A DNA stretch of 64,000 nt from a virus, in IMG/VR virus record IMGVR_UViG_3300032308_001297, positions 1-64,000 of that record. One strand, written 5' to 3'. Shown one piece after another: positions 1-64,000 of the stretch. Each line of letters starts with the position of its first letter. The stretch's first letter is position 1. The notes below the pieces were generated by a model. The model was not told the origin of the DNA. It did no database searches and saw only the letters and a program-made list of their open reading frames with translations. The position numbers and the translations under genes are program-made.

Positions 1-2
1 CT

Positions 3-167
3 GCCAATTTTAAACAGGTATATAATCGCTTAGTTGTGTTTGATGGGAAATCATATCATGGAAGAACAGGTGATAATGTAAAAAGCGAAAGATTAACACA
101 TGTATTCTTTGCTCAACATGTTGATGCTAATATTCCAACTCCATTAAGAAGATTTAAGGTGTTATAA
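3..167 (+). CDS. 3' end of a 2OG-Fe(II) oxygenase-like (DUF6445-type) gene, truncated by the window edge
   Basis: Manual translation ANFKQVYNRLVVFDGKSYHGRTGDNVKSERLTHVFF... aligns with the C-terminus of 828..1451 (YNRLVAFDGATWHGRIGDNRKEDRLCQVFF). Confidence 0.75.
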   Translation, partial: ANFKQVYNRLVVFDGKSYHGRTGDNVKSERLTHVFFAQHVDANIPTPLRRFKVL

Positions 168-429
168 TTTTATCAGCATCTTTTAAAAATGTTTTAATAC
201 TTTCAATAGAGGATTTACATGTCAAATTGTTTCTCTGAAGCTGAACAATTAATTTTGCCACTTGACTATCCGTCAGAGTTTTCCAATTTGGAAACTCCTT
301 CAGAACTGGACAATAATACATCGCCTCAGCCGGATGAACAACCATATATTTGTATGTTGTCACAACCTGAGTCTGTTCATTACAACCAGCAAGCAGCATT
401 ACAAATAATATTAGAAAAATATTTTTCAT
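154..429 (-). CDS. putative outer-membrane spanin (o-spanin lipoprotein)
   Basis: Signal peptide with lipobox LLAGC; overlaps an upstream TM/coiled-coil gene. Confidence 0.7.
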   Translation of the reverse strand: MKNIFLILFVMLLAGCNEQTQVVTTYKYMVVHPAEAMYYCPVLKEFPNWKTLTDSQVAKLIVQLQRNNLTCKSSIESIKTFLKDADKIITP

Positions 430-800
430 GGCCCTAACTTTCTTATTGTTTCTTTAAGGATATCGGAAGATGAACGATCGTTACCCTTACCAACCTCCAC
501 GTCGATTGCAGATTCAATTGTTTTTAGTTTACTGTCTAATGTTGCTCTCTGGGTTTCTAATTTCTTTATCGCTTCATCTTTATTTTTAGAAATTGTTTGC
601 TGCTGTTCGATAAATTTTTCTTTATCTTTGACAGATTGTTCAAGCTGTTTTATGTTGTATTCCTGTAAAGCTGTTTGTTTTTCGAGCTCTACTATTTGAC
701 GATGCTTAGAATACAAACCACCAGCTAGTCCTGCGACAATAATAAGTATAGAAAGCCACTTAATGCTTCCGGATGACACAAGGGATATAAATAATTCCAT
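426..800 (-). CDS. putative inner-membrane spanin (i-spanin)
   Basis: N-terminal TM helix followed by a long coiled coil; start moved to ATG 800 with GGAG SD; paired with the lipoprotein. Confidence 0.7.
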   Translation of the reverse strand: MELFISLVSSGSIKWLSILIIVAGLAGGLYSKHRQIVELEKQTALQEYNIKQLEQSVKDKEKFIEQQQTISKNKDEAIKKLETQRATLDSKLKTIESAIDVEVGKGNDRSSSDILKETIRKLGP

Positions 801-827
801 TTCTAACTCCAAAGGTGTATTTATTTT

Positions 828-1451
828 ATGAAAAATATTCCAACTTTTTGTATTGATGATTTTTACGAAAATCCGGATCAAATACGAGATTTTGCATTAA
901 CACAAGAGTTCAAAAAATTACCCACTTGTCTTGGGCTCAGAACTGCCCCCATGAGCGAAGTTAATCCTGAATTTGATGCTTGGTTTACTAAGAAACTATT
1001 ATCTGTTTTTTATAACGTATTAGATCCATCTTTTAAATATAAAATTAATAATGTTTTTCATAAAAATTATATGAACGAAGTAGATAATTACGCCGATTGC
1101 ACTCCGGATAATTTAATAATGGGTAGCGTTTACGGTAGCGATTATCGAAGTAAAAATAGCGCTCATCTAGATAAAAACCTTTTCTCTGGCGTTATTTATC
1201 TCAACAAAGACGAAGAGATGCATGCTGGTACAGCCATTTACAGACCAGTAAAATATTTTGAAGAACATGACGGTGCATTGTTGCAAGAAACAGGGAGATT
1301 TTCTCAGATTTATAATAGACTAGTGGCTTTTGATGGAGCAACATGGCACGGAAGAATTGGTGATAATCGTAAAGAAGATAGATTGTGCCAAGTATTTTTT
1401 GTGCATCATGTATTCGACGAATCTCCATTACACAAAATGAGAAATTTCTAA
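828..1451 (+). CDS. 2OG-Fe(II) oxygenase-like protein (DUF6445 type)
   Basis: IDDFYENPD N-terminus, HxD (AHLD), GVIYLN, GT, YNRLV..H..R motifs. Confidence 0.7.
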   Translation: MKNIPTFCIDDFYENPDQIRDFALTQEFKKLPTCLGLRTAPMSEVNPEFDAWFTKKLLSVFYNVLDPSFKYKINNVFHKNYMNEVDNYADCTPDNLIMGSVYGSDYRSKNSAHLDKNLFSGVIYLNKDEEMHAGTAIYRPVKYFEEHDGALLQETGRFSQIYNRLVAFDGATWHGRIGDNRKEDRLCQVFFVHHVFDESPLHKMRNF

Positions 1452-1478
1452 TAATCAAAATTATTAAGGGAGCTATAA

Positions 1479-1949
1479 ATGATAAAAATAAACAATACTT
1501 ATAGTATAATAAAAGGTTGGCCAAGAGCTACTTTAAAAATTGCTGAAGGTGCACCTTCAGTGTCAGCATATATCGTAGAAAAACAAAGGCTAACTCCTTT
1601 TAAACTTACTTACGAAGAGTATAAAGTAAGAATAGCTGAAAGATTGGAAATAGAGGAACAAATTAAGATTAACGATCAGTTAGCAGCTGAGGGTAATGAT
1701 CCTGAATTTAAAAAGTTTTACAACGTAAAAAATATGATTTATTCCGACACCACCGATCTTCCCTATCCTTCAGTTTATGATGGAGATAAAATAGAAGAAA
1801 TTTTCAAAGCTGAGACAGAAGTTGAGATAGAGATAGACGATTATTTTAAACAGTTAGTTAGAGATTATTTAGAAGATCCAACTGTTTTAAATAAATCCTC
1901 TCTTGATAAAACCGTTGAAGAACCTATTTGGGTTATTAAGAAAACATGA
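1479..1949 (+). CDS. hypothetical protein
   Basis: 156-aa ORF with GGGAG SD; co-oriented with neighbours. Confidence 0.6.
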   Translation: MIKINNTYSIIKGWPRATLKIAEGAPSVSAYIVEKQRLTPFKLTYEEYKVRIAERLEIEEQIKINDQLAAEGNDPEFKKFYNVKNMIYSDTTDLPYPSVYDGDKIEEIFKAETEVEIEIDDYFKQLVRDYLEDPTVLNKSSLDKTVEEPIWVIKKT

Positions 1950-2176
1950 ATAAAAAAACTATAAAAAATCTGGAGAATTTAGTTCAAGTACCAGAAGACG
2001 TCGTAAGATTGGCAGCAGCTTATATTCCAGAAGATGAAGAAAGCGGTCTTCGTATAGTTTTAGAAGCAGCTGACGATTATATTGCTGCCAATTTGACTCC
2101 TATCTTTATATTAGATCAGGACAATATGGACATAATGGTGATCTGTAAAGAAACTTTCGGAAAAAAATTACACTAA
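1946..2176 (+). CDS. hypothetical protein
   Basis: 76-aa ORF, ATGA overlap with the previous gene. Confidence 0.6.
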   Translation: MNKKTIKNLENLVQVPEDVVRLAAAYIPEDEESGLRIVLEAADDYIAANLTPIFILDQDNMDIMVICKETFGKKLH

Positions 2177-2189
2177 CCAAAAATACTAT

Positions 2190-2220
2190 TTGATTTTTTT
2201 ATCGGGGTATAGTATAAATA
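2190..2220 (+). promoter_or_regulatory. composite sigma70-like (TTGATT-N17-TATAAA) and T4 late (TATAAATA) promoter of pmoC
   Basis: TTGATT at 2190, TATAAATA at 2213-2220. Confidence 0.6.
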
Positions 2221-2300
2221 AACTCAAGAGTGGCGGGAGTAGCCACCAAATTTTAGATGGTTACCAGACCACTTGATCTTTTCTCTATGGAGAATAATAT

Positions 2301-3062
2301 ATGAGTACAGTAACTAATGTTGCAGTAGCAACTGAGTCTAAGGTAGTTGATCTTCGCGGAATGTGGATAGGATTGGGAGTCCTAAACGTATTCTATCTTA
2401 TCGTTAGAATCTACGAGCAAGTCTTTGGATGGCGAGCAGGTCTAGATTCTTTCGCTCCAGAATTTCAGACATATTGGATGTCCATTCTCTGGACAGAGAT
2501 TCCACTTGAGCTAGTTTCAGGACTAGGTCTTGCAGGTTATCTTTGGAAGACAAGAGATCGCAATCTTGCTGCCGTAACTCCTCGCGAGGAGATGCGTCGT
2601 TTGGTTACTCTTGTTCAGTGGCTTGTTGTGTATGCTGTCGCCATTTATTGGGGCGCATCCTTCTTCACCGAACAGGACGGTACTTGGCATATGACTGTTA
2701 TTCGTGATACCGACTTTACACCAAGTCATATTATCGAGTTCTATATGTCATATCCAATTTACTCAATTATTGCAGTTGGCGCATTCTTCTATGCTCGTAC
2801 TCGTATCCCTTACTTTGCTCAGGGATATAGTCTCGCATTCTTGATTGTTGCCATCGGACCATTTATGATCATTCCAAACGTTGGACTCAACGAATGGGGT
2901 CATACTTTCTGGTTCATGGAAGAACTATTCGTAGCACCATTGCATTGGGGCTTCGTATTCTTCGGCTGGATGGCACTTGGTGTGTTCGGCGTTGTTCTCC
3001 AAATTCTAGGGCGTGTTCATGCTCTTGTTGGGCGTGAAGGAGTAGCTCTACTAGCAAAATAA
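2301..3062 (+). CDS. pmoC: particulate methane monooxygenase subunit C (auxiliary metabolic gene)
   Basis: EQDGTWHMTVIRDTDFTPSH (D/H/H metal ligands) and PNVGLNEWGHTFWFMEELFVAPLH motifs; VVDLRGMWIG N-terminus resembles Methylocystis-type PmoC. Confidence 0.97.
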   Translation: MSTVTNVAVATESKVVDLRGMWIGLGVLNVFYLIVRIYEQVFGWRAGLDSFAPEFQTYWMSILWTEIPLELVSGLGLAGYLWKTRDRNLAAVTPREEMRRLVTLVQWLVVYAVAIYWGASFFTEQDGTWHMTVIRDTDFTPSHIIEFYMSYPIYSIIAVGAFFYARTRIPYFAQGYSLAFLIVAIGPFMIIPNVGLNEWGHTFWFMEELFVAPLHWGFVFFGWMALGVFGVVLQILGRVHALVGREGVALLAK

Positions 3063-3090
3063 CCCTAACAAAGGAGTGAAAGGAATGAGT

Positions 3091-3225
3091 ATGAAAAAAC
3101 TTTCTGGATTTTTTATCTTGGTTCTTTCCTGCTTAATACTGCAGGTATCTTTTAATACTTCTTACGCTGCTCATGATGATTCAAACGAAAGCGGCGTAGT
3201 GTATGAAGGATCCGGAGGAAAATAA
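3091..3225 (+). CDS. small secreted peptide (44 aa), not in the ORF track
   Basis: MKKLSGFFILVLSCLILQVSFNTSYAAHDDSNESGVVYEGSGGK; AGGAG/AGGA SD upstream; classical signal-peptide layout; lies before the terminator. Confidence 0.6.
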   Translation: MKKLSGFFILVLSCLILQVSFNTSYAAHDDSNESGVVYEGSGGK

Positions 3226-3232
3226 AATTGTG

Positions 3233-3256
3233 AGGGGGGATTGACTTCCCCCCTTT
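3233..3256 (+). terminator. intrinsic terminator after pmoC and the peptide gene; overlaps a TTGACT -35 box for hsp20
   Basis: AGGGGGGA-ttgact-TCCCCCCT stem-loop followed by a short T run. Confidence 0.55.
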
Positions 3257-3276
3257 CGTATATTATATAATGTATA

Positions 3277-3328
3277 GCGTTGCCGCAAGGAACGCAATCT
3301 TAATCTCGCTGAAAAGGAGAAACAAATG
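3277..3328 (+). promoter_or_regulatory. ROSE-like RNA thermometer in the hsp20 5' UTR
   Basis: Hairpin GCGTT-G-CC-GCAA-GG-AACGC, then TCTC(G)CT-GAAA-AGGAGA pairing the SD with a bulged G (UCGCU motif). Confidence 0.65.
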
Positions 3329-3778
3329 ACTAATGATGTATTTTCTTTTAATACTGGTAACTTTAACAAATATCTAGTTGGATTTGATAAGGTATTAGAT
3401 ACTTTACATACAGTTGGAGACACTTACGCTAAAGCAGCTTCTCAAACTTGGCCCCCCTACAATATTGTTAAAGAAGATGAAAATCACTACACGGTAGAAA
3501 TTGCTTGTGCTGGTTTTGGTAAACAGAACCTTGACATTGAACTTGCTAATAATACTTTGGTTATTAAAGGCGGTTTTACTTTAGATGATGTAGATCCTAT
3601 TACAAATCCAGTTCAGTATCTATATAAAGGTATAGCTGATCGTGTATTTACTCGTAAGTTTACCCTAGCAGATAATGTAGAAGTGAAAAATGCTGAATAT
3701 ATTAATGGTCTTTTGAAAATATATTTGGAGCACATGATTCCAGAAACGCATAAAAGTCGCAAAGTAGATATTAAATAG
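3326..3778 (+). CDS. hsp20: small heat-shock protein (Hsp20/IbpA family)
   Basis: WPPYNI, EIACAGF, YLYKGIADRVFTRKFTL, NGLLKI motifs. Confidence 0.95.
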   Translation: MTNDVFSFNTGNFNKYLVGFDKVLDTLHTVGDTYAKAASQTWPPYNIVKEDENHYTVEIACAGFGKQNLDIELANNTLVIKGGFTLDDVDPITNPVQYLYKGIADRVFTRKFTLADNVEVKNAEYINGLLKIYLEHMIPETHKSRKVDIK

Positions 3779-3783
3779 TAATT

Positions 3784-3804
3784 GGGGGATTATTCCCCCT
3801 TTTT
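3784..3804 (+). terminator. intrinsic terminator after hsp20
   Basis: GGGGGA-TTAT-TCCCCC-TTTTT. Confidence 0.65.
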
Positions 3805-4359
3805 CTTACAATTATCAAAATGAAATAATTTCATAAGTCCGCCATACCCAATTTTACCGCATTTTGGACATATTCTTTCTTGTTTTTTACGATATTCTGG
3901 ATCTTTCCATTTATTTTTTACGCCTTCTTTTTGTTTATTTAAAACTTCTGGCCTCGACATAATTTCTTTATGATCGATTTTGTTTTTAATTTTAGTTTCT
4001 TTGCATTTGGCTATCGCTTCTGGAGTGTTGCTTTTACTTGTTCCATTATTTCTTTTTGTTTTCCAAGCTAATTTGGCGGATCTAGAATTGCTTCCGCCTA
4101 CACCGTTTTCTTCTACTAAATTCGCCCATTCTGGGGATTCTACAATATCCCATAGTCTAGAATAATAGATACATTTTTGTTTGAAAATTTCTATATCATC
4201 AGATTGAAATAATATTTCAGTATTTACGTCGTATCCATGTTTATTAATATGTCGTTTCCAATGCGTACCAGAACCTTGATATGTATAAGGATTGTGTTTG
4301 GTTTTGCCGAGGTATTTTAGACCAGTTTTATTGTGAGTTTTTACGTATAAATATTGCAT
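3790..4359 (-). CDS. free-standing GIY-YIG homing endonuclease (Seg-like)
   Basis: YLYVKTHNKTGLKYLGKT...YQGSG...WANL catalytic domain; basic linker; C-terminal CPKCGK..HFDNC module; opposite strand to its neighbours. Confidence 0.85.
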   Translation of the reverse strand: MQYLYVKTHNKTGLKYLGKTKHNPYTYQGSGTHWKRHINKHGYDVNTEILFQSDDIEIFKQKCIYYSRLWDIVESPEWANLVEENGVGGSNSRSAKLAWKTKRNNGTSKSNTPEAIAKCKETKIKNKIDHKEIMSRPEVLNKQKEGVKNKWKDPEYRKKQERICPKCGKIGYGGLMKLFHFDNCKKKGE

Positions 4360-4425
4360 GCTGATGCTCCTCTTTAGCATTAGAGTAGGTAGGGATTGCA
4401 GTCCCGTGACCTACACCTATTTAGT
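4360..4425 (-). promoter_or_regulatory. late promoter (ACTAAATA) and structured leader of the homing endonuclease
   Basis: Minus strand: ACTAAATA; GTAGGT..GGGA-ctgcaa-TCCC..ACCTAC; CTAATGCT-aaagagg-AGCATCAG covering the SD. Confidence 0.55.
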
Positions 4426-4442
4426 CAAAAAAGGATTTTACT

Positions 4443-5108
4443 ATGACTACATTTAAAGAAGCATTCGCTGCTGCGAAAAAATCAGGTAAAGAGACATTCG
4501 TATACGACGGTAAACTTTATAGCACTGAAGTTGCTGTTAAAAATGCTGATGAAAATGATCATCTAGATGTTCTTAATACATCAAAAGTTGAAACTACAAA
4601 ATCAGTTAAATTAAAGAAGAACGTATGGCCACTACAGAGTCAGCTACTTTCTCTTTATGGTTCGCCAAGTTACGTAGTTCCATCATTCAAGAAGAATAAT
4701 ATCGGAGTTGCTGTTCTTCCATATACAATGTGGATGGATAACATTCGTTTCGATAAGTTTGCTATGCATAAGTCATGCGTGGATTCTTTCGTTCGTGTTA
4801 TGACATATATTTGGGAAGCAAACGATAAAGACTACGATAAGATCAAAGCACAACAGCTACATGTATTCTCTGGTTGTTGGAACATCAGAGCAAAGCGTGG
4901 CGGATCTACAGCATCCGTTCATTCATGGGCTCTAGCAGTAGATATTGCTGCTCCATATAATGCTTTGGGTAAAAAGCCAGGATATAACAAATATTCATTC
5001 ACAAATGATTCTTTAATTGTTAAAGCATTTAAGGAAGAAGGTTGGGTTTGGGGTGGCGACTGGTCTAGACCAGATGGTATGCATTTCCAAGCAGCAAGGG
5101 TGGGATAA
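4443..5108 (+). CDS. endolysin, peptidase M15 family
   Basis: SVHSWALAVDI, WGGDWSRPDGMHFQ zinc-peptidase motifs. Confidence 0.85.
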   Translation: MTTFKEAFAAAKKSGKETFVYDGKLYSTEVAVKNADENDHLDVLNTSKVETTKSVKLKKNVWPLQSQLLSLYGSPSYVVPSFKKNNIGVAVLPYTMWMDNIRFDKFAMHKSCVDSFVRVMTYIWEANDKDYDKIKAQQLHVFSGCWNIRAKRGGSTASVHSWALAVDIAAPYNALGKKPGYNKYSFTNDSLIVKAFKEEGWVWGGDWSRPDGMHFQAARVG

Positions 5109-5123
5109 TAACGAAGGTATATT

Positions 5124-6752
5124 ATGAAGATTATAGGTGTTACTGGTTTTCATGACAGCAGTGCTGTATTGTTGCAAGATGGCGAAATAAAATTATTCTT
5201 CAAAGAGGAGAGAATCACCAGAAGAAAAAGAGCATATTCTGCTGTTCAATCTGTAGATAGAATATTACAAAATCACAAAGATATAGATTATTTCGCCACT
5301 TGCGATCCATATAATAACGAAGATACATTCTATAAAACATATTCAAGAATTCATAAATCTGAGATGATAGATTACACATCTTCGCATCATCTTTGTCATG
5401 CTAGTTTAGCTTTTTATAATAGTGGTTTCGATAACTGTCTTGTTTTCGTGATTGATAGAAATGGCTCTGTAATTCATGATATAATGAGAGAATCCGAATC
5501 AGTTTTCGAAGCCTCGTATCCTTGTGAGTTTAAACCTTTACATAAAAATTACTGGCTTAATAACATCGGCGCTGATCACGACGCTGTAATTATTAAAGAA
5601 ATCGAAAAATTTAAATCACAAAATAATTTTACATTTAATATTGATAGTTTAATGAGTATAGTTAAAGTATACGAAAGTGCCACCACTTTAATTGGACAAC
5701 ATCCATTAGAAAACGGAAAAACCATGGGGTTGGCTTCGTATGGAGAAGATAAAGAACATGTAAACTTTTTTATTGATGGCCGACCTATAGATAATTACTT
5801 CATTCAAGATTATTTTACAACAAAATATACAGCTTCTGTTTTACTCAAAAAACATCTTGATAAAATAACCAGAGAAGTAACAAAAGAAAATTATAAATTC
5901 TATGCAGATTACGCTTTTCAAGTTCAGAAACAAACACAGCAAGAGGTTTTAAATTTTGTCTCTGAATGGGTTAACAAAACTGGTATTAAGAATGTTTGTT
6001 TGACTGGTGGATATGCATTAAACGTTGTTTGTAACGAATATCTATTAAGAAATCTTCCTGGTGTTAATTTTTATTTCGAACCATTAGCGGACGATACCGG
6101 CAATAGCATTGGCTCTGCTATGTTGTTACATAGACATTTGACCAAAGATAAAACAATCAGAAAAACCAAACACACATTTTTTCATGGTATAAAAACGCCT
6201 CTACAACATGTGGGTGTAGATTGTAATGTTGATGACATAGTTGAAAAAATTCTAGAACAAAAAACTGTCGCAGTATTTAATGGAATGGCAGAATCTGGAC
6301 CAAGAGCTCTCGGTAATAGATCTATTATCTTTGATGCTCGTAATCCAAACGCAAAAGAAATAGTTAATATAATAAAGAAAAGAGAGTGGTATAGACCTTT
6401 TGCTGGGTTTATGTTAGAAGAATATTTTCAAGAGTATTTTGAGACGCATGGATTAAACAAATCGGAATTCATGACTATTTCTTTTGATTGTAAGAAACCA
6501 AATGAAATTCCAGGTATTGTTCATGTTGATAATTCTTGTAGAATACAAACAGTGAACGAAAATATTCCTCACATAAAAGAATTGCTACTAAGATTTTATA
6601 ATAAAACAGGATGCCCTGCTCTTCTTAACACCAGTTTTAATTTAGCAGGGGAAGCATTAATTGATACACAACAAGAAGCCATAGAATGTTTTTATAATTC
6701 TAATTTAGATGTTCTTTGGTTTCCAGAGATTGGAAAATGTTTGACTAAATGA
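5124..6752 (+). CDS. carbamoyltransferase (NodU/CmcH family)
   Basis: HDSSA..EERITR, HHLCHA, GKTMGLA, GPRALGNRS, KKREWYRPFA, LLNTSFN. Confidence 0.93.
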   Translation: MKIIGVTGFHDSSAVLLQDGEIKLFFKEERITRRKRAYSAVQSVDRILQNHKDIDYFATCDPYNNEDTFYKTYSRIHKSEMIDYTSSHHLCHASLAFYNSGFDNCLVFVIDRNGSVIHDIMRESESVFEASYPCEFKPLHKNYWLNNIGADHDAVIIKEIEKFKSQNNFTFNIDSLMSIVKVYESATTLIGQHPLENGKTMGLASYGEDKEHVNFFIDGRPIDNYFIQDYFTTKYTASVLLKKHLDKITREVTKENYKFYADYAFQVQKQTQQEVLNFVSEWVNKTGIKNVCLTGGYALNVVCNEYLLRNLPGVNFYFEPLADDTGNSIGSAMLLHRHLTKDKTIRKTKHTFFHGIKTPLQHVGVDCNVDDIVEKILEQKTVAVFNGMAESGPRALGNRSIIFDARNPNAKEIVNIIKKREWYRPFAGFMLEEYFQEYFETHGLNKSEFMTISFDCKKPNEIPGIVHVDNSCRIQTVNENIPHIKELLLRFYNKTGCPALLNTSFNLAGEALIDTQQEAIECFYNSNLDVLWFPEIGKCLTK

Positions 6753-6768
6753 TAATTTATAGTATAAT
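6741..6768 (+). promoter_or_regulatory. sigma70-like promoter upstream of the DNA polymerase
   Basis: TTGACT-N16-TATAAT. Confidence 0.55.
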
Positions 6769-6824
6769 GCATAATAGCATCTGTGGGTTCGATTGTGGAC
6801 CGGATAGCGTTTATTGGAGGTTAG

Positions 6825-9308
6825 ATGTCATTTTATACGAACGTATATTTAAGAGGTAATAGAGTTTATGTTAGGGGGTTTGATAAAGGATTAAGGTTCA
6901 AAGACGTTGTTAATTATACACCATATTTGTTCATCCCCAAAGCAAATGGTAACTATAAAACATTAGATGGAAAGTCTGTAGGTAAGCTCGATTTTGATTC
7001 TGTAAGTGATGCGAGAGATTTTATTTCTCGATACGAGCAAGTATCAAATATGGAGATCTATGGCCTAACAACATTTTTGTATTTGTATATTTTTGATAAT
7101 TATAAGGGTGATATTGATTACGATCCTAAACTTGTTAACATTGCAACAATAGATATTGAGTGTGCTGCCGATGAAGGGTTTCCAGATATTCAAAGGGCTG
7201 ATAAGCCTCTTACTGCAATCACTCTTCGAAGTAGGAATCGTAATTTTGTTTTCGGTTGTGGTGATTTTAAAACTGATGACGTAAATACGTATTATATGAA
7301 ATGTAAAGATGAGTATGAACTCATACAGAAGTTTCTAGAGTGTTGGGAAAATTTAGATATCGATATTATTACAGGGTGGAACATTGAGTTCTTTGATATT
7401 CCGTATATTGTTAATCGCATTCGCAACCTATTTAACGATACTGAAGCTCGTCGTCTATCTCCATGGCGTATTCTCGACGAGAAGATTGTCGAGTTCAGAG
7501 GCAAAGAAAATCAGAGCTTTAATCCAGCTGGTATCTCCGTTCTTGATTATTATCAGTTATATCGTAAGTTCATGTTTGGTAATCAAGAATCTTATAAGTT
7601 GGATTTTATCGCAAACGTGGAACTGGGCGAAAAGAAGATTGACTACTCTGAGTATGGTAACCTACTCGAGTTATACAAAAATAATCACCAGAAGTTTATT
7701 GAATATAACATTCACGATTGTGTTTTGGTTGATCGTCTAGATGATAAATTAAAATTCCTAGAACAATCTATGGCCATTGCTTATGACGCCAAGGTTAATT
7801 ACCCTGACGTTATGACGACTGTGCGTCCATGGGATATTATTATTCATAACTATCTTCTTGATCAGGGAATTGTTATTCCTCCAATGAAGAAGCAACAGAT
7901 GGATGGTGCACTTATTGGAGGCCACGTTAAAGAGCCAAAGATTGGATTAAGTAAGTGGGTTGTTTCTTTTGACTTGAACAGTCTATATCCTCATTTGATT
8001 ATGCAGTATAATATCAGTCCAGAAACATTTGCTGGTAAAGTTGATATGCCATCGGTTGATGGATTACTAGAGGGTAACTTTAAATTCGTTCATGATGATC
8101 TTTCGCATGCAGCTAATGGTTGTGCATATAGAAAAGATCAGCAGGGTTTCTTACCTGCACTTATGGAGAAGATGTATAACGATCGCACCAAGTATAAGAA
8201 GTTGATGCTTGAGGCCAAACAACGTTATGAGAATAAACCTAACTCTGAAGATGAGAAGTTAGTTGCTCGTTATCATAATATGCAGATGGCCAAAAAGATT
8301 CAGTTAAACTCTGCTTACGGCGCAATGGCTAATCAGTGGTTCCGTTGGTTTAACTTCGATCACGCAGAAGCAATTACAATGTCAGGGCAGCTTTCTATTC
8401 GTTGGATTGAAAAGAAGATGAACCTGTTTATGAATAAGGTTCTTAACAATCATAATATAGCGGATAGAGATTATGTTATCGCATCTGATACAGATTCTAT
8501 TTACGTTGAAATGGATCATTTGGTAGCTCACCTAGATACCGATAACGAATTAGATATTGTCGTTGCTATTGATAAATTCTGCGAACAAAAGATTCAGCCT
8601 TATCTAGATAAGTGTTACGAAGAACTTGCTGTATATATGAATGCGTATCAGCAAAAAATGAAAATGAAGAGGGAAACAATTGCGAACAAAGGTATTTGGC
8701 GTGGCAAAAAAATGTATATCCTCAACGCTTGGAATGTTGAGGGCGTACAATATTCGGAACCCAAACTTAAACTCCAAGGTATTGAAGCGGTACGTTCGAG
8801 CACTCCAAAGGCGTGTAGAGAAAACATTAAAAAATCTTTAGGAATTATTATGAACGGAACTCAGGATGAATTACAAAAATTCATTCAAGATTTCCGCGAA
8901 GAATTTATTTCGTTACCGTTTGAAGATGTTGCTTTCCCAAGAGGCGTAAAATATCTAGGAAAGTATTCTAAAAACAGAAACCAGATATACGATAAGGGAA
9001 CTCCAATTCACATCAAGGGTGCATTAATCTTTAATAATCTATTGAAGAAGCATGGAATTACTAGTATTCCTGCAATCCAAGACGGTGATAAGATTCGTTT
9101 CGCTTATCTAAAGATTCCTAATCCTGTGCAGGAATCTGTTGTTGCAGTTCCTGATGAATTACCAAAGGAACTTGAATTTATCGATAAGTATATTGACAGA
9201 GAAATGCAATTCAATAAATCATTCCTAGAACCGCTCAAATCTATTACAGAAGTAATTGGTTGGGCTACGGAGAAACATTCAAACTTAGAGGATTTTTTCA
9301 ATGACTGA
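6825..9308 (+). CDS. gp43: T4-like DNA polymerase (family B)
   Basis: DIE exonuclease motif, SFDLNSLYP, KIQLNSAYG, SDTDS; no intein. Confidence 0.97.
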   Translation: MSFYTNVYLRGNRVYVRGFDKGLRFKDVVNYTPYLFIPKANGNYKTLDGKSVGKLDFDSVSDARDFISRYEQVSNMEIYGLTTFLYLYIFDNYKGDIDYDPKLVNIATIDIECAADEGFPDIQRADKPLTAITLRSRNRNFVFGCGDFKTDDVNTYYMKCKDEYELIQKFLECWENLDIDIITGWNIEFFDIPYIVNRIRNLFNDTEARRLSPWRILDEKIVEFRGKENQSFNPAGISVLDYYQLYRKFMFGNQESYKLDFIANVELGEKKIDYSEYGNLLELYKNNHQKFIEYNIHDCVLVDRLDDKLKFLEQSMAIAYDAKVNYPDVMTTVRPWDIIIHNYLLDQGIVIPPMKKQQMDGALIGGHVKEPKIGLSKWVVSFDLNSLYPHLIMQYNISPETFAGKVDMPSVDGLLEGNFKFVHDDLSHAANGCAYRKDQQGFLPALMEKMYNDRTKYKKLMLEAKQRYENKPNSEDEKLVARYHNMQMAKKIQLNSAYGAMANQWFRWFNFDHAEAITMSGQLSIRWIEKKMNLFMNKVLNNHNIADRDYVIASDTDSIYVEMDHLVAHLDTDNELDIVVAIDKFCEQKIQPYLDKCYEELAVYMNAYQQKMKMKRETIANKGIWRGKKMYILNAWNVEGVQYSEPKLKLQGIEAVRSSTPKACRENIKKSLGIIMNGTQDELQKFIQDFREEFISLPFEDVAFPRGVKYLGKYSKNRNQIYDKGTPIHIKGALIFNNLLKKHGITSIPAIQDGDKIRFAYLKIPNPVQESVVAVPDELPKELEFIDKYIDREMQFNKSFLEPLKSITEVIGWATEKHSNLEDFFND

Positions 9309-9561
9309 TACACCAGAGGACGATTTTGAATTTGACTTTGGATTTACTTCTGAAGATGAATTAAAAGCAGGAGAATTAGAGTTACAAGATCAATTAGGAT
9401 CTACGCAAGTAAAACTCGAAGGTCTCCGTAAGATGGTTATGCCGCTTCTTCTTAATCTAAAGAAGAACCCAGACAAAGATATTATTAAATGGGCTGGCGC
9501 CGATCGTGTTAAACAAATTGACACATTCATAAAAAAGATGGACGCCTATATTAAGAGTTGA
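9301..9561 (+). CDS. conserved T4-like phage hypothetical protein
   Basis: FDFGF and PLLLNLKKNPDKDIIKW motifs; lies between gp43 and uvsX. Confidence 0.7.
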   Translation: MTDTPEDDFEFDFGFTSEDELKAGELELQDQLGSTQVKLEGLRKMVMPLLLNLKKNPDKDIIKWAGADRVKQIDTFIKKMDAYIKS

Positions 9562-9586
9562 TTTTTTGCTGTGTTTAAGCTATACT
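9558..9586 (+). promoter_or_regulatory. sigma70-like promoter upstream of uvsX
   Basis: TTGATT-N17-TATACT. Confidence 0.55.
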
Positions 9587-9610
9587 ATATGAAATAGTAT
9601 TGGAGGTTTT

Positions 9611-10657
9611 ATGTCGCTAAAAGAACGTTTGATTAAGAATTCTACAATTGATTACACATCTACACTAACTGACTCGAAGATCTATACGAAGAAAGATATG
9701 ATTCAGACTCCAGTGCCAATGATTAACGTGGCATTGTCTGGATCTATTGACGGTGGTGTTACTCCGGGACTGACGATGTTAGCAGGACCATCAAAGCATT
9801 TCAAAACTGGATTTGCTTTGCTGCTAGCATCGTCATTTCTGAAGAAGTATCCAGACGGTGTTATTCTATTCTATGATTCAGAATTTGGTACACCACAGTC
9901 ATACTTTAATAAGTTCAAGATTCCATTAGACTCTGTTGTTCATACACCAATTACTGATGTTGAAGAACTAAAGTTCGACATCATGAAGCAGTTAAAAGAA
10001 ATCAAACGAGAGGATCAAGTTCTAATTATTATTGATTCGATTGGTAATCTTGCATCGAAGAAAGAAGTTGAAGATGCTATGAACGAGAAGTCAGTTGCTG
10101 ATATGTCTCGTGCAAAACAATTAAAGTCTTTATTCAGAATGATCACTCCTCATCTTACGTTGAAAGATATTCCTCTTGTGGCAGTCAATCATACTTACAA
10201 AGAAATTGGTATGTTCCCTAAAGATATCGTTGGTGGTGGCACTGGCGCATATTATGGTGCAGACAATATTTGGATTTTAGGAAGACAGCAGGATAAAGAT
10301 GGCACAGAGATTCAGGGCTACCATTTTGTCATCAATATTGAGAAATCCCGTTACGTTCGTGAAAAATCTAAGGTTCCGATTACCGTTAGCTATGAGGGTG
10401 GTATTAATCGTTGGAGTGGTTTGCTTGACATTGCCATTGAAGGCGGTTACGTGGCTAAACCAAAGGTGGGATGGTATGCCATCGTCAATCGTGAAACTGG
10501 GGAAGTTGATGGAAAGAATTTCCGAGCAGCTGATATCGTGGACTCTAAAGAATTTTGGATGAGCATTTTCGAAACAACCGATTTTGCTGCATATATCAAA
10601 CGCAAATATTCTCTTGATACAGAAGGTAGTTTAGTTTACGACGAAGAAGATGCTTAA
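9611..10657 (+). CDS. uvsX: RecA-like recombinase
   Basis: AGPSKHFKT Walker A, YDSEFG, DSIGNLASKKE, DMSRAK. Confidence 0.96.
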   Translation: MSLKERLIKNSTIDYTSTLTDSKIYTKKDMIQTPVPMINVALSGSIDGGVTPGLTMLAGPSKHFKTGFALLLASSFLKKYPDGVILFYDSEFGTPQSYFNKFKIPLDSVVHTPITDVEELKFDIMKQLKEIKREDQVLIIIDSIGNLASKKEVEDAMNEKSVADMSRAKQLKSLFRMITPHLTLKDIPLVAVNHTYKEIGMFPKDIVGGGTGAYYGADNIWILGRQQDKDGTEIQGYHFVINIEKSRYVREKSKVPITVSYEGGINRWSGLLDIAIEGGYVAKPKVGWYAIVNRETGEVDGKNFRAADIVDSKEFWMSIFETTDFAAYIKRKYSLDTEGSLVYDEEDA

Positions 10658-11237
10658 AGAACATTTTGTTAATCAATTCGACAATTTCATTTGTGGATGG
10701 TATATTGATAAAAATGTTTGTGAAGATCTAATTCAGTATCATAAAAATTGTGCAAATAAAAAACTTGGTACATTTGGAGCCCAAAAGAAAGTTAATAAAA
10801 AAATAAAAGATAGTATAGATTGTGTTCTAGAAGATTCAGAACTCAGTAAAACATACTATGCTGAATTACAAAAATGTGTAGATCTTTATATCGAAAAATA
10901 TAAAGGTTGTAACGTTGGGCCAGCATGGAAAAATACTGAAAATGCAAACTTACAATATTATGAACCAGGAGGAGGCTATCACTCTTGGCATTGCGAAAGA
11001 TATGTTATGTCACCACCAGAAATATACAGACATTTGGTGTTCATGACATATTTAAACGATGTAAATGATGCTGGTGAAACAGAATTTATGTATCAAAAAA
11101 TAAAAATAAAGCCAGAAACAGGATTGACGTTAATCTGGCCAGCAGATTGGACATTTACACACAGAGGGATTGCCTCTCCGACTGAAAAGAAGTATATTTA
11201 CACTGGGTGGTTTAATTTTTACACGGAGGATAAATGA
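10650..11237 (+). CDS. 2OG-Fe(II) oxygenase
   Basis: YHSWHCE, FMTYLNDV..GETEF, WPADWTFTHRG, KYIYTGW. Confidence 0.9.
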   Translation: MLKEHFVNQFDNFICGWYIDKNVCEDLIQYHKNCANKKLGTFGAQKKVNKKIKDSIDCVLEDSELSKTYYAELQKCVDLYIEKYKGCNVGPAWKNTENANLQYYEPGGGYHSWHCERYVMSPPEIYRHLVFMTYLNDVNDAGETEFMYQKIKIKPETGLTLIWPADWTFTHRGIASPTEKKYIYTGWFNFYTEDK

Positions 11238-12640
11238 ATATTGAGAGAATAATCCTGTCTAATCTTATATTTAACGATAAATATAACAGAAAGGTTATTC
11301 CTTTTCTAAAGAGTGAATATTTCCAGGATTATCCTGAACGTGTTGTCTTTGATCTCATTGACGAATATGTAAAGAAATATAACTCTTTTCCTTCTACAGA
11401 AGCGTTAGCAATAGACCTGTCTAATAAAGAAGGACTAAACGATCAGACATTCAAAAACAGTAAAGATGTAATTACTGCTCTTGAGGCTGATTCTAACACT
11501 CAACTAGATTGGCTCTTGGATCATACAGAAAAATTCTGTCAGGATAAATCGCTTTATCTTGCTATCATGCAGTCAATTAAGATAATGGATGAGAAAAATG
11601 GACAAATCTCCAAAGGAAGTATTCCATCAATACTTACTGACGCTCTCGCTGTCTCTTTTGATACCAGCATTGGTCATGATTTTCTGGATAACAGTGATGA
11701 GAGATACGAATTCTACCATCGTAAAGAGAAAAGAATTCCTTTCGACATTGAATACCTTAACACAATTACAAATGGTGGCTTGCCCGAAAAAACCCTCAAC
11801 ATTGCCTTGGCTGGGACAGGAGTTGGTAAATCCATGTTCATGTGCCACTGCGCAGCAAGTAATCTCACGAGGGGATATAACGTACTGTATATCACGCTAG
11901 AGATGTCAGAGGAACGCATCGCTGAAAGAATCGATGCGAACCTTCTTGATGTTTCTATTGAAGAATTGGAATTGCTTCCTAAACAATCTTATGATACAAA
12001 AATTAATAGACTTAAAGAAAAGTACACAAGTAAACTGATCATCAAGGAATATCCAACAGCTGGTGCTGGTTCTGCTAATTTTCGTCATCTATTAAACGAA
12101 TTAAAGATTAAAAAGAATTTCGTTCCTGATATCATATATATTGATTATCTGAATATTTGTATGTCATCGAGGCTGAAGTATGGATCCAACGTCAATTCTT
12201 ATACCCTTATCAAATCCATCGCAGAAGAGCTCCGTGGGTTGGCCGTTGAGTTCAGCGTCCCTATCGTCAGTGCAACTCAAACAACTAGAAGCGGATATTC
12301 GAACAGCGACGTGGGATTGGAGGATACATCGGAATCCTTTGGACTCCCAGCCACAGCTGATTTTATGTTTGCCCTCATTGGATCAGAGGAACTTGAAAGT
12401 CTCAACCAAATCATGGTTAAGCAACTCAAGAATCGTTATTCCGATCCTAGCTCTAATCGTAGGTTTATTGTTGGGATTGACCGTAGCAAAATGCGACTAT
12501 ATGACGTGGATCAATCTGCTCAAGACGGACTTGTCGACGATCGTCCAGTAATGGATAAAGGCAAGTTCATGGAGGAAGAAAATGAGCGACACAAACCAAA
12601 ACCAAAGTTCGACAGAAGCAAGTTCGAAGGATTCAAGTGA
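11234..12640 (+). CDS. gp41: replicative DNA helicase
   Basis: AGTGVGKS, ITLEMSEE, IDYLNI, SESFGLPATAD, KQLKNRY. Confidence 0.96.
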   Translation: MNIERIILSNLIFNDKYNRKVIPFLKSEYFQDYPERVVFDLIDEYVKKYNSFPSTEALAIDLSNKEGLNDQTFKNSKDVITALEADSNTQLDWLLDHTEKFCQDKSLYLAIMQSIKIMDEKNGQISKGSIPSILTDALAVSFDTSIGHDFLDNSDERYEFYHRKEKRIPFDIEYLNTITNGGLPEKTLNIALAGTGVGKSMFMCHCAASNLTRGYNVLYITLEMSEERIAERIDANLLDVSIEELELLPKQSYDTKINRLKEKYTSKLIIKEYPTAGAGSANFRHLLNELKIKKNFVPDIIYIDYLNICMSSRLKYGSNVNSYTLIKSIAEELRGLAVEFSVPIVSATQTTRSGYSNSDVGLEDTSESFGLPATADFMFALIGSEELESLNQIMVKQLKNRYSDPSSNRRFIVGIDRSKMRLYDVDQSAQDGLVDDRPVMDKGKFMEEENERHKPKPKFDRSKFEGFK

Positions 12641-12782
12641 AGAATGGATACTTGCTATGGCGGAAGATGTCTGGTTGAAGGTTAAAGGATATCCTATTCC
12701 GGATTGTTACAGTAGAAAAGATCGTTTAGAAATATTCGAAAGATATTATCATCGTGCAGTTGCACAATCACAGGGAGAATGA
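12582..12782 (+). CDS. small hypothetical protein, similar to the N-domain of the next gene
   Basis: GGAGG SD at 12571; AEDVWLKVKGYPIP resembles ADEFWLEINEYPIP in 12787..13602. Confidence 0.6.
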   Translation: MSDTNQNQSSTEASSKDSSEEWILAMAEDVWLKVKGYPIPDCYSRKDRLEIFERYYHRAVAQSQGE

Positions 12783-12786
12783 TTGT

Positions 12787-13602
12787 ATGAATTCGCGTGA
12801 TATATTTGTCAACAATCAATTTATCTTAGACGAACATTTTAACGAACAACGACGTGCTTTATACGCTAAAAGAATTACGCCACAGGAAGTTAATGAAACG
12901 CTTGCTTCAAGATTAGCGGACGAATTCTGGTTGGAAATAAATGAATATCCGATACCAGAATTTGTCTCTAGCGAAGAGAAAAGAAATATATTTCTACACT
13001 TTTTACCATTAGTTTTACAGAAAAGAAAAGAAAAACCACCATTTCAATATTATAAAAAATATGATGTTAAAGATTTAAAAGAAGAAATATTAAATTTAGA
13101 AGAAAATTATTGGGACATGGGATTTAAAAGGTTACAAAGACAAACCGAACAAATTCATAAACATACACAAATTATAGGTAATACTTTATTTTCTCTTGAT
13201 TATAATGGTAATGGTGTTATTAACGTCATAAAAAATGATTTAATCCCTAGTAATATTCAATATATGACAGACGAGATAGTTTCTGATTTAGAACGACAAT
13301 TTGATGGTAAAGTTTTGATATCTGGATACACTAGGTTAAATGTTGGTAATAAAATTAATCCTCATATAGATGATCTTTATTATTTTAAAATTGTTAGAAG
13401 GTTTCAGATAGCCATTTTAACCAATTCAAAAGTGTTTTTTAATATAGACGACCAAACTAAAGTGTTTGACGAAGGAGATTGTTACGAAGTAAATAATCTC
13501 ATAAAGCATTCAATACTTAACGAGGGCGAAACAGACAGAATTAATCTTCTTGTTGATATTCTCCCTAATCAAAAGATAAAATCGTATAATATACATTACT
13601 GA
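12787..13602 (+). CDS. aspartyl/asparaginyl beta-hydroxylase-like 2OG-Fe(II) oxygenase
   Basis: INPHID, YEVNNLIKHSILN.GETDRINL motifs. Confidence 0.8.
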   Translation: MNSRDIFVNNQFILDEHFNEQRRALYAKRITPQEVNETLASRLADEFWLEINEYPIPEFVSSEEKRNIFLHFLPLVLQKRKEKPPFQYYKKYDVKDLKEEILNLEENYWDMGFKRLQRQTEQIHKHTQIIGNTLFSLDYNGNGVINVIKNDLIPSNIQYMTDEIVSDLERQFDGKVLISGYTRLNVGNKINPHIDDLYYFKIVRRFQIAILTNSKVFFNIDDQTKVFDEGDCYEVNNLIKHSILNEGETDRINLLVDILPNQKIKSYNIHY

Positions 13603-13611
13603 AAGGAAAAT

Positions 13612-13716
13612 ATGATACCTAATTGGTTAAGAATATTCATTCCAGCTATGCTTATTGCAGGATTATTCAGAGTAATTTTGATTCATTTCATACCGTTGAT
13701 TTATCATGAATTTTAA
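13612..13716 (+). CDS. small membrane peptide (34 aa)
   Basis: MIPNWLRIFIPAMLIAGLFRVILIHFIPLIYHEF; AAGGA SD. Confidence 0.5.
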   Translation: MIPNWLRIFIPAMLIAGLFRVILIHFIPLIYHEF

Positions 13717-13804
13717 TCCTATAGGAGTAGCTGCTGTTAAAGCAGCATTAATAGCAAACGCATTTTACGTAATTCTAAAAACAGTAGCGGAGCACAAATG
13801 GTAA
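13706..13804 (+). CDS. small hydrophobic peptide (32 aa)
   Basis: MNFNPIGVAAVKAALIANAFYVILKTVAEHKW; fills the gap and overlaps both neighbours. Confidence 0.4.
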   Translation: MNFNPIGVAAVKAALIANAFYVILKTVAEHKW

Positions 13805-13998
13805 TATGTTCTTGTAATATGATAACTACTGATAATATTCGGGCGGTTCTGACATATGCCACAGATCCGAACGTAAGGCAGGTTCTCAACATGTTAAATT
13901 GGGAACCTGGTTGTGCAATCTGTGCTAATAATCTAGCTACAGAGATTCGTAAGGTGATGGAGGAGTTTGAAAATGGCGATGAATTACAAGGTTGTTGA
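13798..13998 (+). CDS. bfd: BFD-like [2Fe-2S] ferredoxin
   Basis: MVICSCN...CAIC cysteine pattern, 66 aa. Confidence 0.8.
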   Translation: MVICSCNMITTDNIRAVLTYATDPNVRQVLNMLNWEPGCAICANNLATEIRKVMEEFENGDELQGC

Positions 13999-14185
13999 GA
14001 TTGGTGGTTCTTATTGCGTAGAGGAAAATACTACAGGTCTTATTATCGAGGCATATAATACTCAGGAAGAAGCCAAAAAAAAGATGAAATTTTTGAATTT
14101 AGGTGGCGCTTTTGATGGTTTTTCTCCTTCTTTTATCCTTAGTGAAAAGGCAAGAAAACTAAATATTACCAGCAGAAATATGTAG
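13973..14185 (+). CDS. conserved T4-like phage hypothetical protein
   Basis: LNLGGAFDGFSPSF motif; GGAG SD. Confidence 0.65.
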   Translation: MAMNYKVVEIGGSYCVEENTTGLIIEAYNTQEEAKKKMKFLNLGGAFDGFSPSFILSEKARKLNITSRNM

Positions 14186-14290
14186 TCCACTGAAGTGGAA
14201 GCGGCACGAGCCTAAAATAAGAAAGGGCCACGGAATAGTCTGGAGAAAACGGTGGGGTTCCGCCAGACCGTATTTATGCTAGAAGCAATT
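14186..14290 (+). ncRNA. candidate structured non-coding RNA
   Basis: GC-rich intergenic stretch with several stems: TCCAC/GTGGA, GGC/GCC, ACG..GTCTGG/CCAGAC-CGT, inner CGG/CCG. Confidence 0.4.
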
Positions 14291-14291
14291 C

Positions 14292-14318
14292 GGGCGGGGA
14301 GAAATCCTCGCCCTTTTT
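14292..14318 (+). terminator. intrinsic terminator
   Basis: GGGCGGGGA-GAAA-TCCTCGCCC-TTTTT. Confidence 0.85.
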
Positions 14319-14323
14319 CGTAT

Positions 14324-14331
14324 TATAAATA
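14324..14331 (+). promoter_or_regulatory. T4-type late promoter
   Basis: TATAAATA directly after the terminator, before the head-protein block. Confidence 0.75.
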
Positions 14332-14358
14332 TGATAAAATATTATTTAAGGGGATCCT

Positions 14359-15645
14359 ATGTTAAATTTTTCAACTTTTTTGTTAGAAGCCAGAAGCGCA
14401 GAAACCGAATTGAAAAACGTGGAAGACGCCAAAGGTAAATTGTTCGAAATATTATCTGGTTCTTATCTCCTTCATGGAGCTCATTCTAAAACTGGTCTCC
14501 CTAAAAAATTCCTAGAACATTATAGAGATGAAGATGGATTTCGTCCTCAAGAAATTCATGATAAAATTAAAACAGCATTACAAAAGCTATCCCCAGGAAT
14601 GTATGAGCAAGTGGTTCAACACGCCAAATCAGCTGCTGATCATTTAAAAGGACAATTGCAATCAAGAAATATCCATAACATAGATAATTTGGCTTGGACT
14701 TCACAAAAAGGAGATCATGAAAGGTTTACTGGCACTGATGATCCAAATTCCGATGCCGATTTGATGGTCAAAGGAAGAGATCAAAACGGAACTGTTATTG
14801 ATCCAGTTGGAATGAGTATGAAATATGGAAAACAAAAAGACCCAAACCTAAGAGGTAATGGTCTAGATGCTCTAGAAAAAATTGCTGGTTTAAACAAAGG
14901 CGATTTAGAAGGTTTAAGAGAAGCTCATTATGATCATGTCAGAAGTCTCGGACTTCAAACAGGCAAAGCTGGCGACTCTGAATATAAACGTCTTTCCGCT
15001 CAAAACCATCCAACAGCTAAATCAGTTGACGAACACGCTTTACAAACTCAACAAGAATTATCAAAAAGATTTACTAAAGGTCTTGGTAAATTATCTTCGG
15101 ATGAATTAAGAAATTCAATTAAAAATATTATTGCACCAGAAACAAAATATCTCCACATAAGACATCATACACAAGTTGGTAATGACGGATCTCCAAACCA
15201 TGAAACACATAACGTTCAAGATCACGCTAGTAAAGTTCTTGGCGATTACGAAGAATTTAGAGTAAGACCTCATTCTGGAGGTATTTCTGCAGTTATTGAA
15301 GGTAGAAGAAAAGGTTCTAATGATTTTGAAAGAGCTATGGAAATTGGTATGAAAAAAAACAGAACATATTCTGCTCGTGGTTTCAACTCATTTACTAAAG
15401 CTCCAATGTTAAGAGAAGGCAGAAAAACGAAAGTTAAAAAACTTTCTGATATGCCAGCGATTGCAACTGCAAAAGCCACTAAAGTTAAAGCCAAACCTGC
15501 TGCTCCTGCTCCATCACAGAGTCCAAATCTTGGAGAATTTGGTCAGCACAGAGGCGAAGGACCAAACGTTGGGAAACAATTACCAAGACACTATCAAGCA
15601 TATAAAGATTCGAATCATATGGGTTTTAAGGATAGCGGAATATGA
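14359..15645 (+). CDS. putative internal head protein, possibly with a PD-(D/E)XK-like nuclease fold
   Basis: MLNFSTFLLE capsid-targeting-like N-terminus; ADLMV...GMSMKY resembles a D..SxK motif. Confidence 0.5.
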   Translation: MLNFSTFLLEARSAETELKNVEDAKGKLFEILSGSYLLHGAHSKTGLPKKFLEHYRDEDGFRPQEIHDKIKTALQKLSPGMYEQVVQHAKSAADHLKGQLQSRNIHNIDNLAWTSQKGDHERFTGTDDPNSDADLMVKGRDQNGTVIDPVGMSMKYGKQKDPNLRGNGLDALEKIAGLNKGDLEGLREAHYDHVRSLGLQTGKAGDSEYKRLSAQNHPTAKSVDEHALQTQQELSKRFTKGLGKLSSDELRNSIKNIIAPETKYLHIRHHTQVGNDGSPNHETHNVQDHASKVLGDYEEFRVRPHSGGISAVIEGRRKGSNDFERAMEIGMKKNRTYSARGFNSFTKAPMLREGRKTKVKKLSDMPAIATAKATKVKAKPAAPAPSQSPNLGEFGQHRGEGPNVGKQLPRHYQAYKDSNHMGFKDSGI

Positions 15646-16853
15646 GAATAGATTTTAAGACATTCTTAATAGAACAAGAGGAAGCAAAAGGCAAGCCATT
15701 AAAACATCTTCGTCATATCGAAGATTATGTTATTCATGGTGGTCATGAAGGAGTTGCTACTGCTGACGAGCACCTTCGTGGCATGCATGATATGTTGCTT
15801 GGTAAAAAATCAAGTTTACACGCTTCTACAAAATATGATGGTGCACCTTCAATTGTATTCGGTCAACATCCAGAAACTGGACAGTTTTTCGTAGCGTCAA
15901 AATCTGCTTTCAATAAAACTCCAAAAATAAATTATACTGAAGAAGACATTGAAAAAAATCATGGTCATGCTCCTGGATTGGTTGAGAAACTAAAACAATC
16001 CCTAAGACATCTTCCTGGTATAATGCCAAAAGAGGGTGGGATTTATCAGGGCGATTTAATGCACACAGAAGGCGATGCTGTAACTAAAAACGGTAAAACT
16101 TCTGTAACTCCTAATACATTAACATACTCTGCTCCTGCGGATTCAGCAGAAGGTAAAAATATGAACAAAAAACTTGGCGTTGTTGTTCATACAAAATATG
16201 CTGGTAAAGGTGGATTAGGTAATATGTCTGCTCAACCACTTGACGCCAAAACACGTGCAAAGTTTAAACAACATCCTGATGTTAATAATATAGATCCAAC
16301 TTTAGATGTCAATTCTTCAAATTATACTCCAGAAGAACAAAAAGCATTTTTAAATCATATGGATAAAGCCAAAAGAATTTATGCTTCTATGAAACCAGAA
16401 GCAACAGATGCATTAGATGGGCATGGAGAACATTTAGAAGCTCATGTCAATAGTATGATTAGAACTGGAGGAAATCCTTCTCTTCAAGGTTACATTGATC
16501 ATTTGTCTGCTAGACATCAAAAAGATTTAGATAAAGTCAAAACAGACGTTTCTAAACAGAAAAAAATTCAAGCTCACGGTGATGTATTAACACACATCAG
16601 TAATAACAGAGAACATTTTGAAAAAGCGTTGCAGCTTCATAGTCATTTACAAAATGCTAAAAATGTATTGACTAACGTTTTGGCGAAGAACTCTCCATAT
16701 GAGCATAGTGTTGCTGGCGAGCACACTGGCCCAGAAGGAACAGTTGTTGTTGATAAGAAAGGTAATGCTTCGAAGTTCAATAATAGAAGAGAATTTAATC
16801 GCCTAAATTTCTTGAAGGGCGCATTCCAGAAACAGCAGGTAGAAAATGCTTAA
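15642..16853 (+). CDS. DUF6267-like conserved T4-like protein (ligase-like KxDG motif)
   Basis: HLRHIED, TKYDGAPS, FFVASKSAFNK, YQGDLM, PEG..RREFNRLNF. Confidence 0.75.
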   Translation: MRIDFKTFLIEQEEAKGKPLKHLRHIEDYVIHGGHEGVATADEHLRGMHDMLLGKKSSLHASTKYDGAPSIVFGQHPETGQFFVASKSAFNKTPKINYTEEDIEKNHGHAPGLVEKLKQSLRHLPGIMPKEGGIYQGDLMHTEGDAVTKNGKTSVTPNTLTYSAPADSAEGKNMNKKLGVVVHTKYAGKGGLGNMSAQPLDAKTRAKFKQHPDVNNIDPTLDVNSSNYTPEEQKAFLNHMDKAKRIYASMKPEATDALDGHGEHLEAHVNSMIRTGGNPSLQGYIDHLSARHQKDLDKVKTDVSKQKKIQAHGDVLTHISNNREHFEKALQLHSHLQNAKNVLTNVLAKNSPYEHSVAGEHTGPEGTVVVDKKGNASKFNNRREFNRLNFLKGAFQKQQVENA

Positions 16854-17739
16854 ATTCAATAATTATTTTTTAACAGAAGCTGATAAAACCACTCATGTGA
16901 CAACATTCATGAGAACTAATCCTATGACTATCGCCCATGAAGGATTGGTCAATCATGTTAGACAATTAGCGACAGACTTGGACGCTAATCATAGTATCGT
17001 TTTATCTCATACACATGATGGAGATAAAAATCCATTAACACCAGAACAAAAATTAAGACATGCCAAGATTGCATTTCCTGGAGCTAATGTTTCAACTTCT
17101 TCTGTAGATTCTCCAAGTTTAATGCATCACGCTTCAAAATTATATGCAAATGGTGTTAGAAACCTTCATTTGGTTGTTGGAGATGATAGAGTTGATCAAT
17201 TCCGAAACTTGTTGCAGAAATATAATGGTCAAGAAGGAGCGCATGGTCATTTCAATTTTGATAATATAACAGTTCATTCTGCTGGTAGAAGAGATCCTGA
17301 TGCAGAAGGTATGGAAGGCGTTTCTGGTACAAGACAAAGAGAATTTGCAAGAAATGGCGACTTCGAAGGATTCCGTGCAGGTGCACCAAGTCATATGAGT
17401 GACGCTCAAGCAATGAGTCTTTTCAACGATATTCGTAATGCCAAACCACCAGAAAAACCAGTCAAGGCAAAACCAGTAGCAAAAAAGAAACCTATTAAAG
17501 AAAGTCTCACCACAGCTTCTGCAGGAGAAATGGTTAGAGGTTTCGGAGACGTTTCTGGTAATCCAGCAGTAAATGATGCCGAAAAAGAAAAGTATGCTAC
17601 AAACAATACTTCGTCCGGTCTAGCTGACGATGAAAACAATGGCTATATATCTAAGTACCTAGAAAAAAATCAAAATAAAATTGCAAAGCAAATTGGATTC
17701 AAAGAGTTCAGTTTCAAAGACCTTAAAGGCAAAAAATAA
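16846..17739 (+). CDS. cytidylyltransferase-like (HxGH nucleotidyltransferase) phage protein
   Basis: FMRTNPMTIAH (variant of FGRFNPPTxGH), KNPL, VVGDDRV, SAGRRDPDAEG..GVSGT. Confidence 0.8.
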   Translation: MLKFNNYFLTEADKTTHVTTFMRTNPMTIAHEGLVNHVRQLATDLDANHSIVLSHTHDGDKNPLTPEQKLRHAKIAFPGANVSTSSVDSPSLMHHASKLYANGVRNLHLVVGDDRVDQFRNLLQKYNGQEGAHGHFNFDNITVHSAGRRDPDAEGMEGVSGTRQREFARNGDFEGFRAGAPSHMSDAQAMSLFNDIRNAKPPEKPVKAKPVAKKKPIKESLTTASAGEMVRGFGDVSGNPAVNDAEKEKYATNNTSSGLADDENNGYISKYLEKNQNKIAKQIGFKEFSFKDLKGKK

Positions 17740-19685
17740 TGGCAACGTGGAATTCTGGTAATAGTAGTTATCAATCTGGTAATAAAACTTTATTTGAAGT
17801 CCAGATGCTTGCTACTCCTGATGGAGTTGAAGTAAGTAATACGAATCCTTTACCAGTAACTCTTGGTAATGCAACAATTGAAATTACAGGTAGTAACGTA
17901 AATGTTACTATACCAAATACGGTTGTAGTAAACTCCACTCCAGAAAACCCAGTTCACGTTCATCTTACAGAAGTTGGAAACAGCGGACTTCTTACCGTTT
18001 CTTATATGCCAATTGGCGGTAATGTTGTTGTTACTAGTGGTAATTTAGTATTAGGATCAAATGTAACAGCTTTTATTAATAATTTTCCACTAACTCAGAA
18101 TGTATCGTTTTCTAATCAGTCAGTTAATCTAGTTGGTAATGTTTCTGGTATTACTTCTAATGTTGTAGTGTCTGTTAATAATTTTCCATCTGTTTATACT
18201 GTTTCTAATGGTTATCCAACCACTCAGAATGTATCGTTTTCTAATCAGTCAGTAACAATAACAGGTAATGTTTCTGGTATTACTTCTAATGTTACTGTAT
18301 CAGTTAATAATTGGCCAACATATCAAAACACATATATCCATCATAGCAACGGTTCAAACATAACCAATACTGATCCTCTTCCAGTTACTGCAGCTATTAC
18401 TGGCACTGTAACAGCAACACCTGTTGCTGGAGCAGTTGATGCTTTTGGAAGAATGAGAGTTTCCGAAGGATTTACTCTTGGAGATTATAAACATACTTAT
18501 GGTATTGATCCCAATTTTATAGATTCAACTGCTAATGGAGCTACAGTAACACATCAAACAAATCAAGCTGCAGCTAGATTGACAACAACAAGCAATGCTA
18601 CTTCATACGCTATACATCAAACAAAACAGTATCATAATTATATGCCTGGTAAAAGCCAGTTAATAAAAAGCACTATCAATTTTTTTGCAGCTACTGCAAA
18701 TGTAACGAAAAGAACTGGATATTTTGATAATAACAATGGTATTTTCTTCGAACAAACCGGAGATGGTACATTAGCGTTTGTGATTAGAACTGACACTTCT
18801 GGTTCTCCTTCTGATTCTCGTAGAGTAACTCAAGCGCAATGGAATCAAGACACCTGTAACACCAGTATTACTGGAACATCCACAGATGGTTCTAATTATG
18901 GCAAAGCAGGAACTTGGAATTTAGATATTACAAAAACACAAATTTTCTGGATAGATTTCCAATGGCTTGGTGTTGGTAGAGTTCGTTGTGGATTTGTTCA
19001 TGATGGTAATATGATTGTTGCTCATGAATTTTACAATTCAAATCATTTACCAACTGTTTATATGAGTAATCCTAATCTACCAGTTCGTTGTGAGATTAGA
19101 AATACTGGTGCTACTACTGGTGGTTATTTTGATCAAATCTGTTCTACTGTTATTTCAGAAGGTGGATATGTTGAAAGCGGTATTGACTGGGCTATTACAT
19201 CAGGACAAACTGCACAGTCAGTTACAACAGCAAGTAACAATTATCCTATTATAGCAATTAGATTGAAAAATACATTTAGAACATATCCAAACAGAGTTAC
19301 AGTCCGTATGGGTAATATTAATATGTACGCTGAAAATTATCCGGTATACTGGAAATTGATAAAATTAGCTGATAGTAGTTATATAACTTTGGCAAATACA
19401 ACTTGGGTTAGTGCTGATGCTGATTCCGCAGTTGAATATAATTTGTCAGGAACTGCTATTTCAGGTGGCGATGAGATGGATAATGGTCTTGTAGGATCAT
19501 CAAGTCCTGGTGGTTCTGCTAAAGGAACTGGTGTTGCTCCTGTAAATCAACCAAGTAGTGCTAAGAAAAACTTTATCGCTCAAAACATTGATTCGTCTAA
19601 TTCTGAAATATATGTGGTCGCTGCTCAAGCAATTGGCGGAACGGCTGGTGTTTGGACGGCTATTCAATGGAGAGAAATTTACTAA
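17739..19685 (+). CDS. virion structural protein
   Basis: Ser/Thr/Asn/Val-rich N-half; DAFGRMRVS, YMPGKSQ, WLGVGRVRCGF and C-terminal WREIY motifs seen in T4-like structural proteins. Confidence 0.65.
   Translation: MATWNSGNSSYQSGNKTLFEVQMLATPDGVEVSNTNPLPVTLGNATIEITGSNVNVTIPNTVVVNSTPENPVHVHLTEVGNSGLLTVSYMPIGGNVVVTSGNLVLGSNVTAFINNFPLTQNVSFSNQSVNLVGNVSGITSNVVVSVNNFPSVYTVSNGYPTTQNVSFSNQSVTITGNVSGITSNVTVSVNNWPTYQNTYIHHSNGSNITNTDPLPVTAAITGTVTATPVAGAVDAFGRMRVSEGFTLGDYKHTYGIDPNFIDSTANGATVTHQTNQAAARLTTTSNATSYAIHQTKQYHNYMPGKSQLIKSTINFFAATANVTKRTGYFDNNNGIFFEQTGDGTLAFVIRTDTSGSPSDSRRVTQAQWNQDTCNTSITGTSTDGSNYGKAGTWNLDITKTQIFWIDFQWLGVGRVRCGFVHDGNMIVAHEFYNSNHLPTVYMSNPNLPVRCEIRNTGATTGGYFDQICSTVISEGGYVESGIDWAITSGQTAQSVTTASNNYPIIAIRLKNTFRTYPNRVTVRMGNINMYAENYPVYWKLIKLADSSYITLANTTWVSADADSAVEYNLSGTAISGGDEMDNGLVGSSSPGGSAKGTGVAPVNQPSSAKKNFIAQNIDSSNSEIYVVAAQAIGGTAGVWTAIQWREIY
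18083..18317 (+). repeat. intragenic tandem duplication (period about 129 nt / 43 aa)
   Basis: ACTCAGAATGTATCGTTTTCTAATCAGTCAGT at 18093 and 18222; GGTAATGTTTCTGGTATTACTTCTAATGTT also repeated. Confidence 0.85.
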
Positions 19686-19687
19686 AA

Positions 19688-19695
19688 ACTAAATA
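19688..19695 (+). promoter_or_regulatory. T4-type late promoter variant
   Basis: ACTAAATA in an intergenic position. Confidence 0.55.
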
Positions 19696-19759
19696 GAAAG
19701 TCAGTGCGATAAGGCTATGGGCAGACTCGCATATATAGGAAAACCCAAGGGAAACTCCG

Positions 19760-20842
19760 ATGAAAAAATATTCTACTTTTGGAACTCAGCTAGGCGAGTC
19801 TGTCCAACTCACTGACAAAGCCAAACTTTCTCTATACAAAAAATCCCAAAATTCAGGCATCTCGACCGATATTCTTGAAGAAGTGTATCGTAGAGGTTAT
19901 CGTTGCTGGACCGAAGCGTTCGGTGGGACTCCAGAACAATTCGCATTCGACAGAGTTAATTCATTTATTGCTGATGGATTTGCTGCACAACTCGATGAAG
20001 ACCTTAAAAAGGCGTGTTGGAAGGGCTACGAAGCCATTGGTATGAAGAAAAAGAATGGCAAGACCGTTCCTAATTGCGTTCCAGTCAAAGAACAGTTGAA
20101 CGCTCCACTTCCACCAATCGAAAAGATTGCTAAGAAATTCGATAAGCCAGTTGATACTATCAAAGATGTAATCAAAACTGGTTCTAAAGTTGAAAAAGAA
20201 CACACCAAAAATCAAAAAACAGCCGAGAAAATTGCTAAGGCGCATGTTAATGAACGCCCAGATTATTACAAGAAACTCGATAAGGCTGGATTAGAAGAGC
20301 AGGAAGAAGCTCGTTCAAAAAATTCTGATAAACCATCATCAAGATTTATTGGTTCTGATGAGTTAGTAACAATTTATAAGTCACAGACTCCAGGTCAAAT
20401 CATTAAAAAAGTTGTTAAAGAGAATTTAGAAGAAGCAACTTATAAGGGTAAAACTGTCCCTCTTAACAAACCAATGAAGGGCGATGTTAAGAAGTCAAAA
20501 GTATTCGTTGATCCTGATGGCGACGGTAAAGCCAAGAAAGTAAACTTCGGCGACAAAAGCCTCTCAATTAAAAAGCATATTCCTGCTCGTAAAAAATCAT
20601 ATTGTGCTAGATCAGGCGGTCAGGGCAATTTAACAGATAAATCAAGCGCCAATTATTGGTCAAGACGTGCATGGAACTGCGAAGAGACAGAAGTAAATGA
20701 ACTTTCTGTTCCAGCAGGAACAACAGGGAAAAGAAAAGAAGTTTCTACTCCGATGGTAGCAATTCGTATGGCTTCTGGTAAAATTGAAAAACATCCACCT
20801 GGAAAGAGCGGTAGCTCTGGCGGTGGCGGAGATGAAGAATAA
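19760..20842 (+). CDS. modular head-associated protein
   Basis: LEEVYRRG..FDRVNSF, CWKGY..KTVPNCVP, VEKEHT..HVNERPDYY, KKVNFGD..SYCAR..ANYWS modules separated by LEE-type cleavage sites. Confidence 0.65.
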   Translation: MKKYSTFGTQLGESVQLTDKAKLSLYKKSQNSGISTDILEEVYRRGYRCWTEAFGGTPEQFAFDRVNSFIADGFAAQLDEDLKKACWKGYEAIGMKKKNGKTVPNCVPVKEQLNAPLPPIEKIAKKFDKPVDTIKDVIKTGSKVEKEHTKNQKTAEKIAKAHVNERPDYYKKLDKAGLEEQEEARSKNSDKPSSRFIGSDELVTIYKSQTPGQIIKKVVKENLEEATYKGKTVPLNKPMKGDVKKSKVFVDPDGDGKAKKVNFGDKSLSIKKHIPARKKSYCARSGGQGNLTDKSSANYWSRRAWNCEETEVNELSVPAGTTGKRKEVSTPMVAIRMASGKIEKHPPGKSGSSGGGGDEE

Positions 20843-21288
20843 TGTTCCCTATACTTGAACCATCTGACGCTTTAAAAGTTGCATTAGCTGACAGCTACGT
20901 TTTTGCAGTCAAAACACAACATTTTCATTGGAATGTAACAGGTCCGCATTTTTCCGAATATCATAAATTCTTCGGCTCTGTATACGAAGAAGTAAATGAT
21001 GGGATTGATGTTATTGCAGAAGCAATCAGAACTCTTGGTATGTTTTCTCCAGGTTCTATGAAAAGATTTTTAGATTTAACTACTATTGAAGAAGCAACTA
21101 ATATTCCTGATGGTCTAGTTATGCTTAGTAAACTAGCTGCTGATAACGAAAGAGTTATTGCTTCTCTCAGACTTGCTTATGAAATTTGCGAAAAGCATAA
21201 GCATTTTGGGATTTCAAACGTAATACAAGATCGCATCACTGCTCATGAGAAACATGGCTGGATGCTAAGATCGTTCGTAAAGGCATAA
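20842..21288 (+). CDS. dps: Dps family ferritin-like DNA protection protein
   Basis: HFHWNVTGPHFSEYH, DVIAEAIR, HEKHGWML. Confidence 0.92.
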   Translation: MFPILEPSDALKVALADSYVFAVKTQHFHWNVTGPHFSEYHKFFGSVYEEVNDGIDVIAEAIRTLGMFSPGSMKRFLDLTTIEEATNIPDGLVMLSKLAADNERVIASLRLAYEICEKHKHFGISNVIQDRITAHEKHGWMLRSFVKA

Positions 21289-21291
21289 CAA

Positions 21292-22611
21292 ATGAAAAGT
21301 TTAGAACATCTTATCAGAGAGATTCAAGAAGGTAAAATCGAAAAGACTGAAAAGAAAAGTCTTGAAGGTTCTATCAGAAACATCATGAGTAAAGAGTCAT
21401 CATATGCTGCTAAGGATAGCAAGCCAGTTGATGAACATTGCGGATGCGAAGACGAAAAGAAAAAGAAGAAAGTAAGCAAGGAAGATGGCGATAAACTTCC
21501 TGGCGCTGAAGATAAGATGGACGAAGCTATTGGCGCTCTTGGTACAGATAAGTATCAAGGAACAGAATTTAAATCAATCAGAACAGCAACTCCGCATATT
21601 CAGCCTCCAAAGGGCGATGAAACACATTCACAAGCACCAGAAAATGCTTCACGTTTAAGAAGTATTGCTAAAGAAAAACAAGGTATTAATAGAGTTACTG
21701 AAGAGTTAGTTGACGAACAAGCAGTTCCTAAATTTTTACCAATTCCAAAATTTACACCAAAAGCTGGTGCAGCGCCAAAAATTAAACCTGTAGAACCAGA
21801 GCCAGTATTACCGGAACCACCACCGATTGAACCAGTGAAACCTGGAAAGGACGTTCCAAGGCCAGATCAAAAACCTGCTAACGATCCAGCACCTGCTCCG
21901 AAACCATCAGAACCAAAACCTGCTAATGATCCTGGAAAACCAGCAACTAAACCTGCTGAAAAACCAACAACAAAACCACAACCAGTAGAGCAACCATCAC
22001 CAGCACCTGCTACTAAACCACAAGTAGCACCAGCACCTGCCATCAAACCACAAGTGGCTCCTGCGCCAGAGTTAGCTCCTGCACCTGCTACTAAACCACA
22101 ACTAGCACCTGCTCCTGCTCCTGCAACCGCTGCAGCACTTGCTCCTGCCCAAGCACCTGCTCAGGGTCCGCAAAGAAAACAAGATCAGACCCCTAAAGAT
22201 AAATGGAAATTTCCTAAAATTTCTTTACCAAGCGCAGACTCTCCTGATATTCCAGGTAAACCACATATACAGGCGCCATGGAGAGTTGAGAAACATTATC
22301 GTCACAGACATTTTAAAGAGAGCACTGAGCAAAGAAAACAAATTGAAGATATGCCACGTAAAGATGCAGGAGAACGTCCTGCTTATGTTGGTAGACCTTC
22401 TGATGATCCAAAAACTGCAGCAGAAAAAACATCAAGACAAGCACAATATAAAATTAAAGTGATTGATGAATCAAAGAAACTTGCATCAATTATAAAGAAA
22501 ACTACTAAAGAATACGAGAGCGGTGGTAAACCTAAAGTATTTGATCGTGGTGAGGATGTTATTGTCATAAACCCTGATCTTAATAAAAATAGTTTAGACA
22601 CGAAACAATAA
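21292..22611 (+). CDS. Pro/Ala/Lys-rich putative internal head protein
   Basis: MKSLEHLIRE N-terminus; long low-complexity PAP/KP region. Confidence 0.6.
   Translation: MKSLEHLIREIQEGKIEKTEKKSLEGSIRNIMSKESSYAAKDSKPVDEHCGCEDEKKKKKVSKEDGDKLPGAEDKMDEAIGALGTDKYQGTEFKSIRTATPHIQPPKGDETHSQAPENASRLRSIAKEKQGINRVTEELVDEQAVPKFLPIPKFTPKAGAAPKIKPVEPEPVLPEPPPIEPVKPGKDVPRPDQKPANDPAPAPKPSEPKPANDPGKPATKPAEKPTTKPQPVEQPSPAPATKPQVAPAPAIKPQVAPAPELAPAPATKPQLAPAPAPATAAALAPAQAPAQGPQRKQDQTPKDKWKFPKISLPSADSPDIPGKPHIQAPWRVEKHYRHRHFKESTEQRKQIEDMPRKDAGERPAYVGRPSDDPKTAAEKTSRQAQYKIKVIDESKKLASIIKKTTKEYESGGKPKVFDRGEDVIVINPDLNKNSLDTKQ
22000..22130 (+). repeat. degenerate 30-nt coding repeats (APATKPQVAP)
   Basis: GCACCTGCTACTAAACCACAA-like units occur three times. 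Confidence 0.7.
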
Positions 22612-22639
22612 AAATAAATAGTTAAAACAGGGGAAACAA

Positions 22640-24703
22640 ATGTCCGATAAACCTAAAACAATACAAGAAGCTCTTGCTGAAATTCAACGTAAAGTTAACG
22701 AAGAAAGAGCAAAAAAAGTTGCTGAGATGTATTCATCTTTGGACGAAGCTATGCCTGAAATTAAAGTTGGGGGCAAAAACCTTCAAACCAAAGCTGTGAC
22801 TCCTAAGAATAAAGCACAAGATTATATTGCCAATAAGGAAGGAACTAAGATTCCACCTGCAGAGAATCAAAATCTTCCTGGTTCTCCACCAAAACTATCA
22901 AAACCAGCAACTGTTACTGATTTAACAAAATCTTCTGGTACAACAGCAAAAACCATAGGCAAACTTGGGGCTGCTGCTTCTATTGCCGGAAATGCAGGTC
23001 TCGGAGCAGCTGCTATTGGCGGTATGGCTTCAGGAGCTCTTGGGTATTTAGGAACACAAACACAAACAGGTCGTGATGTCGGTAAATGGATTGGTGACAA
23101 TGTTCCTGGCGCTAAAACAGCTGCTGAATATATGAGACAAGCTGGCGAAGCTATTGGTGTTAGAGAACCAAGACAAACAAAACCAGCAGAAACACCAAAG
23201 CCAACCGAACTTCCTAAAATTGATGTGCCTGCAAAACAAACAACACCTGCTCCAAAACCAGCAGCACCAAAGGCAGAAACTCCCTCTTCTTTTGGCGCAG
23301 CATTCAAAGCTGCTAGAGAAAAAGCAACAGAGTTAGGTAAACCTTCAACAGGACAGTTTGAATATAAGGGCAAACAATATCAGACAAATATTCAAGGCAA
23401 AGGCACACCAAAAGCGCCTGAAGAAAAATACGTTCCTATGACACAACAGACCAAAGTTGATAATGTTTCAACTAAACCTGTTTCAACCACTACATCTAAA
23501 CCAGAGACAACCGCTACTACTACACCAAAATCAGAAACCCCAACTACTACAGCATCAAAACCTTCTGAAACTCCTATCAAGGATTTCGTAAAGAATGCGA
23601 TGACAGGTAATTACGAAACACCAATTAAAGATGCACTTAAATCAAAAACACAACCAGAATACGAATCCGGAGGAAAGAAAAAGAAAATGTCAGAAGAATC
23701 AAATCCATTAATTGCTGCTTTTTTAAAGTTGCAATCAGAAAACTCACAGAATATGTTCGAAGCTGCTAAGAAGGCTAAAAAAGATCACGACGGCGACGGT
23801 AAGATTGAGTCCGAGAAAGATGAAGTTTGGGGTTCACGTTTTGCTGCTGCTAAAAGAGCAGGCAAAATGGAAGAAGCTAACATTGATCCTGTAATCACTG
23901 GCTCAAGTTCAGTTACAAAGAGCAAAACAGGTTATGTTGATCCATCAACACCAAAGGTTCCTTATTCAGAACTTCCAAAGCCAGGTAATGCTGCTGGTGA
24001 TGTTCTTTCAAAGGCAAAGAATGCTCTTGATAAGACAGGCGTTAAAGAAGAAGATGAATCTTTATTCTCAGAAGCAGAACTAGAGCATTTTAAATCGGTT
24101 TTTAATGAAGCCTCTGTAGCTCCAAATAGACCAGAAGTCGCAGCAGAGGCAAGACCAGATTCAGTTAAAGATGGTGTTTCTGCAAATAGTGGCGACACCG
24201 CAACTGAAAGTGGCAAGAAAAAGATTAAAGAAGAATCAGACGCTGCTGATGAAACAAACATGGCTAAGACTCAACTCAAAGCTATGTCATCAAAGGCAAT
24301 GAATCTTCATTCTAAATTAAAAACTTCTAAAAATCTACCAGCTTGGGTTCAGAGTAAATTAGCTGTTGCAAAAGATGGCGTTACAGCTGTTGATGATTAT
24401 ATGACCCATAGCGATAAGATTAAAGAAGAAACTCTTGAAGAAGGTCGTCCAAGAAAGAATCCAGTTGCTTCTGAAGAGGAATCACCAGTTAAGAATATTG
24501 CCGCTCAGGTTAGAACTGCTCGTTCAGTAACTAATGATGGTGGTAAGTCTTACCATATTCCTTTAAAGCATCCAGTTTCTGGAAAAGTTCATCATGTTCC
24601 TCAGAAAGCAGTTGATGATTTTAATAAGTCATACGCTGCTGCAAGAAAAGCTGACGAAAAAGAAGCAGTCGAAACTGCTTTCAAAGCTAAACATATGAGC
24701 TAA
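22640..24703 (+). CDS. large putative internal head/virion protein
   Basis: AATAAATA upstream; DHDGDGKIES, MAKTQL..LPAWVQSKL modules; many xxEE sites. Confidence 0.6.
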   Translation: MSDKPKTIQEALAEIQRKVNEERAKKVAEMYSSLDEAMPEIKVGGKNLQTKAVTPKNKAQDYIANKEGTKIPPAENQNLPGSPPKLSKPATVTDLTKSSGTTAKTIGKLGAAASIAGNAGLGAAAIGGMASGALGYLGTQTQTGRDVGKWIGDNVPGAKTAAEYMRQAGEAIGVREPRQTKPAETPKPTELPKIDVPAKQTTPAPKPAAPKAETPSSFGAAFKAAREKATELGKPSTGQFEYKGKQYQTNIQGKGTPKAPEEKYVPMTQQTKVDNVSTKPVSTTTSKPETTATTTPKSETPTTTASKPSETPIKDFVKNAMTGNYETPIKDALKSKTQPEYESGGKKKKMSEESNPLIAAFLKLQSENSQNMFEAAKKAKKDHDGDGKIESEKDEVWGSRFAAAKRAGKMEEANIDPVITGSSSVTKSKTGYVDPSTPKVPYSELPKPGNAAGDVLSKAKNALDKTGVKEEDESLFSEAELEHFKSVFNEASVAPNRPEVAAEARPDSVKDGVSANSGDTATESGKKKIKEESDAADETNMAKTQLKAMSSKAMNLHSKLKTSKNLPAWVQSKLAVAKDGVTAVDDYMTHSDKIKEETLEEGRPRKNPVASEEESPVKNIAAQVRTARSVTNDGGKSYHIPLKHPVSGKVHHVPQKAVDDFNKSYAAARKADEKEAVETAFKAKHMS

Positions 24704-24705
24704 TA

Positions 24706-24945
24706 ATGGGAATTATTGCAAAAAATATTATTATAGGTAATGTTAAAGTGGTGGAGGAAATCCCTCCGCCACCAAAACCTATTACTGTTTTTGAAAAAAT
24801 TAGATCAGAACAAAATATAGTAAAACAAAAACCTGTTGTAGAACCGCCAGTAGAAAAATATCATCATGTTAAAGATGGCGAACTACACAAAATGTATAAC
24901 AAAAAATCAACATATCTTTCAGATATGGCGGCTTTCGAAAATTAA
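24706..24945 (+). CDS. hypothetical protein
   Basis: 79-aa ORF in the late operon. Confidence 0.55.
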   Translation: MGIIAKNIIIGNVKVVEEIPPPPKPITVFEKIRSEQNIVKQKPVVEPPVEKYHHVKDGELHKMYNKKSTYLSDMAAFEN

Positions 24946-24977
24946 TAAATAGAATAAATTCTTTAGGAGGATAACAA

Positions 24978-25964
24978 ATGCCATTATGGGGTAGAAACGA
25001 TCAGTCAGTAACTGCTAATAGCACTACTACTGTAGAATCATCAAACGGCGCACCAATCGGTACTTACGCTCTTGTAAAGGGTGATCAGGTAAACCGTGTT
25101 GATGGCGCAAACGCACACTTCGGTAATACTTCAGCAGGTTCACGTGCTGGCGTTGATGTCAACATGTTCGCCAATACCACTATTGGTGGATTTATTCCAA
25201 ACGCTGCAAAAGGTGTTTTTGGTCTAGATGCAGCTGAAATGTCTGTTACAACTGGTTCAACAAACGGTATTTACCGTGTTGCTACTGGTGGTTCTGGATA
25301 TGGCGCTAACGCTGCTGTAACTTTAACTTTCGCTAATGCATATACTAACGTATCGGTTTCGAATTCAACTATTAACACTACAAGCAATGCTGGTCGTGTT
25401 ACATCTATTCAGGCCAACGGTTCAATCACTGGTATCAACGAAGTTCCAGTTCTAACTATTGCTGCTCCTGCTGCAATTAACATTACAGCTAATACTACTG
25501 GCGTAAGCAATACAACTGACACCATTTTAGTTGCTACTGCTAACTCTAAGTGGCAGGTTGGTGATAGACTTTATTACACTGTTCCAGCTGGCAACACTGC
25601 CATCACTGGTCTAACTGGTAATAGCTATTACTACGTAACATTCGTCAATACAACTGCTCTAGCAGTTTCAAACACTGCTGGTGGCGCAAACGCTAATATT
25701 GCTGAAACCAGAATTGGCGCTGGCGAAGTTCATACTATCACTGGTGACACTGCTACTGGTTACTTAATTCCAACTGGAGCGAAACGTAGAGGTGCTGCTC
25801 ACGCTGGTTGGGTTCTAAGAACCGAAGGAACTGGCGGACGTGCTGGTCGTGTTCAGTATGAAGTTCTAGTTGCTATGGGTTCACTAGGCGCTCAGACAGC
25901 TGCTTATGGAACTCCAGCTAACGTAGCTGACAACGCTGACGATAATATTTTCCACGATTCTTGA
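24978..25964 (+). CDS. virion structural protein
   Basis: MPLWG N-terminus and HAGWVLRTEGTGGRAGRVQYEVLVAM C-terminus; AATAAATA and strong AGGAGG SD. Confidence 0.7.
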   Translation: MPLWGRNDQSVTANSTTTVESSNGAPIGTYALVKGDQVNRVDGANAHFGNTSAGSRAGVDVNMFANTTIGGFIPNAAKGVFGLDAAEMSVTTGSTNGIYRVATGGSGYGANAAVTLTFANAYTNVSVSNSTINTTSNAGRVTSIQANGSITGINEVPVLTIAAPAAINITANTTGVSNTTDTILVATANSKWQVGDRLYYTVPAGNTAITGLTGNSYYYVTFVNTTALAVSNTAGGANANIAETRIGAGEVHTITGDTATGYLIPTGAKRRGAAHAGWVLRTEGTGGRAGRVQYEVLVAMGSLGAQTAAYGTPANVADNADDNIFHDS

Positions 25965-25977
25965 TAGGTATTTTTAA

Positions 25978-26253
25978 ATGACAGATAACAGCAAAAAGGT
26001 TTCAGAATTACCAACAGCTGCTAACATTGCTGCTACTGATAGGCTTTTGATCCTCCGTAGCCCATCAAGTAGCCCATCTGTTAGAACTATTAACGTGAGT
26101 ACTTTTGCTGCTAATCTGCAATTATCGACATCAGTTCCAGCTAATTCTTCTTCTACAGGATTAGCTGGAACCGTAGCTTATGATGCAAATTATCTCTATG
26201 TTTGTGTTGGAACTAACTCGTGGAAAAGGACTGCTCTTAGCACTTGGCCATAA
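25978..26253 (+). CDS. small virion protein
   Basis: KKVSELPTA N-terminus; GTVAYDANYLYVCVGTNSWKR C-terminal motif. Confidence 0.6.
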   Translation: MTDNSKKVSELPTAANIAATDRLLILRSPSSSPSVRTINVSTFAANLQLSTSVPANSSSTGLAGTVAYDANYLYVCVGTNSWKRTALSTWP

Positions 26254-26642
26254 TGAATGATTTATTAAATGATAAAAATTTTTTGATATATTGTGCTTCT
26301 CATTATGATAATGCAAGATATATTTCTACAGAAGATTTTTTTGAAGATCTGAATAGAATTAAATATATTAAAAAACTTATTACTAGATATATTGAAAATG
26401 GTGAATTAAAAGAACGTTTGATACTTAATCATATCATCGTATTGAATAATTGTTTTGGGGCGGATGTTTGTTGTAAAATATTATATTTTAAATTGAAATC
26501 ACAGATGAAATATATTAAACCTTTTTTGGTATTGCTTAATATTTTACCAGAAAGACTACTAAACGTTGGTAATGAAAAAGTTGTTGATACTGATTTAATT
26601 GATATGGATCAGGAAATTGTAGCAAAGTTAAGGAAAGTTTAA
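26253..26642 (+). CDS. conserved T4-like phage protein
   Basis: EDLNRIKYIKKL..ELKERLILNHII motif. Confidence 0.75.
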   Translation: MNDLLNDKNFLIYCASHYDNARYISTEDFFEDLNRIKYIKKLITRYIENGELKERLILNHIIVLNNCFGADVCCKILYFKLKSQMKYIKPFLVLLNILPERLLNVGNEKVVDTDLIDMDQEIVAKLRKV

Positions 26643-27187
26643 TGGAAAACATTAACAAATTTATTAAATTTGCTGCAAAAGAATTACAATTGTCTTCTTT
26701 ACCAAAAATACATTTAGTTGGTAAAGAAGAAGATAAATATAATGCTTTTGGTCATTCTAAAGACGATGCAATTTGGGTGAGAGTTACTGGTAGACATCCA
26801 GGTGATATTATGAGAACTATTGCGCATGAATTAACTCATTTTAGTCAGAACCACAAGGGAACAAAAGGCGATAAAATGAGAGAAGATCAAGCTAACGCTC
26901 TTGCTGGTAGAATAATGAGAAAATTTAATACAGAAAATCCAGAAATATTTAAAGACGCTCCTATTCCAGAAGAAGTAGGTTCAATGATCCATAACAACCT
27001 TATGGGCGCTTCATCTTCAACTCAGGGAACTGGTGCTATTGCTACTATTGATCCTCTTATTAAACCTAAAAATAAACAAAATAATTTTCTTACTCAACGT
27101 GTTCATGATATGAAAAAACTTTCCGACATTATTGGTAGTAATTCCACTCTGAAAAAGCTCAACACTAAATTCAAGAGAACACAATAA
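26642..27187 (+). CDS. HExxH zincin-like metallopeptidase-domain protein
   Basis: DIMRTIAHELTH...EDQANALAGRIMR. Confidence 0.7.
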   Translation: MENINKFIKFAAKELQLSSLPKIHLVGKEEDKYNAFGHSKDDAIWVRVTGRHPGDIMRTIAHELTHFSQNHKGTKGDKMREDQANALAGRIMRKFNTENPEIFKDAPIPEEVGSMIHNNLMGASSSTQGTGAIATIDPLIKPKNKQNNFLTQRVHDMKKLSDIIGSNSTLKKLNTKFKRTQ

Positions 27188-27528
27188 TGCCAGATTTAGA
27201 GTTCAGACAGTCTAAAATAGAAGACGCTATAACAAAACTTACTGAAATCTCTTCTGATCTCAACAAAATGGTTGCGGTCCATGAATTACGTATAACTCAT
27301 CAAGAAAAAATTACTGATAGCATAGAAATAATTCTTGAAAAAAGAAGAGATGAATACGAGGCTCGTGAATCAAAAATATACGACCACGTAGACCAATCTT
27401 ATGACAAATTATCTAAAAAGATAACTGATCTAGAAAAAATGATGTGGATCTATGGTGGTGGTTTTGCGCTTGCTGCTTTCGTTATTGCCAACTGGGGAGA
27501 CGTCGCGAAACTCCTAATAAAAAATTAA
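27187..27528 (+). CDS. coiled-coil protein with C-terminal TM helix
   Basis: KMVAVHELRI coiled coil; WIYGGGFALAAFVI TM segment. Confidence 0.65.
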   Translation: MPDLEFRQSKIEDAITKLTEISSDLNKMVAVHELRITHQEKITDSIEIILEKRRDEYEARESKIYDHVDQSYDKLSKKITDLEKMMWIYGGGFALAAFVIANWGDVAKLLIKN

Positions 27529-27529
27529 T

Positions 27530-27557
27530 TTGTCTTTTTTGAGAAAACCAGTATAAT
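27530..27557 (+). promoter_or_regulatory. sigma70-like promoter upstream of the primase
   Basis: TTGTCT-N16-TATAAT. Confidence 0.5.
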
Positions 27558-27586
27558 CATATGTGAGGTTATATCATGGAGTTATT

Positions 27587-28612
27587 ATGGATTGGCTTGC
27601 CCACAAGTATATTGGTATTGTTTCTACTCGCTTAGAGAAATTCAGACGTAAGAGTTCTAATCTTTATAATTTTCGCTGTCCTATTTGCGGAGATTCAGAA
27701 ACACATCAAAATAAAGCTCGAGGATACATCTACCAGAAAGACGGTAAGATGATGTTCCACTGTCACAATTGTGGCGCTACAATGGGAATTCCTAACTTTA
27801 TTAAGATGCTAGATGCTAACCTATATAATGAATATCAAATGGAAAGGCTGCAAGATAAAAAGCCTCCAGAGCAAGATGATTATGAAAAGTTTGTAGAAAA
27901 AATGCGTAAGCCAGTGTTTATGACATCTGGTCCATTGAAAGGTCTTAAGAAGGTTAGTCAATTATCTCCTGATCATCCTATTAAGAAATTCGTAGTAGAA
28001 AGAAAGATTCCCAATGTTTACCATTCCAAGTTATTCGCATGTCCTAATTTTAAGCATTATGTTAATAATTTGGTTCCCGACAAGTTTCCAGCTGAGTCTA
28101 TGGCTCGCGATGAGACAAGGTTGCTTATCCCTTTTCTGGATGTTAATAAATCCGTTCATGCCTTCCAAGGAAGAGCTCTTGGGAGATCTAACAAAGTTAA
28201 ATACATTACAATTATACTTAACGATAATATACCTAAACTTTATGGCTTGGACACTGTCGATCGTAACAGAATTATACCTGTCCTTGAGGGTCCGATTGAT
28301 AGTATGTTTGTTCCTAATTCTATTGCTACTGCTGGAGGTGATCTGGTTAGCGCAATTAGAGATTTTGACAAATCCGGACTTACAATCGTATATGACAACG
28401 AGCCTCGGTCTATAGAGACTAAGAAAAAACTTGACAAGGCGATAATGAACGGGTATAATGTCTGCATTTGGCCAGAGAATTTAGATCATAAAGATGTTAA
28501 TGATATGATTCTTGCCGGTATGTCTTCGGAGTTTATTGATTATATCATCAAGCAAAACACTCATAAAGATCTTGCAGCCAAGTTGGCTCTGCAAAAATGG
28601 AGTAAAGTATGA
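27587..28612 (+). CDS. gp61: DNA primase
   Basis: CPICGDS..CHNC zinc finger, EGPIDS, YDNEPR, KDVNDM TOPRIM motifs. Confidence 0.95.
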   Translation: MDWLAHKYIGIVSTRLEKFRRKSSNLYNFRCPICGDSETHQNKARGYIYQKDGKMMFHCHNCGATMGIPNFIKMLDANLYNEYQMERLQDKKPPEQDDYEKFVEKMRKPVFMTSGPLKGLKKVSQLSPDHPIKKFVVERKIPNVYHSKLFACPNFKHYVNNLVPDKFPAESMARDETRLLIPFLDVNKSVHAFQGRALGRSNKVKYITIILNDNIPKLYGLDTVDRNRIIPVLEGPIDSMFVPNSIATAGGDLVSAIRDFDKSGLTIVYDNEPRSIETKKKLDKAIMNGYNVCIWPENLDHKDVNDMILAGMSSEFIDYIIKQNTHKDLAAKLALQKWSKV

Positions 28613-28821
28613 AATTCGTTAAATTGACAAACACTGGAAGATATAGAGGCGATCCGTTATATATTAATTTAGATTGGATTGTTAGCGTTTTTGAAGAAGC
28701 TAGTGAACAGTATGGTTCTTTGTCCACAGTAGTTTTTGGTGGTCCTGGTAATGGTACACGTTGGGTTGTGGAAGAATCAGCAAAAGAAGTTTTGAAGAAA
28801 ATTGAAGAGGCTAGTCAATGA
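28609..28821 (+). CDS. FlbD/SwrD-like small protein
   Basis: MKFVKLT..G.PLYIN.DWI..V...VEES..EVLKKI pattern. Confidence 0.45.
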   Translation: MKFVKLTNTGRYRGDPLYINLDWIVSVFEEASEQYGSLSTVVFGGPGNGTRWVVEESAKEVLKKIEEASQ

Positions 28822-29072
28822 GAGTTCGTAAGAAACCAGTTGAAGTAGAAGCAATGTTTTTTACTGAAAATAAAGCAAAAGAAATTTCTGATTGGTGCAA
28901 TGGTCTTTTAGTTTCTCGTGGAGAAAACACGCAACCATTTATTCAAATCATGACACTAGAAGGTATAATGACTGCACGTCTTGGAGATTATATAATTAAA
29001 GGAGTGTATGGGGAGTTTTATTCATGCACCCCTGCTGTTTTCGAAAAGACTTATGAGGTAATAAATGAATGA
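28818..29072 (+). CDS. conserved phage protein (KKPVEVEA / GDYIIKG family)
   Basis: RKKPVEVEA..TLEG.M....GDYIIKGV.GEFY..FEKTYE. Confidence 0.75.
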   Translation: MRVRKKPVEVEAMFFTENKAKEISDWCNGLLVSRGENTQPFIQIMTLEGIMTARLGDYIIKGVYGEFYSCTPAVFEKTYEVINE

Positions 29073-29793
29073 AGCTAAGATCATTGCTATTACGCAACCA
29101 TCATTAAGATTAGATTCCCCACATGATAAATCAGGAGAAGCAATGACTGCTGAAGGGTTTATTGCTTACACGGCCAGAGTGTCTAATCCATCCAATCAGC
29201 ATAATACATTAACAGCTTCTAAACTTTTAAGTTATTTGATTAAGAACAAACACTGGTCGCCTTTCGAGATGGTCAGTGTAGTAATGGAAATAAATACCAC
29301 ACGAGATATTGCTAGACAAATTCTTAGACATAGATCGTTTTCATTTCAGGAATTCAGCCAGCGTTATGCTGATCCAACTTCGGACCTTGGGTTTGTTGAA
29401 AGAGAAACAAGACTCCAGGACCAGAAGAACAGACAGAATTCTATTGAAACAAATGATGAAAATTTGCAGAAGTGTTGGTATGCTAAACAGAAGCAACAGA
29501 TACATGAAGCTAAGTTAGCATATAAGTGGGCGATTGAGAATGGTGTTGCAAAAGAACAAGCAAGAGCAGTGTTACCGGAAGGATTGACTGTTTCTAGAAT
29601 GTATATGTCAGGTACACTTCGTTCTTGGATTCATTACATTGACGTTAGAGCAGAAGCTGGCACACAGAAAGAACATCGTGAGGTTGCTATTTCTGCAAGG
29701 GAAGAAATTCTAAAACACTTCCCATCATTAAGTGGATATTGGTATTCTGCTGATATCATTGAAGATAAACCTTGGTGGAGGTTTTGGTCATGA
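29065..29793 (+). CDS. thyX: FAD-dependent thymidylate synthase
   Basis: HWSPFE, QILRHRSFSFQEFSQRY, EQARAVLP. Confidence 0.96.
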   Translation: MNEAKIIAITQPSLRLDSPHDKSGEAMTAEGFIAYTARVSNPSNQHNTLTASKLLSYLIKNKHWSPFEMVSVVMEINTTRDIARQILRHRSFSFQEFSQRYADPTSDLGFVERETRLQDQKNRQNSIETNDENLQKCWYAKQKQQIHEAKLAYKWAIENGVAKEQARAVLPEGLTVSRMYMSGTLRSWIHYIDVRAEAGTQKEHREVAISAREEILKHFPSLSGYWYSADIIEDKPWWRFWS

Positions 29794-30083
29794 GCAAAAT
29801 TGTTTTAGTTGAAACTGTTTCTACATTTCGTCATGTTTATGCTATAGAACTAAATGATGATGAACCGAATCATTACGCCCTTGATGATGTTGTATGCGAA
29901 ACATACCCAGTGGGTAAGTTAGAAGAATTTTCACAAGAACATATCAGTGAGGACGTATTTTCGCATAGGGTTGTTACAGAGGATGAATATATAAACCTGT
30001 TCGATGAGATGAATGATTATCTGAAAGAATGGACGCCGGAACAGAAAAAGAAATTTATTTTTAAAAGGAAGAACCAAGAATGA
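29790..30083 (+). CDS. hypothetical protein
   Basis: LVETVSTFRHVY..EFSQEH motif; coupled to its neighbours. Confidence 0.7.
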   Translation: MSKIVLVETVSTFRHVYAIELNDDEPNHYALDDVVCETYPVGKLEEFSQEHISEDVFSHRVVTEDEYINLFDEMNDYLKEWTPEQKKKFIFKRKNQE

Positions 30084-31966
30084 CAGACATGAATGTTTAC
30101 CAGCAATATATCCATAAATCACGCTATGCAAGATATCTTCCAGAAAAGAATCGAAGAGAACATTGGCATGAGACTGTTCAACGTTATGTTGATTACATTT
30201 TTGATAAAGTCAAGATTGACGATGAGAATTTAAAAAAAGAAGTATTCAACGCCATCCATAATCTTGAAGTAATGCCGTCAATGCGTGCATTGATGACTGC
30301 TGGCAAGGCTCTGGATCGTGATAATGTTGCTGGTTATAATTGTTCTTATTTACCTATTGACGACCCTAAAGCATTCGACGAAGCCATGTGTATTCTTATG
30401 AATGGTACTGGTGTTGGTTTCTCTGTTGAGCGTCAATATGTAAATAAACTACCAGAAATTCCTGAACAACTTTATGATTGTGATACTCTTATTACAGTTC
30501 GCGATAGTAAAGAAGGTTGGTCAAAAGCATTGCGTATGCTTATTTCACTTCTATATGCTGGCGAAATACCAAAGTGGGATTTAAGCGCATTAAGACCAGC
30601 TGGTGCTCCACTAAAAACATTTGGTGGACGTTCATCTGGTCCAGAACCATTAAACGATTTGTTTAAGTTTGTTATTCGTATATTTAAAAATGCACACGGT
30701 CGACGTTTGACTTCGTTAGAATGTCATGACATTATGTGTAAGATCGGCGAAGTAGTTGTTGTTGGTGGCGTTCGTCGTTCTGCCATGATTTCTTTATCAA
30801 ATCTTAGTGATGATCGTATGCGTCACGCTAAAGCAGGACAATGGTGGGAAGCAAATGTTCAAAGAGCTCTTTCAAACAATTCAGCAGTTTATACAGAAAA
30901 ACCAGAAGTCGGGCAATTTATGTCAGAATGGCTCGCAATCTATGAATCAAAGTCTGGAGAACGAGGAATCTTCTCAAGAGATGCCTCTCAGCGAGTGGCA
31001 AAGAAAAACGGAAGAAGAGATCCTAATTACGAATTCGGCACTAATCCCTGTTCTGAAATTATCCTCCGACCATATCAATTCTGTAATCTCACGGAAGTCG
31101 TTATCAGAGCTACTGATACTGAAAAAACTCTCGCTAGCAAGATTAGAATTGCAACAATCCTTGGAACGTTCCAATCAACAATGACTCATTTCCCATATCT
31201 ACGTAAGATATGGCAGAAAAATACAGAAGAAGAAAGACTACTTGGTGTTTCATTTACAGGCATTTATGATTGTCCGTTAATGAATGATTATAATGATCCT
31301 AATTTGCCTGAACGTTTAGAAAAGCTACGTCAGGTTGCTGTTGATACAAATAAAGAATGGAGTGAAAAACTTGGAATTAATCAATCAGTTGCAATTACTT
31401 GTGTCAAGCCATCCGGTACTGTTAGTCAACTTGTTCTTAGTCCTAGCGGTATTCATCCTGGTCACGATCGTTATTATGTCAGACGTGTTCGCTCTGACAA
31501 CAAAGATCCTCTTACTAAGCATCTTATTGACGCTGGCGTTCCTAACGAGCCTGATGTCACTAAGCCTCATAGTACTACCGTTTTTTCTTTCCCAATGAAT
31601 TTACCAGAAACTTCAATTACAAGAGAAAGTGTATCAGCTATTGATCATCTAGAACTTTGGTTGAAGTATCAGCGTCATTGGTGTGAGCATAAACCATCAG
31701 TTACCATTAACGTAACAGAAGCAGAATGGCCACGTGTTGGTGCATGGGTTTATGATCACTTTGACGAAATGTCCGGCGTATCATTCCTACCTTATGATGG
31801 AGGAACTTATCGTCAGGCGCCATATGAAACGATCACTAAAGAAGAGTATGATTCTACAATTATAAATATACCAAAATTAGTTGATTGGGATGCTCTTATT
31901 GAAATGCAAGATAATGTGGAAGGAGTACAAACGCTCGCATGCACATCAGGTAATTGCGAAATCTAA
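30080..31966 (+). CDS. nrdJ: class II (adenosylcobalamin-dependent) ribonucleotide reductase
   Basis: MPSMR, YNCSY, VVVGGVRRSA, GTNPCSEI, QFCNLTE, CVKPSGT, C-terminal ACTSGNCE. Confidence 0.95.
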   Translation: MTDMNVYQQYIHKSRYARYLPEKNRREHWHETVQRYVDYIFDKVKIDDENLKKEVFNAIHNLEVMPSMRALMTAGKALDRDNVAGYNCSYLPIDDPKAFDEAMCILMNGTGVGFSVERQYVNKLPEIPEQLYDCDTLITVRDSKEGWSKALRMLISLLYAGEIPKWDLSALRPAGAPLKTFGGRSSGPEPLNDLFKFVIRIFKNAHGRRLTSLECHDIMCKIGEVVVVGGVRRSAMISLSNLSDDRMRHAKAGQWWEANVQRALSNNSAVYTEKPEVGQFMSEWLAIYESKSGERGIFSRDASQRVAKKNGRRDPNYEFGTNPCSEIILRPYQFCNLTEVVIRATDTEKTLASKIRIATILGTFQSTMTHFPYLRKIWQKNTEEERLLGVSFTGIYDCPLMNDYNDPNLPERLEKLRQVAVDTNKEWSEKLGINQSVAITCVKPSGTVSQLVLSPSGIHPGHDRYYVRRVRSDNKDPLTKHLIDAGVPNEPDVTKPHSTTVFSFPMNLPETSITRESVSAIDHLELWLKYQRHWCEHKPSVTINVTEAEWPRVGAWVYDHFDEMSGVSFLPYDGGTYRQAPYETITKEEYDSTIINIPKLVDWDALIEMQDNVEGVQTLACTSGNCEI

Positions 31967-31978
31967 AAAGGAAAAATA

Positions 31979-32164
31979 ATGAGAATAGATTCGGAACTAT
32001 TTGATTTATGTAAAGACTTCATTAGAGAAAACGAAATAACCTCGAGCGACTCTCTTTACGATAGAGATTCTCTTCAATTACAAGCATTAGAACTATTAGA
32101 ACAAATTTGTGATCTTATTGGTTACCACGAGGATGAAGAAGAATTAGGTTTTGAAGAGGAATAA
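31979..32164 (+). CDS. small acidic hypothetical protein
   Basis: 61-aa ORF with AAGGA SD. Confidence 0.6.
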   Translation: MRIDSELFDLCKDFIRENEITSSDSLYDRDSLQLQALELLEQICDLIGYHEDEEELGFEEE

Positions 32165-32188
32165 ATATCCCGAAGGAGTTTCGGGATG
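32160..32188 (+). promoter_or_regulatory. late promoter plus RBS/start-codon-sequestering hairpin
   Basis: AATAAATA at 32160; ATCCCGAA-GGAGT-TTCGGGAT stem includes the AT of the ATG at 32186. Confidence 0.7.
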
Positions 32189-32596
32189 TCATGGATATAT
32201 AATGGTGATGTTGTGGAAGAGATTGGTAATTATATTGGTTTTGTTTATATGATTACCAATCTACGAACAAATAAAAGATACATTGGTAAGAAAAACTTTT
32301 ATTTCTCAAAAACCAAACAAATTAAAGGTAAGAAAAAAAGATTCAAAGTAGAGTCTGATTGGAGAGACTACTTTGGTTCTAATGATGAACTCAATCATCA
32401 CGTTAATATAATCGGCGAAACTCAATTCAAAAGAGAAATCCTTAGATTTTGCACTTCTAAAGGCGAAATGTCATATTTCGAAGCAAAATATCAATTTCAA
32501 TACGATGTTTTAGAATCAGATCAATTTTATAACAGCTGGATCTCTTGTAAGATACATAAAAAGCATTTGACTTTTCTGAAAAAGAAGGTATTATAA
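32186..32596 (+). CDS. GIY-YIG nuclease
   Basis: GFVYMITN..KRYIGKK, ESDWRDYFGS, FYN. Confidence 0.85.
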   Translation: MSWIYNGDVVEEIGNYIGFVYMITNLRTNKRYIGKKNFYFSKTKQIKGKKKRFKVESDWRDYFGSNDELNHHVNIIGETQFKREILRFCTSKGEMSYFEAKYQFQYDVLESDQFYNSWISCKIHKKHLTFLKKKVL

Positions 32597-33282
32597 TGTA
32601 TAATTTTGACGATGATGCTTTGGAAAAGGCTATAGTCATAAAAAATGTTTTACCTGTAGATTATTTTAATTATGTCAAATCTTCTATTTGTTATAACCCC
32701 AAATTTCCATGGAATCTTTTTTCTTTAGGTAAAAGAGAAAAACTTATAGAACCTGGATATCCTTTCTTTTATAACTATCAAACAAAACAATATTCTTCTG
32801 AGAACAAATACGAAACTAGCTTTGAACATTTAGCAGTCAAAGACGGAGTTTCTTTAACAGAATATGGAGATCTTGGAAAACAAGTTCTTTGTAAAATATC
32901 TGAAAACATTAGTATGAAACTAAGGCGTATCTTTAGAATAAGATATGGCTTGCTTTTACCAAACGAAGATGGTAAGATAATAAACCATCCCCATGTAGAT
33001 ACAGAACATAAACATTTAGTGGGATTGTTGTATCTCACAACTAGTGATGGTGAAACAGTTTTATACAATCAAACGTATGATTACTCTACTGCAGAATCAA
33101 AAACAAGCGTTCATACTTTTAAACAAATTTTAGAAGATGGAGGATTTACTGTTAGAGAGAAAATCAAATCTGTAGAAAACACTTTTGTTATTTTTCAAGG
33201 ATGGCGATTTCATTCTAGTACTTGCCCTACAGACGTTGAAGAAAGAATGACTATCAATTTTAACTTTGATTTGGAGGTGTGA
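32596..33282 (+). CDS. 2OG-Fe(II) oxygenase
   Basis: HPHVD, LLYL..DGET, FHSS.CP...RMTINFN. Confidence 0.8.
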   Translation: MYNFDDDALEKAIVIKNVLPVDYFNYVKSSICYNPKFPWNLFSLGKREKLIEPGYPFFYNYQTKQYSSENKYETSFEHLAVKDGVSLTEYGDLGKQVLCKISENISMKLRRIFRIRYGLLLPNEDGKIINHPHVDTEHKHLVGLLYLTTSDGETVLYNQTYDYSTAESKTSVHTFKQILEDGGFTVREKIKSVENTFVIFQGWRFHSSTCPTDVEERMTINFNFDLEV

Positions 33283-33283
33283 G

Positions 33284-33382
33284 ATGTCATGGCCACACAA
33301 GAATCGTCCTCGTAAGGGACGTAGAAAGATCGGCTCAACAAAACGTAAATCACGTAGGTTGAAAGGTCGTAAGAAGAAGTAA
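33284..33382 (+). CDS. very basic 32-aa peptide, not in the ORF track
   Basis: MSWPHKNRPRKGRRKIGSTKRKSRRLKGRKKK; GGAGG SD; fills the gap exactly. Confidence 0.7.
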   Translation: MSWPHKNRPRKGRRKIGSTKRKSRRLKGRKKK

Positions 33383-33383
33383 A

Positions 33384-33839
33384 ATGAAACTGAATCTGGA
33401 CCATGTTAGAGAATATATTAATGAAACTTCTTTATCGACTAGAATCTATATTGGTTCAGATTCAGCAAGATTTAAAAAAGGTGATGTTTGGTTTGCTGAG
33501 TATGCTACTGTTGTTGTCATTCATTACGATGGCTGTAGAGGTTGTAAAATATTTGGCCAACTAGAAAAAGAGAGAGATTATGATCAGAAACGTGATAAGC
33601 CACGTATGCGTCTTATGAATGAAGTTATAAAGACGGCGCAAATGTATATTGAACTAGAAGAATCAATTGGGCAACGTCACGTAGAAATACATTTGGATAT
33701 TAATCCAAACGAGAAATATGGTTCTCATTGTGTGATTTCAGAAGCAGTAGGTTATATTAAAGGGATGTGCAACGTAACTCCTTTTGTTAAACCAAAAGCC
33801 TTCGCTGCCAGCATAGCGGCCGACCGTTTATTGGCATAA
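33384..33839 (+). CDS. RNase H-like YkuK family protein
   Basis: IYIGSDS, RLMNEV, EIHLDIN, KPKAFAASIAAD. Confidence 0.85.
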   Translation: MKLNLDHVREYINETSLSTRIYIGSDSARFKKGDVWFAEYATVVVIHYDGCRGCKIFGQLEKERDYDQKRDKPRMRLMNEVIKTAQMYIELEESIGQRHVEIHLDINPNEKYGSHCVISEAVGYIKGMCNVTPFVKPKAFAASIAADRLLA

Positions 33840-33842
33840 TTA

Positions 33843-33919
33843 GGGAATGTAGCACAATTGGTTAGTGCCGTTCGCTCATAACGGACTGGTTGTAGGTTCG
33901 AGTCCTACCGTTCCCACCA
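33843..33919 (+). tRNA. tRNA with CAT anticodon (elongator Met or Ile2)
   Basis: GGGAATG/CGTTCCC acceptor, CTCATAA loop, GGTTCGAGTCC T arm, encoded CCA. Confidence 0.92.
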
Positions 33920-33936
33920 ATCATAAAGGAAAAAGT

Positions 33937-34350
33937 ATGAAATATATTATTGCACTAGTAGCAATACTAGTAACTACAACTGCGCAAGCAGGGTTTATAG
34001 ATGATCTATTTGGTGGATTCGAACAATCACAGGTTCGAAATTCCAAATATAATAAGCATTCCAAGCATATAAATAATTATTCCACTGGTGGCGGACACAA
34101 CGCCTCGTGGTATAATGACCGGAGCGGACGGACAGCATCCGGTATGCGTCACCATTATGGTGTTGCGCATAAAACCTTACCGTTTGGTGCAAGGGTTTGT
34201 ATCCACAATCCCTCAAATGGTAGGCAAGTAGAAGCCGTTGTAACCGATAGAGGGCCATTCGTCAAAGGAAGAACTATTGACGTCAATCAAAATGTGGCTC
34301 GTGCCCTTGGTTTCTCAGGAACCGCACATCTAAATTACCATCCGTGTTGA
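33937..34350 (+). CDS. secreted RlpA-like lytic transglycosylase (DPBB)
   Basis: Signal peptide; ASWY, HKTLPFG, VTDRGPF, IDV. Confidence 0.88.
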   Translation: MKYIIALVAILVTTTAQAGFIDDLFGGFEQSQVRNSKYNKHSKHINNYSTGGGHNASWYNDRSGRTASGMRHHYGVAHKTLPFGARVCIHNPSNGRQVEAVVTDRGPFVKGRTIDVNQNVARALGFSGTAHLNYHPC

Positions 34351-34385
34351 GGGTCGGTTGCACATAACAGAAAGGTAAATTCCAT

Positions 34386-34913
34386 ATGAAGAAGATTATT
34401 CTAGCTGCGATGACAGCAGCTGCTATGCTTGCATTTGCAAGTTCGGCGGAAGCAAGAGTTCATTACGGCAAACGTAGTCAGTATTCAGCAAATCTCGAAG
34501 AACCAGATACACTAGTATCGATCTTCGATGGTTGGGGGGATGTTACTCCTCAGCTACGTTTTAAAAACAAACGACAGGCTCGCGAATACGGCGAGCGTAG
34601 AGAAGCAAACTATGGTTTTGAGCGTGCCGATGAATCTTATTCGGGTTCAATCGTAGCTCTTGGTCATCAGCTTCAGCATCAGGGTCTCCGTGTGTCTGAG
34701 CATCCATCATTTGGTGGAGTGCACCATGTTCATCATGGCTGGGCGCACTACGCAGGACGTGCGATCGACATAAATGTTGGTCGTGGAGTTTACGAGGCTC
34801 ATTCAGCGTATGCACATAATTTTGATCATCTCGCTGCACAATTAAGGTCAGAGGGATACACAGTCCTTTGGCGTGTTCCTGGTCATTATAACCATATGCA
34901 CGTTCAAAAATAA
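34386..34913 (+). CDS. secreted M15/LAS-type metallopeptidase-like protein
   Basis: Signal peptide (AEA); HYAGRAIDI and HYNHMHV motifs. Confidence 0.65.
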   Translation: MKKIILAAMTAAAMLAFASSAEARVHYGKRSQYSANLEEPDTLVSIFDGWGDVTPQLRFKNKRQAREYGERREANYGFERADESYSGSIVALGHQLQHQGLRVSEHPSFGGVHHVHHGWAHYAGRAIDINVGRGVYEAHSAYAHNFDHLAAQLRSEGYTVLWRVPGHYNHMHVQK

Positions 34914-34919
34914 CAACGA

Positions 34920-34947
34920 GGGTGGCAATGTCCGTGCCACCCTTTTT
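34920..34947 (+). terminator. intrinsic terminator
   Basis: GGGTGGCA-atgtccg-TGCCACCC-TTTTT. Confidence 0.8.
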
Positions 34948-34964
34948 CTTAACGGGAGGATAAT

Positions 34965-35531
34965 TTGAATATAGAAAAAGAAAAAGACGCTCAAGATATT
35001 CCTGATATTGAAGCACATCACTATTATCTATTCAATTCTACATTCGATGCAAGTTCTACTGGCGATGCTTTGAAATTCATTCTTGCCCGTAATCTAATAA
35101 AAAAAGATCGCCCGAAGTTTATGAAATTTATCATTAATTCTCCAGGTGGTGAAGTTCCTTCTGCATTTGCTCTCATCGACACGATGAAGGGTTCAAAGAT
35201 TCCGGTATACACATATGGTCTTGGTGAAATTGCTTCTTGTGGTTTACTTACGTTTATGTCTGGAGAAAAAGGACATCGTTACATTACTCGAAATACCGCA
35301 ATTCTATCCCACCAGTTCTCATGGGGATCTATGGGTAAAGAACACGAATTGATGGCATCGGTTAAAGAGTTTAACAATACCAGTCAGCGTATCGTAGATC
35401 ACTATCGTAAATGCACTGGACAGACAGAAGCAGTTATTAAGAAATTTTTACTACCACCAGAAGATGTTTGGCTAACTCCCAAGGAGGCAATAAAATATGG
35501 CATCGCGGATCACATTGTGGATTTTTATTGA
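34965..35531 (+). CDS. clpP: ClpP-like protease
   Basis: INSPGG, IASCG, ILSHQ, DVWLTPKEAIKYGIAD. Confidence 0.88.
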   Translation: MNIEKEKDAQDIPDIEAHHYYLFNSTFDASSTGDALKFILARNLIKKDRPKFMKFIINSPGGEVPSAFALIDTMKGSKIPVYTYGLGEIASCGLLTFMSGEKGHRYITRNTAILSHQFSWGSMGKEHELMASVKEFNNTSQRIVDHYRKCTGQTEAVIKKFLLPPEDVWLTPKEAIKYGIADHIVDFY

Positions 35532-35733
35532 GTGGCTAGCAACTGTAGTTTTGATAGTTGGAGTGGCGCTAACGTCATGGAACATATATCCAGCTAATAT
35601 ATACGTAAGTGCTGCTGGAAATTTACTATGGTTTGTAGTGGGTTGGCTCTGGAGAAAATGGTCTCTTATTACCATCCAAATCATAGTTACTGGTATATAC
35701 TTGGTAGGAATGTGGAAGTATTGGTTCTTATAA
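35497..35733 (+). CDS. small multi-pass membrane protein
   Basis: Three hydrophobic segments; IYPAN motif. Confidence 0.6.
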   Translation: MASRITLWIFIEWLATVVLIVGVALTSWNIYPANIYVSAAGNLLWFVVGWLWRKWSLITIQIIVTGIYLVGMWKYWFL

Positions 35734-35736
35734 ATA
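35729..35736 (+). promoter_or_regulatory. T4-type late promoter
   Basis: TATAAATA before the nucleotidyltransferase gene. Confidence 0.7.
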
Positions 35737-35754
35737 ATGCAAAAAGGAATCAGT

Positions 35755-36477
35755 ATGCATAACTTCTCAGAATTTATTGCCGAGTTAAAAATAACTCTAC
35801 AGTGCCACGACGAACTCAATCCTAAACTCTGGGATGGCGAGAAACTAAAGCCAGAAGTTCGTAAGGCTCTAATTAAATTCGGAGAAACTTGGGCTGAGTT
35901 CGCAAAGATTCCCAAGAGTATGATTGAAGATATCGTAATGACAGGCGGTAATACTAATTTTAATTATACTTCTAAATCAGATATCGACGTTCATCTTATC
36001 GTAGATCGATCTAAACTTTTTAGTGACGCAAAATTCGTCGAAGAATATCTACAAGATAAAAAGTCTTTATGGACTTTATCACACGATGTTAATGTATATG
36101 GTTATCCTCTAGAACCATACGCCCAAGACAAGAGCATTAAGTATCCAAAAGATCAGGGCGTTTATTCTCTTAAAAACGATGAATGGTTAAAGAAACCTGG
36201 TAAGTGCGAATATGACTATCAGGGAGACAATCTTCTAAAGCAGAAGGTTAAGCATTATATGCATGCTATTGATCATCTAATAAAACATAAGATGGGTGAA
36301 GGTGCAGTTAATCTTTTAAAAACAAAACTAAAAAACATGCGAGCCGCTGGTATCCAGCAATATGGAGAATATTCCAGAGAGAACCTAGTATTCAAAGAGC
36401 TCCGTAACAGAGGCTATCTTGATAAAATGAATGCATACGACAAAGGTGTGCAAGATCAAGAGCTCTCTCTTAAATAA
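35755..36477 (+). CDS. Pol-beta superfamily nucleotidyltransferase with a capsid-targeting-like N-terminus
   Basis: MHNFSEFIAE; MTGGNTNFNYTSKSDIDVH; LEPYAQ; GEYSRENLVFKELRN. Confidence 0.8.
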   Translation: MHNFSEFIAELKITLQCHDELNPKLWDGEKLKPEVRKALIKFGETWAEFAKIPKSMIEDIVMTGGNTNFNYTSKSDIDVHLIVDRSKLFSDAKFVEEYLQDKKSLWTLSHDVNVYGYPLEPYAQDKSIKYPKDQGVYSLKNDEWLKKPGKCEYDYQGDNLLKQKVKHYMHAIDHLIKHKMGEGAVNLLKTKLKNMRAAGIQQYGEYSRENLVFKELRNRGYLDKMNAYDKGVQDQELSLK

Positions 36478-36480
36478 ATA

Positions 36481-36509
36481 TTGCTTTTCTACTAAAAATA
36501 AGTTATAAT
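36481..36509 (+). promoter_or_regulatory. sigma70-like promoter
   Basis: TTGCTT-N17-TATAAT. Confidence 0.55.
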
Positions 36510-36534
36510 GTTCTTGACTTAAATGGAGGTTATT

Positions 36535-36654
36535 ATGCATATGAGCAGCGAATTAGAATATATGGTTGAGACAGATATGCTTCTGCTAGGTTATAATCCT
36601 TATAACCCTGCAGATGTTAATAAGTATTGGGAGATTTATTTCTATGGCTATTGA
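36535..36654 (+). CDS. small hypothetical protein (39 aa)
   Basis: MHMSSELEYMVETDMLLLGYNPYNPADVNKYWEIYFYGY; GGAGG SD. Confidence 0.55.
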   Translation: MHMSSELEYMVETDMLLLGYNPYNPADVNKYWEIYFYGY

Positions 36655-36919
36655 GATTTATTCGAAGAACAATTGCTCTTTTTGCGAACAAGCAAAACAA
36701 ATCTTACGCACACACGGAAAAGATTATATCGAGTATAAGCTCGACGAAGATTTCACACGCGAGATCCTTCTATCAAAGTTTCCAGAAGCTAAGACGTTTC
36801 CTGTGATTGTTCTCGACGGTTTCAATATCGGTGGGTTTGAACAATTGAAGCGCCATCTCACAGAAGAGACTTCAGACCCTAGAAAGATTCTATTGGAAGA
36901 TAATTACTACGGAGCATAA
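36644..36919 (+). CDS. nrdC: glutaredoxin
   Basis: CSFC active site, TFP, IGGF. Confidence 0.9.
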   Translation: MAIEIYSKNNCSFCEQAKQILRTHGKDYIEYKLDEDFTREILLSKFPEAKTFPVIVLDGFNIGGFEQLKRHLTEETSDPRKILLEDNYYGA

Positions 36920-36922
36920 ATT

Positions 36923-37204
36923 ATGGCTACTTATGATCGCGACACTCTGATGAAAGATTTGCAGAAAAATGTTGTTGCAGTTTATTTCACAAAAGTTAAT
37001 GGCGAAAAACGAGAGATGCGTTGCACTCTCATGCCAGGTTTGCTTCCTCCAACATATGTCCAAGAAGAAGCAGATGTAAAGAAATTCCATGATGAGAACA
37101 GAGAAGTTCTTGCTGTGTGGGATGTGATGAAGGGTGGATGGCGTTCGTTTCGCATCGACTCTATAGAGTATGTTCAGGTCTTAGATCCGTATCAATACTT
37201 TTAA
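36923..37204 (+). CDS. WYL/Sm-like SH3 beta-barrel protein
   Basis: FTKVNGEKREMRCTL..VWDV..GWRSFR. Confidence 0.8.
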   Translation: MATYDRDTLMKDLQKNVVAVYFTKVNGEKREMRCTLMPGLLPPTYVQEEADVKKFHDENREVLAVWDVMKGGWRSFRIDSIEYVQVLDPYQYF

Positions 37205-37214
37205 GGAGATGTAA

Positions 37215-37577
37215 ATGAACGAAAACGCTTACTGGGGTTATCACCTAATCGTTAATGCGGGAGGCTGCAACAAGGCTGCTATTACCGATCATGGAACGAT
37301 TTACGATTTCGCCAAGGAACTTGTAGAGAAAATAGAAATGGTGGCTTATGGAGAGCCACAGATTGTTTTCTTTGGAGAAGGTAATAAAGAAGGTTACACT
37401 CTTGTTCAATTAATAGAAACAAGTAACATTTGTGCGCATTTTGTTAACGAAACTGGTGATATGTACCTGGATGTTTTTTCGTGTAAAACATTCGATAAGG
37501 ATGTTGTCTTAAATCTTGTTGATGATTATTTCCTACCGTCAAGGGTAAATACTACATACCTCGAAAGACAAGCATAA
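37215..37577 (+). CDS. speD: S-adenosylmethionine decarboxylase proenzyme-like protein
   Basis: GYHLI, GYTLVQLIETSNICAH, YLDVFSCK. Confidence 0.82.
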   Translation: MNENAYWGYHLIVNAGGCNKAAITDHGTIYDFAKELVEKIEMVAYGEPQIVFFGEGNKEGYTLVQLIETSNICAHFVNETGDMYLDVFSCKTFDKDVVLNLVDDYFLPSRVNTTYLERQA

Positions 37578-37592
37578 CAACTGGAGTTTGTA

Positions 37593-38423
37593 ATGAATAT
37601 TATTTGGTCTGATTTTGATGCCGATTCAGAATGGTCTGTGAAACAACGCGAAGCAAAACAAGTAAATGGTCCAGAATATTGGCCAACGATGCGGGAAGTG
37701 TTCAAGCATGATTGTGCTACGCTCCCGCTAAATCGTTTTCGTTTATGGGCTAGTATCCATAACGTTCCTCTTGTAACTCAATATCGCACTTCTCGTTTCT
37801 TTGGCGAAGCATTTTATCATGCTTATCGCGACTCAGAAATCTATGAGGCTCTAGTAGAAAATTGGATTGGTATACCAGAAGCAATGGCTGGTGCACTTCG
37901 TCCAACTAATGATTTTGATACTTCAACACAGCGTATTCAGAACCTTGGTCATCTTATGATTACTGGGTTTGGTAAAGAGAAGCTACGTTCAATCAAGTCA
38001 ATTGTTGAGATTGGTGCTGGATATGGTGATATGTGTTCGCTTATCCACGATCTTGGATTCCAAGGCGAATATACTATCGTTGACATTCCAGAGACTCAGC
38101 CAGTTCAAGAGTTCTATCTTGGCAAGCAGGGCATCACGCCTAAGTGGTCATTTGAAGATGATAATGTAACACATGCTGATCTAGTTATTGCTACATGGTC
38201 ATTGTCTGAGACTCCACTCGAATATCGTGCGCAGCTGATGCCAAAGATTGATCAGTCAAAGAACTGGTTAATCATGGCGCAGTCTGAAGTTTTTGGTCAG
38301 AAAGTCAATGACGAATACTTCACTAACTTCTTCAAGGATAAGAACCTAACAAAGATTCCTCTTGGTTCTGAAGATATGAAGCAGTGGGATGGAGACAATA
38401 ATTATTATGTTGTGAGGGATTAA
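37593..38423 (+). CDS. putative sugar O-methyltransferase
   Basis: IVEIGAGYG, YTIVDIPE, IATWSLSE. Confidence 0.75.
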   Translation: MNIIWSDFDADSEWSVKQREAKQVNGPEYWPTMREVFKHDCATLPLNRFRLWASIHNVPLVTQYRTSRFFGEAFYHAYRDSEIYEALVENWIGIPEAMAGALRPTNDFDTSTQRIQNLGHLMITGFGKEKLRSIKSIVEIGAGYGDMCSLIHDLGFQGEYTIVDIPETQPVQEFYLGKQGITPKWSFEDDNVTHADLVIATWSLSETPLEYRAQLMPKIDQSKNWLIMAQSEVFGQKVNDEYFTNFFKDKNLTKIPLGSEDMKQWDGDNNYYVVRD

Positions 38424-38932
38424 TGCTTAATAATGGTTCAACGCCATCAACTGATATGTATTATGGATGTACCGAAAAAAATGTTTGGCGTCCGGGTAGC
38501 GGTATTACATTCGGCACCTTTGATCTATTACATTCTGGTCATATTACTATGCTTGAGCAGTGTAGAAGTCAGTGCGATTATTTAATTGTTGGGTTACAAT
38601 CTGACCCAACAATCGATCGTCCTGATACTAAGAACCGTCCAGTTCAGTCTCTTTTTGAAAGATATGCGCAGTTATCTTCTAGCCGCTTTGTCGACCAAAT
38701 TATTCCCTATGATACAGAAGAGGACTTGGCAAATATGCTAAGTATCCTGGATGTTAAAAAGAGATTCCTTGGCGAAGAATATAATGGCCAGTTTATCTAT
38801 GCTGGTGATGTTTGCAAGCTAAGAAATATTGAATTAGTTTACATCGAACGCAAACACAATTATTCATCATCAAATCTAAGGACCAGAGTATATGCTAGAG
38901 AGTTGTCAAAACGCACCAATAATCCATCTTGA
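38423..38932 (+). CDS. HxGH cytidylyl/nucleotidyltransferase (TagD/RfaE-II-like)
   Basis: GTFDLLHSGH, LIVGLQSDP, YSSSNLR. Confidence 0.88.
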   Translation: MLNNGSTPSTDMYYGCTEKNVWRPGSGITFGTFDLLHSGHITMLEQCRSQCDYLIVGLQSDPTIDRPDTKNRPVQSLFERYAQLSSSRFVDQIIPYDTEEDLANMLSILDVKKRFLGEEYNGQFIYAGDVCKLRNIELVYIERKHNYSSSNLRTRVYARELSKRTNNPS

Positions 38933-39446
38933 ATATTTTGCACAGCAAGCACAAAATCTTGAAGGTCTAATATTAGAATTTGGTGTAGCCAAAGGCAGAA
39001 CAATCACAAAGATCGCTCAAACATTACCAGAAAGAACGGTATATGGATTTGATTGGTTTCAAGGGTTGCCAGAAGATTGGGCAAATGGATATATGGCTGG
39101 GCATTTTGCTTGCGATAAACCAACAGATCTACCAGAGAACGTAGTAATCGTAGAAGGATTATTCAAGAAAACAGTTCCAGGATTTATTAAAGAACATAAA
39201 GATGAGAAGGTTGCTTTCATGCATGTTGATTGCGACATCTATTCATCCGCCAAATATGTTCTTGATAAGTTCGAAAAGAAATTCCAAGATGGTTCAATTG
39301 TTGTCTTTGATGAGTTTATCATATATAATAATTATCAACATCATGAATGGAAAGCATGGCATGAGTTCTTAGAAAAAACTAAGTATAATTACGAAGTGCT
39401 CGGAAGAGCTCACCAAGAAAGTGTAGCATTTAGAATTTACAAGTGA
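38892..39446 (+). CDS. TylF/MycF-like SAM-dependent O-methyltransferase
   Basis: LEFGVAKG, GFDWFQGLPE, HVDCDIYSS, FDE. Confidence 0.85.
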   Translation: MLESCQNAPIIHLEYFAQQAQNLEGLILEFGVAKGRTITKIAQTLPERTVYGFDWFQGLPEDWANGYMAGHFACDKPTDLPENVVIVEGLFKKTVPGFIKEHKDEKVAFMHVDCDIYSSAKYVLDKFEKKFQDGSIVVFDEFIIYNNYQHHEWKAWHEFLEKTKYNYEVLGRAHQESVAFRIYK

Positions 39447-39453
39447 GGATATT

Positions 39454-40038
39454 ATGTCATTTACTGATCAGTATTTTAATGAAGTAGTAGATATTGCCAA
39501 TGAAATCGATAAAAACAAAATTGAGATCATGGCTCGTGGTCTTGCAGACATCACTGCACATGCTGGGCGTGTGTTTGTGCTTGGCGTGGGTGGTAGCGCT
39601 GGTAACGCTTCCCATATGGTTAATGATCTTCGAAAGCTATGTGGGATCGAAGCATACTGCCCCACAGACAACGTTCCAGAACTTACAGCTAGAACGAACG
39701 ACGAAGGGTTTGACACCGTTTTCGAAGGATATCTCAGAGTAAGTAATCTAAACAAGTATGATTGTATCTTTATTCTATCAGTTGGTGGTGGTAATAAAGA
39801 AAAGAATGTATCAGTTGGGCTAGTAAAGGCAATTGATTATGCGAATTATGTTGGCGCTCATGTTTACGGTATTGTCGGCAAGGCAGATGGATACACTGCT
39901 GAAAAAGGGAATTGTGTGGTGGTTATTCCTCAGCTGGCTCCAGACAGAGTCACACCACACTCAGAAGCATTCCAAGGAACAGTCTGGCATTGTTTAGTTT
40001 CTAATCCTGTTTTGCAGAAAAATAAAACAAAATGGTAA
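39454..40038 (+). CDS. gmhA: phosphoheptose isomerase (SIS domain)
   Basis: GVGGSAGNASH..ND, TARTND.G, SVGGG, HSE. Confidence 0.82.
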   Translation: MSFTDQYFNEVVDIANEIDKNKIEIMARGLADITAHAGRVFVLGVGGSAGNASHMVNDLRKLCGIEAYCPTDNVPELTARTNDEGFDTVFEGYLRVSNLNKYDCIFILSVGGGNKEKNVSVGLVKAIDYANYVGAHVYGIVGKADGYTAEKGNCVVVIPQLAPDRVTPHSEAFQGTVWHCLVSNPVLQKNKTKW

Positions 40039-40574
40039 AGGCAGTATTCATTGATCGTGATGGTACGATCAACAAACTTATCCATGGCAGAGAACAAGAA
40101 AAACATGTGTGCCCTTGGTTGTATTCAGAGTTCGAATATATTGCTGGAGCTCATGAAGCTGTTGCTAAATTTAAAAGTTTAGGTTATACTACACATCTAG
40201 TAACAAATCAACCTGACGTTGATGATGGTTATACAACCGAAGAAACTATGAACGCTATCCATGACACTATCAAGAAAGATTTAAAACTTGATACTATCAA
40301 CGTAGCAAGAACACGTAACACACCCGAATACAAACCAAACTCAGGTATGATAGATAGTATAGTTGAAAAATGGGTTGTGACCAGAGAACGTAGTTGGATG
40401 ATTGGTGATACATGGCGTGATGTTGTTGCTGGTCATCGTGCTGGTTTAATCACTATATATATTGGTATTACATATAGAGCACCAAAAGAATATCCTAATA
40501 TTTTTCCTGATTATTGTGCAGTAGATCTACTTGAGGCGAGTAAGATCATAGAACAAAACGAGGCTGGAAGATGA
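40032..40574 (+). CDS. gmhB: heptose bisphosphate phosphatase (HAD-IIIA)
   Basis: FIDRDGTIN, VTNQPD, KP.SGM, WMIGD..RD. Confidence 0.85.
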   Translation: MVKAVFIDRDGTINKLIHGREQEKHVCPWLYSEFEYIAGAHEAVAKFKSLGYTTHLVTNQPDVDDGYTTEETMNAIHDTIKKDLKLDTINVARTRNTPEYKPNSGMIDSIVEKWVVTRERSWMIGDTWRDVVAGHRAGLITIYIGITYRAPKEYPNIFPDYCAVDLLEASKIIEQNEAGR

Positions 40575-41311
40575 ACATTGAGATTTATGCTGATGGAGCA
40601 GATTATAAAGGTATTATTGAATCTGCAAAAAATGAAAAAATTACTGGTTTTACTACTAATCCAACACTAATGAAGCAAGCTGGTATTAGCGACTATGAAG
40701 GGTTTGCTAGGAGAATCATTACTGATCTAAAAACAATGCGTCCAGGCACAAATATTTCTCTAGAAGTATTTGCTGATGATGTAGAAGGAATGTATGCTCA
40801 GGCAAAGAAGATCGCTGCTTGGGGCAAAAAAGCAGAATATGATGTTTACGTTAAGATTCCAATTACTAACACTCATGGCGAGTCAAACGCTGGTCTAGTT
40901 AGACTTCTAAACGAAGAAGGTGTTAAGGTAAATGTTACTGCTGTGTTTACTCCAGAGCAGACAAAGGGCATTCTAGAAAACATTAATACGAATACACCAA
41001 TTATTATTTCTATTTTTGCTGGTCGTATTGCTGACACTCTAAGAGATCCGGTTCGTTCTACAATAGATTGCGTCAATCAGACATGGAATTTTGAACCAAA
41101 GAATATGGAAAACGTAAAGTTCCTTTGGGCTTCATGTCGTGAACAGTATCATTTGATCATGGCTGAACAAGCTGGTTGTCACATTATTACAATGCTTCAC
41201 GATCAAATCAAGAAGCTACATCTAACTGACAAAAACCTTGAAGAGTTTTCTAGAGAAACTGTTCAGATGTTTTATAACGATGCTACTGCATCAGGATTTA
41301 GGATTGACTAA
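40571..41311 (+). CDS. tal: transaldolase
   Basis: YADGA, GFTTNPTLM, ISLEV, VYVKIP, VNVTAVF, FAGRIAD, LWASCRE. Confidence 0.92.
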   Translation: MNIEIYADGADYKGIIESAKNEKITGFTTNPTLMKQAGISDYEGFARRIITDLKTMRPGTNISLEVFADDVEGMYAQAKKIAAWGKKAEYDVYVKIPITNTHGESNAGLVRLLNEEGVKVNVTAVFTPEQTKGILENINTNTPIIISIFAGRIADTLRDPVRSTIDCVNQTWNFEPKNMENVKFLWASCREQYHLIMAEQAGCHIITMLHDQIKKLHLTDKNLEEFSRETVQMFYNDATASGFRID

Positions 41312-42315
41312 TGAAGGGTTTTGAAGAGAACGAAATTTCCGAGAAGGCTAACGGCGGAACTGAGATCGCCAAGCGCAAACTAGCAGAGATTCTTCCTGAT
41401 GAATTGCTAGAAAATTTTCAAATTATTTGTTCACGCCCACGTGATTTAGATGGAAGTAAGATTCGTTTGTTCTGGTGTCATGATCTACCAGAAGATCCAG
41501 AGTCTGCTAAGTTTCGTGATGTAAAATGGCGTAACAAGTTTCATAAGTTTATCTTTATTTCTAACTGGCAGTATCAACGCTATCAGTTAGTTCATGGTCT
41601 ACCTTATGACCAAAAATCAATTATTCTAGAATCAGGTATTATTCCTGCTCCGGAAAGTTGTTTTGATAAGCCAGACGATAAGATTCGTTTAGTTTATACA
41701 TCAACCCCGCAGCGTGGTCTTGATATTCTTGTTCATGTATTTAAGGAACTAGCAAAAGACAATCCAGATATTCATCTTGATGTGTTTTCTTCTTTTAAGA
41801 TCTATGGTTGGGACGACGCTGATAAACAGTTTGAACATTTGTATGATGAAATTCGTAATCATCCACAAATGACCTATCATGGATTCGTTCCGAATGATCA
41901 ACTCAAAGAACATCTTAACAAGTCTCATATCTTTGCTTACCCCTCTGTTTGGACAGAAACATCCTGCAGGGCCATGCTCGAAGCTATGTCCGCTGGTTTG
42001 GTATGTGTTCATCCTAATCTTGGCGCTCTGCCGGAATCTTCCGGTGGTTTGAACGTTATGTTCCATGGTGATCTTAACGATATCAATAATCATGCAGCTG
42101 CATTTGCTGGTAATCTAAACGCTGCTATTGATTTCGTAAGAACAAAGAACCATGATAAGATGATCCGCTTCAATAAGATATTTGTTGACAGCAGATATAA
42201 TATCGATTATGTTAAGAATCGTTGGCAAGCAACTCTAGAAAAGTTACTTACAATATATCCTGACGATGAATCTCGTTGGTTTCCAAAGGAAATGTTTACA
42301 TATAAGGTAGAATAA
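41311..42315 (+). CDS. glycosyltransferase (GT4/GT-B)
   Basis: GGTE, YTSTPQRGL, YPS.W.ETSC..LEAMSAG. Confidence 0.88.
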   Translation: MKGFEENEISEKANGGTEIAKRKLAEILPDELLENFQIICSRPRDLDGSKIRLFWCHDLPEDPESAKFRDVKWRNKFHKFIFISNWQYQRYQLVHGLPYDQKSIILESGIIPAPESCFDKPDDKIRLVYTSTPQRGLDILVHVFKELAKDNPDIHLDVFSSFKIYGWDDADKQFEHLYDEIRNHPQMTYHGFVPNDQLKEHLNKSHIFAYPSVWTETSCRAMLEAMSAGLVCVHPNLGALPESSGGLNVMFHGDLNDINNHAAAFAGNLNAAIDFVRTKNHDKMIRFNKIFVDSRYNIDYVKNRWQATLEKLLTIYPDDESRWFPKEMFTYKVE

Positions 42316-42317
42316 TT

Positions 42318-43310
42318 ATGATTCTTACAAGAACTCCACTGCGTGTTTCATTCTTTAGTGGGGGAAGTGACATGCCATCCTTCTACGAACAGGAGGATGG
42401 CGCTGCTCTTTCTGTAACTATTGATAAATTCATTTATGTAATTGCACACAAAGTTCCACATATGGGTGTGCGTTGTATGTATGATGACGTCGAAGAACAG
42501 CACGACATTGAACAAATGCAGCATGCTATTACTCGTGAAACCTTAAAGTATTATGGTTATACAAAGGAGATCACAGTTGCATCTATTTCAGATATTATTA
42601 CTAAGGGTTCTGGGCTCGGTTCTTCTTCTGCTTTTACTGTGGGTTTGGTAAAAGCAGTATCTTGTTCCAAGTATGATAACAGTACACGTAGATATGTTGC
42701 TGATATTGCATGCGAAATAGAAATGAACAAGTGCGGATATCCTGTTGGTAAGCAAGATCAATACGCTGCAGCATGGGGAGGAATGAATTTATTTAAATTT
42801 AAGAAAAATGGGGAAGTAACAGTAGACGAATTACGTTTAACTAATCCTCACGTCCAAGCTCTTGAGAAAAATCTAATGCTTGTTTATTCTGGGCGTTCTA
42901 GAAATGCTAATAATATTCTCCAGAAACAACAGAAAGCCATGTTAGACATAGACAAATTTAACAAAGTTAAACGTTCTAAAGATAAGGCGTTCGAAGCAGT
43001 AGATCTTCTACACAAAGGTAAGATCGACGATTTCGGTAAACTATTACACGAATCTTGGCTCGACAAGAAAGGTGTCTGTGAAGAAATTACGCAAGACTAT
43101 TTCGACGAAATCTATGAAACAGCTATAAAGGCTGGAGCTCTTGGTGGTAAACTACTAGGTGCTGGTGGTGGTGGTTTCTTTATCTTCTACGTGCCGGAAA
43201 AGTATAGAACTTCTGTAGAGGGTGCAATCTCTACAAACCATACTGATTGTAGGATCTATGATTTTCAGTTTTATGGATCTGGATCTCACATTGTTTATCA
43301 TACTGGATAA
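42318..43310 (+). CDS. hddA: GHMP kinase, D-glycero-alpha-D-manno-heptose-7-phosphate kinase-like
   Basis: TPLRVSFFSGGSD, GSGLGSSS, GKQDQYA, GGKLLGAGGGGF. Confidence 0.85.
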   Translation: MILTRTPLRVSFFSGGSDMPSFYEQEDGAALSVTIDKFIYVIAHKVPHMGVRCMYDDVEEQHDIEQMQHAITRETLKYYGYTKEITVASISDIITKGSGLGSSSAFTVGLVKAVSCSKYDNSTRRYVADIACEIEMNKCGYPVGKQDQYAAAWGGMNLFKFKKNGEVTVDELRLTNPHVQALEKNLMLVYSGRSRNANNILQKQQKAMLDIDKFNKVKRSKDKAFEAVDLLHKGKIDDFGKLLHESWLDKKGVCEEITQDYFDEIYETAIKAGALGGKLLGAGGGGFFIFYVPEKYRTSVEGAISTNHTDCRIYDFQFYGSGSHIVYHTG

Positions 43311-43324
43311 ATAATATTGACTTT

Positions 43325-43741
43325 TTGATAACAATAAGGTATTATAATTTGTCAGTAAGTAATAACGTTATCTCTTTTCCTAGACCTAACTCTAGAATAA
43401 ACTTAGCAGCACAAACTGTAGAGAATATTCAGAACAATCTAGATATGATGAAACATTATCATATTCAAGAGACTATCTTAGCAATGGCTCCTATACTTTT
43501 CAACCAGTTAGATCTTGCTGGTTTTGGTATGATGGATGATGAAGATGAAGATGTCAGAGATGGCGCATTTATTGTAGAAGCATTACGAGCTATAATGTGT
43601 AAGCACTATGGTATCTATCATCCTTTTAATACTCTTATCGAAAACATTTTTGAAGAAGAGCTTACAGAGAATGGTGCTTACAAAGTAGTAGATAGAATAG
43701 AATTAGATCTAACAGAACCGGAAGAAACCGAAAACGAATAG
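43325..43741 (+). CDS. hypothetical protein (start uncertain)
   Basis: NNVISFP motif; acidic; precedes rnh. Confidence 0.6.
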   Translation: MITIRYYNLSVSNNVISFPRPNSRINLAAQTVENIQNNLDMMKHYHIQETILAMAPILFNQLDLAGFGMMDDEDEDVRDGAFIVEALRAIMCKHYGIYHPFNTLIENIFEEELTENGAYKVVDRIELDLTEPEETENE

Positions 43742-43748
43742 GTGATTT

Positions 43749-44606
43749 GTGATTATTGTTGACTTGAATCAAGTTATGTTATCTAATCTTCTTATGCAAC
43801 TTGGTAATCATACCAACGCCCAGGTAGAAGAAAATATGGTTCGCCATATGATTTTAAACTCCCTCCGATCTTATAAAGTAAAGTTTGGTGAAGACTATGG
43901 CGAGATGATTATCGCTTGTGATAATACAAATTACTGGCGTAAACAGCGTTTTCCTTATTATAAGGCTAATCGCAAAAAGAATATTGAGTCCTCAGAACTT
44001 AACTGGAAAAATATCTTCGAGTGCATGAATAAGATTCGTGCAGAACTAAAAGAATACTTCCCTTATAGGGTTATAGATGTCGAGTCTGCAGAGGCTGATG
44101 ATGTAATCGCCACACTAGTTTCTAAATTCGGCTCTGAACTAAATACTGGCGAAAAGATTCTTATTCTTTCTGGCGACAAGGATTTCATACAGCTGCATAC
44201 ATATGCTAATGTTGAGCAATATGATCCGACCCGTAAGAAATGGATAAAACATGACGATCCAGAGAGATTCTTACACGAACATATCCTTAAAGGAGATGCT
44301 GGGGATGGAGTTCCTAATGTTCTTTCTCCTGATAATGTTTTTGTTGTAGGCGATAGACAAAGACCTTTGACAGCTAAGAAACTAGAAAAGATTATGGGCA
44401 CAGAGTTAGAAGAAATGGATACAACTCTTGCTCGAAATTATTCTCGTAATGCATACTTGATTGATTTGAGTTTCACCCCGAATGTTATTCGAGAGAAAGT
44501 TATGGAACAATATATCGCTCAAGAAAATCGTGATCGCAGTAAACTACTAAATTACTTTATCGCAAATAAACTCAAGAATCTAACCGAACATTTGAGTGAG
44601 TTCTAA
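43749..44606 (+). CDS. rnh: T4-like RNase H (5'-3' exonuclease)
   Basis: YWRK..YYKANR, EADD, SGDKDF, GDAGDGVPN. Confidence 0.95.
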   Translation: MIIVDLNQVMLSNLLMQLGNHTNAQVEENMVRHMILNSLRSYKVKFGEDYGEMIIACDNTNYWRKQRFPYYKANRKKNIESSELNWKNIFECMNKIRAELKEYFPYRVIDVESAEADDVIATLVSKFGSELNTGEKILILSGDKDFIQLHTYANVEQYDPTRKKWIKHDDPERFLHEHILKGDAGDGVPNVLSPDNVFVVGDRQRPLTAKKLEKIMGTELEEMDTTLARNYSRNAYLIDLSFTPNVIREKVMEQYIAQENRDRSKLLNYFIANKLKNLTEHLSEF

Positions 44607-44616
44607 GGAGAAATTA

Positions 44617-45036
44617 ATGGCTGTCCTCGGCATGTATGAATTTTTACATCGTGTATCCAAACTTAAAAAGACACAAGAAAAAGTTGACAATTTAAAAGCT
44701 AATGACACATTCGCACTAAGAGCGATTCTTCAGGCAGCTTTTGACCCATCAATTAAGTTCCTTCTTCCAGAAGGCGAGCCTCCATATAAACCAACAGAAG
44801 TAGTTGATCAACAGCATGTTCTTCATAGAGAAGCTGAGAAACTACGATACTTTGTAGAAGGTTTCTATCCGGATCTTAATCAGAATAAGCGAGAGATGAT
44901 GTTCATTGAACTACTTGAACGTGTAGATCCTCTCGATGCAAAACTTCTAGTCGCAATTAAAGACAAGAAGATGCCATTTCCAGGCATTACAGTTGGACAT
45001 GTTAAAGAAGCACTACCAGGATTGATTGTAGAATGA
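44617..45036 (+). CDS. conserved T4-like protein (DUF6433-like)
   Basis: LPEGEPPY, KREMMFIELLE, KDKK motifs. Confidence 0.75.
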   Translation: MAVLGMYEFLHRVSKLKKTQEKVDNLKANDTFALRAILQAAFDPSIKFLLPEGEPPYKPTEVVDQQHVLHREAEKLRYFVEGFYPDLNQNKREMMFIELLERVDPLDAKLLVAIKDKKMPFPGITVGHVKEALPGLIVE

Positions 45037-45233
45037 GCAAATCAGCTATTAAGAAATTTAAAAAGAACGATTATTCGGATCGCGACGAGTTTCATGATGA
45101 TCCTCGTGAACGTGAACAGAAGCGTAACGCAAAGCGTGTAGAACGTGCGTTACGTACAAAAGACATTTCAGCTTTCGTTGAAGATGAAGATCAATATAAT
45201 GACGATCTTATCGATAATAATTGGAAATACTGA
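45033..45233 (+). CDS. hypothetical protein
   Basis: Charged 66-aa ORF coupled to its neighbours. Confidence 0.6.
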   Translation: MSKSAIKKFKKNDYSDRDEFHDDPREREQKRNAKRVERALRTKDISAFVEDEDQYNDDLIDNNWKY

Positions 45234-45475
45234 TGCCAACGTATCGATTTTTAAATAATGAAACTGGCGAAGAGTATGAAAACTTCATGTCGATATCGGA
45301 ACTTGATGCATACTTGCAAGAAAATCCGAAAATCACTCAACTCGTAAACGGCGCTCCTATGATCCATTCTGGCAGAGGTATGGGTAAACCTGATCAGGGT
45401 TTCCGTGATCTGTTAAAACATATGAAGAAGGGAAACAATAAAGGTATAACAAGGAGCACCATAAACACATTCTAG
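45233..45475 (+). CDS. FmdB-like conserved T4-like protein
   Basis: MPTYRF.N.ETGE..KPDQGFRDLL. Confidence 0.7.
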   Translation: MPTYRFLNNETGEEYENFMSISELDAYLQENPKITQLVNGAPMIHSGRGMGKPDQGFRDLLKHMKKGNNKGITRSTINTF

Positions 45476-45485
45476 TAGGGGTATA

Positions 45486-46244
45486 ATGCAAGAAGAATCA
45501 ACAAAAAGATTAACCCGTAGAGAAAAAAGATTACTTCGACAACAAGGAAAAGAACCAAAGGAAAATTATCAAGAGAAAATAAATTTTCATCTTAAACATT
45601 TTCATCCTCTAACAGACAATCAAAGATTGGCATTCAATTCTTTTGAGGATGATAAAAATTTGATGCTTCATGGTATTGCCGGAACAGGTAAATCCTTTAT
45701 GGCGTTATACCTTTCTTTGAAGCAAATCCTTAGTGATCCTGAATGTGTTTATAAGAAAGTTGTTATCGTAAGATCAGTGGTCCCAACGAGAGACATGGGA
45801 TTTCTTCCTGGCAGCGATAAAGAAAAAACTAAAGTATATGAAGCGCCTTACTATGCGATCTGCACTGAATTGTTTGGTAGAGGCGATTCGTACGAGTATA
45901 TGAAAAAGAGAAACGTAATTGAATTTATTTCTACTTCTTTTATTAGAGGCATTACACTTAACGATTGTATCGTTATCGTGGATGAAATGCAAAACGCTAC
46001 TCTTCATGAGCTTGACTCTGTTATTACTCGTATTGGCCACAACTGCAAAGTAGTATTCTGTGGCGACTTTAGACAGTCAGATTTTACAAGAGATCACGAA
46101 CGTAGTGGATTAACAGATTTCATGCGTGTTGTTAAAAACATGAAATCGTTTGATCTTATTGAGTTCGAAGCAAAAGATATTGTAAGATCTTCTCTGGTTA
46201 AAGAATATATTATTCTCAAAGATAAAATGAGAATCATAACATAG
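45486..46244 (+). CDS. phoH: PhoH-like ATPase
   Basis: GIAGTGKS, MGFLPG, FIRGITL, VDEMQN, ITRIG, GDFRQSD, DIVRS. Confidence 0.95.
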   Translation: MQEESTKRLTRREKRLLRQQGKEPKENYQEKINFHLKHFHPLTDNQRLAFNSFEDDKNLMLHGIAGTGKSFMALYLSLKQILSDPECVYKKVVIVRSVVPTRDMGFLPGSDKEKTKVYEAPYYAICTELFGRGDSYEYMKKRNVIEFISTSFIRGITLNDCIVIVDEMQNATLHELDSVITRIGHNCKVVFCGDFRQSDFTRDHERSGLTDFMRVVKNMKSFDLIEFEAKDIVRSSLVKEYIILKDKMRIIT

Positions 46245-46252
46245 GAGGAATT

Positions 46253-46996
46253 GTGTCAAAAGATAAAAAGAAAAGATATCGTTCAATCTTTATATCTGAT
46301 GTGCACCTTGGAACCCGTCACTCTAACGCAGAAAAGCTATTAGAATTTCTTAAATCCACTGAAGCTGATAGGTATTATCTTATCGGTGATATTATAGATG
46401 GTTGGATGATGAGAAAGAAAGTTTATTGGCCACAAGAGCACAACAATGTGGTTCAATTCTTTTTGAAACAATCTAAAAAAGATATTAAAGTTATTTACAT
46501 AACAGGAAACCATGATGAATTCCTCAGAGAATACTCAGGAACTGTCATGGGTAACATTCAGATAGTAGATAATATTATACACACTGGTGTTGATGGTAAA
46601 AGATATCTTGTTATTCATGGAGATCAGTTTGATCTTGTAACAATGAATGCTAAATGGCTTGCTATGATTGGTGGTTGGTTATATGATAGAATGATTGATT
46701 TTAATAGACATCTACAATCTATATACAATATACTGGGAATTAATGGATTTTCTCTTTCTGCTTGGGCAAAATCTAGCGTAAAAGAAGCAGTAAACTTTAT
46801 CGGCGATTACGAAAAAGTAGTTGCTGATGCTGCCAAAAGGAGATGCGTCGATGGGGTGGTTTGCGGCCATATTCATCATGCTAATATATGTTCTTTTGAT
46901 AATATTGAATACATGAACTGTGGCGATTGGGTAGAATCATGCACTGCAATCGTAGAATACGACAATGGAAAGTTTGAGATTATAAGGAAACTATAA
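46253..46996 (+). CDS. plcP: PlcP-like phospholipase C (LpxH-family metallophosphoesterase)
   Basis: RYRSIFISDVHLGT, GDIIDGW, YWPQEHN, GNHDEFLR, IHGDQFD, SLSAWAK..VKEAVNFI, CGHIH, NCGDWVESCT. Confidence 0.8.
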   Translation: MSKDKKKRYRSIFISDVHLGTRHSNAEKLLEFLKSTEADRYYLIGDIIDGWMMRKKVYWPQEHNNVVQFFLKQSKKDIKVIYITGNHDEFLREYSGTVMGNIQIVDNIIHTGVDGKRYLVIHGDQFDLVTMNAKWLAMIGGWLYDRMIDFNRHLQSIYNILGINGFSLSAWAKSSVKEAVNFIGDYEKVVADAAKRRCVDGVVCGHIHHANICSFDNIEYMNCGDWVESCTAIVEYDNGKFEIIRKL

Positions 46997-47985
46997 TGAA
47001 TATTACTATTTTTACTGATGCGTGGGATCCGCAAATCAATGGTGTTGTTACAACATTAAAAACAACTGTCAAACATCTTGAGTCCCGTGGACATGAAGTT
47101 AAAGTAATTCATCCTGGTCTTTATAAATTGACTATTCCATTACAACCATCAACTGGCATTTTCATGCCAGTTTTGCCTATGGGTATTGCTGACGAAGAAG
47201 TAAAGAATGCTGACAAGATTCACATCGCAACAGAAGGAGCAATAGGTCTTGCCGCTAGATATAGCTGTAAAAAGTACAAGAAGTCTTTTACAACTTCCTT
47301 TCACACAAAATATCCGGAATACGTTAAGATACATACTGGTATTTCACCAAGAGTTAGCGGTGAGTATTTTCGTTGGTTCCATAGAGACAGCAGTGCTGTT
47401 ATGGTTACAACCCCCAGTATGGTTGATTACTGTAAGGAGTTGGATATCAAACATCTGAAAATTTGGTCTCGTGGAGTGGATACAAATCTATTCCATCCAA
47501 TGTATCCGAAACCAAAGGGTGAATTTATTTCTGCTGTTTATTGTGGTAGAATATCTGCAGAAAAGAATCTCGAAGCATTTCTTTCTATTGATAATCCAAC
47601 GATCACCAAAACTCTTATTGGCGATGGACCGCAATTAGAAGAATACAAAGCAAAATATCCAGATGCTATATTCCTTGGTAAAATGGATGCTAAAAGAATT
47701 GCTGCAGAGTTACCTAAACATGATGTGTTTGCTTGGCCTTCGCTAACAGATACATTTGGACTTGTTGTGTTGGAAGGAATGGCTTGTGGACTACCTGTTG
47801 CTGCATTCGATAACGAAGTTAATCGTTACATTATTGAAGACTCTGTTTCTGGTTTCTTAGTAAAAGAACATTTAGAATTAGCTATTGAAGATGCTATACA
47901 TTTAAAACCAGAAGATGCAGTAGCAAGAGCAGCTAAGTTCTCTTGGGAAGCAGCAACCGATCAATTCTTGGAGAATATAGCATGA
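46996..47985 (+). CDS. agt: GT4 glycosyltransferase, Agt-like diacylglycerol glycosyltransferase
   Basis: TDAWDPQINGVV.TL, HIATEG.IGLAAR, FTTSFHTKYPEY, WFH, WSRGVD, EKNLEAFL, PSLTDTFGLVVLEGMACG; coupled to the plcP-like gene. Confidence 0.75.
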   Translation: MNITIFTDAWDPQINGVVTTLKTTVKHLESRGHEVKVIHPGLYKLTIPLQPSTGIFMPVLPMGIADEEVKNADKIHIATEGAIGLAARYSCKKYKKSFTTSFHTKYPEYVKIHTGISPRVSGEYFRWFHRDSSAVMVTTPSMVDYCKELDIKHLKIWSRGVDTNLFHPMYPKPKGEFISAVYCGRISAEKNLEAFLSIDNPTITKTLIGDGPQLEEYKAKYPDAIFLGKMDAKRIAAELPKHDVFAWPSLTDTFGLVVLEGMACGLPVAAFDNEVNRYIIEDSVSGFLVKEHLELAIEDAIHLKPEDAVARAAKFSWEAATDQFLENIA

Positions 47986-48635
47986 CAGGAAGAACATTCT
48001 TCGTTCTTGACTATTGGCCAAAACCAGAGTATGGTAAGATTTATAACTTTCATTATGTAACAGTAGATGGATCAATGCCAGATCTACAAGTAAAGTTTGT
48101 TCTTTCTGATGATAGAAAAGATATTCTTTATGTCGACTACGACGCCGAAGGTAAGTGGGTTGATACTTGGTATATGAGATACATTCCAGGTCAAGGATTA
48201 ATGGAATGGAGAGACGACTATCCTACAGGCGGATGGTTTACTAAACGTAAAAAGATTGTTATGAATCCTGGCATTGGCTGGGGAGAGACCGGAACAATTG
48301 GTAGCTTCTATCAGAACTTTCCTAAGATGGATCCATTATCTTCTAATCCTCCGCAGTTTATGTCTGGAACTCAAACTGTTATTTGGGAGTCATGGTTACC
48401 AGAAATGATCCTCAGCAACGGGGATAAGTATACTGATATTGTAACAATGGTCTACCAGCAGTCTTGGGGAAAGAAAACTTCTGGCGCTCGTTATTATATG
48501 GCGAAAGGAATTGGTCCTATCGCAGTTCAGTGGATTGCTCCTCATCCATTCAAACCAGGACAGTTTGTCACTACGGCTAGAATGGATGCGAAATATACGG
48601 TGACTTATGGCACGCAGAAAGATATTCAAACATAA
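47982..48635 (+). CDS. hypothetical protein
   Basis: 217-aa aromatic-rich ORF, ATGA overlap. Confidence 0.65.
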   Translation: MTGRTFFVLDYWPKPEYGKIYNFHYVTVDGSMPDLQVKFVLSDDRKDILYVDYDAEGKWVDTWYMRYIPGQGLMEWRDDYPTGGWFTKRKKIVMNPGIGWGETGTIGSFYQNFPKMDPLSSNPPQFMSGTQTVIWESWLPEMILSNGDKYTDIVTMVYQQSWGKKTSGARYYMAKGIGPIAVQWIAPHPFKPGQFVTTARMDAKYTVTYGTQKDIQT

Positions 48636-49269
48636 TCTAGTTCCAGAAGTAGAGATTACTACTGAAACAATTGACGGTAAAAGACACTATGTGTTACCGA
48701 GTGGAGAAAAATTTCGCTCGGTAACAACTGTATTGTCAGACGCTTTAGATAAAACAGCACTACTAGAGTGGAGAAAGAAAGTTGGTGAGGAAGAAGCTCA
48801 AAAGATTTCTACACAAGCTGCTCGTCGTGGAACCGCCGTACATTCCATCGCAGAGCGTTATGTGCTCAATGAAGAGGAATATCTTCGGGATTCTATGCCT
48901 TCTGGAATTGATTCTTTTAAAAGCATTCAAACGCTTTTAGATAAACATGTAGATAACATTCTTGGTATTGAGTTACCTTTGTATTCTACTGTTTTAAAAA
49001 CAGCAGGAAGATGCGATCTTATTGCAGAGTTTGATGGCGTTCCTTCTATAATTGATTTTAAAACAAGTCGCAGATTAAAAGAGGAAAGCTGGATTGAGTC
49101 CTACTTCCTACAAACAACTGTCTATTCTATGATGTTTGAGTATATGTATAAAATAGAAATTCCCCAGATCGCAATACTAATAGCAGTGGATCATGAAGAG
49201 CCACAACTATTTGTAAAGGATCGTGGAGAATATGTTAATAGAGTTATAGAGATCTTTACTGCCAGCTAA
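48607..49269 (+). CDS. PD-(D/E)XK exonuclease (Cas4/ExoA-like)
   Basis: SVTTVL, RGTAVH, AGRCD, IIDFKTS, YFLQ...Y. Confidence 0.9.
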   Translation: MARRKIFKHNLVPEVEITTETIDGKRHYVLPSGEKFRSVTTVLSDALDKTALLEWRKKVGEEEAQKISTQAARRGTAVHSIAERYVLNEEEYLRDSMPSGIDSFKSIQTLLDKHVDNILGIELPLYSTVLKTAGRCDLIAEFDGVPSIIDFKTSRRLKEESWIESYFLQTTVYSMMFEYMYKIEIPQIAILIAVDHEEPQLFVKDRGEYVNRVIEIFTAS

Positions 49270-49672
49270 CGCCAAACATTCCTTCTTCGTCTGTAGAGTA
49301 TACTGTTTTTTTGATACCAAAATGCTCAATGGCTTTAGAACACCCAGAGCAAGGTTCGGCCAAACCGCTAACCCAGTTTACATCTCCCTTATTAGTTTTC
49401 TTGACACGATAAACATAAAGGGTTGCATCTTTTAGATCCTCTTGTTCTACGATCCTCAATGCATTGATGATACAATCTACCTCTGCATGTTTAAAAATCG
49501 CATCGTTGTTCTTAGAAAATCTTTTCTGCAAAGGATGAGATTTATCGGAGTTAAGACCAACAGAAATTACCTCGTTACGAAGAACGAGGCAAGCAGCAAG
49601 TTTCATTCTCATATTATTGTTAATGGCAATTCGACGAACGAAAGCCATATATTTCAAATCACGTGAATTCAT
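49256..49672 (-). CDS. cytidine/dCMP deaminase-like protein
   Basis: HAE and PCSGC zinc motifs. Confidence 0.85.
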   Translation of the reverse strand: MNSRDLKYMAFVRRIAINNNMRMKLAACLVLRNEVISVGLNSDKSHPLQKRFSKNNDAIFKHAEVDCIINALRIVEQEDLKDATLYVYRVKKTNKGDVNWVSGLAEPCSGCSKAIEHFGIKKTVYSTDEEGMFGVSWQ

Positions 49673-50249
49673 CAGAGTATCCTAAATTGCGGAAGTCTCG
49701 AGCATAGATAATTCGAACTCTATCAATCAAATAAGAAGTATAGTCTTTATAATACTGTTCTTTCGAGTAAGAGCCAACATTTATTTTTGGTAAGGCTATA
49801 TTCATATCTCTCTCTAAATCTGAGATGTTTTCAAATCTATAGATCTTATCCATTTCTGTTTTACCATCTTCAAAGATATAAAAAGATTGATCATATTTAA
49901 TAAGCGGAGTTTTCTCCGTAGCCATTCCTTGTTCTATCATAGATAAAAAGTTTTTGAAAGATATGCTAGACGTATTAAATCTGCGAAAATGATGATAATA
50001 ACTATACGCTCTCGTAAAAGGATTTCTTACGACAGAGAATTTAAATGTGTCAGAAGGTATGTTATTATTCTGTTTAATTACATGGTAAGGATCATGACCG
50101 ATATGCCATGTCCTTACCCATTTATCTTTACCTATAGATTCTCTTAATGCAATCCCTGCAGTTTTAGGAATGTGCACAAAAAGAAAATTGGAGCGGGAGA
50201 TGGGAATCGAACCCACTACGAACAGCTTGGAAGGCTGACACTCTACCAA
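49659..50249 (-). CDS. sulfotransferase family 2 protein (start lies inside tRNA-Gly)
   Basis: FVHIPKTAG, VRNPFTRAYSYY, RFENI, DF..LGY. Confidence 0.75.
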   Translation of the reverse strand: MVECQPSKLFVVGSIPISRSNFLFVHIPKTAGIALRESIGKDKWVRTWHIGHDPYHVIKQNNNIPSDTFKFSVVRNPFTRAYSYYHHFRRFNTSSISFKNFLSMIEQGMATEKTPLIKYDQSFYIFEDGKTEMDKIYRFENISDLERDMNIALPKINVGSYSKEQYYKDYTSYLIDRVRIIYARDFRNLGYSDEFT

Positions 50250-50263
50250 TGAGTTACACCCGC
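50189..50263 (-). tRNA. tRNA-Gly(TCC)
   Basis: GCGGGTG acceptor, CTTCCAA loop, GGTTCGATTCCC T arm, TCCA 3' end. Confidence 0.88.
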
Positions 50264-50463
50264 AAACCCCATTTAATCTTTAACCATATTCTCTCATGAA
50301 TATAATAATCGATACTCAAAAGAATATGTAAGATTGTAGCAAATCCTGTCGACTTACCAATGTCTCCAGTAAATACGAAAGTCCAGAATATCGTAAACAA
50401 CCATGCGGTTAAACGATAACTAATCATTCTTACTACTGTACGTTTATGAGTTTCTTGTATCAT
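50254..50463 (-). CDS. DUF2061-like small membrane protein
   Basis: ETHKRT...SYR...YYIHERIWLKIKWG. Confidence 0.8.
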   Translation of the reverse strand: MIQETHKRTVVRMISYRLTAWLFTIFWTFVFTGDIGKSTGFATILHILLSIDYYIHERIWLKIKWGLRV

Positions 50464-50561
50464 TCGGATAACATGTTTATATCAGAAGCCACAAAGCCAA
50501 TGATAATTGTAATCAAAAAGAAACAAACAATCTTAATGATTGCACTTGTTTTGTGATCCAT
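50460..50561 (-). CDS. small membrane peptide (33 aa)
   Basis: MDHKTSAIIKIVCFFLITIIIGFVASDINMLSE; AAGGA SD; ATGA coupling. Confidence 0.5.
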   Translation of the reverse strand: MDHKTSAIIKIVCFFLITIIIGFVASDINMLSE

Positions 50562-50576
50562 AATCTATATCCTTTT

Positions 50577-51713
50577 CTAGATCAACATTCTAAATTTATC
50601 GTATAAATCTAGACCTTCAAAATTTACATCCAAAGAATGAGCCGTCCATATATCATGCGTGGCTGTTTTGGGGTATCTATTTTCTCTAAAAGCTCTATCA
50701 TAAAACACAGGCGATTGTATCGCCTTTCTCATACAATTTGCACCTTTTTCATGTGCCATTTTCCAGAAATCGTTTTCGAAAACAGAACCAGCAAAATAGT
50801 GCATCATAATAAGATCTTCATTTCCACTTATTCTTTGATGGTATTTAAGATTAACTTCTTCTTCTGTTTGATTATTTTCCACCCAGTATTCCCAAGCGAG
50901 TCTCTGAACGTAGTCAGTAGTATTAATAGTCGTGGCTTCTAAAGGTTCCAAGAAGAAAGAAGCATTGCCATTATATGCTACTCTACCATCAAAGTTTTTC
51001 TTTCTAATAAAACTTTTAAAAGGAAATGTAATAGTATCTTCGCTAGGAGTTAGATCGTATTCTCTGAATATATTATTACTATCTTCTTTAATCTGATCAA
51101 GAGTAGCATAATTATCGTTATACATATAACCTATGCTACATCTATTTTTCAAAGGTATACCAAAGAACCAACCATGTGGTCTTGCTTCGGTACGAGTATA
51201 ACTAAACTTTGGATAATCCCAATAACACTGAGTAACATGAACAGCGTTCACAGGAATATTCATCAAATCAATCTTTGAAAGATCTTTAGGAAACCCAGAA
51301 CAGTCAAATATATAATCAGAATCAATTTGATCGTGTAAGATATTTTGTTCTATGGTATTAATTCTTGGATCAAATCTTAGTTTTTCAAAAATATAATTCT
51401 GCAACTTAACTGCATTCACATGCCAAGCAATCATCGGCGTAGCAAAAGCATGATGAAATGTGTTCTTAGACCAATTCTTTTTAAAAATAGAATATTTAAA
51501 AGAACCGTCTACTTTATCTAGATCATAATGTTCAAACCCCAAGTTCTCATACAAACTCTTACAAACAAGAGGAGTAAGACCTTCTCCTACTGATTGTGTT
51601 TTAACATTAGGATCATAGTACCAATCTATTTCCCAATCAGTCCATTTTAGAAAGTGTGCTGCAGCAAAACAACCTGCAGTCCCTCTACCAATAATAGCTA
51701 ATTTTTTTGTCAT
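50577..51713 (-). CDS. tryptophan halogenase-like flavoprotein
   Basis: IIGRGTAG, VGEG, DCSGF, GWFFGIPL..R, GNASFFLEPLEAT. Confidence 0.85.
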   Translation of the reverse strand: MTKKLAIIGRGTAGCFAAAHFLKWTDWEIDWYYDPNVKTQSVGEGLTPLVCKSLYENLGFEHYDLDKVDGSFKYSIFKKNWSKNTFHHAFATPMIAWHVNAVKLQNYIFEKLRFDPRINTIEQNILHDQIDSDYIFDCSGFPKDLSKIDLMNIPVNAVHVTQCYWDYPKFSYTRTEARPHGWFFGIPLKNRCSIGYMYNDNYATLDQIKEDSNNIFREYDLTPSEDTITFPFKSFIRKKNFDGRVAYNGNASFFLEPLEATTINTTDYVQRLAWEYWVENNQTEEEVNLKYHQRISGNEDLIMMHYFAGSVFENDFWKMAHEKGANCMRKAIQSPVFYDRAFRENRYPKTATHDIWTAHSLDVNFEGLDLYDKFRMLI

Positions 51714-52081
51714 TGACAAACTGTAATCATATATGGATCGCCAAAGATATATCCGAAAGTATCCCAAGGATCTGGGTATGTTGTGCACACAGGACGAGGG
51801 ACAGGAACCTGTTCAATAATTACCTGTGGTGTTACTGGCATCATATAAACTTGATTAGTAACAATACCAACACCATTTGGAACATACTGCGGAGGAATAA
51901 CCTCCACAACAGGAGCAGGAGCCACGGGAACTGGAACAGGAACAGTCTTAACAACTTTCTTTACGACTGTTTTTGGACGAGTGTAATAAATCTTACAATC
52001 GTTACAGACATCGATCTCTTGACCTGCATAAGCAGGAGTAATCAAAAGACAAAGAGCAAGAGAGAGTTTCTTAATATCCAT
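51710..52081 (-). CDS. secreted Pro/Val-rich protein
   Basis: MDIKKLSLALCLLITPAYA signal peptide; four Cys in the mature part. Confidence 0.6.
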   Translation of the reverse strand: MDIKKLSLALCLLITPAYAGQEIDVCNDCKIYYTRPKTVVKKVVKTVPVPVPVAPAPVVEVIPPQYVPNGVGIVTNQVYMMPVTPQVIIEQVPVPRPVCTTYPDPWDTFGYIFGDPYMITVCQ

Positions 52082-52376
52082 AGTAGTAACCCGATGGGCC
52101 AGAGTAATACTGATAGCGAACTCCCGGATAGGGGCCATACGCATATCCTGGACCAGTCGAGTAATATGGATATGGAGCACCACGATAATATCCGCCACCA
52201 TAACCACCAGCAGCTAGTCCACCAAGTAGTCCAAGACCAAGACCGATAGCAGCACCTGCACCGTATCCACCCCAACCACCATAATATCCACCGCCCCATC
52301 CACCACGATACCAAGCATTGGCAGGAGTTGAAGCTAGAACACTGAGAATTGCTAATGCTGCTACAAATTTTTTCAT
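52071..52376 (-). CDS. secreted Gly/Tyr-rich protein
   Basis: MKKFVAALAILSVLASTPANA signal; GGWGGGYYGG; glycine-zipper GAAIGLGLGLLGGL. Confidence 0.7.
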   Translation of the reverse strand: MKKFVAALAILSVLASTPANAWYRGGWGGGYYGGWGGYGAGAAIGLGLGLLGGLAAGGYGGGYYRGAPYPYYSTGPGYAYGPYPGVRYQYYSGPSGYYYGY

Positions 52377-52445
52377 TTTTCTCTCCATAAAGAAAAGGAC
52401 TAACCTTTGGTCCTCGCGAATCTATTTCTGGCGATCAACCCAGTA

Positions 52446-52479
52446 TATTTATAATACTACACTAATCTTAATTAGTCAA
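52446..52479 (-). promoter_or_regulatory. composite sigma70-like (TTGACT-N17-TATTAT) and late (TATAAATA) promoter
   Basis: Reverse complement reads TTGACTaattaagattagtgtagTATTATAAATA. Confidence 0.6.
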
Positions 52480-53404
52480 CACTTAATTGTCTTTTTGTTT
52501 GTAAAAGATACTGTTCTCTAATTTTATCGCCGAGTTCTATATAACAGCAATCGCCACAATTTCGACCAGTAACAAGATAGTTAAGAACAGCGTTTTTGTA
52601 ATTCTCTACAGGACTTTTATTAGTAAGTTCAGAAACATCTACATCGAAGTTATGTAACAAAACCACAGCATTATAAACATAAGACATATCATTGTTATGT
52701 TTGAGTTCACTCTCTCTGAGAAATTCATAGTATTTATCAGGACGTAGCTTACCAAGACTATAAAGAACAGAATAAACGGTGCCGAGTTTATTACCCAGGT
52801 TTCCGGATTTAAAAATGTCACCCACGTCCGATACAAAACCATTGAAAGATATATCCTCTATAGAAGTTTTATCCCAAATAAAATTCCAATCATTCTTAAT
52901 CATATACTCCAGAAGGTATAAAAGTTCTCCTGGGTTTCCTTCGTCTAGATATTTTATCCTACCACAAGTATAATCAAGAACGAAATAATACTGCTGATTT
53001 TCTTTATCGTAGTTCTCTGCTTTAATAATCTCTACAGAGGACATTTCAAACTCTTCTGAGTTCTCGATGATAGAAAGTTCTTTTACTCCACAAGATCCAA
53101 TAAAGTCAGTAAACTGTGGCTGGTATTTCTCTTGGAAGATACCAACCTTTCCCTCGAAGCATCTCTTGCTTACATATGGACCCATATAGAAAACGTCTGA
53201 GAAAGAAAGAATGTTATAGCCATAAAGGTTTAATTGTGGATCATTACTAAGGAACTGACCATGATATGGAGCTCCTGCTCCTTTATAATAATACTTATCG
53301 CCTTTTGATACTCTACCATTAACGTGATGTAGATTGTCTTTAAAATCTAAGACATTAGTTTTTTCGCCATATTGATTGTAAATTGGAACAGTTGTCATAT
53401 TCAC
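52472..53404 (-). CDS. hypothetical protein
   Basis: 310-aa ORF; C-terminal CGDCC motif. Confidence 0.65.
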   Translation of the reverse strand: MNMTTVPIYNQYGEKTNVLDFKDNLHHVNGRVSKGDKYYYKGAGAPYHGQFLSNDPQLNLYGYNILSFSDVFYMGPYVSKRCFEGKVGIFQEKYQPQFTDFIGSCGVKELSIIENSEEFEMSSVEIIKAENYDKENQQYYFVLDYTCGRIKYLDEGNPGELLYLLEYMIKNDWNFIWDKTSIEDISFNGFVSDVGDIFKSGNLGNKLGTVYSVLYSLGKLRPDKYYEFLRESELKHNNDMSYVYNAVVLLHNFDVDVSELTNKSPVENYKNAVLNYLVTGRNCGDCCYIELGDKIREQYLLQTKRQLSVD

Positions 53405-53964
53405 TCGCTATAATGCAGATAAGAACTCAATAGATACTTATCGCCTTTTAATACCGGAGCACCAGCGTGAGGATACATCCAGAAAGGAGGAAACATCAAT
53501 AGATTTCCTTTGATTGCTTGGAAATGCATATTCATGTTTGTGATAATAGTATCTCCTCCATCTTCTGGAGTGTTTAGATACCAAAAGAAAATCATAAACC
53601 GTTTACCGGAAATAAGATCGTTCGAATCAATGTGTTCATCGAAACGATCTTGCCCTCCTTCGCGATAATGTTTAATTCTAAACTGTTCAAATGCGAAATT
53701 CTTTGGCCAGAATTTAGTTTCTGTAACATCCTTACGATACTTTTCGATACCATCGAACGCACGTTCAACCAAATGCTGATGGAGTTGGGGGTGTATTAAT
53801 TTATGTCTACTGAAATTTAATTGTGTCATATTGGGAAATCCACCATCATCATATCTGATATGAAGATCTGGTTTCCATTTAAACATCGCTATCAATTCAT
53901 CACAAATATCTTCTTCTAAATGATTAGAATAAGACTTACAATAATCGTGAAGAAAAGAAGACAT
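53401..53964 (-). CDS. 2OG-Fe(II) oxygenase
   Basis: FDEHID, FWYLN..DGG.T, FPPFWMYPHAG, KY. Confidence 0.9.
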   Translation of the reverse strand: MSSFLHDYCKSYSNHLEEDICDELIAMFKWKPDLHIRYDDGGFPNMTQLNFSRHKLIHPQLHQHLVERAFDGIEKYRKDVTETKFWPKNFAFEQFRIKHYREGGQDRFDEHIDSNDLISGKRFMIFFWYLNTPEDGGDTIITNMNMHFQAIKGNLLMFPPFWMYPHAGAPVLKGDKYLLSSYLHYSE

Positions 53965-53978
53965 AATATATCCTATAA

Positions 53979-54054
53979 TGGCTCCCCGAGAAGGACTCGA
54001 ACCTCCGACCCAGGCATTAACAGTGCCTTGCTCTACCGGCTGAGCTATCGGGGA
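53979..54054 (-). tRNA. tRNA-Asn(GTT)
   Basis: TCCCCGA acceptor, CTGTTAA loop, GGTTCGAGTCC T arm, GCCA 3' end. Confidence 0.95.
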
Positions 54055-54058
54055 ATAA

Positions 54059-54286
54059 TCATAATTTATCTTTAATAATTGCTGTTGAAGTTTCTCTATC
54101 TATTAGCATTTTTCCATAACAACAGATATTCCAATCATGTCCATCATATTCGCTAAATGATGGAACATTTATTTGCACATGCTTAAAAAGATATTCTTTA
54201 TCTTCTTCGAACACACGCCAAACATGTTCAGCAGTTCCTCTTCCTGACATACCTCTAGTTTTATTAAACCTTATACGGTATTTCAT
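54059..54286 (-). CDS. hypothetical protein
   Basis: YRIRFNK.RG..HVWRVFE motif. Confidence 0.65.
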   Translation of the reverse strand: MKYRIRFNKTRGMSGRGTAEHVWRVFEEDKEYLFKHVQINVPSFSEYDGHDWNICCYGKMLIDRETSTAIIKDKL

Positions 54287-54882
54287 ATTACCTCTGCTGG
54301 CGGCGGAGGAGGAATATAATCTTTAACAGTTATATTAAAGTGTAATACTTTCATATATTCTTTATTAAGATGATCAGCAATCCCATGAGGAATCCATGAA
54401 TTTGATAAAACCAATAATCCAGGATATGGTTCTAATGATACCATTTCACTAGCATATGTAATATCATTTTTATTCTTTTGTGGTAAGTTTATCTGATTCT
54501 TACCAGGTCTAGGATCGAAGAATAATATTCTACCGCAATTTATAGGAACGTCAATAAAATAAAACCCAGACATATGAACATAACCAGAATGAACATGTTG
54601 CGCCATATAGCTATGTTTAGGGTATACCTGTAACCACATCTCGTTTAAACGAGTTTGTAATCTATTCATCGCATAACCCTGAGAGTCTAATATATCCCAA
54701 GCATTCTGCGCTACATGACTAGCAAAATTCTGCACCCTAATATCAAAAGCAAAGTTTTCTGATTGAAACATTTGTTCACCAGAAAAATTGTCATAATTTT
54801 TAGAAACTTCTTTTATAGATTCTAAAAATATTTTACAATCTTCTGTATATATTGAACTATGAAAACAATCAAATTTTTCCAT
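54283..54882 (-). CDS. TIGR02466-like 2OG-Fe(II) oxygenase
   Basis: HVH, SGFYF, FFDPRP, SWIPH, HFN. Confidence 0.82.
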   Translation of the reverse strand: MEKFDCFHSSIYTEDCKIFLESIKEVSKNYDNFSGEQMFQSENFAFDIRVQNFASHVAQNAWDILDSQGYAMNRLQTRLNEMWLQVYPKHSYMAQHVHSGYVHMSGFYFIDVPINCGRILFFDPRPGKNQINLPQKNKNDITYASEMVSLEPYPGLLVLSNSWIPHGIADHLNKEYMKVLHFNITVKDYIPPPPPAEVI

Positions 54883-54898
54883 ATTTACTTTCGTTTTA

Positions 54899-54973
54899 TG
54901 GAGGAACTAGTCGGATTCGAACCAACACCCCAAGGATTTGCAGTCCCGTGCATTACCGTTTTGCTATAGTTCC
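54899..54973 (-). tRNA. tRNA-Cys(GCA)
   Basis: GGAACTA acceptor, CTGCAAA loop, GGTTCGAATCC T arm, TCCA 3' end. Confidence 0.92.
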
Positions 54974-54975
54974 AT

Positions 54976-55000
54976 AAAAAAGGCGGTCGCTAGGACCGCC
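54976..55000 (-). terminator. intrinsic terminator
   Basis: Minus strand GGCGGTC-ctagc-GACCGCC-TTTTTT. Confidence 0.75.
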
Positions 55001-55007
55001 CTCTTGA

Positions 55008-55271
55008 TTAGAGACCAGCGGCCAGTGCTCGATAACCAGCGGCAATCAATGCACGGCTAGGTTTACCTGCACGATATTTACTGACAGTTTCGCCCTTTGA
55101 ATTTGTCTTATTGTTGAGATAGATAGCATAACCCATCTGACGGATCTGATAAACAGCGTCATGTGGATTAGCAACACCATAACGAGTCTTAATCTGCTGA
55201 GCAGTAAGTTCCTCGCCACGCTCAACTAGAGCAGTAAAAACCTTCTCAACCTTAGTAGCATTCTGTACCAT
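55008..55271 (-). CDS. winged helix-turn-helix DNA-binding protein
   Basis: ELTAQQI..RYGVANP...IRQMGYAIYLN..YR.G.PSR. Confidence 0.7.
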   Translation of the reverse strand: MVQNATKVEKVFTALVERGEELTAQQIKTRYGVANPHDAVYQIRQMGYAIYLNNKTNSKGETVSKYRAGKPSRALIAAGYRALAAGL

Positions 55272-55299
55272 ATTGTATTTCTCCTTAGTTTCACAACAA

Positions 55300-55473
55300 T
55301 TAGAGGATGTTAACTAACGATCCTCTCTCATCTACAGCCCTGATTCTCTTATCTGGGAACTGTGTTTTGAGTTGGTTCATAGCTGAAATGATCAGCAGAT
55401 CTTGGTCATTAGTAACGGTATATGTACGCCAATTTCCAGTATCATCTTGAACTTGGATGTAAATATTACCCAT
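55300..55473 (-). CDS. small hypothetical protein (57 aa), not in the ORF track
   Basis: MGNIYIQVQDDTGNWRTY...RIRAVDERGSLVNIL; AGGAG SD. Confidence 0.65.
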   Translation of the reverse strand: MGNIYIQVQDDTGNWRTYTVTNDQDLLIISAMNQLKTQFPDKRIRAVDERGSLVNIL

Positions 55474-55485
55474 TACTTTCTCCTG

Positions 55486-55686
55486 TTAATTCAGTTTAAT
55501 CTTACTATATTCTTCGATAAAAGTCAATACCGTTTTTAGATCAGAGAAGATAAACTTCTTATTCTGCCAACGATCTTCATGATCATTACCAGAGATCTCT
55601 ACCATCCAACCGTTTTCATAACGATTAATCGTCAGAGAATCTGAGACATTATCGAATATGTCCGAAAGTTTACTATTCGTTGCCAT
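55486..55686 (-). CDS. hypothetical protein
   Basis: TINRYENGWMVEISG..W motif. Confidence 0.65.
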   Translation of the reverse strand: MATNSKLSDIFDNVSDSLTINRYENGWMVEISGNDHEDRWQNKKFIFSDLKTVLTFIEEYSKIKLN

Positions 55687-55693
55687 TATTTAT

Positions 55694-56107
55694 TCATCCT
55701 CTTCGAGATTTGGTTCCAACAGTAGTAAGATCTACGTTGGGGCCAGCATATTGTAATCCGCCCTTGTTATAGAGCGGCATTACCAGACTAGCTTTCTTCA
55801 GAATTTCTTTCTGAACATGCTCTGGTTCTTTGTGAAGGTTGGTCATGATGTCTCGTTTTGCGCAAGAAGACTTAGAACCTGACAATCCTGAGGAAACATA
55901 ACCCTCACGATCAACCTTCATACTATTAGTATACTCGGTTTTCCAATTTTTGTCAACTCCTTTTTTGATCTTTATTTGATCAGGATGAAGACCTTTTGAT
56001 AACAACCATCTATCGTGATCGGAGATCAACTTGGTTTTAGTCTTACTCTTTCGTTTACGATTACTGACAGTGGTTGTGTAATAGGCAGGAAGAATGTGCA
56101 TACTCAT
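55694..56107 (-). CDS. conserved T4-like early protein
   Basis: MHILP.YY N-terminus, PLYNKGGLQY C-terminus; own promoter. Confidence 0.7.
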   Translation of the reverse strand: MSMHILPAYYTTTVSNRKRKSKTKTKLISDHDRWLLSKGLHPDQIKIKKGVDKNWKTEYTNSMKVDREGYVSSGLSGSKSSCAKRDIMTNLHKEPEHVQKEILKKASLVMPLYNKGGLQYAGPNVDLTTVGTKSRRG

Positions 56108-56128
56108 AAGAATCTCCTATGTTCTTAT

Positions 56129-56157
56129 AGTATACTATAGAATCAGAAAAAAGTCAA
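56129..56157 (-). promoter_or_regulatory. sigma70-like promoter
   Basis: TTGACT-N17-TATACT on the minus strand. Confidence 0.65.
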
Positions 56158-56357
56158 GCAATAATTTCAAGTATCTGTTTCAGCTTTTCCACAGAAGGTT
56201 TATATTCTTCTTCTAGAATTTTACTTGCATATCTAACGTTTTCATATTCCATTTCTTTTAGATATCTAAATCTAGAATCAATGACAGCTTCTAATACTGT
56301 TGGTAATAATTCTGAAATCTCAACGAATACTTTACCGTCACTGTATGTCTTCGACAT
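56154..56357 (-). CDS. hypothetical protein
   Basis: 67-aa ORF in the regA operon. Confidence 0.55.
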   Translation of the reverse strand: MSKTYSDGKVFVEISELLPTVLEAVIDSRFRYLKEMEYENVRYASKILEEEYKPSVEKLKQILEIIA

Positions 56358-56688
56358 CTGTAGTATCCTTACTGCTCTCGACCATAATATACTTGGCCTC
56401 TGGATCTAATTCCATATAAGCATCAAGTATATGTCTAACGCTGTATAATCTTTTTGAAATATCTTTGATAGTGTTATGGACCGCCGGATCATTGACGCCT
56501 TCTTCGAGGTCTGTCAAAGCAGCATCGAGATTCATATCGACAGAATAATCAACCTGCCACTTAAAAATACTACCATCTTTATCCATTTCCTCGTTTAGTT
56601 TACTAGGAGGAAATAAAATATTTTTAATTTGCTCCAACTTTTCTTCTGCTGGAGTAGGAGGAGTTCTTTCAATAGTAAATGGCCACAT
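56338..56688 (-). CDS. hypothetical protein
   Basis: 116-aa ORF with AGGTGA SD. Confidence 0.6.
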   Translation of the reverse strand: MWPFTIERTPPTPAEEKLEQIKNILFPPSKLNEEMDKDGSIFKWQVDYSVDMNLDAALTDLEEGVNDPAVHNTIKDISKRLYSVRHILDAYMELDPEAKYIMVESSKDTTDVEDIQ

Positions 56689-56705
56689 AATATATCACCT
56701 TTCAA

Positions 56706-57107
56706 TTATTTTTTCTTACGACCCATGTTATATTTTGTCTCTAAAGTCCAATCATTTTTTTCTTTATGATTGATAATTTTGATCTGACTCATTGATGCTT
56801 GAGGATCAAGAACACGATCTGAATCTACAATTTTTAATAGACCCCAATCCTGTAACAAGGTTGCGATTTTATTTCTGCGACCCTTATCCTCTTCTGAGAA
56901 ATCTGATGGTTTACCGTCTATTAAAAACATTTCTTTGAAATGGACAATATAATATCTGCCCTGTTTATGAAAAATATGACAAGATTGATAAAGTTTTCTT
57001 TCCTTACGAGAAGCAACACCAATACGAGTGAGCGTCTCTTTAATCTTTAGGAAGTCTTCCTCTTCAGCAATTTTGACTTCTACTAGAGAGTCTAAGAGTT
57101 CGTTCAT
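56706..57107 (-). CDS. regA: translational repressor RegA
   Basis: DFLKIKETLTRIGVASRK..LYQSCHI.HKQG.YYIVHFKE. Confidence 0.96.
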   Translation of the reverse strand: MNELLDSLVEVKIAEEEDFLKIKETLTRIGVASRKERKLYQSCHIFHKQGRYYIVHFKEMFLIDGKPSDFSEEDKGRRNKIATLLQDWGLLKIVDSDRVLDPQASMSQIKIINHKEKNDWTLETKYNMGRKKK

Positions 57108-57598
57108 TTCATCCCACCTTTTTCTTGTTTATTTTTTATTTCATTAATTTGAGCTTCCGTAAGAATTTTTAATGCTTCTTTCGCACGGATTGCGTTGTAT
57201 TTATAATGTCTAGAAATTAGGTCGATGAGTTGCTCTTGTTTCTCTCTTACTTTCTTTTCTTCTTTAGATTCTGGTTTGGTATAACGTTTTGCTTTGCGAA
57301 TACTATTAAACAAATAATCATAATGCATTTGATCCGTTACACCATAATGCCTATTCATTGCGTTGGCGTAGTGGATCGTGTCCTTATAATTCGAAAGTAT
57401 GTTATTGGTTCTCCATTGACTATAATCACCGTCAATCTCGATCCTTTTCCCACTCGTAATTGAATTTTCATAGCGCCAATCGTACCTCGATTTTGTTTTT
57501 TGTTCCCCTGACCACTTGCCCCAGTTACCGAAACCCCCTACTGCTTCTTTTTCAAAATCTCTTTTCTCTCCTAATACGTTGACGAAATCCTTAGTCAT
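57104..57598 (-). CDS. gp62: clamp loader small subunit
   Basis: ANAMN, HYDYLFNSIRK, KAKE/AKEAL-type motif, EKGG C-terminus; between gp44 and regA. Confidence 0.88.
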   Translation of the reverse strand: MTKDFVNVLGEKRDFEKEAVGGFGNWGKWSGEQKTKSRYDWRYENSITSGKRIEIDGDYSQWRTNNILSNYKDTIHYANAMNRHYGVTDQMHYDYLFNSIRKAKRYTKPESKEEKKVREKQEQLIDLISRHYKYNAIRAKEALKILTEAQINEIKNKQEKGGMK

Positions 57599-58536
57599 TA
57601 GTTAAACTCACAATTAATCATTACATCAACTAGGAACGCCACGAAATTAATTTCTGGATTGGCAGAAAAAGCATTCTGATATTGATACTTAGCAAGATTA
57701 AGGACTAATACTGGAGCCGTATTCTTTGTGCAAATCTCTGACGAAATTTCATAGAACTGATTATACAAAGCATTAACATCTGTATCGATATTGTTCTTCG
57801 CCCACTTACGGATCTCTGTATAATTCTGCTCTTTCAGAAGCCCAACCAATTCTTTGATTGAAGTTTCCTGTAGGTTTATAAGAATGCCAGTGTCGATCTT
57901 ACCTGTTGCAGAATAGCGCTGAAGCTCGTTAAGAACTCGGCGCCAATCTGGGAAATGCTTGTTGATTACTTCCGCAACAACTTTCTGGTCATATTCAATC
58001 TTTTCCTGCTCTAGAATAAAAGTAACACGCTTAAAGAATTGAGTTGCAAGTTTGGCGATCGCCTTCTTGCTGATCTTAAAATCAATTACTGAGCACCTTG
58101 AATGAAGCGGTTCAATGATGCGGTTTTTGAAATTACAGGTAAGAATGAAGCCGCAATTCCTCGAGAATTCCTCCATAAAATTTCGAAGTGCGGGTTGAGT
58201 AGAATTGGCATTAAGATAATCCGCTTCGTCAAGGATGACATATTTCCTCCCCCCTGAAAGAGATACGCTGCTTGCAAAGTTAAGGATTTCGTTTCTGAGA
58301 GTGTCGATGTTTCCATTCATAGATCCATTAATGACGATATAATCGCAACCAAGCTGTTCAAGCATGGCTCTGGCTACGGTCGTCTTGCCGACACCAGCTG
58401 TTCCGGATAAAATAAGATTAGGGATATTCTTTTGATCAACAAACTGTTGGAATGTTGCTTTTAAATCGCAAGGAAGAATAGTCTCTTCAATAGTTTTTGG
58501 TCTGTAGCGTTCGACCCACAAAAATTCTTCGTTCAT
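57598..58536 (-). CDS. gp44: clamp loader large subunit
   Basis: LWVERYRP, GTAGVGKTT, LDEADYL, PLHSRC, FPDWRR. Confidence 0.96.
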   Translation of the reverse strand: MNEEFLWVERYRPKTIEETILPCDLKATFQQFVDQKNIPNLILSGTAGVGKTTVARAMLEQLGCDYIVINGSMNGNIDTLRNEILNFASSVSLSGGRKYVILDEADYLNANSTQPALRNFMEEFSRNCGFILTCNFKNRIIEPLHSRCSVIDFKISKKAIAKLATQFFKRVTFILEQEKIEYDQKVVAEVINKHFPDWRRVLNELQRYSATGKIDTGILINLQETSIKELVGLLKEQNYTEIRKWAKNNIDTDVNALYNQFYEISSEICTKNTAPVLVLNLAKYQYQNAFSANPEINFVAFLVDVMINCEFN

Positions 58537-58551
58537 AATTTACCTCATATC

Positions 58552-58576
58552 AAAAATAGGGGAGCCGAAGCTCCCC
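58552..58576 (-). terminator. terminator between gp45 and gp44
   Basis: GGGGAGC-TTCG-GCTCCCC-TATTTTT. Confidence 0.8.
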
Positions 58577-58583
58577 ATTCAAA

Positions 58584-59237
58584 TTAGAAAGTTGAGTGCT
58601 GCTCAACTGCAATAAAGTATTCTATATCCTTTCCAATGAACTTGGAAATACCTCTAGAAGAAATTGTTACCTCGTAATCTCCTGGAAGCATCTTGAAGTT
58701 CTCAAACTTAAACACTGCATTGAATGACTTGTTTGTTTCTCCAATCGGAATAGAATATTCACTACCTGGATTCTTAGAATTAATTGCCTTTAGATGAACC
58801 TTACTACCATCACCAGCAACAACAATCTCTGGCAAACTCCAAACACCAGCTGCTTTCTCGACCTTAATAAGGTCTTCATTCTTTAGTGTGAACGTAACGT
58901 CAACTGATGGGATATTAATATCCTTATCTGGAGCCTTTGTGATTGTGCTTTCGTCTGATAGAAGGAACTTACCCTGCTCTGACGAAGAGTCCTTCATATA
59001 AATGAAAGTGTCATCGATTTCCAAATCAGGATCATTGTATAGACTTAGACCAGAAAGAAACTGGTTAAGATCATAGATGGCAAACTTCTTAGTAAACTCT
59101 GTCGGAACAGTAGCCTTTGCCATGATAGTCTTATTTGGGGAAATGGTTTTAAGAACATTTCCCTGTTGAACAACAATAGAAGGATTAATCTTAGAGAAAT
59201 TCTTCAAAACATTTACTGTATTAACATCAATCTTCAT
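58584..59237 (-). CDS. gp45: sliding clamp
   Basis: LKNFSKINPSI, FAIYDLNQFL, MLPGDYEVTIS, YFIAVE. Confidence 0.93.
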   Translation of the reverse strand: MKIDVNTVNVLKNFSKINPSIVVQQGNVLKTISPNKTIMAKATVPTEFTKKFAIYDLNQFLSGLSLYNDPDLEIDDTFIYMKDSSSEQGKFLLSDESTITKAPDKDINIPSVDVTFTLKNEDLIKVEKAAGVWSLPEIVVAGDGSKVHLKAINSKNPGSEYSIPIGETNKSFNAVFKFENFKMLPGDYEVTISSRGISKFIGKDIEYFIAVEQHSTF

Positions 59238-59251
59238 TATATAATCTCCAC

Positions 59252-60118
59252 TTACTTCTTTTTGCCTTTATCTTTAAACTTACCTAGTGCACCTGGGTCG
59301 GCAGTAGCAGACACACCAACTGAAGCAAGATCAGCAAGAGAACCACCAAAGATATAAGTTCCAACATGCTGCATCTTCATCCATGGACAGAACCAAGTAC
59401 GCAGTCCAATGTCTTGAGCTTTCTGACAGAACCAATAATCTTCTGATAGATAACGTTTTGACTTCGGATCAATTTCTGCCTGAAAGAACATCATAATCTC
59501 ACGAGTGCCATCAAAGTGCTCGGTGCGAACATGATCTGGTTTATAGTTATATTGCGGATAAGAATCCACAAACTTTTGCATTGCGTTCTTAGAAACCATC
59601 ATGAAGCCAGTTCCAATCTCAAGAACCTCAACTGGTTCATTAAGAGGAATAGACTGCTGACCGCCCTTTGGATTGAAGACATAATCACCAACGAACTTTT
59701 CAAGAACGTTTGGATCTTCATCAGCAACACCCTTATCAACAGCGTGCTTAACCTTCTCCCAAGAAATACACTTCTTTGGATATGGTCCACCAATGATGTC
59801 ATACTTATCTTCTTCTTGTGCCTGAAGAGCCATAAGAGCAATAACATCTTGTGGATTGAAGCCAATATCAGCATCAATAAACATCATATGTTGTGCTTTC
59901 GAACGCATGAATTCGTCGCAACAATAGTTACGTGCACGTGGAATCAATGATTCGTTGAACAAATAATAAAACTGTAGAGGAATACCATACTGCGTACAAA
60001 GAGCAGATAGATCTGCCGATGACTTGGCAAACATACCTGCACATTGCCCACCATACATTGGTGTTGCAACGAACAATCCTCTTTCTCTAAGTTTCTCAAT
60101 TGGGATCTGAATTTCCAT
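59252..60118 (-). CDS. glycosyltransferase-like (GT-A, DxD) protein
   Basis: ATPMYGG, ESLIPRARN, FIDADI, GTGFMM, YLSEDY.FC, HVG. Confidence 0.7.
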   Translation of the reverse strand: MEIQIPIEKLRERGLFVATPMYGGQCAGMFAKSSADLSALCTQYGIPLQFYYLFNESLIPRARNYCCDEFMRSKAQHMMFIDADIGFNPQDVIALMALQAQEEDKYDIIGGPYPKKCISWEKVKHAVDKGVADEDPNVLEKFVGDYVFNPKGGQQSIPLNEPVEVLEIGTGFMMVSKNAMQKFVDSYPQYNYKPDHVRTEHFDGTREIMMFFQAEIDPKSKRYLSEDYWFCQKAQDIGLRTWFCPWMKMQHVGTYIFGGSLADLASVGVSATADPGALGKFKDKGKKK

Positions 60119-60130
60119 TATATACCTTTC

Positions 60131-60340
60131 TTATGCTACAATAAAACTTTTAAATTTACAAGTGTTACAATGAACTGCTCTTTGCGGAGGAATTGAAGCT
60201 GTTACTACTGAGGGATTAGTGTCTTGTAACTCATCTCCGCAATGGGGACAAGCAATACCTGTTCCCAAATTAATAAAATGAGACATATATTCTCTGCGAC
60301 GTCGTTCGTTATAATCTTCAAAAGATTTCAATTCTTTCAT
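60131..60340 (-). CDS. zinc-ribbon protein
   Basis: CPHC...CNTC. Confidence 0.65.
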   Translation of the reverse strand: MKELKSFEDYNERRRREYMSHFINLGTGIACPHCGDELQDTNPSVVTASIPPQRAVHCNTCKFKSFIVA

Positions 60341-60729
60341 TTCAAATCCTTATAATGATCTGCATACAACATCATTAATACGTAATGAAGAACCTTTAAT
60401 AGATCTGCTTTATTGGCGCCTTTCTTTTTACCATAGCGCCAAAGATATTTGATAGCAGTATTTCGGAAGGTTGGCATAGAATCACCAAGAGCTAACCACA
60501 CATCGAAACATTCTATATTCTGCTCTTCAGTCATATAATGTTGCCCATATGTCTTGTCAATATAGGCATGGAAGTCACGAATAATTTCGTCTTCCTTGTA
60601 TTTATATTTAGGCGGGACGGTTCCAGAAGAATTTATTGTTGCATTAAATCTTTGACCATTTTCAAACATATAATCTGAACCAACAGCTCCAGTTGATCCA
60701 GTTGGTCCTAACGAAAATCTATTTGTCAT
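60337..60729 (-). CDS. DUF3310-like protein
   Basis: TYGQHY, AIKYLWRYGKK.G...DLLKVLHY. Confidence 0.75.
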   Translation of the reverse strand: MTNRFSLGPTGSTGAVGSDYMFENGQRFNATINSSGTVPPKYKYKEDEIIRDFHAYIDKTYGQHYMTEEQNIECFDVWLALGDSMPTFRNTAIKYLWRYGKKKGANKADLLKVLHYVLMMLYADHYKDLK

Positions 60730-61265
60730 TTTACCTCCAATTGTTTCATAATATGTTCAATAATCTTCTCTTGATCCATAAAACAATTATTATTAAAACG
60801 TTCAACATTAAACATTAACATCATATTTGAAAGAATATTAGCAATCTTGGTTTCACGACCCTGTAACCAAGTTTCGTTCTGATTACTACCACGCTGTCTG
60901 TAACGATCTTTTCGAATTTCACTCTCAGTCTGCAGATAAATGATCTCTAATTCATAATTCTCTAAACAATGTTCAAGGAAAGATGATGTGAAAAGGCGAT
61001 CGCCTTCATAAAGAACGACTGCATCTTTATTTAAACTTGCTAGGAATTTAATTGCTTCTGGCTGAACAGCCATTGACATACGATCAGTCCCAGAGAACGT
61101 TTCGCCTTCGTCATACTTACCAAGGATATAATTATAATCGTATTGTAGATACGGAACAAGTTTTACTTCATCATAAACTTTGAGCCAATTATATTTCTCA
61201 ATAATCTTCTTCATAAGAGTGGACTTACCGGAACCTGGTTCGCCACCAATCGCAATAACTTTCAT
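60726..61265 (-). CDS. P-loop nucleotide kinase associated with base hypermodification
   Basis: GGEPGSGKST, LGKY..F.GTDRMSMAVQP, EGDRL, RGSNQ. Confidence 0.8.
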   Translation of the reverse strand: MKVIAIGGEPGSGKSTLMKKIIEKYNWLKVYDEVKLVPYLQYDYNYILGKYDEGETFSGTDRMSMAVQPEAIKFLASLNKDAVVLYEGDRLFTSSFLEHCLENYELEIIYLQTESEIRKDRYRQRGSNQNETWLQGRETKIANILSNMMLMFNVERFNNNCFMDQEKIIEHIMKQLEVK

Positions 61266-62251
61266 TATGTAAACCTTTCAAGTCCGACCAACTCAGGCTC
61301 AACAAACAAACCTGTGCAATCTAGAATGCCACTTTCACTATATAAAGCCATTTTACTATTGTTTATCTGATTTGTCAACAGTTTATTATTTAGAGTCTCA
61401 TTACGAGCATCCCACATTGGTTGCCAATCAATACCACTCCATCCATCAGATTCGCACTTAGCAATTTCTTCAGCTTGACGATCAAGATAATATCCAAGGT
61501 AACGACCATGCTTTACTCGGAATAGTTTCTTGAAAGAACACAAGCATGTTTCCATATCAAAGTAATCAGTGTCAGGATAATCTTTCTTTACCTCTTGCAG
61601 AATTTCTCTTGCAGATTCATCTAGATAATTTAGTTCTTTTGAAGTTAGTTTGGCATCATACCAATCAGGTCTACCAACAGCCATACAAAGACCATTACGA
61701 TGGGAACGAGAACCAGAATAATCTTCTAGCATTAAACTACCAGGTTCTAATGGAAGTTCGCAACATTGTTTCAATGTCTGCATATAGAACCAAGTAGAAT
61801 ACCTGCCGAACTTATGGAACTTGGTCTTAACCTCATCCCATAATCTATTAAAGTTTTCATCAGGATTTTGAAGAAGGAATGGTCTGAATGCTTCTATCTG
61901 CGAACGATTGCCAATCCATTCCTTATAAGATATAAATTGTGCAGGAAGATGACCTTTATTCCATTTAGTGTCTATTTGGTAACGGAGTCTTTTGTAATTG
62001 TGGTTGTTCCATTCTTTTAGACGGTCAACGCCAACTAACTCCATATCAGGAAACTCGTTCCATATCACCCATGTTGTAGGAAAGAAATATGTTGTTCCAT
62101 AGATCCAAGCAATCCAGAGTTTCTGCTCTGTATTATGCTCGAATCTATCGAACAAGTAATTGGTCATAAAGATAGCGGGGTCGCAATCTTTAATGGAAAG
62201 CGACCACCGATACCAGTTTATGAAGTCTTGCTTACGCTGCTCTGAATTCAT
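61265..62251 (-). CDS. amino acid:DNA transferase-like protein (aGPT-Pplase clade 2)
   Basis: DCDP, FGRYSTWFYMQ, GSRSHRNGL, ETCLCSFKK, RYLGYYLDR; adjacent to the P-loop kinase. Confidence 0.75.
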   Translation of the reverse strand: MNSEQRKQDFINWYRWSLSIKDCDPAIFMTNYLFDRFEHNTEQKLWIAWIYGTTYFFPTTWVIWNEFPDMELVGVDRLKEWNNHNYKRLRYQIDTKWNKGHLPAQFISYKEWIGNRSQIEAFRPFLLQNPDENFNRLWDEVKTKFHKFGRYSTWFYMQTLKQCCELPLEPGSLMLEDYSGSRSHRNGLCMAVGRPDWYDAKLTSKELNYLDESAREILQEVKKDYPDTDYFDMETCLCSFKKLFRVKHGRYLGYYLDRQAEEIAKCESDGWSGIDWQPMWDARNETLNNKLLTNQINNSKMALYSESGILDCTGLFVEPELVGLERFT

Positions 62252-63527
62252 ACGTTTTTGTATCAATAAAAGAAGGAAGATATCGAATTTCGATATCGAT
62301 ATCGGATCTTACATACTTCAGAGCGTTCTTTAACTTGCGTTCATGGTCATGTCTCTTCTCATAATTATCTAAAGAATTATGACTGATTAGCATAATACCT
62401 TTAGTAACTCCCATTTCGCCCAGCTTATTAAGAATAGCACCAACACCATTATTGTAACTGGCGTTCGAACTGATACCAATGATCGCTATATTTTTCTCTG
62501 ATCCAGGATTATACTTTTTGTCAAGTTTCTTTACTTCTGCAGAAACCTCATCGTTTGTCCACTTCTTAAAGTTATGAGTCTTGAGAATTTCTTCTTCCTT
62601 AATATTCTTTTTAATAGCAAGAAGATTACCAGAAATTTCGTTAGGACTCCAATACCTGTTTAGGTTGGCTAAACATACATCAGAAAAATACTTAGAATTA
62701 ATATCACCACCAATACGATCGTAAAGATTCAATATTGCTTTTTTACAATCTTCTTTAGTGTTTCCTTTTTTAATTTTTTCCTGATGATTCATCTCGTAAC
62801 CAAAATCATCATAATTGGCTTGAGAGTCTTCAAACTCAGAACTGTTAATGTAGATTGCTGGAATATTTGTCCATCCTGCTTTAAGAGCAGCATAGCTAGT
62901 ATGATTGCCATCCAAAATTAATTGGCGATCAATTTCAACACAAATAATGATAGGAGAAATACTGTTTCTAGCTCGAGCAGGATCAGAAACCATTCTTTCT
63001 TCAATCGAGTCTACATGTTTCTGATCAAATTGCTCCAAACGAACTTGGTTTCTTGGCAAGATAGATAGTTCTTCGACATTAGCTTCTACAATATCATAAT
63101 AACCACTTTCGATTCGTTGTTTGACCCGCATAACCAAATTGTGGTTTGCGACCCTCAGTGCGCTATTGTCTTCGTTAATAACTTCTTTAGTATTAAGCCA
63201 CTTAGTTGCTGAAGAAATAGCTGATTCTGAAAGATCTTCAACGCTACCCATTCCTTTACCGCCACCCTGATTATTGTTATACCATTTTGGGTTAGAAGCA
63301 GCCTTTACTTTTGAAAGAATATAATGTTCTAGAGCCAAACATTCTTCTCTAGATCCACGCCAAATAACGCTCTTACGTAGTAGCCCATTAGACCATGCAT
63401 GTTTTAATTCAAAGTCTTTAGAGGAAAAGTTATAGTTGTCATCTTCGTTTTCTGTTTGATGAAAACCTACGTATCTTTTACCATTATTAATATTAAACCA
63501 GCCATAGACGATAGCTTCGTATGTCAC
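62232..63527 (-). CDS. GIY-YIG endonuclease fused to a ParB/Srx-like domain
   Basis: IVYGWFN..GKRYVGFH..WYN N-domain; RNQVR..PII..ILDGNHT ParB-like motif. Confidence 0.65.
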   Translation of the reverse strand: MTYEAIVYGWFNINNGKRYVGFHQTENEDDNYNFSSKDFELKHAWSNGLLRKSVIWRGSREECLALEHYILSKVKAASNPKWYNNNQGGGKGMGSVEDLSESAISSATKWLNTKEVINEDNSALRVANHNLVMRVKQRIESGYYDIVEANVEELSILPRNQVRLEQFDQKHVDSIEERMVSDPARARNSISPIIICVEIDRQLILDGNHTSYAALKAGWTNIPAIYINSSEFEDSQANYDDFGYEMNHQEKIKKGNTKEDCKKAILNLYDRIGGDINSKYFSDVCLANLNRYWSPNEISGNLLAIKKNIKEEEILKTHNFKKWTNDEVSAEVKKLDKKYNPGSEKNIAIIGISSNASYNNGVGAILNKLGEMGVTKGIMLISHNSLDNYEKRHDHERKLKNALKYVRSDIDIEIRYLPSFIDTKTYEFRAA

Positions 63528-63554
63528 TTGAGTTCTCCATTAACTTAGAGATAT

Positions 63555-63582
63555 AGTATACTACATTTTTAAAAATTTTCAA
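63555..63582 (-). promoter_or_regulatory. sigma70-like promoter of the GIY-YIG/ParB gene
   Basis: TTGAAA-N16-TATACT on the minus strand. Confidence 0.45.
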
Positions 63583-64000
63583 CACCTTTATACTCGACGA
63601 AACATTCGATACATCCACCTTTACCTTTACGATTCATTTGTTTCCAAATATACGAATCAATATTATCCATATCATTTTCTAGAATGTCTGGTCTCAATAG
63701 AACAAACATTGCAAGCTGTGCTGTTTTCTGTCTGCAGATCATTTTAAATCCGTATTTCTCATAGAATGGAACAGCGTCTAGTTCTGCGGACACTCTGAAA
63801 TAATCAGCCTTATTATCAAAAGCGTATTGTAATGCGTAGTCACAGAGAAGAGATCCAACTCCTCTGCCACGAAACTTATAGAAGGTATGAAGTAATTGTA
63901 GATTAGCTACTAATGGTTGACGTTTAGAAACAGTAACAACGATAGCACCAGCTAACTCGTCGCCGTCCCAAGCTCCCATCAATAGACTCCAATCATTCAT
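63569..64000 (-). CDS. GNAT acetyltransferase (probably 5'-truncated by the window)
   Basis: NLQLLHTF..FRGRGVG, AVPFYEKYGF. Confidence 0.85.
   Translation of the reverse strand: MNDWSLLMGAWDGDELAGAIVVTVSKRQPLVANLQLLHTFYKFRGRGVGSLLCDYALQYAFDNKADYFRVSAELDAVPFYEKYGFKMICRQKTAQLAMFVLLRPDILENDMDNIDSYIWKQMNRKGKGGCIECFVEYKGVENF

Follow-up and report, generated by a model that had tools for sequence, protein, structure and literature searches.

A phoH-adjacent plcP–agt gene pair in a pmoC-carrying T4-like phage: a candidate system for drawing phosphorus from host membranes

Introduction

What use could a T4-like phage that carries pmoC make of a metallophosphoesterase and a glycosyltransferase encoded directly behind phoH? 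Phosphorus is a limiting resource for phage production in many lakes and oceans, and the phospholipids of a bacterium, of the order of 10^7, hold by a rough reckoning about the phosphorus of some tens of 162-kb phage genomes; where methanotrophs have stacked internal membranes, the amount of phospholipid is larger. A reading of the locus from its sequence alone (hereafter the sequence-only reading) had proposed that the two genes encode PlcP and Agt, a phospholipase C and a glycosyltransferase with which alphaproteobacteria, type II methanotrophs included, replace phospholipids by glycolipids when phosphate is scarce. The bacterial part of this proposal agrees with the literature: in Methylosinus trichosporium OB3b, plcP-agt is needed for glucuronosyl-diacylglycerol synthesis and for low-phosphate growth, when phosphate is low the plcP-agt mutant shows poor growth and gaps in the packing of its intracytoplasmic membranes, and agt lies immediately 3′ of plcP in all type II methanotrophs (PMC9239053). 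According to the citing text of the same paper, PlcP-Agt also occurs in Pelagibacter HTCC7211, Phaeobacter MED193, Sinorhizobium meliloti and Pseudomonas aeruginosa. Herein we ask whether the phage genes belong to these two families, how they came to the phage and what they may do there.

Results

Genomic setting of the gene pair

The record that carries the locus (IMG/VR IMGVR_UViG_3300032308_001297) is a T4-like phage genome of 162 kb, 98% complete and with a GC content of 37%, of which we analysed the first 64,000 nucleotides (the window; 36.7% GC). Its gp43 is 49% identical to that of cyanomyophages. Elsewhere in the window, outside the cassette, lies pmoC (2301–3062, plus strand; PF04896, E = 3.7e-110), with a GC content of 44% vs. 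the 36.7% of the window, a product that shares 85% identity with its counterpart in a Methylocystis metagenome-assembled genome (MAG), and a late-promoter motif (TATAAATA, at 2213–2220) approximately 80 nt 5′ of the gene. The gene marks the record as a pmoC phage, and its sequence points to Methylocystis as the host. Chen et al. 2020 (PMC7674155) described pmoC phages of the same kind, and one of them, LR_2 (160.7 kb, 37% GC, an alphaproteobacterial pmoC and a predicted Methylocystis host), resembles the present record. The main text of that paper does not mention phoH, LpxH, lipid or glycosyltransferase genes, and the plcP family had no match in the portion of its supplements that was searched.

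The cassette is 43 kb from pmoC, within a tight run of genes on one strand that comprises, in order, a gp33-like gene, phoH, plcP, agt, orf217 and an exonuclease gene, and it is flanked by phage genes on both sides. The first gene, phoH (45486–46244, plus strand), encodes a PhoH-like ATPase of 252 aa (PF02562, E = 3e-45, 154.7 bits against a Pfam cut-off of 27; phrog_170, E = 2.9e-86), and its dN/dS is 0.04–0.06. Eight nt after its stop, and 5 nt after a GGAGGA, plcP begins with GTG (46253–46996, plus strand) and encodes a PlcP-family, Mn-type metallophosphoesterase of 247 aa, the stop of which overlaps the start of agt (46996–47985, plus strand; an Agt/GTcp-type GT4 of 329 aa) in a TAATG. The agt stop in turn overlaps the ATG of orf217 (47982–48635, plus strand) in an ATGA. 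No Pfam or PHROG family matched orf217, its atlas neighbours are viral hypothetical proteins, and copies that are 83, 68 and 44% identical lie 3′ of agt in related loci; since these are restricted to near relatives of the window, orf217 probably stands outside the core module. A separate surface-sugar module, made up of a heptose pathway and a glycosyltransferase, occupies 38.4–43.3 kb, approximately 3 kb 5′ of the cassette.

The sequence-only reading had treated phoH, plcP and agt as one cassette. Their order and the TAATG coupling are as it described, but the idea of a conserved three-gene unit is not supported, as only 13 of the 63 related loci in phages have phoH 5′ of plcP, an adjacency that is lineage-specific.

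The metallophosphoesterase is assigned to PlcP rather than LpxH

Every source name for the phage enzyme is LpxH, i.e., UDP-2,3-diacylglucosamine diphosphatase. The calcineurin-like metal-binding motifs are complete in the phage protein (SDVHLG at residue 15, GDIIDGW at 45, GNHDEF at 85, IHGDQFD at 121 and GHIHHA at 205), and their metal-binding residues are invariant across an alignment of 32 sequences. In addition, the protein contains YWPQEHN (58), SLSAWAK (167) and NCGDWVESCT (222), corresponding to the signatures YWPQxHN, SLSAWAK and NxGDWVESCT that are common to phage and bacterial plcP products and missing from LpxH, and it has GNHD where Pseudomonas LpxH has GNRD. All the signatures quoted in the sequence-only reading, the start of the GT4 among them, are present, and they recur in the bacterial orthologues. 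Against the LpxH models the phage protein scored 42.7 bits (TIGR01854, cut-off 190) and 51.1 bits (NF003743, cut-off 134). As controls on TIGR01854, a Pseudomonas plcP product reached 44 bits and Pseudomonas LpxH, the product of a distinct gene, 332 or 328 bits, while no gene in the Methylocystis genomes scored as LpxH.

The phage protein is 51–57% identical to bacterial plcP products, and approximately 19% identical to LpxH. The tree, for which the PlcP and Agt references were orthologues from Methylocystis and Pseudomonas species in place of the characterised SMc00171, PA3219, MED193 and HTCC7211 enzymes, groups phage PlcP with PlcP and splits off LpxH by a branch with a support of 100 and a length of approximately 10; the window's own PlcP falls inside an all-phage clade of 23 rows (support 100). 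At the level of structure the two families are close: the 24 top PDB matches of an AF2 model of phage PlcP (pLDDT 81) were all LpxH (e.g., 5k8k and 6pib; Foldseek E ~1e-10), which is the closest solved structure and shares the calcineurin-like fold as well as the helical insertion between the core halves. Where a genome encodes both, LpxH is nevertheless a distinct paralogue, and the substrates are likely to differ as well, a UDP-sugar lipid for LpxH and a glycerophospholipid for phage PlcP. Judged by model scores, GNHD, the PlcP motifs and tree position, the phage metallophosphoesterase is a PlcP orthologue and not LpxH, and the database label is a mislabel.

The partner is a predicted diacylglycerol glycosyltransferase

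The Agt protein has the GT-B architecture of a GT4, with the two domains Glyco_transf_4 (residues 14–164) and Glycos_transf_1 (180–302), and near its N terminus, at residue 7, the motif TDAWDPQINGVV that is common to bacterial agt orthologues. Neither Agt nor PlcP has a signal peptide at its N terminus, as judged by direct reading of the sequences. A His-Asp dyad is present in phage and bacterial rows alike (His103 in SFHTKYPEY, and Asp, not the usual Glu, in WPSLTDTFG), as are sugar-site and Gly-rich motifs in the phage protein, namely GRISAEKN (184), WPSLTDTFG (247), INGVV and ATEGAIG. These features can be compared with the GTcp/Agt of Pelagibacter sp. HTCC7211 (334 aa vs. 329 in the phage), which yields MGlc-, MGal- and MGlcA-DAG in vitro (PMC8231724). 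Both proteins have the His-Asp dyad, GRxxxEKN, xPSxTDTFG, a Gly-rich motif and the His, Arg and Trp that contact diacylglycerol. The contact residues of phage Agt, i.e., His103, Ser158, Arg159 and Trp317, correspond to His104, Thr162, Arg163 and Trp320 of GTcp, where the change from Thr to Ser is conservative and is seen in many bacterial orthologues; another difference is the start of the second motif, Phe in GTcp and Trp in the phage.

In three bacterial genomes the best match of phage Agt was each time the gene that adjoins plcP (233, 218 and 212 bits), whereas runner-up matches, where there were any, reached 46 or 104 bits. Phage Agt is 36–42% identical to bacterial Agt, and a single branch with a support of 89 separates the phage from the bacterial sequences in the tree. 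The GT4 is thus predicted to be a diacylglycerol glycosyltransferase of the Agt/GTcp type. With regard to the sequence-only reading, which would have been overturned by proteins that cluster with LpxH or with other GT4s, the models, the trees and the plcP-linked best matches all place the pair elsewhere.

Spread of the pair across phages and bacteria

The plcP-agt pair recurs well beyond the window. Among the 63 IMG/VR phage loci, 56 have agt directly downstream of plcP, and the same order is found in 69 of 80 bacterial loci. The sequence-only reading had suggested a survey of other pmoC phages, in which the pair was found again: at least five records contain both pmoC and plcP-agt, and in one lineage the pair shares a strand with pmoC and precedes it by approximately 0.9 kb. 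The pair is also present in records that are 84–86% complete and have no pmoC, and so it is not specific to pmoC phages. Homologues of plcP occur in phages of SAR11 and Synechococcus; in the Pelagibacter phage Mosig the homologue adjoins a phosphate-transporter (pstS-type) gene. Six phage loci, Mosig and S-SRM01 have plcP and no agt, which leaves room for a role of PlcP other than remodelling.

Our literature search, which had most subscription journals outside its reach, retrieved no description of a plcP-agt pair in a phage. The view that the pair had not been characterised as a phage auxiliary system thus found no paper against it, and surveys list the gene as lpxH, with viromics papers placing lpxH among the auxiliary genes for lipopolysaccharide (LPS). 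The bacterial pathway itself is already known.

Origin and selection

The cassette has a GC content of 34–38% vs. 61–67% in Methylocystis. Compared with the Methylocystis MAG, PlcP is 52%, Agt 42% and PmoC 85% identical, and PlcP identity does not exceed 57% among approximately 460 sampled Pseudomonadota genomes. The reading frames are intact, with dN/dS values of 0.05–0.11 for plcP and 0.08–0.21 for agt, and both genes are under purifying selection. Synteny of the locus is kept in many independent contigs. Recent capture from the present host can be rejected, given the distance of PlcP and Agt from the MAG relative to that of PmoC and the ceiling of 57% elsewhere. Taken together, these identities, the phage-like GC, purifying selection and the recurrence of the pair in 56 of 63 loci show that the locus is neither chimeric nor newly acquired from a host. 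The sequence-only reading had named a host chimera at this locus as fatal to its proposal; the GC contrast, the phage flanks and the synteny speak against one. The support for a single clade of all phage PlcPs, and with it for a single origin, varied with the sampling: it was 99 with narrow bacterial sampling and 48 with wider sampling, in both cases within Pseudomonadota.

Expression signals

A scan for the Pho box (CTGTCATnnnnCTGTCAT, up to three mismatches) returned five matches in the window vs. 6.6 expected, none of them near the cassette. In the same scan, 7 of 14 bacterial loci had a box 78–108 nt 5′ of plcP, Methylocystis among them with two mismatches, and so the absence of a clear Pho box, already remarked upon in the sequence-only reading, is borne out alongside a positive control. 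There is no T4 late promoter before the cassette, nor any on the plus strand after position 35729, and scans for sigma-70 promoters and terminators remained at chance level. Lacking both a Pho box and a T4 late promoter, the cassette is probably expressed early or in the middle of infection, whatever the state of host PhoB. Neither pstS nor ugd was found in the phage record, and with the Pho box also missing, phoH is the only element that may tie the cassette to phosphate stress.

Discussion

We consider it fairly probable, on the strength of sequence comparison, that the phage encodes a two-enzyme lipid renovation pathway that supplies phosphorus from host membranes while the membranes are kept. 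In such a pathway PlcP, a cytoplasmic, Mn-type enzyme with an LpxH-like fold, would remove the phospho-head group from host glycerophospholipids and leave diacylglycerol, onto which the translationally coupled Agt would transfer the glucose or glucuronic acid of a UDP-sugar made by the host. The product would be a phosphorus-free glycolipid, so that the bilayer stays intact. The head groups set free by PlcP could then be stripped of their phosphate by host phosphatases, as the phage encodes no phosphatase dedicated to this step, and the phosphate would go into phage nucleotides. Expression would belong to the early or middle phage programme, independent of host PhoB, and in a Methylocystis-type host phosphorus would be supplied while the pMMO-bearing membranes that power the infection are preserved. 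We infer these substrates, products, timing and benefit from the families to which the two proteins belong and from the setting of their genes.

The phage locus matches the bacterial operon (PMC9239053) in its two enzyme families, in the plcP-agt order and in the catalytic and signature residues that are kept. It differs in that the bacterial loci have a Pho box, the carrier is a lytic T4-like phage, the genes form an operon-like run behind phoH, their GC is fully ameliorated, and the phage copies form clades of their own rather than nesting within a host lineage. T4-like cyanophages and pelagiphages carry phosphate genes (pstS, phoH and phoA) that are likewise host-derived and belong to the same phage group; however, these genes act on the uptake of external phosphate, whereas plcP-agt would tap internal membrane lipids.

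The same chemistry could instead benefit the phage by changing the host envelope, e.g., through superinfection exclusion, a changed sensitivity to membrane-active agents or grazers, or the timing of lysis. We regard this as unlikely, although the phage has neither a Pho box nor another phosphate-uptake gene, carries the surface-sugar heptose and glycosyltransferase module described above, and PlcP-dependent remodelling has been tied to grazing susceptibility (PMC9457565) and to antibiotic tolerance in a P. aeruginosa study. Glycolipid synthesis takes place at the cytoplasmic membrane and not at the surface, plcP adjoins phoH here and a phosphate-transporter gene in Mosig, and lytic T4-like phages profit little from a lasting alteration of the envelope. 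Another alternative is a role in which the pair, together with phage pmoC, mainly sustains the intracytoplasmic membranes and pMMO in phosphate-poor water, with phosphorus as a by-product. The membrane-packing gaps of the OB3b plcP-agt mutant at low phosphate (PMC9239053) fit such a role, as does the co-occurrence with pmoC in at least five records, 0.9 kb apart in one lineage. Yet the pair persists in records of 84–86% completeness that lack pmoC, plcP extends to SAR11 and Synechococcus phages, 43 kb separate the two loci here, with the late-promoter motif at pmoC alone, and in T4-like phages auxiliary genes are often clustered though unrelated in function, which together make this role improbable too.

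The remaining two explanations concern what the genes are, and both have far less in their favour. That the database label is right, and that LpxH and a GT4 alter lipid A or LPS, would accord with the source names, the nearest solved fold, the grouping of lpxH with LPS genes in viromics papers and the LPS-type heptose module 3 kb upstream. It is very unlikely in the face of 43–51 bits against cut-offs of 190 and 134, where true LpxH reaches approximately 330 bits, of GNHD in place of GNRD, of PlcP motifs that LpxH lacks, of an LpxH branch length near 10, and of a partner that is the plcP-linked Agt. An assembly chimera, or decaying host DNA without function in the phage, would explain why the pair, in this order, is also found in host genomes, but is next to impossible to reconcile with the GC gap (34–38% vs. 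61–67%), identities of at most 57% in approximately 460 Pseudomonadota genomes, phage flanks, synteny in many contigs, intact frames and dN/dS far below 1.

If the renovation pathway operates as proposed, a lipid swap run by the phage would tap a large internal pool of phosphorus, where the known phage genes serve uptake from outside. In that case the "lpxH" that viromics surveys tally among LPS genes would be a misreading, and part of the glycolipid signal taken to mark phosphate stress could come from infection. A genetic system for a test already exists in the OB3b plcP-agt mutant. Beside pmoC, the pair would offer a second concrete handle on the possible influence of viruses on methane oxidation by their hosts. 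More tentatively, it is possible that large T4-like aquatic phages force lipid renovation on their hosts regardless of host phosphate sensing, with membrane phospholipid as a phosphorus reserve, and that phages of methanotrophs do so alongside pmoC in phosphate-poor lakes, where they may change the lipids of natural methanotroph populations as well as the capacity of these populations to oxidise methane.

Gene layout around plcP and agt

The source record spans 162,364 bp (CheckV completeness 98%), of which the window covers the first 64 kb; GC is even along the window at about 36–37% (36.7%). The phage's gp43 polymerase shares 49% identity with the enzymes of T4-like cyanomyophages and its PmoC 85% with PmoC of a Methylocystis MAG. 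Among the pmoC phages of Chen et al. 2020, the record resembles the small ones of alphaproteobacterial type, such as LR_2, with 160.7 kb, 37% GC and a predicted Methylocystis host (PMC7674155). The three ORFs that a sequence-only reading had proposed as a cassette were all recovered on the + strand: phoH (45486–46244); plcP (46253–46996), encoding a 247-aa calcineurin-type phosphoesterase, with a GTG start behind GGAGGA and 8 nt past the phoH stop; and agt (46996–47985), encoding a 329-aa GT4 glycosyltransferase, whose ATG overlaps the plcP TAA at 46996 (TAATG), as that reading had noted. The run is tighter than originally described: only 10 nt separate phoH from the end of a gene for an 84-aa gp33-like regulator (phrog_385), and the ATG of orf217 (217 aa, 47982–48635, + strand) overlaps the agt stop (ATGA). 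This run is preceded by T4 RNase H and DUF6433 genes, and a PD-(D/E)XK exonuclease gene lies downstream of orf217. No Pfam or PHROG family matched orf217; in the Atlas it neighbours hypothetical proteins of viruses, and a weak lead points to DUF3108-like proteins. It is found 3′ of agt in near relatives of the window only.

Before the RNase H and DUF6433 genes, a self-contained heptose-nucleotide module (37593–43310) encodes cytidylyltransferase-like, TylF-type methyltransferase, SIS/GmhA-like, HAD/GmhB-like, transaldolase, group-1 glycosyltransferase and GHMP kinase proteins; the pathway with its transaldolase and this second glycosyltransferase occupies 38.4–43.3 kb. The module is probably a system of its own for surface sugars or virion glycans. 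Just beyond the cassette, on the − strand (49659–51788), are a sulfotransferase-like gene (phrog_3347) and a flavin (tryptophan) halogenase-like gene (phrog_2928, E 7e-63).

The phosphoesterase is of PlcP rather than LpxH type

Databases name the window phosphoesterase and all its phage relatives LpxH, the lipid A enzyme UDP-2,3-diacylglucosamine diphosphatase, and viromics papers count it, as lpxH, among the LPS biosynthesis genes. This identity was rejected. On two NCBIfam LpxH models the protein scored 42.7 and 51.1 bits, against cut-offs of 190 and 134, whereas the true LpxH of two Pseudomonas genomes reached 332 and 328 bits on the same model and the gene at their distinct plcP locus only 44 bits, near the phage score. 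Two Methylocystaceae genomes held the low-scoring, plcP-type gene only, with no LpxH-scoring gene in the model search. Window PlcP is 51–57% identical to the plcP-type gene of Methylocystis, other Rhizobiales and Pseudomonas, about 19% identical to solved LpxH structures, and gave no tblastn alignment (E 1e-3) at the Pseudomonas LpxH loci. Its metal-binding motifs are a complete, intact set, and the motifs quoted in the sequence-only reading (GNHD, YWPQxHN, SLSxWAK and NxGDWVESCT) occur in plcP genes of phages and bacteria alike; in Pseudomonas LpxH, GNRD takes the place of GNHD and the others are lacking. Trees also separated the two types: with LpxH as the root, the outgroup branch was about 10 substitutions per site long. 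These trees were made with a quick search, and orthologues from named Methylocystis and Pseudomonas genomes represented the characterised PlcP and Agt proteins. Scores, motifs, identities and trees thus bear out the earlier call of PlcP, not LpxH. The 24 best PDB matches of an AlphaFold model (pLDDT 81) are LpxH structures, with the match extending to the helical insertion that separates the two halves of the core; this predicted fold fits a lipid-handling relative of LpxH, and to our knowledge no PlcP structure exists for comparison.

The GT4 carries Agt/GTcp key residues

In GTcp, the Agt of Pelagibacter sp. HTCC7211, and its group, the hallmark is a His104–Asp256 dyad, with Asp replacing the Glu of other GT4s, alongside GRVAxEKN, FPSxTDTFG and a Gly-rich motif, and diacylglycerol is contacted by His104, Thr162, Arg163 and Trp320 (PMC8231724). 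Phage Agt reads SFH(103)TKYPEY, WS(158)R(159)GVD, GRISAEKN, WPSLTD(252)TFG and KFSW(317), and bacterial plcP-linked glycosyltransferases conserve the same key columns in alignment. Searched against three whole bacterial genomes, its top match was each time the gene directly 3′ of plcP (233, 218 and 212 bits), with runners-up of 46 bits, none and 104 bits. Residues and genome-wide matches agree with the Agt assignment made from sequence, and both enzyme identities, PlcP and Agt, are well supported. The 104-bit match (32% identity), in Ectopseudomonas mendocina (G011, C1:1123067–1123804), lies apart from plcP and is possibly the counterpart of the second Agt reported for P. aeruginosa.

plcP–agt is the conserved unit across phages

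A scan of IMG/VR returned 63 loci with a PlcP relative. An Agt relative directly follows plcP in 56 of them; six lack it despite downstream room (L050, L051, L052, L056, L060 and L064), and one contig ends too early. Since phoH lies 5′ of plcP at only 13/63 loci, the conserved unit is plcP–agt, and conservation of the three-gene phoH–plcP–agt unit is not supported. The pair recurs in other pmoC phages, a survey suggested at the outset: pmoC is present in the window's record and in 4 of the 10 larger records checked, and was not found in three plcP-bearing records of 84–86% completeness. Within one 105.6-kb IMG/VR record (G006, L009:3998–7403), plcP, agt, three small ORFs, pmoC and an hsp20-like gene share one strand within 3.5 kb, so the pair and pmoC are physically linked in this lineage; in the window they are 43 kb apart.

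Two cultured phages, Pelagibacter phage Mosig (L001) and Synechococcus phage S-SRM01 (L002), carry plcP without an adjoining agt, and no close Agt relative was found among cultured phages. In Mosig, plcP is divergent from an adjoining phosphate-transporter (pstS-type) gene. Phages with plcP only, these two and those of the six loci above alike, would either take the glycosyltransferase from the host or put PlcP to another use. We found no paper describing plcP or plcP–agt in a phage, in a search with thin coverage of subscription journals; the genome announcement for Mosig leaves its plcP undiscussed, and the main text of the pmoC-phage paper mentions no phoH, plcP or agt genes (PMC7674155).

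Origin of the pair and of pmoC

The GC contents of plcP (34%) and agt (38%) are phage-like, compared with 61% and 67% for the Methylocystis counterparts, and dN/dS against other phage copies is 0.05–0.11 and 0.08–0.21, respectively. Window PlcP falls inside an all-phage clade (23 rows, support 100); phage PlcPs span 68–100% identity, while identity to bacteria is ≤57% among about 460 sampled genomes, all Pseudomonadota. All phage PlcP rows lie on one side of a branch whose support fell from 99 to 48 after further bacterial sequences were added, and phage and bacterial Agts split with support 89. Composition and selection, together with low bacterial identity and the phage clade, point to an old phage module with long phage residence. 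Recent capture from Methylocystis and an assembly chimera were both rejected; the host chimera that the sequence-only reading had raised against itself thus did not hold. The origin of pmoC (2301–3062, + strand) in the same phage contrasts with this: its GC of 44% (36.7% for the window) and its Methylocystis-like product suggest a much more recent capture.

Transcriptional context

The window held five Pho-box pattern matches (6.6 expected), none near the cassette, whereas at 7 of the 14 bacterial loci the same scan recovered a box 78–108 nt 5′ of plcP, including CTGTCATCGGACTGTGAC (2 mismatches) in Methylocystis; the earlier remark that no clear Pho box is present therefore stands. In the lineage of 165-kb pmoC phages (L030 and L039), a weak match to a Pho box, CTGTCATAAAACGGTTAA (3 mismatches), lies 61 nt upstream of plcP, and the module may be regulated differently from one phage lineage to another. 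At about 80 nt, pmoC is preceded by an exact T4 late-promoter motif, TATAAATA (region 2213–3062), which suggests late expression of that gene; on the + strand the motif is absent from 35729 to the end of the window. With neither element nearby, the cassette is most likely read through from upstream early/middle transcription, along with DNA-metabolism genes. Generic promoter and terminator scans of the window were at chance level.

Proposed function

In bacteria the PlcP–Agt pathway has been characterised well, and for T4-like phages auxiliary genes for phosphate are textbook knowledge. In Methylosinus trichosporium OB3b, plcP–agt is needed for glucuronosyl-diacylglycerol synthesis, growth at low phosphate and normal intracytoplasmic membrane packing (PMC9239053). 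Modelled on this pathway, phage PlcP would remove phospho-head groups from host phospholipids and Agt would then cap the remaining diacylglycerol with a sugar out of host UDP-sugars; neither pstS nor ugd was found in the phage. Substrates, timing and phosphorus benefit are what we infer by this analogy, and the same chemistry might alternatively alter the envelope for exclusion or tolerance, or serve the upkeep of pMMO-bearing membranes jointly with pmoC. The tight coupling of plcP to agt and their near-constant co-occurrence argue for lipid remodelling rather than membrane destruction; by the model above, the released phosphorus would go to phage DNA and the host membrane would stay intact.
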